Assembly (NCBI RefSeq): GCF_964213995.1 | Contig: NC_135811.1 | Span: forward strand, 18,600,001-18,664,000 | Direction: 5' to 3' | Length of the DNA stretch: 64,000 bases | Source: Mustelus asterias | Taxonomy: Eukaryota | Made by a program: the position numbers and the translations under genes | Shown here: positions 1 to 64,000 of the stretch, piece after piece | How the letters are laid out: the number at the start of each line of letters is the position of its first letter | Numbering within the stretch: the stretch's first letter is position 1 | The notes under the pieces: generated by a model | Database searches by the model: none | What the model was told of the DNA's origin: nothing | The model's input: the letters and a program-made list of their open reading frames with translations, nothing else

Positions 1-57
1 CAATAGGTTTATATGGAATCACGAGTTTTCGGAGCACTGCTCCTTCATCAGATGAGC
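1..57 (-). mobile_element. Penelope terminal-repeat fragment with degenerate hammerhead motif
   Basis: Minus strand reads tcatCTGATGAaggagcagtgctccGAAAactcgtga. Confidence 0.6.
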
Positions 58-505
58 GAGACTTCTTATTGTCTTCTATGTGAGTTCAGTTTGACCATTT
101 TCATGCTTTTTTGAAAGGGTTCTAGCACAGTAAATTCTTTAACTTTGTTTCTTTGAACAGCAAACGTACACTAATAATCGAGGATCATAAAACATGACTG
201 ACTGTGCAGTTTTTAAAAAGTTATTTTGCTTATATTTTGCCAAATCAGAAGGATACCAAACACCATTGTTATGACTCTGTCCTTCTCTAGCACAGAGCAG
301 CCTTCAGAAGCAGCTTGGTAAGAATATAATTGTTGGTGTTCTGAGGAGTATCTCCTTGTTTTCTTTCAAAAATGTACTAATAAAAAAATGAAAAGTTGCT
401 GCTTATGTGGAAGTGCACACATCTCCCCTCTGAAGCTACCTTGGGCAAATTAAAAGAGTAATGAGTGGTCATTTCTCAACTTTGCTGAAAATGGCCTCTT
501 TCTTA

Positions 506-690
506 GTCATAGAATCCCTACAGCGAAGGAGGCCATTCAACCCATCAACTTTACACTGACCCTCTGAAAGAGCATCCTAAAGTTAAAGTTAAACCTTAAC
601 AGACAAGGCGAGGAGATGCAAACTCCACACAGTCACCCGAGGCTGGCGCTGTGAGGCAGCAATGCTAGCCACTGAGCCACCGCACCACTG
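506..690 (-). mobile_element. HE1-type SINE, internally deleted
   Basis: Matches the head and tail of the 22171-22508 copy. Confidence 0.7.
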
Positions 691-1133
691 CTATTAATTG
701 AAAAAATGATTTTGTTTTTCTCTACACTTCCAATCCCCAAATCGAAACTACACTGGCACCGAGGGGGAAGATTCCCCCTGTGTACCACATGTATCAAAGT
801 TTAAACAGGTGTACAATTTATTACACTTTGTGCACTAAATAGACCTCTGCTTTCCCCACATTGTTGGGTAGACAACCTATTCTGTGGTCTTTATTTGTCA
901 TCCAGCTTCTGGGAGATGCACTAGTATGGTGCAGTTTGGCAGAGTCTGAAATTCCCCCTGACTCTGCTGAAGAGAGCTCTCCCTTTTGTTTAGTCAGTGT
1001 GTCCCTGAGTGACAAAACAACAGTGTCCCTGGAACAGGTCGGTTTGTACGCGGCCCCAGAGGCTGACATTGAAAGAGGGGAAGAAAAGAAAATTTGTCCT
1101 CAGATTAAGACACATCTATAAACTGTTACATAC

Positions 1134-1330
1134 CTTTGACAATGCGGTGGTGTCCTGGACTTGTGTGGTTATGATATAATACCAGGTTCTTCTGAACTGG
1201 CCAAAGACAAAGGTGTGAAGGACATCATTTTCACCAGAAAGGCAGCATTTCCTTAAAAGTAGTACTCGGAGTTCTGCTGTGATGGTTGGATAGCACCACA
1301 CCCACAACGCATCGCCATTTGTGTCTTTTT
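1134..1330 (-). CDS. DENND10: DENN domain-containing protein 10 (FAM45A), coding exon 2; gene continues off the left edge
   Basis: Translates (E)KDTNGDALWVWCYPTITAELRVLLLRKCCL...FVFGQFRRTWYYI...K, matching recalled human DENND10 EKDTNGEVLWVWCYPS...LLLRKCCL. Bounded by cttag acceptor and gtatg donor on the minus strand; 197 nt. Confidence 0.93.
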
Positions 1331-1601
1331 CTAAGAGAGAAGGACATTCATCTTGAGTGCGTGGAGGAGCAGTATTGAAGTTATAAAGATGTATTTAACA
1401 TGAGCCCTGTTGGGAAATTCACCTTTAAAACAGCAGCTCCCCCTTCCCCACTGATGCATTCAGAAATCAAATGTGTTGCTAAGAATTAAATGGATGTGTC
1501 AATAGTATGAGGGACTTCTGCAGAAGAATTCCTGAATATGGCAATTAGCATGCAGAACTGTGCTGAGGTGGCACCCAGTTTAATGGCTATCACTACTTCA
1601 G

Positions 1602-1845
1602 TGGGGCAGCATAGTGGTTAGCATTTCTGGGTTCGATTCCCGGCTTGGTCACTGTCTGTGTGGAGTTTGCACATTGTCTGCGTGGGTTTCCTCCCACAGT
1701 CCGAAAGACATGCTGGTTAGGTGAATTCTCCCTCAGCGTACCCAAACAGGTGCCAGAGTGCGATGATTAGGGGATTTTCACAGTAACTTAATTGCAGTGT
1801 TAATGTAAGCCTACCTGTGACGCTAATAAACATTAAACTTTAAAA
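1602..1845 (+). mobile_element. V-SINE, short-tail variant
   Basis: B box GGTTCGATTCC, V-domain gtgtggagtttgcac, tail ending aataaa...acttta. Confidence 0.8.
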
Positions 1846-2657
1846 AATGCCTCTTACATTATCAGGATCTGTAAAATTTCATTATTTATCATCTCTAATG
1901 TACATGACCATAAAATGTCCACAAAGTCAAGCACGCACAAACAGTACTTTGACCAAGTACTGCATTAGCCCCGAGTTACAATAATTGCAATCCTATGGCA
2001 AACTTTTTTTAAGTGCAATTCTTTTTCAACTTTTTTGATGATCAAATTTGATTACGATGCAGGAGGAATATGGAATTTAAAATGCTGTGGGTATAAATGC
2101 GGTTGGACACAATCATACAGAGCTGTACAATTCCTGGGGTGGTGGGGGTGAGACATCATTAATGAATGGAAAGGAATGAAGGAGTGCTCCTCCACATTGA
2201 GCAGCAGGTTTTTCTACCCAACACAAGGCGAGTCTGCCTGTGACAATGTCTCTTTTCTCTGCGAGATAGTTTGTTCTATAAAGCTTTGTGAGCACCAGGC
2301 CTTTAGACCTCATACCAGCATCATGTGACCGAATAGGAAACACGGAAATCCCATTTCCAACATATATGTTTGCAACATGGATCAACCACTTCGATGTAGG
2401 AAACAAAACGCGTACTGCCTGAGCATATATTGTTTATATCGGAATAATAAAATCCATTGGATTTAATCTGCATTGCAGGATCTCTTTTGTACACACCCTG
2501 GGAGCGAGAGAGGGGAGCCGAAATTGCAAAATGCAAACCTTGTATGGACCTAAAAGACCGGACAAGCGGGCAGCACTCAGCACAGCGTTAGTACAGAGCA
2601 AGAGTCAGGGGAACCTATTATCCAAGGCAGGCTCGCTCCATGTCTGCCGACCCTTAC

Positions 2658-2697
2658 CGACCAGCCCCACACTCAGCATCAAAGGCGTCTCAGCCAT
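2658..2697 (-). CDS. DENND10: DENND10 coding exon 1 (start codon)
   Basis: accATGG context; MAETPLMLSVGLV+G|gtaag. The phase-1 donor joins exon 2 to give LSVGLVEKD (human LGVGLIEKD). Confidence 0.9.
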
Positions 2698-3367
2698 GGT
2701 CTGCCCAGCAGCTCAGTAAATCAATGGGGGGGAAAACACTCCCTCTGCAGCAAATCTTCAGCAGGAGTTGGACAAGAAATCACTGTGGAGGGAAACGAGA
2801 TTGTTACTGTCCGCTGCTTACTGGAACAATCACTTGTGCTGTCACTGATACAATGTAACCAGGAGTAATGTGTTACTAACACTCTTAATGTCAATTACAG
2901 ATTGTGTCACTGCGACTTATCGCTACTATCGTCCATGTAAATCTTACTGCAGCTGGTACTCTTGACTGTTCTCGCTCAGAAGCATCAATTTTCGGCCCAA
3001 ATAGCACAGGCTCACTGTTACCTTTCAGGACCTCGGGTGTCCCAGTTAAAAACTGTCCGCCTGGCACTGACAAGTCTTTTTTTTATATATATATACGATT
3101 GTGCAGGAACTGAGGTGGCCGAATGGAGGCGTGCAAGAAGCAACATAATGTGCACACGCTCAATGAGTGAAGTCTTCCAAGACTACAGGATATTTTAAAA
3201 CGCTGTTTTCAGTTTGCAGGCTTGAAATGAGCACTCTAAATAGAAACCGGAGCCTGCCATTGTGCCAATAAAATAATCAGAACATACGCTGCGAGCAAAA
3301 AGCATAGGGTATTCAATGGGATCACTTTGTGACAAATGTTTCCTGAATCTTATAACACTGTGACAGA

Positions 3368-3776
3368 TCGTATGAGGAAAGGCTGAGGGACTTGAGGTTG
3401 TTTTCATTAGAGAGAAGAAGGTGACTTAATAGAGGCATACAAGATGATCAGAGGATTAGATAGAATGGATAGTGAGAGCCTTTTTCCTCGGATGGTGATG
3501 GCTAACACGAGGGGACATAGCTTTAAATTGAGGGGTGATAGATATAGGACAGATGTCAGAGGTAGGTTCTTTACTCAGAGAGTAGTAAGGGCGTGGAATG
3601 CCCTGCCTGCAACAGAAGTGGACTCGCCAACATTAAGAGCATTCAAATGGTTATTGGATAAACATATGGATGATATTGGAATAGTGTAGATTAGAGGGGC
3701 TTTAGATTGGTTTCACTGGTCGACGCAACATCGAGGGCCGAAGGGCCTGTACTGCGCTGTAATGTTCTATGTTCTA
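3368..3776 (+). mobile_element. CR1-clade LINE 3' end
   Basis: TRGHSFKL...FFTQRVVRAWNALP...FK..LD C-terminal motif and gttctat tail repeats. Confidence 0.88.
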
Positions 3777-4284
3777 TAAATGTGTCCCACAGCGATTCTC
3801 TGTCAAAATTAGCTGTGAAGAAAGTGTTCTCCAAAATATCGCCTTGCAACATTTTTTTCTGTATGTCTCCTAATTGCAACAACAAAAACATTAACAGCTG
3901 AGAATTCTTAAGAATTTTCATGGTCTCCTTGTGCCTGCCACTTGTACTCAAACATTGCTGTTTATTTTAAAATACAAAATATATAATCACATACAATGCA
4001 GTGTATTACGTGCAAAGGTCAGATACCCTTTGGTGTATTTATTCTAGGCGATCCGTCAACACTGGATTAATGTTGGTGTTCTGGGTTGTGATGTAAATGC
4101 TCAATATAGACACTAGATAGTGGTCAGTCTAAAGCAGCACACCATGTGGGCAGAAATCATTTGCCTCATTAAAGCCCCCTGACTCTTAGTGTGACCGTTT
4201 GAACGTATCACCAAAGATAAAAGTAAATGAAAATCATACAAATCATAACATCTGGAGAAAATACCAACAGGAACTCACTAAGAT

Positions 4285-4597
4285 TCCTTAGACAGCATCT
4301 TCCAAGCCCACAACCACTACCATCTAGAAGGTCAAGGGCAGCAGATACATGGGAACACCACCACCTGGAAATTACCCTCCAAACCACTCACCATCCTGAC
4401 TTGGAATATATCGCCGTTCCTTCACTGTCATTGGGTCAAAATCCTGGAGCTCCCTCCCTAACAGCACTCTGAGTGTACCTGCACTATGTGGACTGCAGCG
4501 GTTAAAGAAGGCAGCTCACCACCACCTTCTGGATGGCAATTAGGGATGGGCATTGCATGCTCCCCAACCAGTGACGCCCGCATCCCATGAATGAGTT
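4285..4597 (+). mobile_element. LINE 3' end fragment (CR1/L2 group)
   Basis: Related sequence recurs at about 24480-24590, 28820-29110 and 49130-49590. Confidence 0.6.
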
Positions 4598-5076
4598 TTA
4601 AAAATTAATATAAAACCAATAATAAAAAATTACTGTGGAAAATCTTTATAGATATTTTAAGATGTATTGCTGCAATATTTGAATATGTCTCCAGTGTGGG
4701 ATTTACATATGGACCAGGCAACAACAGTCTCTCATGCATCTACTCCTCCTGAATCAGGTTTTAACTGGTAGGGGCTAAAGATGCTGAAGTCACATATTAT
4801 TTTAAAAAAATGTAATAGATTGCCATTCCGAAATGAAAGATCTACTTCATAATATTATAAAATAATTTAACATTGATACAAACTATTTAAATTCCATCAT
4901 GGATCATGATAATTTGAGGAAACAAAACTATTACACCTGTTGAAAATGAAAGGAATATATTACTGAAAATAAATATTTTGCAAACTTGTCTGCATTTTAA
5001 AGAATCGCTCTCAGAATGTGCATGACATTGACATGTCTTGCTGATGCCTAGTTTCTCTGCAAGTTGGTGGTGTGGT

Positions 5077-5405
5077 TCATAGAATCATAGAATCCCACAG
5101 TGCAGAAGGAGGCCATTCAGCCCCTCGAGTCTGCACCAACCACAATCCCACCCAGGCCCTATCCACTTAACTCCATGCATTTGCCCTAACTAGTCTCCCT
5201 GACACAAAGGGGCAATTTAGCATGGCCAATCCACCTAACCCGCACATCTTTGGAGTGTGGGAGGAAACTGGAGCACCCGAAGGAAACCCACGCAGACACG
5301 GGGAGAACATGCAAACTCCACACACACAGTGACCTAAGCTGGGAATCTAATCCGGGTCCCTGGTGCTGTGAGGGAGCAGTGCTAACCACTGTGTCACCAT
5401 GCCAC
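5077..5405 (-). mobile_element. HE1-type tRNA-derived V-SINE
   Basis: Full-length reverse copy of the 22171-22508 family. Confidence 0.88.
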
Positions 5406-5954
5406 CCATTGTTGTTTGTAAAACACTGAAGTCCATGTGGCATTCTTTATAGTTTGATACAGCTGAGTGCCTCACTAAACCACTTCCCTTGCTGATGTAA
5501 GATTGGAGTCATCTTTCTGCCAAACCAGGTAGCGACAGCAGGTGTCATCACCGCCTCCCCTGTCCCCCAAGAAAATACATTAGTTAACCACAGTCCATAC
5601 AGTCGCTTTTACCTATACCAGCCTTTTATTTCCAAATTAAAAAATAATAAACTGAACTCAAATTCTCACAGAGCCATGGCAGCATTTTAACTCACATTCT
5701 CTAGATTATCAGTTCAATGGAATTTGTTATGGCAGGAAACTTGTTATTTGCCTGTGATGTTAAACATGATAATATTATTTTAGTGCTTTTGTGTGTAGTG
5801 TCCCTTGCCTCCAAACTAAATTTTAAAATGATAATTCTAATCATTAATGTGTAGGTTTTAGTTGATTTTTAATCCATAGTGTTTATCATAATTAAAGTAT
5901 ATTTTGGTGCAATTATATGCTTCAACATACAAATGACATGTAATGTCATATTTG

Positions 5955-6725
5955 ATCCAGTTGGCAGTATTCTTGCCTGAATCCGAAAGAGTCCCATTTC
6001 AGGGCTTGAGAACAAAAAGCTACATGGTCACCTCAGCACAATACTGAGAGAGTTCTGCACTGTTGGATATGTTATTGTTTGGCCGAGGTATTAATTTGAC
6101 AGGCCTCTCAGGTGGATGTAAAGGATGCTGGTGTTATTTTAAGCACTATATCTGAGACCAAGAGCTCTGAAGAAGGGCAGAGGAACTCTCCCAAGTGTCC
6201 TCACCAACATTTATCCTTCAATAAACATCATATAAAGCACAGTGCTTAGCACTGCAGTCTCACAGTGCCAAGAACCTGTGTTTGATTCCAGCTTTGGGTG
6301 ACTATGTAGAGTTGAACGTTCTCCCCAAGTCTGCATGGGTTTCCTCCAGGTACTCTGGTTTCCTCCCACAGTCCAAAGATATGCAGGTTATGTTGATTGG
6401 CCATGTTAAATTGCCCCTTTATGTTCCAAGATGTGTAGGTTAGGGGGATTAGAGGGATAAATACATGGGATTGCAGGAAAAGGGCTTGGGTAAGGTACTC
6501 CGTGGCAGAGTCAGCACAGATCCCATGGGCCGAATGGCCTCCTTCTGCACTGTAAGGATTCTGATTACACCTCGCTGTTTGTGGGAGGTTGCTGCACAAT
6601 TGCTGCCTTTGGTTGCTGCATTTCCTACATGACAACAGTGATTAAACCTCAAAAACACTTCACTGACTGTACAGCACTTTGGGAACTTCTGAGGTCGTGA
6701 AAGGCGGTACAAAAATACATTTTTC
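5955..6725 (+). mobile_element. Deu-domain SINE (SacSINE1-like) split by an HE1 insertion at about 6243-6565
   Basis: ctgcactgttgga...ctctcaggtggatgtaaa...atttatccttcaa, resuming gctgtttgtggga...gaggtcgtgaaaggcg; a related copy lies at 51313-51670. Confidence 0.7.
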
Positions 6726-6830
6726 ATTCTGTTGTTCACTGGCTCTTGAGATTCTCAACAGTCCACAGGATGCTCAAGGGTTGGGAGCAGCTGAGCTTTC
6801 AGGCCCATGTTCCCACAGCATGATTCCAGG

Positions 6831-7130
6831 GCGCATGCGCTAGATCCAAGCTGTGCAGTTGGCGTGAGTGTGCGTCAGATCCGGTGGGGTCAGAGCCGGG
6901 CTGAGGGGGTCGGAGTGCGTGTGCGCCGGAGCCGGCGGGAAGCACGCCGGGCAGCGTGATCGGAGTGCGCCTGCGCCGGAGCTAACGGGAAGGATGCCTG
7001 ACAGCATGGTCCGAGTGCGCCTGCGCCGCAGCCGACGGGAAGGACGCCGGGCAGCGTGTTCGGGGTGCGCCTGCGCCACATCCGGCGGGCGCCGGGGCAG
7101 GTCACGTGGCGCCGGTCTCCATTTTGAAGG
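6831..7130 (+). promoter_or_regulatory. CpG-island promoter of EIF3A with NRF1 sites, E-box and YY1-like motif
   Basis: CpG-rich. GCGCATGCGC at 6831-6840, repeated GCGCCTGCGC, CACGTG at 7103-7108, CCATTTTG at 7119-7126; directly upstream of the ATG at 7197. Confidence 0.75.
6911..7089. repeat. 50-bp tandem repeat, about 3.6 copies
   Basis: Units start at 6911, 6961, 7011 and 7061: cggagtgcgcctgcgccggagccgrcgggaaggacgccgggcagcgtgnt. Confidence 0.9.
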
Positions 7131-7196
7131 GGTCCGTAGAGCGCCGAGCACCTCTGGGGGAGGCCAGGTTGCGGAGGGAGTCCGGAGCCTGAAACC

Positions 7197-7245
7197 ATGC
7201 CGGCCTATTTCCAGAGACCGGAGAACGCCCTTAAAAGGGCTAACG
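7197..7245 (+). CDS. EIF3A: EIF3A exon 1 (coding part)
   Basis: ATG CCG GCC TAT TTC ... AAC G|gtgag; [16 protein letters not shown]. Confidence 0.96.
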
Positions 7246-10200
7246 GTGAGCAAGTGGGTTAAAGGGACAGATGGCATGAGCCCCGGGGCCCGCTCGGCCA
7301 TATGGCTGAGGTGGCACTGGCCTGGGGAAGGGAGAGGCTGCAGTCTCTAACCAGGCCTATGGCTCCTGCACATGTTGTCCGACCTCTCAATTTAATGGCG
7401 GCTCCTAATTTTTCCCTAAATAAATATAGCTTAGCAAATAGGGAGTGGCGCCAAATAAAACTCTGCTGAAGATTTTTGGGTTTGTGCGTTACCCTGGAAG
7501 AAGAAAATCTGTCCCTCTTAATCGGTAGCAGAAATGATATTACTTAAATCTAGATTCATGCATCAGCAAATTAGGTAGAATATGTTAGCTTTTTTAAAAT
7601 GTTTGGTGCTACCTTGTTTTTTTTGTGTGCTTAACTTCGAGATTGAAAGTTACACAAAATGATCCTCAGATCAAAATGTACTTCATCGCACAGATTGTAT
7701 TTATTTGCTTCTTTTATTGTCGATGAGATTTACCTCTGAAACCCCAATCATTTGAATGTTCCAGTTCCCAGTCAAATTAATAGCTGTTTCCCTTTTTCTA
7801 AATTTCCTTTTGGTAGCAAAATTTTTGTCCATTAATCTGACGTGCTTAAAATATATTCACTTTAGTCACCCATTTATTTTGTCCGTGAATTTTACTGAGA
7901 TATTTTGTCAGTGATAAGCTTTAACTACTGACTGACAGTTGGGTGGGGTATGTAGGCTCAGTATGATGCATCTTGGTTTGAGATATGTATTTTAAGCAGA
8001 TCTTTGTCAAAGTTGAAAATTTGAAGGATTATCAAGATAATGTTAAGTAAAACTGCATATTAAGGATAACTAGAAAGTGCTTGAAACCAATAAAAGGGGA
8101 GAATCTTTGGCAATAATGTAAAAGGGGGAAAGAGGGGAACTGATAAAGATAGCATGAAGATTATGGTGGAGACATCAGGAAACAAACATTTTTCAGTTTA
8201 ACATCAGCTCTGGTAAAGTTCCTGGAGTCTAGTTGGGCCATTGTGAATGAGCACAAGGAACTGTCTTAAGCTGATCATTAAGAATCAGCATGGATCTGTA
8301 AAGGGGAGATGATATCTGACTTATCTAATTTAGCATGGCCAATACACCTAACCAGCACGCCTTTCAGACTGTGGGAGGAAACCAGAGCACCTGGAGCAAA
8401 CCCATGCAGATACAGGGAGAACATGCACACTCTGCACGGACAGTGACCCGAGCCGGGAATCGAACCTGGGTCCCTGGCACTGTGAGGCAGCAGTGCTAAC
8501 CACTGTGCCGCCTCAGGTGAACGTTTGAAGCAGGTCACCACTTTCGAAGTGCATTTGCTGAGATTCTGTTTGGGAGATTTTTAGCTAAAGTAAGTGCATG
8601 AAATTGGAGTTAACCCTGTGTTAAAATTGTAGCAGATGCTCCTCAATAGGGAAAAGTGGTGAGGTCATACACTTTGGATCCAAAATAGACATACCTGAAT
8701 ATCTAAAGCTAAAATATGAAGTGCGGCAGAGCAAAGTGAATTGGGTGTCTGTATACAAAACAATTCTAAAAGTAATCAAAACGGTTAATGGAATCTTGGT
8801 GCTAGTATACCAAGAGGAGGAAGTTTGTACAAGTGCCTTGATCAGGCATCCGTCGGGCATACTGCATTCAGTTTTGAGCACCACTCCTTGGGAAGAGGGT
8901 ACGATGACAAACTGCCGGAATAGTACTGAAGCATAAAGTTGCATAAGCTCGCTTGAATTTTGACGGTTACTGGTTGATCGAATTGAGGTGTTTAAAATAA
9001 GAGAAATAATAGGGTAGCTACAAGGAAACTATTTCCCTTAATGATATGAATCCAAAACAAGGACACAATCTTTAAATTAGTGCAAGGCCACTAAGTGAAA
9101 TCAGGAAGCAGGTTTTCCACTCTTCTGGGTCGGTTGATACTTTCAAGATTGAGATTGATAGATTTTGTTCTTTATGAATGGGTAAACGAATGTGTTTGGC
9201 AGAACCATATAGGGACACAGGGATCACTGCTGTCCAGTAAACCATGATCTTGGATTTTTAGATCCAGCTCCTCAAATACTCTCTTCCTCAGCCGGCTGAA
9301 GGCTGATTTGACACATTGGAGACAGTGATGAATTTTGATAAAGATGGAAAATGGTCCATGTTTTCCAGTATCTCATCGTAGATCTTAATTGCCATGGGGA
9401 GGGGTTTTGTTCTGGGAGTTGGTTGGAAAAGACCTTTAGTTTGTAGGTGTTTGGTGAAAGGCCCATTTTCTTGTGCTTTGGAGGGGTCATCAGAGATCTG
9501 GAGCTCAGGTTCTGAGTGAGTGTACACAAACGTCATCTACATACTGAGGCTATATGACTGAGGTTGAAATGGTTTTGGATTGAAGGTGGTGTATGTTGAG
9601 CAATTTTCCATCTGTGTAGATTATCTCAGGAGGTAGTTGTGAGAAAGAAAGTTGGTACAATAACACAGCATTACTTGACTTCATTTTTCATTGAGACCAG
9701 GTCTATGGTGATTCAGTTGGCCGAGTTCATGGTTTGAAAGTCCTGTGCAGTGGGCAAAAGATAGTGACATATTTAAGGGCAGCCAAATTTGAAGAGGACA
9801 CTCCATAACAGAATGCAGGGCTTTTTTGAGGCTGAAAAAGTTGATTTACAGCAGTTGGTACTGTTCTTGCATTTTTTTCTTGAATTTCCTGCATACCAGG
9901 CAGCAGTGATCGCTACAACTCCTATACATTGTAGACTCGCACAACCTTTCGCAGGCATCTCAAAGCACTGGAGCAGTAGCAACATCCCCACCATGGGGGA
10001 CATCCTTCCTGATTCTACCCTGTCTAGTCCTATTAGAATTTTATAGGTTTCTATGAGATTCCCCCCACCCCCATTCTTCTGAACTCCAGCGAATATAACC
10101 CTAACCGACTCAATCTCGGCTTGTACGTCAGTCTCGCCATCCCAGGAATTGGTCTGGTAATCCTTCGCTGCGCACACTCTATAGCAAGAACATTGTTCCT

Positions 10201-13200
10201 CAGATAAGGAGTCCAAAACTACAAACATACCAGAAGACTCCAGGGAAACCTTGGCTTGCGACCAGCCAAAATGCAAAAGGTTCATTTGGGATGGTACCTA
10301 ACACATCAAGATACTTCACCGCAAGGGGGCGAGACAAAATCAAGGCTTTGGCAGAAATGCACAAACCTCCAAACAACCCATCTACCCAACCCTTGAAATG
10401 CTACTTGCCCCACGTGGCAGAGTTTGCAGGTTGTGCATTGGACTTATCAGCCATTTCAGAACACAGCGAATTAGAGTGGAAGTCATCCTCAATCCTAAGG
10501 GAATACCTAAGAAGAAGCTTGGCAGAACAGTCTTGAGCTGCTAAATGGTCTACCATTCTACATCTAAATTTTGTTGGAAGAAAATCACTAATATTTTCCA
10601 TAAAGCTAAAGTATACTTGCGCTAAGCATTCACTAGTTCAAAGTGCTGTTAATGCATGACATGTTAAATTGCCCCTCAGTGTCCCAAGATGCATAGGTTC
10701 AGGGGTTAGTGGATAAATGCATGGGGTTACGGGAGTGGGGAGTGGTCTTGGTAAGATGCTCTGTCGCAGGGTCGTCGCAGGGTCAGTGCAGCCTCAGTGG
10801 GCTCAACGATCTCCCTCTGCACTGTCGGGATTCTATGATATAGACAATGAATTCGCCTCCACAGCAGAAATGTGACATTGTCAAAAGCAGCATAGGTTAA
10901 ACAATGTTCTTTTCATTCCTTACACTGAACATTCCACATAAATTTTATCATTCACTTTTCCTTCCTCTCTCCACCACACCCCCACTGTTTCCAGCCCAAA
11001 GTTCACATGGTGGTGATCAGTTATGAGCAAGGATCATCAATGTCAGTTGTGTTCTATTCCTTGGCCAAGAGGGCGTTATTCTGAGTACCAGCACACTGGA
11101 TGTCACCCAAACAATCCAGTGCTCAGCTGATGACCTTGTGAACTTTCCAATAAACTATTATTTATAGATAATGGACCTACGTGCAATAATATTTGTATCA
11201 CATTTAAACACCAAGACCCTGTGAGTTGATTATTTATTTAGTGTATGCACATCGATACATGTGTATCATTCTTTTGGAGAGGACCAGTTTTTTTGTATCA
11301 TTTGGAAGTGTTTGTTTTTTGGCAGGGAAATAGCACTTCCATTGTATGTTCCATTTTTTGTATTTTGGCACTCGCCTATGAGGCCTGATGCACTGATAGG
11401 CTTACCTTTACGTTAGCGCAGCACCTTAGCCACAAATGGCAAATGAAGTTTGTACCTGTGGAAGCAACTTCTAATATAAAATCTTGGTCAATAACAATAT
11501 GTATTTTAACAACTTCGGGACTGTATAATTAACAGTAACTGTAAAACAAAGGAGATATGATTATGACCAAAAACCCGACAACGAGGTGGGTTTCAAGAGT
11601 CTTGAAGGGATTCGAAGAGAATTTGAGCATAATGCCTGACAGCATGGCCAACAGTGGTGGGGTGTAGGGGGATTCCAGTAAGTCAGAGTTAAAACTACTG
11701 TCAGAATCTGGGATGAATGGAAAGTCTGGAGGTGTCAAATGCATGGATGAAGATTTCTGCTGCACATGGGTTCAGTCAGAATGACAACTGGTGGTCTTTG
11801 TGATAAAAATATGGAGTCCCAGCTTGGATCAGTTGGGGCGCTGAGGTTATGAACAGTCTGAATCAGCTTTAGACAGTGGTTGGGAAGAGTATGGAATTGA
11901 AGATAATGTTACACAGAATGTGGATGGATGCGAAAGACACTGACTTCAGTTTCCCTAGATCTAGTTGGGTGAAACTGACTCATCTGAGAGTGTAATTTTG
12001 ACAAGTAGCCTGATGGAGAAGTCATCAGTGCACTCTTGGAGGCTGACCCCATGTCTTTGAGTGATGTCGCTGAGGGGCAGAATATTTGAGAAGGGAGACC
12101 ACCAAGGATGAATCCATGGGACTCTACAGATGTAATGTAGGAGTGGTACAAGTGCATTGCTGGGAATACTCCTGGTTACAACTGAAAGGATAATAGTGGA
12201 ACCAAGCAAGGGCAATCCTGTGGATCAGGCCAGTGGAGAGGTGTTGGAGAAGGATGGATTGGGTGACTTTTTCAAATGGTCTACAGAGGTCCAGGAGTAA
12301 AGCAGTCACGGATGTGATTTTGGTTAAAGCCAGTTCAGTGCTGTAATGGGGCAGACATTTGGAGACATTAAAACAGTTGTAGGAAAATTTGGCACTTGTG
12401 CAGCATGGACAAAAGCATCAATCTTTTTCTGAATGGGTAGTAATGATATTGTTCATGGGAATGGATCAGTGCTTGAGAGGAAACCATTTATAAGCATCAT
12501 TTAGCATGGGGCCTGGATGGGACATTAGAAATAGAGTCACAGGAACAGGAGATGGACCTCCAACATGAGATGAACATAGAAGTAGAGAGAAATAGAGGTA
12601 GACATATTCAGGGTTAAGGGGTGGGTAGTTGCCTTTGTGGGAAGTGGAGTAAGTAGCAAAGTAAACGGAATCGATGCCAGCCTTGGTACAAGATATCCAT
12701 GAGTTGCATGATGGAAGTGAGTAAAGAAACTAATGAAAAGGGTTTATGGAGCTAAGGAGAAAATGAAAACAGGATGCAAGCAGGAGGTTATCTTTGCTAT
12801 CCAGTATTCAGTCTTGGAGTAGTAATAGTTTTGGCTGAAGATGATGCTGGTATCACTGATTGTGATCCAGCCAAAAATGCAAAAGTGAAGATTTTATTGG
12901 GGACATAGATATTGATGGCAGAGATGAAGTTACCAAATTAGCAGCTTCACAAGTATAGCAAATGGAAGGACAAAGGTTGAGCAATTGACAGTTTGAGAGT
13001 TGTAAATGAAACAAAAGCAGAAAATGCAACAAATACTCAGGTCAAGCAGCATCTATGCTGAGAGAAACAGTTAATATTTCAGGGTGATAATCTTCACCCT
13101 ATATACCTCCTACCAAGTATTTTATCTCAAATTTGTAGCATATATTGCTTTGCACTGTTGTAAATGCCTTTGAGAGCTTTTTCCAAGGACAGATGTAGAA

Positions 13201-16200
13201 AGAAATGGGGAGTAGTGGATGATGAGGAATGCAAGAAAGTAGTTGAAGATTTCCTTATATCCAAAAAAGACTGACGGAGTGGCCTTGCATACAAGTTAGA
13301 TTTTGGAGGGCAGTGATCGCAGAAGAGGGGGTAAGCCAACTTGAGATGGGAATGAAAATCACTCCGCAGAAGATAAGGGGAAATATCTTGATGAGAAACT
13401 TGGCTTGCAGCTTGGGACAGTCAATGGTGTGGGTTTCAAATAAAGCTGTCGTTGTCTCAGATGATCATAGGCTACTCTTCCCCCTTTTGAGGGGGAGAGC
13501 TGACTCCCCTCCCTTAATGAAGACACCTTCATGAATAACCTAGACCGGTAGGGGAATTGAACCCATTCTGTTGGTATCACTGCATTATGAACTAGCCAAA
13601 GGAGCTAACCAACTCCTATTAAGATAGGATGGGGATGGAGAAAGTGAGGTGCTCAAAACAAGAGAATCCATCGGAGGTGTAATGGGTGAAACCCAGGATG
13701 TGACTTGGTGATGAGGCCACACATGAATGTGACTGGTTTGGGGGAAGCAGCTGATTTTTAAAAATCTGCCCGTAGTCTGGATGTCTAGTGGTCCAGAATA
13801 AAGTTGTGATGGCAGAGTCTTAATCTGCTGGCAGAATCAAAGGGGCTAAACAGGGTAAGGAGAGTGGTGAGGTTACGGTGGGCAGCAACCTCCAGAGGAG
13901 AATGTGTCTGTCAGCCTTTCTGATTATAAGCAGTGACGTGCTAATGTAATGGGTTTCTTTTAAGAGGCACAGAGTAACAATAAATTGGAAATGAGGCCAG
14001 GTTTTATGGAAAAAGATTTGATTTCACTACAAGCCATTTATGCAATTGCTTATGGGGAAAATGCCGATCTTTTTGTTCGAATAAAATTTGATAGTCATCC
14101 ACAAGTGGTGGTATATTAAGTAAATTAGAATGAGACGGTTCCGTTGTCTTTCATGATTGTTTGGTTACACTGAGCTTTGTGATGTGCCAAGTTTGAGGAT
14201 CGTTCTAATTAACAATGTGCCTGTTTGATTGCAGAGTTCTTGGAGGTTGGCAAGAAGCAACCCGCTCTCGATGTGTTGTACGATGTTATTAAAAGCAAAA
14301 AGCATCGAACATGGCAGAAAATCCACGAGCCTATTATGCTCAAATACCTAGAGCTATGTGTGGATCTTCGTAAAAGCCACCTAGCAAAAGAAGGATTGTA
14401 TCAGTACAAGAATATCTGCCAGCAGGTATGTTGAACTTCAAGAATGCCGTGCACACACATTGGGTTAGTCTCCTGGAGAAGGCCATGCTGATGTAATGGG
14501 GATTGTTAATCCAGGCACTACCCAGTTTTATTTTTCATGTTTCTGAAGTTTTGCAGACTGGAATTCAGCAAATAGCATTGTTAATGTTGTTTTAATTACT
14601 ATTCAACTACATAGTTTGTAATTAAAATGTTTTTGTGATTTTTATCTTTTTAGTGCACGTTATTTTCTGTGCCTTACTTGTCCGTTTTTTGTAGAATCAT
14701 AGAATCCCTACAGTGCAGAAGGAGGCCATTTGGCCCATTGAGCCTGCACCGACAACAGTCCCACCCAGGCCTTATCCCCCGTAACCCCACGTATTTGCCC
14801 TGCTAATCCCCCTGACATTAAGGGGCAATTCAGCATGGCCAATCAACCTAACATGCACGTCTTTGGGAGGAAACCAGAGCACCCGGAGGAAACCCACACA
14901 GACACGGAGAATGTGCAAACTCCACACAGACAGTCACAGGTGTCCCTGGAGCTGTGAGGCAGCAGTGCTAACCACTGTGCCACTCGTGCACTTTTCAATA
15001 AAAAAAACAAAATGGTGAAAGGAAGATCAGTCTGCCTGTGAACAGCAATATAACTAGCAGCTAACATCTGTTTCATGCACATAAATATCCCAAGATGCTT
15101 TAATTAAGGGCATGAAAATTGGATGCGAAGTGGAAATTGAGAGTAAATTGAAGAAGTAGATTCTAAGGAAAGATGCAACAAGGGTTGGTGGGGCACGGGA
15201 AAGTCCTTTGGGCTGTGGTAAAGCAGCAAGTGGTGGACAAAGTTAAGTCTAGAGGCAAGATGAGAGCATGTGAACTGGGATGAAAGGGTGGGCAAGGCAT
15301 TAAGGAGATTTTTAGTTATGGATTTTCTTCCTTGAAATCCATACAATGTTTAACCAGTGGGAACATTTGTAAAGGTATGAGTGAAAGGTGAAAATAGTAT
15401 GCTTGTGTGCTGCTTTTGGATAAGCTTGATTATATTGATTGGAGCGCAGAAGATCCAATAGCAGACTTATGGCAAAATCAAACTTAGGGATCACAGTCAT
15501 GGTGAAGTTTCAGTGGCAGCGAGTTGAGAAGTCCAAAGGCAAAAAAGCAGATTACTTTTCTAGTAGCTTGAGATATAGGGTTTAAAATCCAGCTTAGGTT
15601 CAAGTTGCCTACCAAGGTTTAGGTGGTGATATGTAGAGGGACAGGTAGTATTGGAGAAGCAGGGGGGCTGCAGAAGGACTTGGACAGGTTAGGAGAGTGG
15701 GCAAAGAAGTGGCAGATGGAATACAATGTGGAAAAGTGTGAGGTTATGCACTTTGGAAGGAGGAATGGAGGCATAGACTATTTTCTAAATGGGGAAATGC
15801 TTAGGAAATCAGAAACACAAAGGGACTTGGGAGTCATTGTTCAAGATTCTCTTGGGGTAACGTGCAGGTTCAGTCGGCAGTTAGAAAGGCAAATGCAATG
15901 TTAGCATTCATGCCGAGAGGGCTGGAATACAAGAGCAGGGATGTATTTCTGAGGCTGTATAAGGCTCGATTCAGACCCCATTTGGAGTATTGTGAGCAGT
16001 TTTGGACCCCATATCTAAGGAATAATGTGCTAGCCTTGGAAAGGATCCAGAGGAGGTTCACAAGAATGATCCCTGGAATGAAGAGCTTGTCATATGAGGA
16101 ACGGTTGAGTCCTCAACCGTTGGAGTTTAGAAGGATGAGGGGGGATTTTATTGAAACCTACAGGATACTGCGAGACCTGGATAGAGTGGACATGGAGAGG

Positions 16201-19200
16201 ATGTTTTCACTAGCAGGAAAAACTAGAACCAGAGGGCACAACCTCAGGCTGAAGGGACGATTCTTTAAAACAGAGATGAGGAGGAATTTCTTCAGCCAGA
16301 GAGTGGTGAATCTGTGGAATACTTTGCCACAGAAGGCTGTGGAGGCCAGGTCATTGAGTGTCTTTAAGACAGAGAGGTTCTTGATTGATATGGGGATCAG
16401 AGGTTATGGGAACATGCAGAAGAGTGGGGATGAGAAAAAAACAGCTATGATTGAATGGCGGAGCAGACTCGATGGGCTGAGTGGCCTAATTCTGCTCCTA
16501 TATATGGTCTTATAGTGTTTGGCTAGGAAAGGTGTATGCAGGCAAGGACTAGGTGTGAAGTTTATTTTCTCCTCTTCCCAACCCCCCAAACAACATCTCT
16601 TATTTTCTAACAAGGAAATTCTTGATGTAATCCAATAGCAGATGGAATTATGGAGTTTCACAGCTGTTTGTTGGCTCCAGGATCTGCCACTAAGAACTGG
16701 GATTGGCTACTCAACTGGTGCTTTTTGAGAAATCTTGATCAAAGATATCAGAATAGATTCATTATTTGAAGTTAGAATGTCAACCTGTGTTACCTATTAA
16801 CTTGATTTGCTCAAATTCAAATGTGGTTGATTATTACAAATTTACCTCTATGGCTGCTGTAAGAAGTCTAAATGTTTGACTCCGAATTGCCTAATGTCCA
16901 CTTGACTTCGCATAATGATAATACTTTATGGTCCCGAACTGCATTTTCTTTTGCACGTATGTATGTCCATCTCCAAAAGTGAATCAAGCCCGAACTACTT
17001 CAATCCAGGCCTGGTACAAATTGTTAGGCTGTTATTATTTTGTATGAATTGTGCTGATTGATAATACAGCTTTTTTTTATACAAATGCATGTGCTGCACT
17101 TCTCCACACTAGATGTGTCCTTTGATTTGAACAACATTTTTTGACTATTTTCTCCACCAACTGTTGACTGCCTCACTGGATACTTTTTACATTAGAAATA
17201 TTGACTGTCTTTTTGGCTCTTGCTTGATCTCTGTTCATCTGTCTGAGTTTTTTATCTCTTGTAGTTTAAGAGGGAGAGTCACTCCACTCCCTGCCAAGCA
17301 CCACCCAGTAACTTGCCAGCACAATGGGTGTGATCGTTTGTTGTTAGGAAATTGTTAACAAGCCTTTCAATACCCACATTTCATGTGGAAACGGTCGCTG
17401 CACTTAGATTTTTCTTGTGTGAATACACTTTGCTTAAAATCGATATTCAAAAATAACTCTTCTTTACTCCAGTCTATCCTGTAGATAAATGATGAAAAGA
17501 TTCTCCAATGATGTTTTTTTTTACAGGTAAATATCAAATCCTTGGAGGATGTGGTTAGGGCTTATCTTAAGTTAGCTGAGGAAAAGACTGAAGCTGCTAA
17601 AGGAGAGTCTCAGCAGATGGTACTGGATATTGAAGACTTGGACAATATTCAAACTCCAGAAAGGTAAGTTTTCATCAAGGGCTTTGGTGCCACTGGCTTG
17701 TGTATTTGGAGCCTGAAAGAATTGAAATTTGAGACTTTTCTATGTACGGATATTCTCAAGGTAAATTGAGTGGTATACTGTTAGCAGGAGTTTCCCATGT
17801 AATGTATCTATTAATCATGTATATGTTATTAATTTGCTCTGGTGGTATTTTCTTTAAACTGTCTTGTTTTTAAGGCCAGAAAATAGTATTGTGGTTTTAA
17901 AAAAATGACAATCAGCCTGAGGTCATTGAGTGGTTATTTGGTCAAGGAATGTGAAAATTTGAATGTGCTGGGTCAGTTGTATGCTCTAAGTTGGAAGTGC
18001 ACTTACTTAAGGATCATACTGTAAATGTAAAATTCCTTAGTCAAATAACAGTTAAACAGTGAATGGTCTGAGGTTCTGATTATTTAACGTTAGCTTTTGT
18101 GGCCTTAAGTGACCTTCACTGTCCCAAAGAAAAAAAGCATTGTGTTCTGTAAATTATCTCACACCATGACATGATCTGGAATGTACTGTCCGAAGGGATG
18201 GAAAACTCAAGTGTGATTGCCAAAGGAGAATTTGGATAAGTACTTGGAGAAAATTTCAGGCAAGGCATGGAGTGGGACTAGCTGAATTATTCTTGCGGAG
18301 AGCCAGCACAGATTTGGCAGGCTGAGTGGTGCTGTGCTGTAACCATGCTATAATGCATTATTTGGGCACTGTAAAGCCATGTCCCTTTAAAGTTATAAAG
18401 TCTAATTGTTAACAGAAACTCAAGTCAGCGATTAACCTGCTAGCTTAAAGCAGGTCAGAAGTGCCCAGTGCTACTGTGATCATTTCACATCTGTACCAAA
18501 AATGTGGCATAAGAGTCCAATACAATCGATATGCTGGGTATCTGGAATGTTTGCAATGTACTGTTTTAAATATGTTCAAAGACAGAATCGGTAAAATAAC
18601 CGTTTTATTGAAACAGTACAGCTGTACTGCAGCTTTTAATATCAAGAACCACTTCTGATCTGTTATACCAATCAACACACGATGCATAAATACATGCCGG
18701 CCCTCTGTAAAAACAATTCAGCCAGTCCCATTCTGCCTTTCCCGTTAACCCTGAAATTTTCACTCCAGGTACTTGTCCAAATTCCCCTTTGGCTATCACA
18801 ATTGAGTTTGCCGTCTCTGCCGACAATGCATTCCAGATCATGTCACACAATGTAATGTGATAAGTTACATAACACGTTTTGTTTCTTATTTTGTGCATCT
18901 TTTAATACCGATGAAACTCAAATTTCGTTGTACGAGTTTCTGAATCATTCCATCGGCGGGGCAAGGAATTATGTTAACAATTGGGAATTGAGAAAAGTTT
19001 CCTTGGTGTTTTACTCTCCCTGTAAACGTACAAGAGGCTAATTTGTGGTATTTTTGTGGTGGGATTGCGAGGCAAAAAAAATCAATTGTAAGTTGACTCC
19101 TGCTTGTCTCAAATGCCTGCACCCACTGCCACCAATTTTTAAGCCTAAATTCATCCTGCTCTCAGATTAAACGGCTGACATTGAAGGATCCTGTGCAGGC

Positions 19201-22200
19201 ATTGGTGGCAAATTGTGAAGTGGTGAACTTTTTTGAGGGCATGAGTTTTGCTGCCAGTAGCCATGAGGTTGGAATCCAAGTCAGTGAGAAAGAAGTCCAG
19301 ATATGTGGGTTACTGATGTATGTGGAAATTGTGGGAGAATGCTGCTGTTGTGCGAATAAGGAAGCAGCCTAAGTGAACAGAAACAAAAAAACCAGTCCGC
19401 ACTGAAGCCATGGTGTCTAAATTTGTGCAATGGCTGAGAAAATGATTACTAAGCCTGATATCCTGATTGAACTGTTTTCTGTGCAAAATACTTTTCTGCC
19501 AGTAATGTATTTTGCCACCTCAGAATTTTGTAAAATAACAACTTTGTGCACACCTCCAGCATTGAGTCCCAGGCATGGCATAAATTGCTCTGATGTTTTG
19601 AGACGTTTTTCATGTTCTTTGCAGTATTTTGCTGTGCTGTTTCTTAAAATTAATTCTGGGTAGGTCAGTGTGGAAGGGAGTTTTAGTTATTTGGAATTGC
19701 ATGAATAGGCTTTATAGCAGCTTTCTTAATACAAGTTCATTCAGTTTGCCTGTATTAAACTACTCATTTTTTATTTTTTTAAAGTTGACGCTGCCACCAT
19801 CTTCTGTGTCATTAAATATGGTTGAAGTTGCACAGAAGCTGTTGGATTGGATAAATCTGAGACAGAAAAAATGTGTCTAAGCTTTCAATGTTGACTATTT
19901 ACAGTGTGCTGCTTAGTGCTGTTAGTGGTGAGGATACCCAAGATCGTACAGATCGTCTGCTGCTAACTCCATGGGTTAAATTTCTTTGGGAGTCTTACAG
20001 ACAATGTTTGGATCTATTGCGTAACAACTCTAAAGTGGAGCGCCTTTATCATGACATTGCTCAACAAGGTAGAGGTTTTTTTTTGGTGAACTTGATTTTC
20101 TGTCTAATCTGTCATCTCCCCCAATGCGCGCACACATACCCCTCCTTTGACTAACTTCTTAAATGGTGACATGACCTCTGCTTCAGTTATGAATTGCATA
20201 GTTCTTTCCACAGATTCAAACCCATTGTTTAAATCTCTCCTCTTTGTCCTAAATCTTGTGCACTTAATGTTATGTGTATATTGCCTCATTCTAGATCCCT
20301 CAACTGTTGAATATTTTTTAAAAATCGACCTTGCCTAACCCCATTTCTAGTGTAAACCCCAAACACTGTAGGGTATTCCAACTGTGGCCTTAGTAAAGTT
20401 GTATATTAAGGTTACCATTATATTTTGAGGTTTAATATTTTACATCTACTTATATTAGCTTTTTTTATGTCCATCAATTTGAGGTGGTTTTGATAATCAT
20501 TGCATTCAAATGTTGCCAAAATATGCTATCAAATTTTTGCCACTTTTTGCCCATTCCAGCATTTTATCAATATCTTATTGTAATTTTCTTTTCATCTTCA
20601 GAATGATTTACTATGCTTCCTATTTGAGTATTGTTTGAATTTGGATGCTACTTCCTGTTTGTACGTCAACAATTTGTATATTGACTTAGTGGACGGAAGC
20701 AGTTCCAGTACAGTTTGTTGGAAATGGCTATCCCCATACAATCACCAAGAAGTGGCCCTTACCACCACTGTTTCCTCCCTTCTAACCTAAGATGTAAAAA
20801 AGGATGCTATGAATAAATATATAGCCACCTTGTCAAGTAGATAATGTTTGTGAAATGTGATGACATTTTTGTAATTTTACTTTTAACAATTTTCCTTGCA
20901 ATGAACGTAGTACGTCTGGTATTTTTGTCTTGTTTTTCTGTGAAGGATTCCACAGTTGGATGGAACCTCAAAGAGGCTGACCCCATTTTCAGTTGTGGAC
21001 AGCTCCTAATGTTAATATTGCTATTTTTGTTCAGCCATTGCTGCAAGTGTTATCTGTTGCTTTTGGTGTTGAAAAGTTACCTCGACATTATCGACTCGTC
21101 TTTTTTGCAGCTTTCAAGTTCTGCCTGCAGTATACTCGTAAGGCAGAATTCCGCAAGTTATGTGACAACTTGCGTATGCACTTGGGACAGATCCAGCGTC
21201 ACCATAACCAAAGCACAGCAATCAACCTTAATAATCCTGAGAGCCAATCCATGCATCTGGAGACTCGCCTTGTACAGTTAGATAGTGCAATCAGTATGGA
21301 GCTTTGGCAGGTAACACTTGAACTTCATTAATTACCATTGACTTGTCTATAACGAGTTGGTTGCCTAAGGCATAGCTTATTAAAACATTACCATTTAGGG
21401 TTATTTAAATTGCTGTCATTGTGTTGGATCCTGTAATGATAAAAGGGAGTCAGATTGTGAACTTTCATTAAATGAGCAGACAGGTTCATTCCCCAATTAC
21501 CTGCTATCTCTTGGTTCCATGAAGCATCGTAGAATGAACTTACTGCTGCACAAAGGACATTCTAGATAACCACTTGTAGTGGAGGGAGTAATTCCTTAGA
21601 AATCCTATTTTACATTTGATACTCTCTTGATTTTGGATAAGGGTATAATTCATGTCCTGCTTTGTTGGTGTCAAATCCTTGCCCATTAACCATATGCTGG
21701 TGTGCCTCCAGGTAGACCTGGAAGGGAAAAATATTCTAGTTTTTTTAAGTACTGAAAAGCCAATCTTTGCTAGATGTGTTCCTGAATCTATCCATATCAC
21801 TTTGAGTCAAATACACAATGATTTACAGTGCATTTAAACATTCAGACACAGGCTGCATCAGAGGTGATTGCCTTGATTACAGCCTTTCAAAGTGCTGCAC
21901 GCAAGAGATCCAAAAGGATGATTCAATGTCAAGACCTAAAACAGCCGACACATGTTGGTTTAATTGATCAACAATGTTGAAACTATTAGCAATGTTAAAA
22001 TAGATTTATTTGCTGCTTGGTTTGCAGGAAATGCCTGCTATGTGGGCACCCGTAATAAATGGAGCTAACTTTAGATGTAATTTCCAGTCCCGGCAACAAG
22101 ATGGATCCATAAAGAGATTGCCAAACCTGTCAGTAGGAACACTATTGGTTGAGATGTGGATTAGAATGACGGGCGGCACGGTAGCACAGTGGTTAGCACT

Positions 22201-25200
22201 GCTGCTTCACAGCTCCAGGGTCCCGGGTTCGATTCCCGGCTCGGGTCACTGTCTGTGTGGAGTTTGCACATTCTCCTTGTGTCTGCGTGGGTTTCCTCCG
22301 GGTGCTCCGGTTTCCTCCCACAGTCCAAAGATGTGCGGGTTAGGTTGATTGGCCAGGTTAAAAATTGCCCCTTAGAGTCCTGGGATATGTAGGTTAGAGG
22401 GATTAGCGGGTAAAATATGTGGGGGTAGGGCCTGGGTGGGATTGTGGTCGGTGCAGACTCGATGGGCCGAATGGCCTCCTTCTGCACTGTAGGGTTTCTA
22501 TGATTCTATACCTCCTAATTAAATCCATTAGGTCTTTTTAAACCTACTCCTAAAAATATTTAACTGTGGGAATTCAAATTTTATATAAATGTTTGAATTA
22601 ATGAGGATCCGGGTACGATGTTTGTTTATAAAGCATATTTATTTTGTAGGAAGCTTTCAAGGCAGTCGAAGACATCCACGGGCTATTCTCCTTGTCCAAG
22701 AAGCCTCCCAAGCCTCAGCTGATGGCCAACTACTATAATAAAGTTTCCACAGTATTCTGGAAATCAGGAAATGCTCTGTTTCATGCGTCCACTCTTCACC
22801 GGCTGTACCATTTGTCCAGAGAGATGAGAAAGAATCTTTCTCAAGAGGAGATGCAGAGGTGCAAAAATATTTAACTGCATAACTAGTAATGAACACTGAA
22901 GTGTTTTAGATTATAATAAAACACTAGGGAGAAGAGACATGTTGATCGGTGGAACACAGCATTAAAGTTATATGGTGAAGTGTAGTTGATATACGAATGC
23001 TCTACACCATAGAATGGCAAGTAGTAGGTTCCAGTTTCCCCATGAAGGTGTGAACTCTTGATCTCAAGGTCCTGATCTTAAAGTGCTTCCCATTATTGAA
23101 ACAATATGAATAATATGATGACTCCAGGTCAGTCGCACTTGGTAGTTGCAGATGAGGCTACTTGTACAAGCTTTTGAAAGCAAAATTATATGGAAATAAT
23201 TGGAGAAAGACTACAAGAGAAAGGTGACCTTAATGACAAAAGCAATATGCTACAGATGCTGGAAATGGAAAAAACTAAAAACAAGAGGTGCTGGAAATAT
23301 TTAGGTCAGGCTTTAATGGACCGTAATTTCCAGGCTTCCCAGCATCGGATTTAGGAGGAGTACCCCAAAGATATGTTGGGGAATCCTCTGAGGTTCCTAG
23401 GTAAATATTTATATGGCAATTGTCTAGACATGCTGGCTTCCTCTGGGCAATTGTACATCCTGGGACCCATCCGAGAGAGTGATTTAAGTTGCTAACTTCA
23501 GGTGGTTCCACAAAGGTTATGCTAATAGTTATTCAGGAAAAAGTTAGAAGAATTAAAACCTCTTCTAACTTCTGTGTAATTTAAAGGAACAGACTGACCT
23601 GCCCCTGCATGCACGGGACCCACCCCAAAACCGTGGGCCCAACAGACTTGCAGCACACTCTCCCTCTCCCCCCCCCTCCCCCAAATGAATGGGCCTGTCT
23701 CTCAACATCCCTCCTCCCTCCCACCCCAATCTTATCCACTTGCCTTAGAAACTTGTTGTCTCCCTGGCCTGTTAATTTCAATTAGACTTTTTAAACATAC
23801 CTGTTTTAGGGCAGTTAGAACAGTTAAAAAAGGAGTGTGTCCTCTGTTAGACTTCGACGCTGAGCCCTGGTGAAAGCTGCGCTGCATCGATGTCGCCCGG
23901 CCTGAATCAGGAAGGACGGGCAAGGAAGAAATTTGGAGGTAGGTAAGTTGGTATGGAGTAGTAATCCAACACTGATTGCCACTCAAAGGAACTTGTCGCC
24001 CAGTGTTTAAGGTAAATCAAGGCGGAGAACAAAAGAAAAGGTCTTATATGGTGGGGGGCAGGACACATTAAATTGCAAAAGTAGCTGGTAATGGGACAAG
24101 AACAAGTAATAAAGTTGGCCTTTGAATTAAGCAACACTAATTGCCATCAGAAAAGGAAAAGAAATGGTGTACAGATTATGATCTGAAATTGAACTCAGTT
24201 TTTAGTTGAGAAAGCGGTTCTTAATCGTAAGTTTGAGATGCTGGTCTTTGTGCTTTGAGCTTCATTGGAATGTTATAGGAGGCTGAGGACAGGAATGGGA
24301 TGAATAATTAAAATGGGAGACAATTTAATTATCTGGCAAGGGCAATGGGATTTTTAAAATACTCAACTTTTCTTTGGATTTTAAATGATAAATTACATAA
24401 GAACAGTCTTGAACAATTATTTTGGGCTACAGCGCGCAAACTAGAGGCTAGAATACATTTCTGCACTGTGGTTGTACCTATACCTGGGACTTCAGTTCAA
24501 GAAGGTAGCTCGCCATTATCTTGAGAGCAACTAGGGATAGGCAATAAATGCCAGTCTAGCCAGCCATGCAGACATCCCATAATTGAATAAATTTAATGGT
24601 ATCATTTGATGTGGAGGTAATCCCTGCCTCATTAGATTGTAAGATAGCAGGTCCTAAAAGAGTAAAGAGCCCCGATTTGATTTTTTTAATGCAAGAAATA
24701 GTAAAAAGTTCTTGTTGCATTGGCAACGTTTTATCAATTTGCTGTTTATTTCTTCAAAAAATACAGGCTAGCTGCTATTTGTGATAGATACAAAGCCAGA
24801 GTATGCTGAATGTCAACCCCTGGTGCTTTTAAGGGTAGTAATTGTATTGCATGTGTGTGTAAAACCATTTATGCTGAAATATTTTCTAGTCACAACACGT
24901 AGTTTCCCTGTGCACTGAACTTGTAGTTAAAATCACTTTAGTTGAAATAACTACTGCTTTCCGTTAATAATGTGTTTTGATAAGTTACATTAAATGTATG
25001 TTTGCTTTTATTGTGGCAAGTGTTATGTTCTCTGGTTGATGCAACCATTTGATTTACTATATTCACAGGATGTCTACCAGAGTGCTTTTGGCTACTTTAT
25101 CAATTCCTATTACTCCTGAAAGGACAGACATTGCCCGATTGCTCGACATGGATGGTATTATCGTCGAGAAGCATCGACGACTGGCTACGCTTTTGGGATT

Positions 25201-28200
25201 ACAGGCACCTCCAACTAGACAAAGTCTAATTAATGACATGGTATGATTTTGGTGTATCCAAATGGCCATCCCACCGAACAAACCTTAATTTTGATAACAG
25301 TGTCATTTGTTCTCTGGATATGACACTGGCAAAGGTCAGTGTTTATTGCCCCATTGGCGTGGCATAGAAAGACCGAATGAGGTAAACGCTGTAGGTTTCT
25401 CCCTCCCCAAAGGATGTCAGTGAAGTACCGAAGTTGTTGGGAAAATACAACCACTTCCTGACTTTTTTCAGCCAGCCTTTACTTTGATATCTTTTTAATT
25501 TGAAGTTAAATTCTCAGTAACATGGTAGGATTTGAACTTGCATTCTATAGATTACTAACCCAGTAAAATAACCATTCCACTACTGCGGTGCACCATTCCA
25601 GTGTTTTTTTTTAAAAAATTGATAATTAAGTAGAAGGCTGGGGATTTGGAGAGACTCTGTCCTTCCTTCATGTAATGGTAGAAATTGTTTCATTATCCAG
25701 AATGTTCTACTTTTTTCTAAGAAGCGTTTTTACTTGAGCTGAAAATTTTGTTGATGTACGGATGGATTTGCCATTGTGGCAAAGTGGAATGCGTTGTAAA
25801 AAGGCATGTTTCATTATCTCGATTCTCAATCTTAATGAGATCTATGATATTTCTTGCATGCCAGAATAAGAGTTGAAGGTTAATTAGCAGCATGACTAAT
25901 TCGAACGTAGCACTGCTGCCAGTCACCTTCAGACAAGATCGACCATACAGGGAATTCTCACTGTTCGTAAAACACAGCAGGCCAGCTATATTAAGATTCA
26001 AAATGAGGAGGTCGTCAATGAATTGTGTAATAGTTAGTTAATAAATGGTCTCTGTAGTAAATTCTTTCCATGAATTAAATTACATCTTTAACATGCATTT
26101 TATTTAATTTGTTTTCTGATCTAGCATTGGCAAGGTATTTATGTATATCTTGCAGACAAACCTGTATAATAAATCTACTCCAGTGGATATGTAAGATCGT
26201 CTTCTATTTCATTAGTAATTTCATTATCTGCCAACCAGAATCTTGATTGTCAGTTTCAGAGAATCCAGTTACACTTCCAAGATGAAATATGTGGCAAATA
26301 TTCAGGCAGTGCTGGTAGTTATGTATTTTGCAGAGATTTGTTGAAAATCTTAGGATTTGATATTCATTTCAAATGGCTAATAAAATTCTCTGTAACTTCA
26401 ACAAAATCCGATTAAGCGTCAGTTGTCACAGTTTAATGAGGCACTTTTAGATTCTTGGTATACTGAGGTCCTTCAGTGTCCATGGTGTACATATTAACAT
26501 TAAAATGGGAATATGAAAAATTTGATCTATTAAAGCTGAACTTTCAGCCAATTTTCCTTTTTTATTAGTTGACTTTAATCCATGTTAGGTTGATTGGCCA
26601 TGCTAAACTTCCTCTCAAGTGTCCCAAGATGTGTAGGATAGGGGGATTAATAGGGTGAATGCATGGAGTTATGGCAGTAGGACCTGAGTAAGGTGCTCTT
26701 AAAAAGAGTCAGTGCAGAATCGATGGGCTGAATGGCTTCCTCGTGCACTGTAGGCATTCTGTGACTTTGTGGATAAATTGTTTCAGGGCTGTTCAGTGAT
26801 GCCTTTGATTTTACTTTACGTCTCCTTTCTGAGCCATTATTTCTCCTCTTTAAAAAAAACAGGTCCGTTTCAATGTGATGCAGTATGCTGTGCCTGAAGT
26901 GAAGGGTGTGTATAATTGGTTAGAAATGGAATTCCACCCACTCAAGCTCTGTGGGCGTGTTACTAAGGTAACAACTACATTCAGCTTCTATATTTTGTGT
27001 TTGAACTGTTTTGCAGGGATAAGTTGAATGTCTAAGATGTACTATTCAAGTTATAATGTTCCAATTTAAAGCTAATCCAGGGTTTAAAAAGTTGAGGGCG
27101 ATCTAATCAATGTAACACAGATAAAGAAAAGCTACAGGGTCAATGCAAATAAACAGTTTCCCTTGATAGATGAAATCAGAACAAGGCCTAGGCTTCAATT
27201 TTCGGATTGAAATCTAGAAGCATTTTTGTCTCGGGTGGTAAAAATTTGGAACGCCCTTCCCCAAAATACAGTGGATGCTAGGTCAATTAAAATCTTCAAG
27301 GTGGAAGTCAAAATTGTTATTGGTAAGAGTATCAAAGGATATGGAACAAAGATAGGAAAATGGAATTTGGGTATCATCTGTTAAAATGGCAGAATGAATA
27401 TTTGGGTGAGGGTGGTGGAGTGGCCTACTCCCTCCTATCTTCCTGTTTTTGCCCTGTAATTTTCTGTAATGTTGCTGTCAGCACCTTTTCATTATCTTGT
27501 TCTCTGTTGTGAGATCAATGATATTTCTAATGTGCTAGATTAAAATTGGAGGTTAATTAGCAGGTGGTCTAACCAAGTAACCATAGCTGCCAGTCCCCTC
27601 CATACATTTAGATTAGTACAGTCTCACGTTTTATTTCCATATTGCAATGAAATGACATCCTTAGGCATGTTTGGGTCATATACAAATTTCCTTGTTAATT
27701 AGCTACTAAGAATCAGTCAGACCTTTATTGGTGGGAATTGCATTAAATCAATACTTTATTGTTTCAGTCAGTGTATTTTGTATAACAGCCAAATTATGTA
27801 TAGCGAAACTCTTCAAATAAATACTGAGTTGACATTGTGTAAACCATAATTTTGCCTTTTTCAATTCTCTTAAGGTTCTCAATTGGATCCGAGATCAGTC
27901 AGAAAAAGAATCTGACCTTCAGCATTATGTGCCTCATTTGCAGAGTAACACCATCCTTCGACTCCTTCAACAGGTGTGTACGTATTTCAATAGATCACGG
28001 TAGAAGTGCAGTTCATTTTTGAATGGCTTAATGCAAAGGCCTGAGGTTTAAATTTAACTGGTGGGTGATGCTTGGACGGCAGGATGTTTCTGCTACTCAG
28101 TTTGTGCCTTGATCCTCTCTCAAGAACCCAGCATTCATTATGTGACACCTGTCTGCTTTTCGTGAGGAATCCTTAATCAAGGTTTGCATCAGTAATTTGC

Positions 28201-31200
28201 AACTCCAAGGCGCTGGATGCATGCTGCAGTGCTAGAATATTGCAATTTCTAAGGGTCAGATTTAGACGCTAAAATGTTGATCTGATCATTTATTCACAAT
28301 TGAATTTGATACTCGTGCCTGTTTGTTTTTGTTTTATGGCCAACTTAGACACTATTTATAAACTGGCGAACATTACCTTCAAAGAACAACGAACATATTT
28401 GTATCCTTTTGTGAAGTATCAGCACTTTCTTTTAGATGTATTTTTCATCGTTCAGATTTCCTGCGTGCTAGGGCAAAACAGAGTTAATTAGCAAAACGCT
28501 TGCACAAATAGACATGATTGGCAATCTCTCATTGTGCATAAATGAATTGAAGTGTGTGAATTGAACCAGGCTGCATTATTTCAAACCAATCTCCAATTTT
28601 ATTGTGACACCAAGCATTCATAGGAAAGCTTGCCACAATGGGTTTTCATACTGCATAAATCTCCCAAGTTTTGAATGAGTTTATTTTGCATTATTAGTTT
28701 TTGCTGTTTGTATGCCTTGTATTGTTTGGGAGTACTCATTAACAGTAGACACTGATTAGGTTAGATGTAAGCAATGATCATATCCGAAGAAAAAATACTA
28801 ATTTATATGAGAATTCCTATTTTTGATCCACGGGATGAGGATATTGTTAGCAAGACCAGCATTTCTTGCCCATCCCTAATTACTCCACCTTCTCGAACTG
28901 CTGCAATCTGTGATGTAGCTGCTCCGATGATTAAGCTATTTAGGGAATTCTAGGCTTTTGACCCAGTGACAATGAAGGAATGGAGATGAATTTCCAAGTC
29001 AGGATACTGTATCATTGGTGGTACTCTTCACTTGCCTCGAGGCAGCAGACATTGAGTTTACTGTGCATCTTGTAGATGATGCACACTATAACCATGGTGT
29101 GTTGGAGGGATTGAATGATTGAAATGTATTCTTATCTAACATATTTATTGGGGCAAAATCGTTGCAAATTTTGGGTCTGGCTTTGATATTTTCTCAGAAC
29201 TGGCCAGCACCACGATCTCTGAGTGATCTGAATTTGCACCCTTAAATTATTCCAGCATTACTTCAAATTCGTTCTGATGTTTTAGCATTCAGCCTCTAGA
29301 AGAAAACTATAATGGCATATGCTTAAAAGCATATGAGCAAATGGTGTAGACATCAATTACCTAGTTAGTCTAGGCTGAAGCACAAAGTCAATAACAACAA
29401 CCAGTTGAAGTCTGGGGACATAAATATGCATCAGGTCTCTGAAAAACATGCAAAGTAAAGTTTTTGATCTAATCCCATATTCATTTTGTACCACTTTTAT
29501 TTGTGCAGGTGGCCCAGATTTATCAAAGTATAGAGTTTACCCGTTTGGCTTCCTTGGTTCCCTTTGTTGATGCCTTTCAACTGGAGCGTGCCATTGTTGA
29601 TGCTGCCAGGCACTGTGATTTGCAGGTAATGCCAACAATCACAGATATTGATCCGTGTGGTGGTGTCAAAGTCCTGTTAGAATTTGAATATTGAGCTTAG
29701 TTATTGAGTTGAAGTTTAATAACTTAAAGCATTGGTTTGCATTAGAAACAGATATAGCTTTCTCACATCAAATGCAATCAGCTGAAATTAGCCCTCCAAG
29801 ACACTCAGGCCATTTGATTCTGAGCCTGCTCCACCATTCAATAAGATCATGGCTGATCTGGTCTCAAACTCCACTTTCTTGTCTGCCTCCCAGAACTCTT
29901 GACTCCCTTGCCTTACAAAAATCTAACTCTGCCTTGAATAAATTCACAGACCCATCCTCCACAACTTTTTAGTGAAGAGAATTTTACATATTAATCATCC
30001 TCCGGGAGAAATAAATTCTCTTCATTTGCGTCTTAAAAGGGAGACCTCTTATTTTTAAACTGTGACCTAATTTTAGTCTTCCCCCACACGAGGAAACGTC
30101 CTCTGGGTATCCACTCTATGAAGTACCCTCAGGATCTTAAATTCCAATAGCCTAACCTGTTCATCTTTCTTTATAAAACAACCCCATTTGTCCCAGAAAT
30201 GAGCCCAGTGGACCTTCTCTGAACTGCTTCTAAAGCAATTATTTTTTTTAGATGAGGATACGGTATTCCAGATGTGGTTTTGCCTGTACAGCCCTGTAAA
30301 ACTTCCCAACTTTTATATTCCATTTCTCTTGCAATAGGTGCCAACATTTCATTTGCCTTCCTAATCACTTGGTGCCCCTGCATAACAATTATGGATTCAT
30401 GTACCATAACGCCTAGATAGATCCCTCTGTATCACCAAGTTCTGTAACCTTACTCCATTTAAATATTATACTGCTTTTCTGTACTTAACTCCCAAATTTA
30501 ACAAGTTCCCATTTACTGCTTTATACTCCACCTGCTTTTTTTTAAAAACCACTCACTTAACCTATATATACCTTTGCAGACACTGTCATTGGCAAATTCG
30601 GCTATCATACGTTTGGTCCCTTCATCTAAGTCATTGATATTGATTGTAAGTAGTTGAGGACCCAACACTGATCCCTGTGGCACTGCACTAGTTAAAACTT
30701 GCCAATCCAAAAAAGGCCGATTTATCCCTACAAACTGATAGGCAGCATGTATTCTTGACTCTGAATTCATACTGTTGATAACACAACAATCTTAATTTGT
30801 GGAGATCTATTGCAGTGTAGTTCATGCTAATTTCTTCATACAACATCAAAAGTCTGATTTAAATCTTAACTACCATTATTTTCAAAACCTAAATGGGCAC
30901 TTTTGGGGAAAGTATTTCCAAGGGGAAATTATAGCTGGGCTATTTACACATGAGAGAAGAATTTTTGTGGAGCTGTCTTACTTTAACTTCAGTTCAGAGT
31001 CAAAAGACTCTTTCTAGTCATAGTGCTTGTCTTTCCATGGGTTCTACTGACCTTTGTGCTGAAAATTACAAGAGATTAGAAGGGCTTCGTAAAAAATTGG
31101 CATTGTCTTTAAAATTGTACATAGAATGTTGGAGACCATTAAGCAAAAACTTTTATACTACTGAATGCAGGCTAATTTATACTAAACTTTAAACAGCATT

Positions 31201-34200
31201 TTCTCATAGCCTTTTGGGTAACTTTATTCCTGCTTCAACCCAAAGATGGGCTTTTGAGGCACAGCAAATATATTTAAGGGAAGCATATTTTTCAAAGTAG
31301 ACATTTGTCGGATCAAACATGTTCCTCCAGATTGGTTCCAAATACAATTAGTAACATCGGAACAGAAGTAGGCAAATTCAGCTCTTCAAGCCTGCTCTGC
31401 CATTCAGTCAGGTCATTGCTGATCTCTCCCTGGTCTCAAATCTACCTCCCCACCTGTTTCCCCAAATCCCATTTTTCATTAGAAATGTATCTATCTATCT
31501 CCTTGAAACTATTCAATGATTCAGGCACTGCACTGTGGGGCAGCAAGTTCCACAAGTTCACCGCCTTCTGTGAGAATTAGTTCCCCCTCATCTCGGTTTT
31601 AAATCTGCCGCCCCTCAACTATACCTGTGACCTCTTGTTCTAGATTGCCTCATAAGAGGAAACATTTGGTTTACTTTATTTACTCTATCAATGCCTTTTG
31701 AAATTTTATATACACCGATCATATCCCCTCTCCTTCTAAGCTTCCTATATTCCTATATACAATTAGATGAATTTGGGTAGTTTTGCTTTTGAGTTACCAA
31801 AATCCTTGCAAATGGGAGCTATGTATTACTTGCTGATTTTGTTGACTGTTCTAGGTTCGCATAGATCATTCTTCTCGTACTTTGAGTTTTGGCTCAGACC
31901 TTAACTATTCTCCACGCGAAGATTCACCAGTGGGTCCTTACTTGCAACCTATGCCTTCAGAGCAAATCAGAAGCCAGCTGACTGCTATGTCTACTGCATT
32001 AGCTAAGGCTATCCAAGTCGTCAAGCCAACACACTTGCTTGTAAGTTTATTTTGTCTCAATAACGTCAAGTCTGTTACCTATTAGGTCCAGTGATCCAAA
32101 GTGGGCGAGCAATAGGAGTCTTAGTAGTATAATATGTTGGTGAACTATGCTAAACTTCAGCAGTCTTGAACACACACAGAATGTTGCTCCACTTTGATTT
32201 GTTGGCAACCCGTAGTAAGGTTTTCTGGGCTAATTAATATGGATTGCACTCTTAAATGTAGATAAAGCAGTTTACTGTCAAGCACTCTGTTGGAGAGTGT
32301 AATAAAGTTTTCATAGATGCAATATGCATCTATGCATAAAGAATGCCCAATTTTGGCAGAACTGTCCAGATAAGCGGTCCCTACAGTTAGCTGAGGTCTG
32401 CTAACGTAGCATGGGCTGAAATTGAACTAGGATCTGGTCTTTCTGGCTCAGTTGTGTATAGTCGCAATTATCTGAGCCATGAGGGGGGAGCTCTACATAC
32501 GTATGAATTTAAATATTAGGGATTTCTGTTTTTTTAACTTGGCATTCATGAATGCATCCCTATATTTCCTATATTTAATGCTTTAGAGTGAAAAGGAAGA
32601 ACAGCACCAGCAAGCTGTCACTGCTTATTTGAAAAATGCCAGGAAGGAACACCAGCGAATCCTTGCCCGTCGTCAGACTATTGAGGAGAGAAAGGAACGC
32701 CTCGAAAGCCTGAATGTTCAACGGGAGAAAGAAGAAATGGAGTTGCGAGAGGCAGAGCTTCAGAAAGTTCGCAAAGCTGAAGAAGAGCGTTTACGTCAAG
32801 AGGCACAGGAAAGAGAGAAAGAACGTCTTATGCAGGAGCATGAAAACATCAAAAGGAAACATGTGCGAGAACGTCTGGAGCAGATCAAAAAAACTGAACT
32901 GGGAGCGAAGGCATTTCGAGATATTGACATTGAGGTAAGATACAGTCCTGCATACCTTTATCTGCAAGTTCCTGCCTGTAAAATGCTTTCTTGTTTTGAT
33001 AAACAACATTACCATAGAACTTACAGCAGAAGGCCATTCAGCCCATAAGTCCATGCTTGTGTTTATGCCCTATTCAAACCTTCTCTTATCCATCCTCAGC
33101 TATCAGCACCAGCCACTTTGCTATAATTTATCGCAGCAGTAAAGAGTTGCACGTTCTCATCTCACCAATTTTTGGGTAAAGCAGTTTCTTCAAAGTTCTC
33201 CTTTTGATTTCTTGATAATTAGAGACCATCAATACAAGATAAGTTTGCTTTTTTTCCACAAGTGGAAGGATTATCTATTCCATCAAACCTTTTTTATAAT
33301 ATTGAAGATCTCTTGGGTCATCTTCAATAGCCCCGTTGTCCAGTGGCATTTCTTAAACCCAAGAATCACACAAGAATTGCAGTTAGCAACTTAAACCATA
33401 AAGGCTTTATCCAAGACTTGAAGTACCAAATCCTCACTTGCTAATTTTCATCCCATAACTTACTTTTCCTCCCCACATCTGATGGAACCTGTTTCTTCAG
33501 ATCTCTGCATTGCTCTTTCAGGAGGTTTGGTAGACAATATGACTTCATGCTCCCACTTGCTTTGTAACTACATATGAAGTACACTTTTTAACATTATCTT
33601 CCCTGCACTTGCTTTGCTGGGATGAGATAACTTGATGTATCGGGGTTGAGGGCAAGAATTTGCAGCACCATGTAAAGTGAGAAATTGCTTCTTGTATAAG
33701 CTAATGCCATATAAATTACAAGAGGTTAGCGCATTTTTAGTTGTGTGTAAATTGCACAAATTTTGTGCTGTATATTTTGGTGCTCACTATCTGATTATGA
33801 ACCTTCAATATTTTTCGAAGAATCTCGAAGAACTGGATCCAGATTTTATCATGGCAAAGCAGGTTGAGCAATTGGAGAAAGAAAAGAAGGAACTTCAAGA
33901 ACGTTTGAAAAATCAGGAAAAGAAGGTGAGCTGATGGGTCATTCAATGAAACACAATCAATAAAATAAAATGGTGACATCTGCTTCTTGGTAAGGTATGA
34001 AGTTGGAATGTTGGTACTGATGTGATAACTAGATTAAAACGAGTAAGGGTTCATTGAGACAAGTTGGTTGTGTGATATTGTGTCTTAGTGGTGGCGATGG
34101 CAAAGCTAGTAAGGGTGCTGTTCATTGGTTGAAGTGGTGTATTGAAACTTCATTATATTGTAGCGTGAAGTAGTAAAAGATGGTGTTGCATCTGCAATTA

Positions 34201-37200
34201 TTGCTATAGCTAATTATCAAACTGTAGAGCACATTTCAAGCTAAGTGCTTTCCTATTTTAGAGTGAAGGATAAAGAGAGAGCAATAAAATCCTAGTGGTT
34301 GTTTTAAACAATATATCCAATCTCCTGCCAGCCTTTGGCTTTTAGCTTATCAATACTGGGATAATACATTAAAATTTCAGAATATTAATTACACTCCAGG
34401 GGAGGAATAAAATAAACTCAAACTAAATTTTGCCTATACTTTTGAGATGGTTAGTATGCAGCCTGCATCAAGGGAGTGATTCATTTGCTGTTTCCTTGTC
34501 CTTAGTAGTTTGTACTATTTCCAAAATATCTGTTCTTAATAGATTGTTTTTGTAACAGATGAAAAGTTGCTTGCTATCTGCAGTCATGAGTAAATTTCTA
34601 CCAAGTTAACAACCAGAAGTAACTTATTAAAATCTGCCCTGGCATTGAGCATGGTTTAAAATCTTTCCCAATGTCTCTAGAATATTAAACAATATTGATT
34701 TCTTTAAAAGTGAGTGATACTGGTAATTCTGCTTACGGTTGGTTTCTTCTTTGTGCAGATTGACTTTTATGAAAGAGCCAAGCGATTGGAAGAAATACCT
34801 TTGCTCAAAAATGCATTTGAGGAACAGCGAATAAAAGATATGGAACTGTGGGAACTTCAAGAGGAGGAAAGGGTGAGTAATATCATTGTATACATATGCT
34901 TTTCAGATGTGCTCTTTTACTTTCTGCTTGATGCAATCCTTTTGAACATTGCTCTCAATGTCCCTTGATGTTGTAACCTGTATTAAGTTCTTTGATTTAA
35001 CAATAGAGTTAAATTATATCTGTTTTGTAATTGAGAGTGAATTTCTTTTTTGTAGATAACTAATATGAAAGTCGAGCGTGAGAGGGCACTTGAGCACAAG
35101 AATCGAATGTCAAGGATGATGGAGGATCAAGATATGTTCCTAACCAAGCTTATGGCTTCACGACGTACTGTTTATGAGGTCTGCAATTTATTAAATAACT
35201 TGTTAATAGTATTTTAGCTTGAAGATATTCTTAACCATAATTTCAGAAATCGCCCAGTATTTTTAGTTTCCGTAAGATCAGTAGTTTGTCCGTATAAATA
35301 TTGCTCTGGTAGCAAGTTGGTTAAATCACATCAGTACAGCAAAGGGTTCTATTTCCTTTGATTAAGTTGCATTCTGTTTTGTTCTGAGAAAAGGAAAAAC
35401 TGAAGAATTTCCAAGAGAAGCTCAATGAAGAACGGAAGATGCGTTTGGAGGAACGTAAGAAACAACGTAAAGAGGAAAGACGCAGGATCTACTACATAGA
35501 AAAAGAGGAGGAAGCTCAGCGATTGGAGGAAGAAAAGCTTAAGAAAGGTTTGACTGTGTAGTTGCTTTATTTTCAGAATAAAACAGACGTGAACAGTTTC
35601 AATGCAGGGATTCTTATTTTTGAAGTTTCTTGGTTTAGAGCGCGAAGAAAAGGAACGATGTGAGCGCGAAAAACGGGAAGCAGAGGAGCGCGAGTACCAG
35701 GAAAAACTAAGGAAATTGGAAGAAACTGAAAGGAAACGGCGTCAGCGAGAGATGGAAATTGAAGAACGGGAGCGTCGTAAAGAAGAAGAAAGGAAATCTA
35801 CTGAAGATCAATTTCGTAGAAAGGTAATTCTCTCTCTGGCATCGTTGCCTTTGTTCATTGTTCTGTTTCAAATGTCCAAAGCATCAAATTTCTTGATGAT
35901 TCTCATTGTCACTCTGATACAGCAGCAAAAAGTGGAAATCAAATAAGTCAAGATGGGCAGTGTCCATTTTCCACATTCATAATTGAATGCCTTGCTTCTA
36001 CGCAGTGTTCTCTTGTACAATTTAGAAAAGGTGATACATAACCTTACCTGAAGTGCATACTTTTGATGGGATGTGCTGCTTTGAGAAAGCAATGGAAGTT
36101 TCATCCTTAGGACTGGAGCGGTTATTTTCACTATTCACGTCTGGAAGCGCTATCACCACCTCCAGGTTTGAGTAAAGAACACTGGTTATTAAACTTTCAT
36201 GTTGTTGTCCACAGTGGTTAACACTGCTGTCTCAGCACCCAGGGGCTCTGGTTCGATTCCCGGCTTGGTCCACCGTCTGAGTGGAGTCTGCACGTTCTTC
36301 CTGTGTGGGTTTCCTCCGGGTGCTCTGGTTTCCTCCCACAGTCCGAAAGATGTGCTGGTTAGGTGGAGTGGCCATGCTAAATTCTCCCTCAGTGTATCTA
36401 ATGTGGCAACTCGGGAATTTTCAGTAACTTGATTGCAGTGTTAATGTTAACCTACATGTGACAAATAAATAAACTTTTAAAACTTTAACTTAAACTGAGG
36501 CAAAGAGTTGGGTAGCATGATTGTAGTTGGCCATTTCTATAGCTAGTGGAACAGAGCAACTTGAGACAAGCAACTAATCAGAAGTGTAGAAAATCTATTT
36601 GACAATGAAATTTATTTAGGACATTTTGTGTTCAAATATGCAAGCTGTTATTAGTGACGTCCCACAGTCTAAATTTTGAGGGTGAGAGGTGATGTGTTTA
36701 TTGCATTAGAATGTATTTTATTACAACTAAATTTGTACTGGTTTATACAGGATTAATCATAGACTCATAGAAACCCTACAGTGCAGAAAGAGGCCATCTG
36801 GCCCATCGACACTGCACCGACCACAATCCCACCCAGGCCCTACCCCCATATCCCTACATATTTACCCGCTAATCCCTCTAATCTATGCATCTCAGGACAC
36901 TAAGGGGCAATTTTAGCATGGCCAGTCAACCTAACCCGCACATCTTTGGACTGAGGGAGGAAACCGGAGCACCTGGAGGAAACCCACGCAGACGCGAGGA
37001 GAATGTGTGGAGTTTGCATATTCTCCTCGTGTCTGCTTGGGTTTCCTCCGGGTGCTCCGGTTTCCTCCCACAGTCCAAAGATGTGCGGGTTAGGTTGATT
37101 GGCCATGCTAAAATTGCCCCTTAGTGTCCTGAGATGCGTAGGTTAGAGGGATTAGCGGGTAAATATGTAGGGATATGGGGGTCGGGCCTGGGTGGGATTG

Positions 37201-40200
37201 TGGTCGGGGCAGACCCGATGGGCCAGATGGCCTCTTTCTGCACTGTAGGGTTGCTATGCTATGATTATTAATTTTAAGATTAAGAAATATTAGCACAGTA
37301 GATGATGTTTAAGATGACTTTTTTTGGCCAGCAAAATAAATGTATTTAATGTTGCCACTTGTCCATAATTGTCTGTTAAGTGAAAAGGTTAATATTATGT
37401 AATCCAATCTCATTGCAAACTGAATAACTCGCAAAAATATAATAAACTTTTCCGTTTCCCAGCTAGGGGATGCTTTGCTACATTATCATTAGATGAGTTT
37501 GTGTTTTGAGTAGATTGACCCACAATTTTAAAAACTAACGTTAGTTTTGAGCTTGCCTTAGATTAATATTCATATACAACAGGATTCATTCTGTTGGAGA
37601 ATTACAGTGGAATTGTACTTGGATACGAATTATGAAGAAAACAATAACATTTTAGAAGAAAGCTACTTTTCACTGGTGTTGACAGTTACATATTTGAACG
37701 TTTTTCTTGGCAGGATTCCCAGCGCTGGAGTGACAGGGACACTGATCGCGATGGCTGGAGGGATTCCCGTGTTATAGAAAGGGATTCTGAATGGAGACGT
37801 GGTGGAACTGATGCGTAAGTGGCTAAAACCAAGTTAGTGATTGTAAAATCAAACCGCGCAATTGCAGGCCATTGGGCCTAATGATTTGAAAGAGCTAAGG
37901 ATTCCCACTCTTCTTTCCCTGTAGCCCTACATATTTTCCCTTTAAGTATATCTACATCCCTTTTTGAAAATTAATATTGAATCTGCTTCCACAAGCCTTT
38001 CGGGTCATAACTTTAAGTTTATAGAATCATAAAATGGAAAGAAAACATTTCAGCTGTTAAAGCCTGTTTCAATTCTCCAGAGCAATTTAGCTAGTCCGAC
38101 TTCCCCGCTCTTTTCTTGTAATCCATTTACCTTTCAGGTGCTTCCTGATTGAATGCCATTCCAGATTCATTTCAGATCATAACCTCTTGCTGCTTAAAAA
38201 TAACTTTTCCTCAAATTGCCATTGGTTTTTTTGCTAGCCACTTTAGATGTATATCTTCTGATCTTGACACTGTTGCTAGTTGGAATAGCTTCTCTCTCCC
38301 ACTCTATCTAAACTCCTTTCACCTCTCTCTAAACAACGTTGAGTCAAGAACAACCCCAGCCCCTCCACTCTCTCCATGTAACAGAGGTTCCTCATCCCTG
38401 GAACCATTTTCAAATCTTTTCTGTACCCTCTGTAAAGTCTTCGAGTGTGCTGCCCAGAATTGGGCATAATACTTGAGTTGAGGCCGAATAAAGGTTTATT
38501 GTGAACTCTACCCCTCTATTTATGGAGTTAGAATTGTGTACGTTTTAGTAACCAATTTCTCTATCTGTCCTGCCATCTTCAACAATTTATGCTTGGAGTT
38601 GTGCCAAAATGTATCGTCTCTGTCGTATACAAGTGCGCTCTGGACTCTTTCTTTCCCTTCCTAGTTCTCCTTGACTGTCTGACATAGTCCTCAGCTTCCT
38701 AGATGCATGCAGTAATTCCAGCTACTGTTGGAGTTCCTCCAGCTGATGACATTTCCTTCATGTGGTTCTCATGGAACAAGCTGTGCATTGCTCTGTACTT
38801 GAGTGCCTGCCATGCCTCAATTGGAACTGAATAGAAATAAACAAATTTAAAAGCTTTTAACAGCTTTATCAACTTCAACGATTTCTGTGAACCCCGTGGT
38901 TCTCATTGTTGTTGCACTCCCTTTACATGTATATCATTCAGAATGTGTTGCATTTCCTTGGGTTGGATTATACATTCCCCACCAGCGGATTTGAAGGAAG
39001 GGCGACACATGGCCCAATCAGCAGAACATGCTGTGTCTACTACCCCCCCACCACCACCACCTTGCTGTGGTCTGCCAGCTTGGCACCTGGGGAGACACTC
39101 GACTCACATGGGCTGTATCAGCACAGCTTGTCGCCTCAAGTTCCGAGTCCAGTATCAACAGAAGTGATCGAGATGATGGTATAAGAACTGTTCCCGTTAG
39201 CACTGCCTGTACTGGTGAGCTGCAGGCTTCTAACTGGCCAGTAGATATCTACGGTTGGGCTTCCTGATCTGGAAGGACGGATATATCACCTTCAGTCTAT
39301 TAACAGCATATTTCCTTTTAAATGAGTGTGGGATAGCTGGTGTTCCCCCTCACCGGACTACCCCCATCCCACTTTTTAAGCTCTGTAGTGGTGGGGAGTC
39401 GTAGAAAAATCATAGAATCCCTATAGTGCAGAAGGAGGCCATTCAGCCCATCGCGCCTGCACTGACGACAATCCCACATTGGCTCTATCCCCATTACCCC
39501 ACACATTTACCATAATAATCCCTCTGACGCTAAGGAGCAATTTAGCATGGCCAATCAACCTAACTCGCACATTTTTTGAGTCCGTTACCTTGCGCAATTC
39601 TGCCGTTCATTTTCCTTCAGAAATGTATGCGTTCGCATTTTCCTCTTGCACTTTGCCTGCCTATATTTCTCTATCATTAATGTTCTCCTGAGGTATTCTG
39701 CTATCCTTCTCACTGATCACTTGTCATTAGTAAAGTTTGAAATTATGGCCTCTGTACCAAAAGCCAACTCTAGCATTTTGCAGGATATAGTTATGAAATG
39801 TTGTTATAGTTTTGGGACTTGTTTTTTTTCATAGAGAGTGGCGGCGAGGGGAAAGTCGTGGCTTTGATGATGATAGGCCAGCCTTCCGTCGTGCGGAGGA
39901 CAGAATTCGACGGGACGATGATAGGGAGCCGCTGTTCAAAAGAGGAGATGATGATCGTGGTCCGTTGTTCAGGAGAGGTGATGATGATCGGGGATCTTGG
40001 CGAGACGATGACAGAGGACCTCGGCGTGTGGATGATTCAAGACCTAGCCCGTGGAGACCACTTGATAAACCTGGTACAAGAAACCTCTAACTTTTCTGAG
40101 TGTGGCCTTGCTTAACTGAGACAATTGGATTATTGTGCATTTTAAAGTATATGGTTGGGTGCACAAACTTGGAACAGCTTTTCTCTAGATTCCCCATTCA

Positions 40201-43200
40201 GAGTTGTTTTTGGCAAGGTGTGAACTTGGAACAATTGAATCCTTATGCCTATTATTTTGGGGTATTCTTTGAAAGGAAATCCATAAAACCAGTTTTTGTG
40301 TATATGTTATGTTAAAATATAACCATTTAAAACAGATTTACAGCAAGTGTATAGCGATTTTGTGCATTCTCATTGATAGTGATCTGCATGTGACAGATTT
40401 TTAACCCTTTTATAAATAGAACACGATGGCAGAAATGTATAAGAATATTTTTTAAAAAGAAGCTTCTGTATTTCTTTACTTTTTGTATGTCAGGTGGTGG
40501 ATGGAGAGAGAGGGAAAAAGCGCGTGAAGAAAGCTGGGCCCCACCCAGAGACACCAGGTCTTCAGAAGAGAACAGGGACCTTGAATCAGATAGAGATCAA
40601 GATCGCCGTATGACATTTAGGTTTGTAGATCAAGGATTATGAACAAACTTGTCTTTCTTCCAAGTTCTTCTGTTGATGGCAGTTCCACTGGGTGTGTTAT
40701 GGTAGATGGCTTCCATTTAAATACTGAGTACCCCGAGTTTGCTTTTACATTGTGGAAGAAAACTTGTGTAATTGTTTCATTCTCACTGATTGGCAAGGTT
40801 GGATATTCTGATTGTTTTTCATCTCTATCTCAGAACTTAAAATCCTGGTTAAAAATATTGTAACTGGACAGTAAAATTAAATACTCCACTTTTTTCCTCC
40901 TTGTTTTCTCCTTTTTAAAAAAATGGTTATCCTGTAGCTAGAATACAGATGAAACACACTCTGGTCCTATGTTCAATTGGCCATGATTTATGTATTTGCC
41001 TTGATGGTGAATGTTGGTAGAAAGGCTATATTGCACAAGTGTGCTTCCAGATAGATAGCAACCAGAAATGGGAACTCTGACCATTACCTACTGCCACTTA
41101 ACCTGTGGTATCAAGGCCTGGGGTTAGATTCTCACATCTTTGCTGCTGTTCAAGCTGAGTATACATAACTTGGCACAGGCAAGAGACTAAACCTGTGTGT
41201 TGTGTACCTACAGCTTTACCCACTGGATGACTTACTGAGCTGTGGAGAGAACTGTTCTTGTTCCTTTGCAAGATTTACTTATCAATTACTTTGCTGGTCA
41301 GAATTCCAATTATATTTGCAGACTTGATCCGTGGTCTTTGAGAAAAGTGCTGCAGTACAAGACCTTACAAACAGGTGGCGATAGTTTAAGTCTCTTCACC
41401 CAGGTGCCATGGCTGATATAAGGTGCTAGTTAAATGCTGAGACAGTGTTGGGTGGGGCAAATGGGGGAAGCAAAAAACCTACTCTGGAAAAGGCAAAATA
41501 AAACTGGAAATGCTAGGGTAGCCAATTTTATGCACACCGTTCAATCTGTTTGTATTTCACGGACATGAATAATGAATTTGTTGTTAATGCAGAGACAAAG
41601 ATGATGGCCCTTGGAGACGTGGTGGTGGCGGTGGCGGTTCTGAAGAGACTAATAGCTGGAGAGAAGCTCCACGGCGTGAAGACCGGGATGGTGATCGAGA
41701 TCGTAAAGACTTGCGTGAACGTAGAGACACCAAGACTCGTAAAGATGAGCCAGAGCGCCGTGCTACACCTGTTAAAAGTGATCGAGATGATGGTAAAAGA
41801 GCAGAATACCTTTAACGCTCCCGCTACTCTTTTCAGGAAAAATGAAACAATTTCTCCTCATTTTTTGTGAGGATGTTCTCAGTAGAATTTCTTGGTAATG
41901 CAAATGTGTATCAATAATGTCAATCAATGTAAACGTCAAAGCCATAAAAAGTGATTTCACCTCTTATTGTTTTTGAAGTTATGGTGTGGGGAAAATTTGG
42001 CTTCAAGGATTTTTTTTTTTTAAATTCAGAATGAGAAAGATAGAATGCAATGAGATGCTCTTGTCGTGATTTGTATATATTTATTGCTCGCGCAACAGTG
42101 ATGGGCAAACAAACGTCAGATCCAAGTTGCAATCTGTTTTCCGCTCTCAATTTCCCCTGCAAATTTTGGATTTCAGTAAGTTTGTCAAATACATTGAAGA
42201 TTGGCCATGTAGTTGCCCAAGGCTTGGGGAAATCCTGTAATGCCTAGCTGTGTCTGTGGAGGGAAGAGTTGATGTTTTAGGTCAGGGATTTTCATCAGAA
42301 CACAGTTCTGGTGAGCTACTAATCTCTTCAGATTATCAACCTGAAAGGTTAACTTGTTTCTTCCTCCACAGTTGCTGCTACCTGAGTATTTGCAGCATTT
42401 TATGTCTTTATTTCAGATTTCCAATATCTGCAGTGTTTTGCTTCTGTAATATCTAATTTCAGTTTGTACACAGGTTTAGGACATCCAAAAAGTTTTTGAA
42501 AGCGCCAGTACAGATATGATGGGCCAAATGACCATCTGTGTTGTAAAATGTTGTGATTCTAAGACTATAGTGCCTATAGTGAAATATGAGTGGAACAATG
42601 TAAGTTGAGGAAAGCTAGTCATATTTTTGGTCTTTTGAGAGGTTGTAACCAGCTTATGATGGTAGTACATTTGTGTTTTTATCAAATGGAAATTCAGTAT
42701 CCTTGACCCAACCATGTTCAGCTGCTTCATCAATGGGGTTCTTTTATAAGGTCAGAAGTCAAGATGTTCAGGTTCAATCCCCTTCATAACTACTCAGATA
42801 ATGAAGTAGTTTGTGCCTTGCATGCCGCAAAATCTGATCAACATTCTGGCTTGAGTAGATAAGTAGCAAATAAGATTCGCAACACGCGAGTGCCAGGCAA
42901 TGATAGAAGCAAATTCCCACGTGATTAAAATCCATGGAGGAGAGAACTTGTGTTTTTGTATTTTGAGAGGGTACGGGTGACTGGTTAAGCAATTGTAGTG
43001 TTTGGGTGCTAAATTTGAATTTGAAAAGCCTGAAAACTTTGGGAAGGAAGTGAAAACTGAAACAAATAAGACTAGATGTACGAGACTATTGATGATCTAC
43101 AAACATGTCGTTATAGGATGTGTGGGGTTGTGTATCATCTATTAAATAGTGGAAAAAAGGTTAAGGCATTGGAGAAAGAGATCAGACATTGGAAGAGAGT

Positions 43201-43689
43201 GGAATTGCCCATTAAATAGGTTAGGTCTGTCCAGTGGTGTTGAGGCACTTAGCGTTAAGAACGCAAATATTATACAGATAAACTGCAAAAGGTTTCTACA
43301 GCAAGTTCCTCATTTTTGTTGGTGAGAGGTGCAGGTGCAGTAACGGATGTGCTCTTTTGTCAAAGCAAACCTATCCCAATCTTTATAGATTTTTTTGGGC
43401 AGGTAATTTTGATTTAATTACAAAATTCTAAATAGATTCTAAGTCTTGTTTTTAAATCATCGGTATAAAATTGAATTGGTTTACAGGTGTGTGGCGGCGT
43501 GGTGGCGAGGATAGACAAGGTGAAGAAGACCAGGGCAACCAAAATGCGCAGGATACTCCCCTGAAAGGTCCACCAGTTAAGGACAGTGATCAAGAAACAT
43601 CAGCCTGGAGAACTGACAAGGATAAAGAGGCACCTCGTCGTACCAAAAATGTAATTGATGACGAAGGCTGGACTACTGTTCGCCGCTAA
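7197..43689 (+). CDS. EIF3A: Eukaryotic translation initiation factor 3 subunit A, full spliced CDS span (22 coding exons, 3528 nt, 1175 aa)
   Basis: Begins [25 protein letters not shown] and ends [10 protein letters not shown]. All exons have GT-AG boundaries with consistent phase; PCI domain, coiled coil and DDDRG repeats present. Confidence 0.98.
8325..8512 (-). mobile_element. V-SINE 5' half
   Basis: tRNA-like head and V-domain on the minus strand. Confidence 0.82.
9990..10230 (-). mobile_element. CR1 LINE fragment
   Basis: [15 protein letters not shown] motif in the ORF track. Confidence 0.75.
11500..12330 (-). mobile_element. Old, decayed L2-like LINE RT fragment
   Basis: Degenerate RT motifs LLLDL..F..V.QSILL...ALAWF, GFILG and CTDD across frames. 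Confidence 0.6.
14235..14425 (+). CDS. EIF3A: EIF3A exon 2
   Basis: gcag|AG TTC TTG ... CAG CAG|gtatg; [12 protein letters not shown]...NICQQ. Confidence 0.96.
14692..14985 (-). mobile_element. HE1-type SINE
   Basis: Reverse copy of the same family. Confidence 0.85.
15623..16513 (+). mobile_element. CR1 LINE, 5'-truncated ORF2 and 3' end
   Basis: [37 protein letters not shown] and [11 protein letters not shown] motifs; frameshifted. Confidence 0.92.
17527..17663 (+). CDS. EIF3A: EIF3A exon 3
   Basis: acag|[15 protein letters not shown]...NIQTPE|gtaag. Confidence 0.96.
19905..20068 (+). CDS. EIF3A: EIF3A exon 4
   Basis: [17 protein letters not shown]...YHDIAQQ; AG/GT flanks. Confidence 0.96.
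21111..21310 (+). CDS. EIF3A: EIF3A exon 5
   Basis: [17 protein letters not shown]...ISMELWQ|gtaac. Confidence 0.96.
22171..22508 (+). mobile_element. HE1-type V-SINE, full length
   Basis: A box TAGCACAGTGG, B box GGTTCGATTCC, V-domain, CR1-like tail gatgggccgaatggcctccttctgcactgt. Confidence 0.92.
22650..22858 (+). CDS. EIF3A: EIF3A exon 6
   Basis: [23 protein letters not shown]...QEEMQ; AG/GT flanks. Confidence 0.96.
25069..25240 (+). CDS. EIF3A: EIF3A exon 7
   Basis: [20 protein letters not shown]...LINDM|gtatg. Confidence 0.96.
25803..25938 (+). ncRNA. SNORA19: H/ACA snoRNA SNORA19 (ACA19) homolog, copy 1, EIF3A intron 7
   Basis: Two hairpins (ggcatg...catgcc; gaagg...ccttc), H box AGAATA, ACA at 25933-25935. 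Pocket guides TAATTA/CAGTC are complementary to 28S GACUGUUUAAUUA, and TTTCATT/ATTTC to 28S GAAAUUCAAUGAA. EIF3A is the known host gene. Confidence 0.88.
26863..26967 (+). CDS. EIF3A: EIF3A exon 8
   Basis: [35 protein letters not shown]|gtaac. Confidence 0.95.
27480..27609 (+). ncRNA. SNORA19: H/ACA snoRNA SNORA19 homolog, copy 2, EIF3A intron 8
   Basis: agcac...gtgct hairpin, H box AGATTA, tggagg...cctcca hairpin, ACA at 27604-27606; same guide motifs as copy 1. Confidence 0.85.
27875..27973 (+). CDS. EIF3A: EIF3A exon 9
   Basis: [33 protein letters not shown]|gtgtg. Confidence 0.95.
29509..29625 (+). CDS. EIF3A: EIF3A exon 10
   Basis: [13 protein letters not shown]...AARHCDLQ|gtaat. Confidence 0.96.
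29790..30770 (-). mobile_element. CR1 LINE RT/3' fragment
   Basis: [11 protein letters not shown]...INDLDEG...FAND motif. Confidence 0.85.
31855..32040 (+). CDS. EIF3A: EIF3A exon 11
   Basis: [18 protein letters not shown]...KPTHLL|gtaag. Confidence 0.96.
32587..32934 (+). CDS. EIF3A: EIF3A exon 12
   Basis: [26 protein letters not shown]...FRDIDIE|gtaag. Confidence 0.96.
33821..33925 (+). CDS. EIF3A: EIF3A exon 13
   Basis: [35 protein letters not shown]|gtgag. Confidence 0.95.
34759..34872 (+). CDS. EIF3A: EIF3A exon 14
   Basis: [15 protein letters not shown]...QEEER|gtgag. Confidence 0.96.
35056..35178 (+). CDS. EIF3A: EIF3A exon 15
   Basis: [21 protein letters not shown]...TVYE|gtctg. 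Confidence 0.95.
35394..35547 (+). CDS. EIF3A: EIF3A exon 16
   Basis: [34 protein letters not shown]...LKK; AAG acceptor and gtttga donor inferred from frame. Confidence 0.9.
35639..35823 (+). CDS. EIF3A: EIF3A exon 17
   Basis: [22 protein letters not shown]...QFRRK|gtaat. Confidence 0.94.
36210..36480 (+). mobile_element. V-SINE, short-tail variant
   Basis: Same structure as 1602-1845. Confidence 0.8.
36755..37266. mobile_element. Fused head-to-head inverted pair of 5'-truncated HE1 SINEs
   Basis: About 36755-37007 (minus) joined directly to 37008-37266 (plus). Confidence 0.9.
37714..37814 (+). CDS. EIF3A: EIF3A exon 18
   Basis: [33 protein letters not shown]|gtaag. Confidence 0.92.
39835..40073 (+). 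CDS. EIF3A: EIF3A exon 19 (DDDRG repeat exon)
   Basis: [15 protein letters not shown]...GDDDRGP...[14 protein letters not shown]. Confidence 0.93.
40494..40620 (+). CDS. EIF3A: EIF3A exon 20
   Basis: [19 protein letters not shown]...RRMTF; the phase-2 donor fits exon 21. Confidence 0.9.
41593..41792 (+). CDS. EIF3A: EIF3A exon 21
   Basis: [30 protein letters not shown]...KDLRERRD...SDRDD|gtaaa. Confidence 0.9.
43487..43689 (+). CDS. EIF3A: EIF3A exon 22 (to stop codon)
   Basis: [10 protein letters not shown]...[32 protein letters not shown]. Confidence 0.95.
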
Positions 43690-44791
43690 ATTTATCTTCA
43701 TGCCCAATTTACCAAGACCAACTAGCCGAATTCTTTTGAATCTGAATAACAGTAACTTCATGGCAAACTCTTAAATTTTTTTTGAAACTAACCAGTAAAA
43801 TTGACATTTGTCAAACTGTACGCATGTACCTATTTTAGTACAGCAAATTTAATACAAGTCGATCATGCAGCTAAAATAATAGAAGCCTGCTAAATGAAAC
43901 ACCTGTTGCATGTCAAAACCTTGCCTTTACTCTGTCAACATTTCACTTGGTGGTCTAAACATGACAGCTGCCTACCTTGAATTTTCAAGATTTCCCAGTT
44001 TTCTTAAGTTACGGCAACTTTGATAGTAAACGGAACACAATTAGCGTCTAGGTGCAGCAGTGATGTGAAAATGAAATATACACCAGCCTACTCTTCAAAT
44101 CTCATCAGCTAATTTGGATAAAAGTAGCCTAGCTGTATGATGTAGACACGATAAAGGCTTTTATTATCCAACTATTTGGTATCGGTACATGTATTTGCCA
44201 GTATGTCTGCTACCTTCACAGATAATACATTGTTGATTATTGTGTGAGCGTATTTTTAAAGTCGCATACTCATTATTTAAACCTTTGCAGTTCGGAGTAT
44301 TTTTTTGGTCAGGTTTGCTACCCTTTTCTGATTTGGATTATTAACTTGATTCGGACCTCATTTTCTTCGCACCTTTAGAACAAAGGTTTTCCTCACCAAA
44401 TCGGTCTTTGTGGTAATGATTGTGTTACATATTGGCAAGTCAGTTCAAGAAAAAGAAATGGTCAAATAAAAAAACTTCAATGATTAGCTGTCTGTTTTGT
44501 TCATTTGGAAAACAGCTTCAATATTGTAGGTCAACAACATTTGGTTTGTTCCTCTCTGTTATGGCTGATAGGACTGTGCAGCTACCATTGTATACCCAAC
44601 CACAGAGATATACTTAGAAACCAATAGGGTGATTTGTTGCAGTTTGGTTTTTGTGGCAGATGTCTGGTTTGCTCATTTCCACAAAACAGCCTAAGATTGG
44701 AAACTTGGAAGATGAGTGCTGCCTAAGCTAGTTTAAAAATATCAAAATAATTGAGGTGAACTAAATTCTCAGAGAATTGCTTAGTGATGGA

Positions 44792-44797
44792 AATAAA
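44792..44797 (+). terminator. Candidate EIF3A polyadenylation signal (alternative AATAAA at 44465-44470)
   Basis: AATAAA about 1.1 kb after the stop, followed by T-rich sequence, at the end of a repeat-free tract. Confidence 0.5.
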
Positions 44798-45410
44798 CTA
44801 ATTCCATCAGATGTTTTAGTATTTTCTTCATAACTCACTGGCATGCTCACCGTACCATTCAAATATAGTTATTAAACTGCTGCTGCTGCATGTTACTCCC
44901 ATAGGAAAAAGTGGAATGTCCTCATTTAAAGTTTCCTCTTTCGCACCAGTTTTACTATTTCATTAGCAACTTGTAGCTGAGGGGCCTGAGTTGTTGCTGA
45001 TCTTTTTTGCATCATTGTTTCAAAGGGCTGCGAATGTGCAAGCCACTCTTGTCTGCTATACCTCCTGTTTGTGTGTGAACTAGTTAATTTGCTGAACCTG
45101 GCAGGTAATTAGTTATGTGGAGATGCCGGCGTTGGACTGGGGTAAGCACAGTAAGAAGTCTCACAACACCAGGTTAAAGTCCAAGAGGTTTATTTGGCAG
45201 CACACGCTTTCGGAATCTCGCTCATTCCTCAGGTGAGTGAGGAGTTGTGCCCACAAACAGGGCATATACAGACACAAACTCAATTTACAAAATAATGGTT
45301 GGAATGCGAGTCTTTACAGGTAATCAAGTCTTAAAGGTACAGACAATGTGAGTGGGGAGAGGGTTAAGCACAGGTTAAAGAGATGTGTATTGTCTCCAGC
45401 CAGGATAGTT

Positions 45411-45726
45411 CATAGAAATCATAGAAACCCTACAGTGCAGAAGGAGGCCATTCGGCCCATCGAGTCTGCACCGACCACAATCCTACCCCCACATATTTAC
45501 CCGCTAATCCCTCTAACCTACACATCTCAGGGGCAATTTTAACCTGGCCAATCAACCTAACCCGCACATCTTTGGACTGTGGGAGGAAACCGGAGCACCT
45601 GGAGGAAACCCACGCAAACACGAGGAGAATGTGCAAACTCCACAGACAGTGACCCGAGCCGGGAATCGAACCCGGGACCCTGGAGCTGTGAAGCAGCAGT
45701 GCTAACTACTGTGCTACCGTGCCGCC
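45411..45726 (-). mobile_element. HE1-type SINE inserted in the Penelope element
   Basis: Full-length reverse copy. Confidence 0.9.
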
Positions 45727-45984
45727 GAGTTAGTGAGATTTTGCAAGCCCAGGCAAGTAGTGGGGGTTACAGATAGTGTGACATGAACCCAAGATCCCGG
45801 TTGAGGTCATCCTCATGTACGCGGAACTTGGCTATCAGTTTCTGCTCAGTGATTCTGCGTTGTGTGTCGTGGAGGCTGCCTTGGAGAACGCTTACCCGAA
45901 GATCAGAGGCTGAATGCCCGTGACTGCTGAAGTGTTCGCCAACTGGAAGGGAACACTCCTGCCTTGTGATTGTCATCACAGTAA

Positions 45985-46166
45985 GAGTTTTAACAACACC
46001 AGGTTAAAGTCCAACAGGTTTATTTGGTAGCAAATACCATAAGCTTTCGGAGCGCTGCTCCTTCGTCAGTTTCCACTCCATCTGACGAAGGAGCAGCGCT
46101 CCGAAAGCTTATGGTATTTGCTACCAAATAAACCTGTTGGACTTTAACCTGGTGTTGTTAAAACTC
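45985..46166. repeat. Perfect inverted repeat of a Penelope terminus (85-bp arms, 12-nt spacer)
   Basis: 45985-46069 is the exact reverse complement of 46082-46166. Confidence 0.95.
46078..46114 (+). ncRNA. Minimal type I hammerhead ribozyme motif (Penelope-associated)
   Basis: CCAT-CTGACGA-A-GGAGC-agc-GCTCC-GAA-AGCT-T-ATGG: stem I CCAU/AUGG, core, stem II, palindromic stem III. Confidence 0.7.
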
Positions 46167-47159
46167 AGTGTTCACCCCAGTCCAACGCTGGCATCTCCAC
46201 ATGGTGATTGTCGAAGCTTTCATTCATTCGTTGTCGAAGCGCCTGCATAGCCTCCCCAATGTACCATGCCTCGGGACATCCTTTCCTGCAGCGATCAGGT
46301 AGACAACGTTGGCCGAGTCGCAAGAATATTTACAGTGTACCTGGTGGATGGTGTTCTCACGTGACATGATGGCATCCGTTTCGATGATCCGATAATTGGT
46401 TGTCATAAGTGAGGAGTGCATGTGAATTAATCAATTTTTCCCCCTTAATGTCTGTTCTGAGCTGTTCCCAAACTCATATGATCAACTATAACCAGAGAAG
46501 CTGAGAAAAGACCACAAATGAGATGAAATTATGAATTCCTGTGATGGAAAGCAATATTGCAATATCTGTTCATGCTACCAGCAGAGGGGGCAGTGAGGCT
46601 GGTGTAAATGGAAGCTACAGTATAGAAATTTGGGCTGGTTTTAGATATAGCTGGTAAAACAAGAACAAAGGCTGCTTTCAGGTGTTAAATGTATCAAAAG
46701 GAATTTGTAAAATGTGAAATGTTTTTGAATGGCAACCAAATGTTTTGTCTTAAATTTAGATCCTGTCATCAATAGCTTAGAACAGTGCTGTTACTGGATT
46801 GATCTAGAGAATGTAAATCAAATTCTCAAACTGACATGATTTAAAGACCCTTTTTTACAAAAAAAATCTGGAAATAAAAAGCAGGCACCAGGGAAAGTGA
46901 CCATGCAGCTGTCAGATTGTCTTTGAGAGAAAAATATCTTTGTTGTGGCCTAGCAAACCAGTATTGTACCAAACTGCTGAAAGGAATAGAAATAAGAACA
47001 CAGGCCTCATGCAAGCAAGCTTGCTTTTTATCAGCTGATGGATTGTTAAAACTCATTTGGAGGAAGAACTAAAGCCATCAAAGGTGCAGAATAAGCTGCT
47101 GGTTATTGAAGGCTAATCATCTCAATCACTGCACGAAGGAGTGCAGAAAACCAAACTAA

Positions 47160-47630
47160 ATTGCAAAAAGAGTGCAGAAAAGATTTGAAGATGCTACCGG
47201 GACTTGATGGTTTGAGTTATAAGGAGAGGCTGGATAGACTGGGACTTTTTTCCCTGGAGTGTAGGAGGCTTAGGGGTGATCTGATAAAGATCTATAAAAT
47301 AATGAGGGGCATAGATGAGGCAGATGGTCAACATCTTTTTGCTAAGGTAGGGGAGTCTGAAGCTCGAGGGCATAGGTTTAAGGTGAGAGATACAAAAAGG
47401 GTCCAGAGGAGCAATTTTTTCTCATGGTGGTGAGCGTCTGGAATGAGCTGCTAGCGGTGGGTACAATCTTGTCTTGTAAAAAGCATTTGGACAGCTACAT
47501 GGATAAGATAGGTGTAGAGGGATATGGGCCAAACGTGGGCAATTGGGACTAGCTTAGTGGTTTAAAAAAAGGCAGCATGGACAAGTTGGGCTGAAGGGCC
47601 TGTTTCCAGACTGTAAACTCTATGACTCTG
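47160..47630 (+). mobile_element. CR1 LINE 3' end
   Basis: LSYKERLDRLGLFSLECRRLRGDLIKIYKIMRG motif. Confidence 0.85.
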
Positions 47631-50119
47631 TCTTTGGCCCAACCATCTTCACCCATTTCATTAAGTGGGCTTGTTTGATGATTGCACAACCCTTCACAAT
47701 ACCTTACCCACTGAAGCAGTCTGCATCCATATGCAGCGAGACCTGGACAACATTCAAGTTTGGGCCAATAAAAGTGGCAAGTATCATTTGTGCCACAAGT
47801 GCCAGGCAATGACCATCTCCATTGAGAAAATATAACCATATACAGTTGATGTTGAATGGCATCAACATCAATGAATCCCCAATTACCAATATCTTGGTGG
47901 GTTTTTTTCCATTGACCAGAAATTGAACTGTGCTAGCCATATAAATACAGCTACAACAGCAGGTCAAAGGTTGAGAATTCTGCAGAGAGTAACTCAATTC
48001 CTGCCTTTCCACTGTTGACAAATTTGCTACCAAATAAACCTGTTGGACTTTAACCTGGTGTTGTGAGACTTTTTACTGGACAAAGAACAAGCCAGGAGTG
48101 TAATGGAATAGTCTTCACTTGCCTGGATAAATGTCTCTGGTGCCACATCCCATGAAAACAAAACGTTACATTTCATTGTTCATCAAGAGTGGTCTGGTAG
48201 TACCACCACTGACCATGCTAGCTGAGGGGCTGACAGTACCATCACTGATGTAAAGAAATTAACTGTTAAACTGAGCAGAGAGAGCTCTCACCACTACTTT
48301 GTTATGGCTCCACTAGAATTGCTTTGCTCCAGCTCTCATTAGTCGTGTCTTAAACGTTGCTACAAAGTGGAATTCTAAAGGTGTAGATAAGAGTGATTTC
48401 AGAGAGTCTGCGTAAAACTTAACGGGCAAGAGGTTTAAAAACTCCAACAGCTAGTATCACATCTACCATAAAGGAAGAGGTCAGAAATTTCAGCCCCAGG
48501 CTATCATTGTAGAAATTCCTCAGGGCATTGTCCTGAATCTAAGTCTTATTATGAAGCAATTTGTGCCTCCAACAAGTGACAACTAACAGTTGTGCTGTAC
48601 CAGTGTCAGGCAATTACCATCAACAAGGGAGCCTAACCATCTTCCCATGATATTACAATCACTGAAATACCCATCAAGATTGCTGAAGTTACCACTGATC
48701 CGAACTAGTCTAGCTGCATAAAAAGAAATTTAAACTATTCATGCGATGATGACAAATGGCATTTATTATCTATCTTCCCTCGGGAGGGTGGTGGTGAGCC
48801 ACCTTCTTGAAATGCTGCAGTCCATTTGATGTCGAGTTCGTAAAAATGGCAACAATATGTAGAATCAATCTGGTGTAACAATGACCTTTAATCTTTAAGA
48901 TTGGAGTTCGAGTGAAGTCAAGGTCAGTGAAATGAAATTTATTCACTAAGGGCGCTTTCTGAAATGAAATTGCGTGGTCTGAACCCATTAACTCGTTCAC
49001 AACGTAAAACTGTCGATTCTCAGTAAGAGACCAGAAGGAATTTTGTTTTTAGAGACGTAACTACAAACCGAAGTAGAAAGCACTTTGCTGGCGGTGAGAT
49101 TGATATTATTTGAGCAGAAATAACTTTTTTTTGAATTCTTGGGGTACAGTCGTCACTGGCATTTATTGTCCAGCCCTATTTATTCCTGAGAAGGCAGGCT
49201 GCCGCGTCAGACTGCTACAGTCCATATGGTGAAAGTACTTCCACACTGCTTTGGGTAGGAAGTTCTGGAATATTGAATTGATGGCGATTAAGGAACAGCA
49301 ATATATGTCCAACTCAGGAGGGTGTGCCCAGGTGGAAGGGATCCTGAAGGCTATGGTGCTGCCATGTACCTTGTTACCCTTGGTGATGGAGGTGCTGCCA
49401 AAGAAGGCCTCAGCGACTTGCTGGCAATGCTCTATAAATAGATAATACTTGATACATGATGGTGGAGGAACTGGATATTTAAGCTATTGCCAACCTTGCA
49501 GGCTGCTTTATCCTGGATGGTACCAGTTGAGCATCAGTGTTATAACTGCACCCATCCAGGCAAGCAGGGAGTATCTCATCACACTCCTGATTTGTTTTTC
49601 AGTTTTCACACACTGCAATTAAACAAAATAACCAATTCCCAACAAGAGTTCACACAGAGCACCACCACTAACACAATAGCTTTAAACAAGCTTAATTTGC
49701 AAACAAGAAAATGACATTCATTAGCACTAAAACACAAAATATCCTATTGTGCCCACTGGTTTACAAAGGCCATGTACCATCATTCCAGGGTCACCCAGGC
49801 ACATTCAAGGCTGCTGCTGCTTTTGAAGGTCTTTGCAGAAGGAACAAAATAACTTGTGTATCACTGTTAATGTTCTCAGGCCACACCAAAAACTTCACAA
49901 CCAATTGCTTTTGGAATACAGTCACTGCATGTTGGGGGGAAAGCAACAGGTAATATACGCAGAACAAAAATGAAATAATCAGCTAACCTGGTAATGTAAT
50001 GTTTTTGGAAGAAATATTGTCAGGATAAATTTTGTACACAGGCCCTTTTACAACCTCCTGAACAAGGCTCTCAGTTTTGCGCTTCTAATAATTTAGCACC
50101 TCAGTGCTGCACTGGGGTT

Positions 50120-50833
50120 TAAAGTTTATTTATTAGTCACAAGTAGGCTTACCTTCACACTGCAATGAAGTTACTGTGAAAATCCCCTCGTTGCCACATT
50201 CCGGCACCTGTTTGGGTACACGGAGGGAGAATTTAGCACGGCCAATACACCCAAGGAGCACATCTTTGGACTGTGGGAGGAAACCGGAGGAATCGCACGC
50301 AGACATGGGGAGAACAAGCAAACTCCACACAGTGACCCAAAACAGGAATCGAATCCAGGTCCCTGGCGCCGTGAAGCAGCAGTGCTAACCACTGTGTCAC
50401 CGTGCTGCATGTGAATGCTAACATTGATACTTAAACGATATGGGGCTGAAAAATGTAGCACAATCCCTAACAGTTGTTGCTGAATATTTGACTCCTTCCT
50501 TTTCAGTCTCTTGAAAACTTCAAAAATTCTCAATTTTTCAGGGACCTGGATTTGATTCCCAGCTTGGGTCACTGTCTGTGTGGAGTTTGCACATTCTCCT
50601 CGTGTCTGTGTGGGTTTCCTCCAGGTGCTCCGGTTTCCTCCCACAGTTCAAAGATGTGCGGGTTAGGTTGATTGGCTATGCTAAAAATTGCCCTTAGGGT
50701 CCTGAGATGCGTAGGTTAGAGGGATTAGTGGGTAAATATGTAGGGATATGGGGGTAGGGCCAGGTGGGATTGTAGTCGGTGCAGACTCGATGGGCCGGAT
50801 GGCCTCTTTCTGTACTGTAGGGTTTCTATGATT
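50120..50833. mobile_element. Two divergent V-SINEs (50120-50405 minus, short tail; 50539-50833 plus, HE1)
   Basis: Family matches to the other copies in the window. Confidence 0.85.
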
Positions 50834-51312
50834 CTTTTCAAAAGACTGTTAGGATAAGGAAAACCATTCATCTCATAATCTATGCACCAGAAACATCCTC
50901 AGTTCCTCCATTGTAGCATCTCTTGGTTTCTCGAATGTTTCCAAGATTTTCTCTCTATATTCTATCCAGCAGTCATTAACTTATTGGTCACTTTAAAATC
51001 GAATTCAATGATCTATTGGCTTTATTGCTTGTTGCACAGGTCAAATGTAAGAATCTCTGAACTTCAGCCGTAGTTATTTCGGTCCCTGTCAGAGTACGTG
51101 TTGCTTATTCCTCCTCCCTCTGTGCAGTACTTTATGTTCCAGCTGCTCAAAGTGCCCACTTACATATTTTGTCCAATTTATCTGATCTGAACTGCCTCTT
51201 CCAAACCCCTTGCATTTCCTAGTTTTATGATCTCGGCAAATTTGACCAGTTTTGCGTTTCTGAATTCAACTCATTGATGTGAATTGGAATTGGATGTGGT
51301 CCCAATACCCAT

Positions 51313-51670
51313 AGAGTTCAGTGGTCAGTACACTTGCCTCGAGTCATAAAGTTCCAGGTTCGAGTACCACCCCAGGGGTGAACGCACACGATCAATTCTT
51401 GACACTTTGTACCAAGGGAGTGCTGCATTGTTGGAGGTGCTGCCTTTCAGATGTGGTATTCAGGTGGGCTGCAAAAGATCCCACGACCTTGTCTTGGAAG
51501 AAGAGCAAGGAGTGTTGTTACTGGTGTCCTGACCCTCAATAACCATGACATAAAAACAGATTATTTGGTTCTCACAGTACTGTACGACAATTGGCGGCCG
51601 CATTTCCTACACATCAAAAATACTTCATTGCCGTCTTGGTGGTTGTGAGGGGTGCTATATAAATGAAAAG
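51313..51670 (+). mobile_element. Deu-domain SINE (SacSINE1-like)
   Basis: tRNA-like head GGTTCGAGTACC; gggagtgctgcattgttggaggtgc...aaagatccca core. Confidence 0.7.
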
Positions 51671-52145
51671 CTGCCTAACCAGTGCTAATATCCATCCCCC
51701 AAAACCAGCGCTTTTCCAACGATCAGCCCTTGCTCCAGCTTACAAAAGTAATCGCCACATCCAATGTATTTTCTCCAGAAATCGATCATTACAAACCTCG
51801 AAATAAAATGAAATCCATTTCACTTGCGCAGTAATTTAAACCATGCATCCATAGCCGGTGGAGATCTCTTAAATCATGATCACAGCAGCGACCCAAGGCT
51901 TGGAGGGGGCGGGGGGCGAGGCACAAACGTGGAGGCACTTTTACTAGGATAGCAAGTTCCAGTTGTAAATAATCAGGTGACGAGTCTCTGGAAATACTAT
52001 AAAAGTAGACGTTGGCTCGGCGACAACAAAAGATCAAATTAAAGTCTGGCCAGCTATGTTTAAAAAGTGTGACCACCAAAACATCAAGTACACACAAAAC
52101 AAGGGTTTATTCCCACTATGGTTAACTGGGATTTAAAGTGTGTTC

Positions 52146-52228
52146 CTCAACTGTTGCCCACAAGAACACTCCACATCTCAACTGTTGCCCACAAGAACAC
52201 TCCACATCTCAACTGTTGCCCACAAGAA
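52146..52228. repeat. 31-bp tandem repeat, 2.7 copies
   Basis: ctcaactgttgcccacaagaacactccacat starting at 52146, 52177 and 52208. Confidence 0.92.
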
Positions 52229-52324
52229 GGCGCTCCAGGTCGGAGTGCTACATTAATTCGCCTCTTCCCACATTGATTCATTGAAAAGCAGAAACACACA
52301 ATAGCTGCTGCTAAAACGTGAAAA

Positions 52325-52330
52325 TTTATT
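52325..52330 (-). terminator. Candidate NANOS1 polyadenylation signal (second AATAAA at 52106-52111)
   Basis: TTTATT on the plus strand at the end of the AT-rich 3'UTR. Confidence 0.5.
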
Positions 52331-52799
52331 GGCTCCCCGGACTGTTGTTTAAACGCAATTACTCATTAGTAATCTTTAGATCTGCTTTACATCTCACTTT
52401 TTTTTTTAAAAATAGCAAACATTAACATTCAGGAAAAAAATCAAAATACATCCTCTACAATATATAATATCACTGTTAAAGTTTACCTTAAATTTTCCGA
52501 AAAACGAAATGCACATAGTGAATTCGAAAAAAAAACAAACAAAAAAGATTATGGCGTTCTCTTAATTCCATAAACTATATATTTATATAACTGAGGTAGA
52601 TTCCTGGGCTATAGATATTCAACCAGCAACATTAGATTGTAAACAAATTTAGACAAAGAGTGTACATTCAGTCACTATAAAACGTGTATTCCCAGACTCA
52701 GTATAATCTCAATAAATGTCCATGTATTTATTATTAGTCTAGGAAGCCTGGAAGGGGATATTTGGGCTCACAATGCCTTTTAAAGGGGGGGGTTCTTCA

Positions 52800-53564
52800 T
52801 TAACGGACCCTCTTGCTAACGCAGTTTCTGGTCTTCAGTTTAGGGATAGTGGGCTGCAGCTTGGAGAGTGGGCAGTATTTGATGGTGTGCGCGTTGTCTC
52901 CGTTGGCACCGCACAGGGGGCATGTGTAGCGCCTGAGGATGGGGCACAGCACCCGGCCGTCGGGGCTCTTCAGGATGTGGGTGGTGTACAGGGTGACCGA
53001 CTCGTTGTTGTTCCGGCAGAAGACGCAGATCTGCAGCTCTGCCTTGCCCCTGCTGGCTCGCTGCTGAACAGGAGGAGGGGGTGGCGGAGGGTGGTGCTGT
53101 TGCTGGTGGTGATAGTGGGCCAGTTGCAGGTGGCTCTTGTTGTCCATCATGATCACATCCAGCCGGTTCCAGTCGCCGGGCTCCCTCTCTCTGTCGGCCC
53201 GCTGCTGCTGCTGCTGCAGCTCGCCGCCGCCGCCCCTCGCCGCCGAGAAGGGGCTGAAGTCGGCGAAGCCCCCCTCCAGCCCGGTGGCCAGCAGCGCGTC
53301 GTGGTGCGAGCACAGCCCCAGCTGCAGCGAGCGGGCCAGGCAAGCCGGAGCGCCGGGCTGCAGCTTCAGCTGGCTGCCCGGGGCCAGTCCGCCCTTGCCC
53401 CCCTCGCCCCCAGCCTTGCCCACCAGCGTGCTCAAGCCCAGGTAGTCATTCCACGAGTTGAAGGTGTTCTCGGAAGTTCCGGCGTATCTCTGGCGCAGGT
53501 AATCCACCGAGCTGCTGTGCTTCTCCAAGCGAAGCTGGCTGTCTATAGAGCCGAAAGTTTCCAT
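52800..53564 (-). CDS. NANOS1: Nanos C2HC-type zinc finger 1, intronless ORF, 254 aa
   Basis: NOT1-interacting motif FNSWNDYLGL; two CCHC fingers (CVFCRNN...H...CPILRRYTCPLCGANGDNAHTIKYCP); tail-to-tail with EIF3A as in human. Confidence 0.96.
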   Translation of the reverse strand: METFGSIDSQLRLEKHSSSVDYLRQRYAGTSENTFNSWNDYLGLSTLVGKAGGEGGKGGLAPGSQLKLQPGAPACLARSLQLGLCSHHDALLATGLEGGFADFSPFSAARGGGGELQQQQQRADREREPGDWNRLDVIMMDNKSHLQLAHYHHQQQHHPPPPPPPVQQRASRGKAELQICVFCRNNNESVTLYTTHILKSPDGRVLCPILRRYTCPLCGANGDNAHTIKYCPLSKLQPTIPKLKTRNCVSKRVR

Positions 53565-53689
53565 TTCTCATGGATCAGCTTTCACCTCCTCCCCCCCTCT
53601 CCCCTGTAAAGCTGCCCCCTCCCCTACTAATTTTGTTGCTTAAAAAGTGTAAATCTTCCCAGTTCTCCTTGCACATCGATACAACAGGA

Positions 53690-53935
53690 CTTTTCTTTAC
53701 CGAACCTTGGGAACCGATGTACGCACACACACACACCCTTTAAATCCAGCTACTTTCCATCCCAGCCAGGTCCCCCCTCCAGCGCCATTCCTCTTCTCTC
53801 TGACTCCAGCCAGCCCACCCTCTCTTTGCAAATAGTCACCCACTTCCTCCGGACCCGCCCGCCGCCGCTGCTGGTTGGACGGGCTGTCCAGCAATCAGGG
53901 AAGGGGATTGAGAAGGTGTCCCTTTGATTGGTTTC
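53690..53935 (-). promoter_or_regulatory. NANOS1 proximal promoter / 5' leader region
   Basis: CCAAT (minus) at 53927-53931, overlapping a TCF/LEF-like CCTTTGAT at 53921-53928; GC boxes near 53855; CpG-rich. Confidence 0.45.
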
Positions 53936-54299
53936 TGGGCGCTTGTCAATTCCAGCCAAAGGTTCCCTCCCTGCCACTCATGAATGGCCAGTGCTCCCCC
54001 TTGGCCAGCAGCGAAGCTCTGAACAGCACACACACACACAGGGATTATTGCTCACTGTCAATCTGGCATCTTGTTCCTGTGTACGTATCCACAGACAACA
54101 TGCAGGTTAACCTCCATACCCAGTCTGAAGGGGATTTGTTTTTTTTTAAAAGCAAAACTACCAGGAGAGAAGTGTTTAAGAGGTCACCAGCAGTTTCAGA
54201 AATCATTGGTCATTGATGTTAAATGTAGGGACAGATCTCATTACAGTGTGTGTTTTTAAATTCCATATCCTGCAGATTAGCAACTCCAATATTTTTAAA

Positions 54300-54672
54300 A
54301 TTTACTTATTATTGTCACAATTAGGCTTACATTAACATTGCAGAAACGTTAGATTGTAAACAAATTTAGACAGAGTGTACAGTCAGTCACAATAAAACGT
54401 GTATTCCCAAACTCAGTATAGTCTCAATAAATGTTCACGAAGTTACTGTGAATACCCCCTAGTCGCCACACTCTGGCGCCTGTTCGGGTACACTGAGGGA
54501 GAATTTAGCATGGCCAATGCACCTAACCAGCATGTCTTTCGGACTGTGGGAGGAAACCGGGACACCTGGAGGAAACCCATGCAGGCACAGGGAGAACTTG
54601 CAGATTCGCACAGACAGTGACCCAACCTGGGTCCCTGAAGCTGTGAGGCAGCAATGCTAACCACTGTGCCGC
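54300..54672 (-). mobile_element. V-SINE short-tail variant carrying a foreign ~98-bp insert
   Basis: Aligns to 50120-50405 except for 54341-54438. Confidence 0.85.
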
Positions 54673-54769
54673 CCCTCATTACAGTATGAATTTTTTTTTT
54701 GATTCCTTGGGTTACTTGTCCTACAGATTAGCAACTCCACTATCTTCACTTTATTGCCACTTTGAGATG

Positions 54770-57070
54770 TACAGTGCTGAGCTCCACACTATAGGAAGGA
54801 TGTGAATGCATTGATGAGAGACAGTGCAGAAGAGGTTTACAAGAATATTTCCAGGGATGAGAAACTTCAGTGATGAGGATAGATTGGAGAGGTTGGGACT
54901 GTTCTCCTTGGAGAGAAGAAGGCTAAGAGGAGATTTGTAGAGATGTCCAAAATTATGAGGGGGTTGGACAGAGTAAATAAGGAGAAACCGTTCCCCTTTG
55001 TAAAAGGATCGAGAACAACAGGGCACAGATTTAAGGTGTTTTGCAAAAGAAGCAAATGTGATTTAAAAAATAACTTTTTCACACGGTGAGTGGTTCAGGT
55101 CTGAAATGCGCTGCCTGTAAGTGTGGTAGAGGCAGGTTCAATTAAGGAATTCAAGGGGGAATTAGATAATTATTTGAATAGAAACAATGTGCAGGGGTAC
55201 AGGGAGAAGGCAGGGAATGGTGCTAAGTCTTGATGCTCATTTGAGCATCATGACTTGAGAGGTTGGATAGGCTTCGGTTGTTTTCTCTGGAGTAGAGAAG
55301 ACTGAGAGGTGACCAGATCGAGGTGTTCAAGATTATGAGCGGCATGGACAGGGTGGATAGGGAGCAGCTTTTCTCCTTTGATCAAGCAGATGCAGCATGG
55401 ATTCATGAAGGGAAAGTCGTGTTTGACGAATTTACTGGATTTTTATGAAGATGTAACGAGTGCAGTTGACAGAGGGGAACCGGTGGATGTGGTGTTTTTG
55501 GATTTCCAGAACGCGTTCAATAAGGTGCCTCACAAAAGGTTGCTGCAGAAGATTTGGGTACACGGAGTTGGGGGTAAAGTGTTAGCGTGGATTGAGGATT
55601 GGCTATCTAACAGGAAGCAGAGAGTAGGAATAAATGGGTGCTTTTCTGGTTGGCAGTTGGTGACTAGTGGCGTGCCGCAGGGATCGGTGCTGGGGCCTCA
55701 ACTGTTTACCATATACATAGACGATCTGGAGGAGGGGACCGAGTGTAGGGTAACAAAGTTTGCGGATGATACAAAGATGAGTGGGAAAGCGAATTGCGTG
55801 GAGGATGCGGAAAGTCTGCAGAGAGATTTGGATAGGCTAAGTGAGTGGGCGAGGATCTGGCAGATGGAGTATAACGTTGACAAGTGTGAGGTTACCCACT
55901 TTGGAAGGAATAATAGTAAAATGGACTATTATTTAAATAGTGAAAAATTACTACATGCTACTGTGCAGAGGGACCTGCATGAATCGCAAAAACTCAGTTT
56001 GCAGGTGCAGCAGGTGATCAAGAAGGCAAATGGAATGTTGGCCTTTATCACGAAGGGGATGGAGTATAAAAGCAGGGAGGTCTTGCTGCAACTGTACAAG
56101 GTACTGGTGAGGCCGCAACTGGAGTACTGTGTGCAATTTTGGTCCCCTTATTTGCAGAAGGATGTATTGGCCTTGGAGGGAATACAGAGAAGGTTCACCA
56201 GGTTGATACTGGAGATGAGGGGGTTAGCTTATGAGGAGAGATTGAGTAGATTGGGCCTGTACTCGTTGGAGTTTAGAAGGCTATGGGGAGATCTTATAGA
56301 GACATATAAGATAATGAAGGGGCTCGACAGGGTAGAGGCAGAGAGATTCTTTCCACTTAGAAAGGAAACAAGAACGAGAGGACACAGCCTCAAAATAAGG
56401 GGGAGCCAGTTTAGGACAGAGTTGAGGAGGAACTTCTTCTCTCAGAGGGTAGTGAATCTCTGGAATTCTCTGCCCATTGAAGCAGTGGAGGCTACCTCGT
56501 AAAGTATGTTTAAGTCACAGGTAGATAGATTTCTGATCAATAAGGGAATTAAGGGTTATGGGGAGTGGGCGGGTAAGTGGAACTAAACCACTATCAGATC
56601 AGCCATGATCTTATTGAATGGCGGGGAAGGCTCGAGGGGCTAGATGGCCTACTCCTGCTCCTATTTCTTATGTTCTTATGTTCTTATATTCGTTGAAGGG
56701 TCAGTTACAAGGGAACAAAAGTTTAAAAGTGAGATGGGAGGTTTAGGGTGAATTTGAAGTAAATCATTTTTACTCAGAGGGTGGTGACGGTCTGGAATGC
56801 ACTGCCTGGGAGGGTGGTGGAGGCGGGATGCCTCACATCCTTTAAAAAGTACCTGGATGACTACTTGGCACACCATAACATTCAAGGCTGTGGGCCAAGT
56901 TCTGGCAAGTGGGATTAGGTGGGCAGATCAGGGCCTTTCATGCGTCAGTGCAGACTCGATGGGCTGAAGGGCCTCTTCTGCACTGTAGGATTCTGTGATT
57001 CATTTGGAGAGCCAATGCAGACATGATGGTCCAAATGGCTTCCTTCTGCGGCCGTAACAATTCTGTTATT
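54770..57070 (+). mobile_element. Three nested CR1 LINE fragments; the innermost (55378-56690) keeps a 374-aa RT ORF
   Basis: [36 protein letters not shown] and KFADD motifs; outer elements resume at about 56691 and 57001. Confidence 0.9.
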
Positions 57071-57839
57071 TTGAATAGCTGGATGGGCTGAGATCCACAG
57101 TATATTGGTCAGATCGGGTTAATTTATTGGTTATGGAGGGGGGAGGGGGAAAACATGACAAAAAAACACTCAATGAGGTTGAGAATTTCTGAGATATGAC
57201 AATTATTCTGAGAAATTATTAATGTTAGAAATTGTACAACCAGAATTGGTGAACAAACTGGGGTAGGCATGGTGCGATGAGAATAGCCCCCGGGGGAGAA
57301 GGACATGGCTGGGAAGTGGCCCGGCAATGTCCTCTGGCACTGCCCCTTGGCACAGGTTGTTACTGCCAGGCTGGCATCATACCCACGCCAACCTGGTAGT
57401 GCTAGCTTGGCAGTTCCAGCCAGTGCCGGGGGCGAGCACCAGTGGGAGCAGCATGGAGGAGGGGGAGGAGGATTCATTCAGATTTGGTTGTGAGCTGGGA
57501 GTAGAGGGAGGAGCTGGGGTGATGGCTGTTGTGGGGGAGGAGAGGGGGTGGGTGGGTACTGAATGGCATGTGGGTGCCGACTCCAGCAGTGGGGCCGTGG
57601 GGGGGAGGGAGGGTGCGGAGGTGCGGTGATTGGGGGGGAAGAGGGAGATTGGGTGGGAGAAGGTCTGGATGATCGGGGTGGTTGGGGGGGGGGGGGGGGG
57701 GGTGGTTGCTGGTGGGTGGTGGTAGACAAGGGCCGACTCCGATTGGGGCTGAGGACGGGAGCCACTGAGAATTCCATGGTGGGCTCAGGCGGGGGGGGGG
57801 GGGGGGGGGAGAGGTTTACTCAGGTTCTGATTGGGGCGC

Positions 57840-58166
57840 TGATGCGCGTTATCACACACGAGGCTTGATGCTCAGGAAATAAAGGCTTTTATTTGCTGTA
57901 ACAAAGCAGCTAACAATTATATACACGATCCCAGACTGAGGGGTCCCAGCCAGAGCAGGGACTTTTATACCTCTCCCAGGAGGTGGAGCCCGACTGGGAT
58001 GTACCACAACACTACAATACAAAGGTGTAACAACCCCACGCTAACCCTAACAGCAACAAGTAGCACAACCCATCCCTAACCCAACAGCAACATGTGTACA
58101 TACTTGTAGTACTGGCCAGACCCTGGCTCAGTACTATCCAGTGGGAACCAACGATGGCTCACCACA
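57840..58166 (-). repeat. 3' LTR
   Basis: Direct repeat of 60338-60654. Confidence 0.93.
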
Positions 58167-58228
58167 TTCACCCCTCCTTTGAGAACAAAGGCCGGCGGGG
58201 TACAAAAACAGAATAATTTGTCATCAGT

Positions 58229-59839
58229 CTATAAGTTCAGACGGTCAGGGGGACCGCACCATCGTTCTGACCTCCTCAATACCGGCGGTGACACCGGAGT
58301 AGGCACTTGCGGTGGCGTTCTCCCCAAGGCGATGTCCAGCTGTTCCTCCACAGACTCACAGGCCGGTTGACCCTGAGGTGACGGTAATCCATGGAGTCCC
58401 GACACGCCCTGAAGTGGCGACCATCCTCTGGACTCAGGCAAGCTGTACACGGGAGTAAAAGGGTTAAGCAATGGTCCCGATGCTGCCCGCGCCGTGTCCG
58501 GGGGAGAAACAAGAGTTAAGGGGTTTGTAAGAGGGGGTATGGGAGCGACAGGTGTTGCTACATCCCCTGCTGGCGCCAGGTCTCGGATTGAGACCGTGTC
58601 CTCTCGCCCGTCAGGGTATGCCACATAGGCATACTGAGGGTTGGCGTGGAGGAGATGGACCTGTTCGACCAACGGGTCGGACTTACGGGCCCTTACATGT
58701 CGTCGCAGGAGGACGGGTCCTGAGTACCTCAACCAAGACGGTAATGAGGTCCCTGAGGAAGACTTCTGAGGGAATGAAAACATCCTCTCATGGGGAGTAG
58801 CATTGGTTGCCGTACACAGGAGTGAGCGAATAGAATGGAGCGCATCAGGGAGCACCTCTTGCCAACGGGAGACTGGAAGGCTTTTTGACTTCAACGCCAG
58901 TAAGACAGCCTTCCAGACTGTAGCATTCTCATGTTCCACCTGTCCGTTACCCCTAGGGTTGTAGCTCGTGGTCCTACTAGAGGCAATCCCGTATGAGAGC
59001 AGGTATTGCCTCAAGTCATCGCTCATGAACGACGAGCCCCTGTCGCTGTGAATGTAGCCGGGGTACCCGAACAGGGTAAAAAGATCACGGAATGCCTTGA
59101 TAACCGTGGCAGCGGATGTATCAGAGCAGGGAACAACAAAAGGGAACCTAGAGTACTCGTCAATGATGTTGAGGAAGTACACATTCCGATCTGTTGAGGG
59201 AATGGGGCCCTTAAAATCGACACTCAGTCTCTCGAAGGGACGAGTGGCCTTGACTAAATGTGCCCGGTCAGGTCGGTAAAAGTGCGGTTTGCATTCCGCG
59301 CATACCCGACAGCTTCTTGTTATGGACCTGACGTCCTCCACCGAGTAGGGCAGATTGCGGGCTTTTATAAAGTGGTAGAGCCGAGTGACCCCAGGATGGC
59401 ATAGGTCATTATGGAGAGCCTGCAAACGGTCCTCCTGTATGCTGGCGCATGTTCCACGTGAGAGGGCATCCAAGGGCTCATTGAGTTTCCCTGGACGATA
59501 CATGATGTCATAGTTATAGGTGGAGAGTTCAATTCTCCACCGCAAGATCTTGTCATTCTTGATCTTGCCCCTCTGCGTGTTGTTAAACATGAACGCCACA
59601 GACCGCTGGTCCGTGATCAGGGTGAACCGTTTTCCTGCCAAGTAATGGCGCCAGTGCCTGACGGCCTCCACAATGGCCTGGGCCTCCTTTTCCACCGCTG
59701 AATGCCGAATTTCGGGGCCTTGGAGGGTGCGGGAAGAAAGTGTGACGGGCCTGCCCGCCTGGTTAAGTGTGGCGGCCAGGGCGAAATCAGATGCATCGCT
59801 CTCCACCTGAAAGGGGATGGACTCATCAACAGCGTGCAT
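58229..59839 (-). CDS. Gypsy pol remnant: RNase H + integrase (536 aa open frame)
   Basis: RNase H motifs ESDAS, EKEA, TDQ; zinc finger H..H..CRVC; DDE motifs SVDFKGP, HSDRGSSF, GQVE. Confidence 0.88.
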   Translation of the reverse strand: MHAVDESIPFQVESDASDFALAATLNQAGRPVTLSSRTLQGPEIRHSAVEKEAQAIVEAVRHWRHYLAGKRFTLITDQRSVAFMFNNTQRGKIKNDKILRWRIELSTYNYDIMYRPGKLNEPLDALSRGTCASIQEDRLQALHNDLCHPGVTRLYHFIKARNLPYSVEDVRSITRSCRVCAECKPHFYRPDRAHLVKATRPFERLSVDFKGPIPSTDRNVYFLNIIDEYSRFPFVVPCSDTSAATVIKAFRDLFTLFGYPGYIHSDRGSSFMSDDLRQYLLSYGIASSRTTSYNPRGNGQVEHENATVWKAVLLALKSKSLPVSRWQEVLPDALHSIRSLLCTATNATPHERMFSFPQKSSSGTSLPSWLRYSGPVLLRRHVRARKSDPLVEQVHLLHANPQYAYVAYPDGREDTVSIRDLAPAGDVATPVAPIPPLTNPLTLVSPPDTARAASGPLLNPFTPVYSLPESRGWSPLQGVSGLHGLPSPQGQPACESVEEQLDIALGRTPPQVPTPVSPPVLRRSERWCGPPDRLNL

Positions 59840-59842
59840 CGT

Positions 59843-60288
59843 AGTTTAAGTCGAATGTACGACGATCCGACTCCCGCCACAAACGCATCTCGGGCGAGGT
59901 CGTTCATACTCTGCTCAGCCGACACAGCTTTGCAGTTACAGCCCCTGGCTAGCTGTAGGAGCTCGTTCGCGTATTCCTCCATCGTTTTGCCAGACTGCCG
60001 CCGCCGAGTGGCTAAGAGGTAACGAGCGTGTATTTCGTTGGGTGGTTTAATATAACGCTTCTTCAGAAGCACGAGGGCCTTTGTGTAATCGGTGGTCGCA
60101 CGGATCGCGAGGTAGACAGTGTCGCTTACCCTCGCATGGAGGACCCGGAGTCTGTCATCATCTGTGGTGACCGCTGCGGAGGCTGCCAGGTAGTCTTCAA
60201 AACACTTCAGCCAGTGGTCGAAGGTGTTAGAGGCGCCCACCGCACGTGGATCTAGTGTAAGGCGTTCCGGCTTCAGTATCTGCTCCAT
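59843..60288 (-). pseudogene. Truncated Gypsy gag (N-terminal ~148 aa)
   Basis: MEQILKPERL...HWLKCFEDYL...ARYLLATRRRQSGKTMEEY...ARDAFVAG gag-like motifs; ends at the deletion junction. Confidence 0.75.
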
Positions 60289-60337
60289 ACTCTCTTTTTT
60301 TTTTCTTCGACGAGAGTTTATTTACAGCAAATAAAGT

Positions 60338-60654
60338 TGATGCGCGTTATCATACACGATGCTCAGGAAATAAAGGCTTTTATTTGCTGTAACAAAGCAG
60401 CTAACAATTATATACACGATCCCAGACTGAGGGGTCCCAGCCAGAGCAGGGACCTTTATACCTCTCCCAGGAGGTGGAGCCCGACTGGGATGTACCACAA
60501 CACTACAATACAAAGGTGTAACAACCCCACCCTAACCCCAACAGCAACAAGTAGCACAACCCATCCCTAACCCAACAGCAACATATGTACATACTTGTAC
60601 TGGCCAGACCCTGGCTCAGTACTATCCAGTGGGAACCAACGATGGTTCACCACA
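60338..60654 (-). repeat. 5' LTR
   Basis: Direct repeat of 57840-58166; TATAAAG, Inr-like TCAGT and AATAAA on the minus strand. Confidence 0.93.
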
Positions 60655-60699
60655 GGCGCCTTTAAAGAACTCTGTGCAGCTGGGTTTTGCCAGGTGTTT

Positions 60700-60860
60700 N
60701 NNNNNNNNNNNNNNNNNNNNNNNNNNNNNNNNNNNNNNNNNNNNNNNNNNNNNNNNNNNNNNNNNNNNNNNNNNNNNNNNNNNNNNNNNNNNNNNNNNNN
60801 NNNNNNNNNNNNNNNNNNNNNNNNNNNNNNNNNNNNNNNNNNNNNNNNNNNNNNNNNNNN
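60700..60860. other. Assembly gap (161 N)
   Basis: Run of N. Confidence 1.
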
Positions 60861-62309
60861 GAAACACACCCCCTTGATTTTTCTTTGGCAGACTATCATA
60901 AGTTCTGGAGAGAAAACCGACTGCCTTCTCTGAAGAGAAACACGTCGGTTTTCTCGACGGAAACAACACTGTTATTTTTTGCTAAGATTCCTCCCAAAGA
61001 GTCATAGAGGTACACAGCCCAGAAAAAGGCCCTTCGGCCCATCATGTCTGCACTGGTCGAAAACAAACCACCCGACTATTCTCTTCAATGTGGCACTTCA
61101 ATGTTTTATTTGAGTTCTTATTTAATAATTTGATTGGTTTTGTAAGATGGCAAGTAATTGTGACATTATGTGAATGAACTTAATCAGATAAATCATTAAA
61201 TTGGAACATAGCATTTGAAGCAATCCAGCCTTTCTAGGGGCAGTTAGATAACCATGGTCATATCCTACACTGGCCTTTTACTGCTGCATTTGCAAATAAT
61301 ATTGAGACATTACTTGGTCAGTTTATATTTTGTTCAGAACACAAATTTGCATTTGAATTTGGGTGTTTTTTTTATTCATTCATGGGACATGGACATTGCT
61401 CGCTGGCCAGTATTTATTGCCCATCCCTGGTTGCCCGAGGGCAGATGAGAGTCAACCACATTGCTGTGGCTCTGGAGTCACGTGAAGGCCAGGCCAGGTA
61501 AGGACGGCAGATTTCCTTCCCTCAAGGGCATTAGTGAACCAAATGGGTTTTCCCGACAATCGACAATGGTTTCATGGTCATCAGCAGATTCTTAATTCCA
61601 GATATTTTCTTTTTATTGAATTCAAATTCCACCATCTGCCATGGCGGGGATTTGAACCTGGGTCCTCAGAACATTAGTTGAGTTTCTGGATTAATAGTCC
61701 AACGATGATACCACTAGGCCATCACCTCCCTGTTTTAAGACATGAAACGTGATTTCTAATACCATTGAGTATAACTGCATATGTTATCACTAGAAACCTC
61801 TCTTTCTTCTTACGCTGGCAGAGAAATACGCAATCTTTATCACCATCTGTTTTCAGAAAATACAAATCCAGCAAAAAATCGTTTGGGAGAGAGATGTTGA
61901 TTAAACTCCTAACTGAGAATGAAGGAACATCCAACAGTGCATGAAACACTGGTGTGCCAGAAAAACAAATTAAAATTAACTTCTGACCATGTCACACCTG
62001 CTTCCATCTGTACAAAAAGAACTCCAGAGTTCCAGTGTGAAGTCATAATGATAGAAAAGGCGCAATTGTTAAAATTTACAGGCAGAAATCAAACCCACCT
62101 TGAAAAAGATGCTGACGAGGTCAAAAGAAATTCAACAACAATAACTGATGGCTTAAAGGTAAACTAACAGTGGGCCATCCCCTAGTGATCCTGCCTAGAT
62201 TCAGGTATGAGCAAGCTGCTGGATTTTGAAGCTTAACTGCATCCGATAACTCAGGAAGCTTTTGTGAGCTGCTTTACTGGCCAAAAGGTTACCGCATCCG
62301 TGTGGTTTT

Positions 62310-62627
62310 AGAATCGTAGAATCCCTACAGAGCAGGAGGAGGCCAGTTGGCCCATCGAGTCTGCACCGACCACACTCCCACCCAGGCCCTATTCCCGTAA
62401 CTCCACATATTTACCCCGCTAATCCCCCTGACACTAAGGGGCAATTTAGCATGGCCAATCAACCTAACCTGCACATCTTTGGACTGTGTGAGGAAACCAG
62501 AGCACCCGGAGAAAACTCACGCACACACGGGGAGATTGTGCAAATTCCACACAGACAATGACCCGAAGCCATAATTGAACCTGAGTCCCTGGTGCTGTGA
62601 GGCAGCAATGCTAACCACTGTGCCACC
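62310..62627 (-). mobile_element. HE1-type SINE
   Basis: Reverse full-length copy. Confidence 0.88.
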
Positions 62628-62728
62628 ATTCATAAAGTTACAGAGCCAATGCTCAGAATGGACTGGGCAAGTCTAAAGCCATTCCTTGCTCGCTCCAAAA
62701 ACCAAAATCAAATTGAATCCAATTCATG

Positions 62729-62855
62729 GGGCGGGATTTTCCAGCCATGCTCGCCCCAAGACTGGAAAATCCCGCCCGAGGTCAATGGACTGTTGCATGG
62801 TCTGTGTCCTGCCCGCTACGATTCCCGTGGCAGACGGGATGGGAAAATTCCACCC
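62729..62855. mobile_element. MITE-like element
   Basis: TIR-like ends GGGCGGGATTTTCC / GGAAAATTCCACCC, 3-bp flanking repeat ATG, internal 16-bp inverted repeat (62729-62744 / 62762-62777). Confidence 0.6.
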
Positions 62856-62949
62856 ATGGTCTCCACATGTACTGGCTGTAGGATTCGCATTCTAATCAGT
62901 ATTCTGTAACTTGATTTTGTGTCTCTGTGCACTGTTGGAGAACAGATTT

Positions 62950-63047
62950 TCACTCCATCTGACGAAGGAGCAGCGCTCCGAAAGCTTATGGTTTTTGCTA
63001 CCAAATAAACCTGTTGGACTTTAACCTGGTGTTGTGAGACTTCTTAC
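62950..63047 (+). mobile_element. Penelope terminal-repeat fragment with hammerhead motif (62955-62991)
   Basis: Nearly identical to 46072-46160. Confidence 0.8.
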
Positions 63048-64000
63048 TCCACAAGAGAGACATAGAAGATCCAAGTTGACAAGAAAAGGCATTGCACCTG
63101 ATCTTGGTTTTCATCTGATGCTTGATGTAGCCAAAAAGATTGAGAGTCGCACCTCTGCCAGGTGGTCATGGTTTCACCCCAGCCATCCTGCAGCCCTCAT
63201 CTTTTCACCCAGCCTATTTGAGTTAAATCACTGCCAATAAATGAGTACCAGCACCGAATAATTGGGCCAACGGGTCTGTTTCTGTGCTGGCTATTCTAAG
63301 TAATTCTATGCATGCATCAATGCTCATTGGTTGCGTTTAATTCTCTTTCAAAGAAATACATTAAAGGAGGGCAACATAAAGGTATGTTTCAAGGATTGTA
63401 ATTTTCTTGCCTCGAGAAGCTTGCTTCCTCTGTGCATTGTTACATCAACATTTCAGACATGCCAGCACATCTTCCTTCATCACAAGCTACACAATGATTC
63501 TACATCGTATATGCAGGAATTTGCAAAGAAAATTAAAATTCAAAATTAAGAAAATGATGTTTCATAATATAGTACGTTACTTGTGCCAATACTTAATGTA
63601 ATTACAATTTTAGCTTGATATATATATATATATAAATATAGACACACACATATATTTAAATAAATCATGACCTTTTTTCTTTTTCTTTTCAAATTAAATG
63701 GAAACCCAACAGTACAACATCTATAAATGAAGAGCTTTACAATTTTCAACATAGCGATAGGTAGTTCTCCTGTAGAAGAATTCCCTTTTCACCTGTGGGA
63801 CTTTGGGTCAAATTCAGCCCTTGACTGATGAATTTAAAATATTCTCTTTTCCTCTGGTTATAATGAATGCTTTCAGGCAATTATCTGCCCAATTGTTAAT
63901 GAGCAGGATTTTACTGTACAAAGCTGCCCATAACTTGTTAAACTGACTGACTTACTACAGCCGCAAGGGTGGGTGGAGTGGAAAATGGAAACACTAGTTA

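Follow-up and report, generated by a model that had tools for sequence, protein, structure and literature searches.

A clade of animal Ty3/Gypsy retrotransposons without a chromodomain carries, at the position where a primer should bind, a short sequence complementary to a segment of the element's own 5′ LTR, and this pairing is kept across families and across phyla. Judged from these compensatory changes and from the fixed register of the pairing, it is very probable that the elements prime reverse transcription from their own RNA in some form. A sequence-only reading of one copy had offered tRNA-independent self-priming as one of two explanations, and the clade-wide data support it well. That copy lies in the window, the 64,000-nucleotide stretch of the Mustelus asterias genome that we analysed. 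The copy itself is defective and ordinary; what gives the system its value is the helix shared across the clade, with its fixed A|RCC edge, together with the evidence for an internal primer.

The window copy, its family and its clade

The element lies on the minus strand. TG...CA LTRs, a target duplication, a polypurine tract and the order gag-PR-RT-RH-IN mark it as a Ty3/Gypsy LTR retrotransposon, and the best PDB match of the clade's RT is Ty3 RT (190 bits). Its features, in the direction of the element, are as follows.

60655–60659, minus: target site duplication, upstream copy, 5 bp
57840–60654, minus: internally deleted Gypsy LTR retrotransposon copy, 2815 bp, bounded by 5-bp duplications
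60338–60654, minus: 5′ LTR, 317 bp (327 bp in the family), TG...CA
60455–60460, minus: conserved TATA box (TATA plus initiator in 104 of 116 junctions)
60426–60430, minus: initiator-like TCAGT with its A at 60428, 32 nt from the TATA box; transcription start predicted from motifs
60408–60414, minus: TATATAA, conserved in the window family only
60379–60392, minus: LTR partner segment, probable 3′ portion of the self-primer; holds AATAAA (60384–60379); the family helix adds 60378
60375–60377, minus: RCC motif directly 3′ of the partner, kept as RC(C/G); by folding the predicted 5′ strand of a second stem, likely the cut-site junction
60368–60385, minus: 7-bp LTR hairpin over AATAAA, by folding strong in the window family only
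60322–60335, minus: PBS position, complementary to the LTR partner; the family helix adds 60336
59847–60288, minus: gag 5′ fragment, ATG at 60288–60286
59841–59847, minus: deletion junction with a 7-nt overlap, ~1.9 kb gone
58229–59845, minus: RNase H and integrase frame, no chromodomain
58167–58180, minus: polypurine tract, AA last before the 3′ LTR
57840–58166, minus: 3′ LTR, 327 bp
57835–57839, minus: target site duplication, downstream copy, 5 bp

The two LTRs of the window copy differ by 6 mismatches and 10 gap columns. The ~1.9 kb that it has lost held the Gag knuckles, the protease and the RT, a point absent from the sequence-only reading; full-length members of the family measure ~4.74 kb and have a single gag-pol ORF. 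Our search of the window genome gave 3706 candidates, of which 40 were scored, and both LTRs were present in 18 of the 20 copies taken, most of these near 4.74 kb.

In the window copy, the 5′ LTR ends in CATCA and is followed by AC and then by 14 nt that are the exact reverse complement of LTR positions 60392–60379. The perfect pairing over the AATAAA and the absence of a TGG start had both been noticed from the letters alone, and both stand, though the window copy alone has the C at 60336: the sequence CA-AT-TTT is shared by 28 of 29 window-family junctions (30 loci, one unmatched), which gives a family helix of 15 bp that starts 1 nt past the LTR. When the LTR was shuffled 3000 times with its dinucleotides kept, no complement to a stretch that begins 0–5 nt past the LTR exceeded 10 nt, compared to the 14 observed, and the 141-nt region as a whole folded no better than its shuffles (z −0.54). 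The signal is the position and length of one helix, not overall folding. The 7-bp hairpin that had been described as competing with this helix is present in the window copy, but it does not extend to the clade as a general LTR feature, being largely family-specific.

Three other features of the window can be mentioned here. An intronless nanos gene (zf-nanos; 52800–53567, minus strand) shares the strand of the element and lies ~4.3 kb downstream of its 3′ LTR, and a 74-bp piece of the nanos 3′ region recurs upstream at 54372–54445. Positions 45985–46166 hold a perfect 85-bp inverted repeat with a 12-nt spacer, and related short repeats occur at 45142, 48023 and 62947. A reverse transcriptase fragment, presumably CR1-like, occupies 55339–56502 on the plus strand, with 387 codons open.

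The polyprotein of the clade carries two CCHC knuckles and a YLDN motif in the RT, and it lacks a chromodomain. Neither Chromo nor SH3_Tf2-1 gave a match in any of the 24 clade proteins scanned or in the RNase H-integrase frame of the window copy, where the sequence-only reading had likewise seen none; the same scan found Chromo in 2 of 16 other Gypsy integrases. YLDN, with Asn in place of the last Asp, occurs in 79 of 120 homologues (P0001–P0120) and in an abundant family (L045:2400–2450), and Y.DN forms together account for 96 of the 120. The equivalent Asp-to-Asn change blocks transposition of Ty1. A protein search scored 7986 candidates, 1562 of them relatives at E 1e-50 or better. Among the named relatives in the best 120 of these 1562, those from sharks and rays were 74–83% identical and those from cnidarians, a sea cucumber, a tunicate and nematodes 59–64% identical. 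Three gag searches of the window genome each gave ~15,000 candidates, and viral contigs yielded no relatives.

Conservation of the pairing within and beyond the shark genome

We sampled 120 junctions in the shark genome and scored 116 of them, the other four having no anchor; they fall into nine families, plus one copy whose LTR was replaced. All 12 pairs considered were formed in 89 junctions and at least 11 of 12 in 108. At the variable helix positions 8–13, each PBS formed a mean of 5.68 of 6 pairs with its own LTR, compared to 2.55 across families. The first three PBS bases were TTT in 111 of the 116. The start 1 nt after CA (115 A, 1 C) holds in all 116 by construction of the anchor.

A further sample was not picked for pairing: it came from a search pattern in which two LTR and two PBS positions were left free, and which had 1864 matches. 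The free positions were complementary in 28 of the first 30 loci as scored by a script, and in 90 of the 100 matches listed (of 1864) as scored by eye; eight dinucleotides were represented there, five of them inside one family group. In several of the ten mismatches, an LTR typical of one subfamily is joined to a PBS typical of another, which suggests recombinants. Two loci, L473 and G000:C1:63761170, have identical junctions with a common double mismatch at helix positions 8–9, suggesting a recombinant parent. In two other Gypsy groups of the same genome, which served as controls, TGG followed the LTR in 16 of 20 loci and no locus paired more than 7 bases with its own LTR.

We also looked for signs that primer sequence is copied into the PBS. 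At helix position 3, 40 variant copies comprised 13 that were LTR-only, 26 that were PBS-only and one double, the last being the copy that had prompted the test; this gives no support for such copying. Four PBS-only variants within one family looked like an inherited mismatch, a reading that we rejected: the family has 614 matching junctions, so the four fit independent decay.

Beyond the shark, we took 80 metagenome loci, of which 35 without gag and 6 too near a contig end were left out. The RT-RH of these distant relatives was 47–64% identical. Among the 39 loci scored, 29 had 11–19 perfect pairs (about a dozen of them near-copies from one assembly), and in 26 of these 29 the helix began 1 nt after CA. 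The ten misses, with fewer than 11 bp, comprised five damaged copies of helix-bearing families, three loci without a usable LTR junction and two loci of a single element (L107/L109). That element (L107:150–210, L109:3630–3694) has a 13-bp helix ~8 nt off the LTR end, with an unpaired insert. Another locus, L115, has neither the CA nor the RCC.

To compare the helix position by position, we used 32 representatives, 12 from the window genome and 20 from the metagenomes, the latter chosen where a helix had already been found. Helix positions 1–12 were paired in 30–32 of the 32, and positions 8, 9, 12 and 13 each showed all four pair types. When foreign PBS sequences were placed at their best register, at least 11 pairs formed in 17 of 380 trials. 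The helix almost always runs from one base past the LTR CA to an A|RC(C/G) edge in the LTR: the last base of the partner was A in 32 of 32 representatives, and RC(C/G) directly followed the helix in 19 of 20 invertebrate ones. Helix position 10 (60387 and 60327 in the window copy) is a G(LTR)-C(PBS) pair in 29 of the 32 while its neighbours vary, which fits recognition in a fixed register.

Relatives carrying a TGG tRNA site, which the sequence-only reading had said would speak against its proposal, were looked for; TGG stood at none of the clade junctions inspected in the shark genome and the metagenomes. The compensatory change that it had proposed to look for was found, with at least 11 pairs kept in the 108 shark and 29 metagenome loci given above. 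The clade thus has at least 10 bases after the LTR that are complementary to its own LTR and change with it, which is the sequence criterion for self-primed LTR elements.

Transcription start, RNA folding and the nature of the primer

A TATA box and, 30–34 nt downstream of it, an initiator-like element are present in 104 of 116 shark junctions, ~35–60 nt upstream of the partner's first base; from the initiator to the partner's 3′ end the distance is 50–55 nt in eight families and 74 nt in one. In the window copy, these are a second TATA box (60460–60455) and TCAGT (60430–60426), which the sequence-only reading did not include. It had instead taken the TATATAA at 60408–60414 as a promoter that would put the start near the pairing segment. 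We rejected this candidate: TATATAA occurs near the partner in 25 of 27 window-family copies, but all 62 copies from eight other families lack it, which makes a start at the partner improbable. Using the rule for TATA-to-start spacing, and from consensus motifs in shark families of common ancestry, we place the likely transcription start ~50 nt upstream of the helix 3′ end, which would make the primer internal, unlike that of Tf1. The invertebrate LTRs had no consistent TATA box. Four contig sets compared with the LTR contained no transcript start, end or poly(A) joint, and so weigh neither way. We also considered a fixed primer length, and dropped it: the 50–55 nt spacing varies no less than the loop does (48–58 nt) and is no evidence for it. 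In L081, L082, L092, L094, L096 and L107, a pyrimidine run ending in CAG, resembling a splice or trans-splice acceptor, lies ~15–50 nt upstream of the partner.

Folding predicted the primer helix with a probability above 0.5 in 109 of 116 shark folds and of 0.86–0.98 for 15 of the 16 invertebrate ones. RCC was also predicted to open a second stem, for which the U5 end supplies the other strand in most shark families; most invertebrate folds form a local hairpin there instead. The 5′ edge of the helix is less sharp in these predictions; it frays and often continues past bulges. The LTR stretch just upstream of the partner (GCTCC/GTTCC type; 60395–60403 in the window copy) can pair with the gag start (60280–60288) in all nine shark families (L131–L220), yet this is the best LTR site in only 26 of 89 copies, and in invertebrates the pairing is unclear. 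It resembles the retroviral U5-AUG helix and, with that reservation, speaks for an internal position of the primer. The gag ATG lies 16–50 nt from the PBS start.

The second explanation offered by the sequence-only reading, a structure that hides the 5′ poly(A) signal, does not hold as a general purpose of the helix. AATAAA or ATTAAA lies inside the helix in 22 of 32 representatives and other hexamers are found in ten, one of which was picked for its variant; since these ten lack the signal in the helix, hiding it is not the core role. In one element (L080) the A-run contains a compensated G-C pair, and another (L054) has its AATAAA outside the helix. In the LTR alone, the hexamer was predicted to be paired with a probability of 0.94 in the window family and 0.07–0.79 in eight other families; with the PBS present, pairing rose to 0.98–1.00 in the shark families, values mostly above those for the LTR alone. 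Where the helix contains AATAAA, it likely brings the side benefit of masking the 5′ poly(A) signal.

The right end of an LTR is set by the position of the primer 3′ end, so whatever binds one base after the CA is the primer. Because, across phyla, changes in this site accompany those in the LTR of the same element, no single host RNA could fill this role. The reading we favour, with moderate confidence, is that the element primes with an 11–19-base segment from its own 5′ LTR, which is cut at or beside A|RCC and would be internal to an RNA that starts ~50 bases upstream of the cut. The PBS position would pair with this segment, and the second stem that folding predicts from RCC would stack on the primer helix. 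The element's RNase H would then cut the RNA at, or one base inside, the A|RCC edge, by analogy with Tf1, and so free a 3′-OH; the AA between the polypurine tract and the LTR suggests two-base ends and so the inner of these cut positions. Minus-strand synthesis would run through U5 and the short stretch of R that lies below the cut, and its product would then jump to the 3′ LTR. One difficulty of a long primer is that the stop of plus-strand copying at the helix 5′ edge is not accounted for.

A 5′-terminal primer of the Tf1 type, with an RNA that starts at the partner's first base from a promoter without a visible motif, is unlikely in our judgement. It is the way of Tf1 in the passages of PMC7175516, it would give a simple reason for the pairing to end at 11–19 bases, and in the window family TATATAA does lie 22 nt upstream of the partner. 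However, the eight other families lack this motif in 62 of 62 copies and, like the window family, have TATA and initiator elsewhere (104 of 116), and the 5′ edge of the helix, frayed and often continued past bulges, also speaks against it. The primer could also be a 3′ end, supplied by a short LTR transcript that ended at the 5′ poly(A) site or by the 3′ copy of R, trimmed to the A-run and annealed to the PBS. The partner lies within R and hence exists in two copies per RNA, and its constant last A (32 of 32) and frequent AATAAA or ATTAAA (22 of 32) would suit such an origin; yet the ten representatives without the hexamer, the compensated G-C pair in the A-run of L080, the loss on trimming of a conserved RCC stem downstream of the primer end, and a local 5′ helix that is predicted to form readily make it quite unlikely.

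The helix might instead be purely regulatory, covering the 5′ poly(A) signal or the gag start and so affecting how the RNA is processed or translated, with something else as primer. The near-complete pairing of the hexamer once the PBS is present, and the short distance to the gag ATG, are consistent with such a role, but it would leave unexplained both the one-base register at the LTR end and the absence of another primer site. It also fits poorly with the ten representatives without the hexamer in the helix, with the AATAAA outside the helix in L054, and with the window family, in which the hexamer is predicted to be paired in both LTRs (0.94); we regard it as distinctly improbable. To a host RNA, such as a tRNA half or an snRNA, that binds the site while the LTR match is secondary, we give hardly any weight. 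The site varies freely between families in step with the LTR, and the primer 3′ ends match at most 5 bases of 26 tRNA gene sequences, a weak check as these represent only 7 types.

Returning to the internal self-primer, it is tempting to speculate that this lineage, large and old, evolved self-priming independently and by a design that departs from Tf1, using a capped RNA of ~50 bases, cut from the interior of R at an A|RCC three-way junction, as its substitute for a tRNA, with the helix also masking the 5′ poly(A) signal in many families. We hold this fuller version only tentatively and think it less probable than its opposite.

Relationship to known self-priming elements

We built quick trees of 79 rows, 16 of the 95 loci offered being left out for a short or missing RT match; the rows include 44 further Gypsy RTs from contaminated bacterial bins and none from Tf1, sushi or Cigr-1. 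The clade forms one side of a long branch (30 of 79 rows, SH-aLRT 100), apart from the chromodomain-bearing rows. AU tests nevertheless do not reject grouping it with those rows (p 0.69, with a likelihood above that of the free tree, and p 0.47), so that an origin independent of chromoviruses would be no more than a possibility. Sixty eukaryotic Gypsy RT stretches (L391–L450) came from bacterial and archaeal species genomes, probably as host contamination of the bins, and one locus, L433, has a DNA methylase match between RH and integrase. No chromovirus was recognised in the shark genome, where the SH3_Tf2-1 matches were weak and belonged to other element types. For the L271 family we rejected a Gmr1-like assignment, because its RT precedes IN.

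The RT-RH of the clade is ~29–30% identical to that of two tRNA-primed Gypsy groups of the shark genome. Mag-like elements, a label given from PBS and RT motifs, are the nearest named group in the midpoint drawing of the tree. Mag-like elements have two Gag knuckles and 5-bp target duplications; those in the shark genome have a TGG site, unlike the clade, to which their RT-RH is ~29% identical. Cigr-1 is a candidate name for the clade. The Cigr-1 clade would resemble it in short LTRs, one ORF of ~1200 codons and a Mag-like Gag, and our clade has a tunicate member (P0113). A passage of PMC6238403 places the Cigr-1 clade in Ciona and also in molluscs.

A full-text literature search, whose coverage did not extend to Repbase and key papers, did not turn up any account of an animal Gypsy clade that lacks the chromodomain and primes itself. 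Repbase appears to have entries on self-priming Gypsy families, and prior notice there is quite possible. In the parts of the literature considered here, self-priming is demonstrated for fission-yeast Tf1 only and is otherwise linked to chromoviruses of the Tf1/sushi group and to two plant lineages. Priming without a tRNA would be common in animals if it holds for our clade, which lacks a chromodomain and has ~15,000 gag candidates in one genome, with hosts that range from cnidarians to rays. Elements of this kind may escape control through tRNA supply or tRNA fragments, and they would be missed by annotation based on the PBS. If the primer is internal, RNase H must position its cut by RNA shape rather than beside the cap.

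The two plant lineages are the chromovirus Tcn1 and the Ty1/copia element TAR, for which passages of PMC6317226 predict self-priming from at least 10 bases, 0–5 nt after the LTR, that are complementary to the 5′ LTR. The same sequence criterion applies to our clade, which differs in lineage and hosts. TAR, as described there, shows that self-priming also arose outside Tf1/sushi; the passages of PMC6317226 name no animal non-chromoviral Gypsy element with self-priming.

The closest comparison is with Tf1 and Tf2 of Schizosaccharomyces pombe, Tj1, Tosmo1–3 and the other Tf1/sushi chromoviruses. Like the clade, they have no tRNA site, a PBS complementary to their own 5′ LTR, and the Ty3/Gypsy domain order. 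In Tf1, RNase H cuts between RNA bases 11 and 12 (a passage of PMC7175516), and the RNA is described as a three-duplex 'pretzel' in part of bioRxiv 10.1101/2022.12.06.519325. Extra duplexes beside the primer helix may be a further likeness, predicted ones in our case: a second stem from RCC appears in our folds, whereas a third duplex of the Tf1 type was not seen. By the sequence criterion, then, the clade appears Tf1/sushi-like, yet it lacks the chromodomain by which members of that group are recognised (24 of 24 proteins), and it has two CCHC knuckles and YLDN. Its partner is predicted to lie inside R rather than in the RNA's initial 11 bases, and its helix has a conserved A|RCC edge and a 1-nt spacer. 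Its hosts, as given by the protein names, are sharks, rays, cnidarians, echinoderms, tunicates and nematodes.
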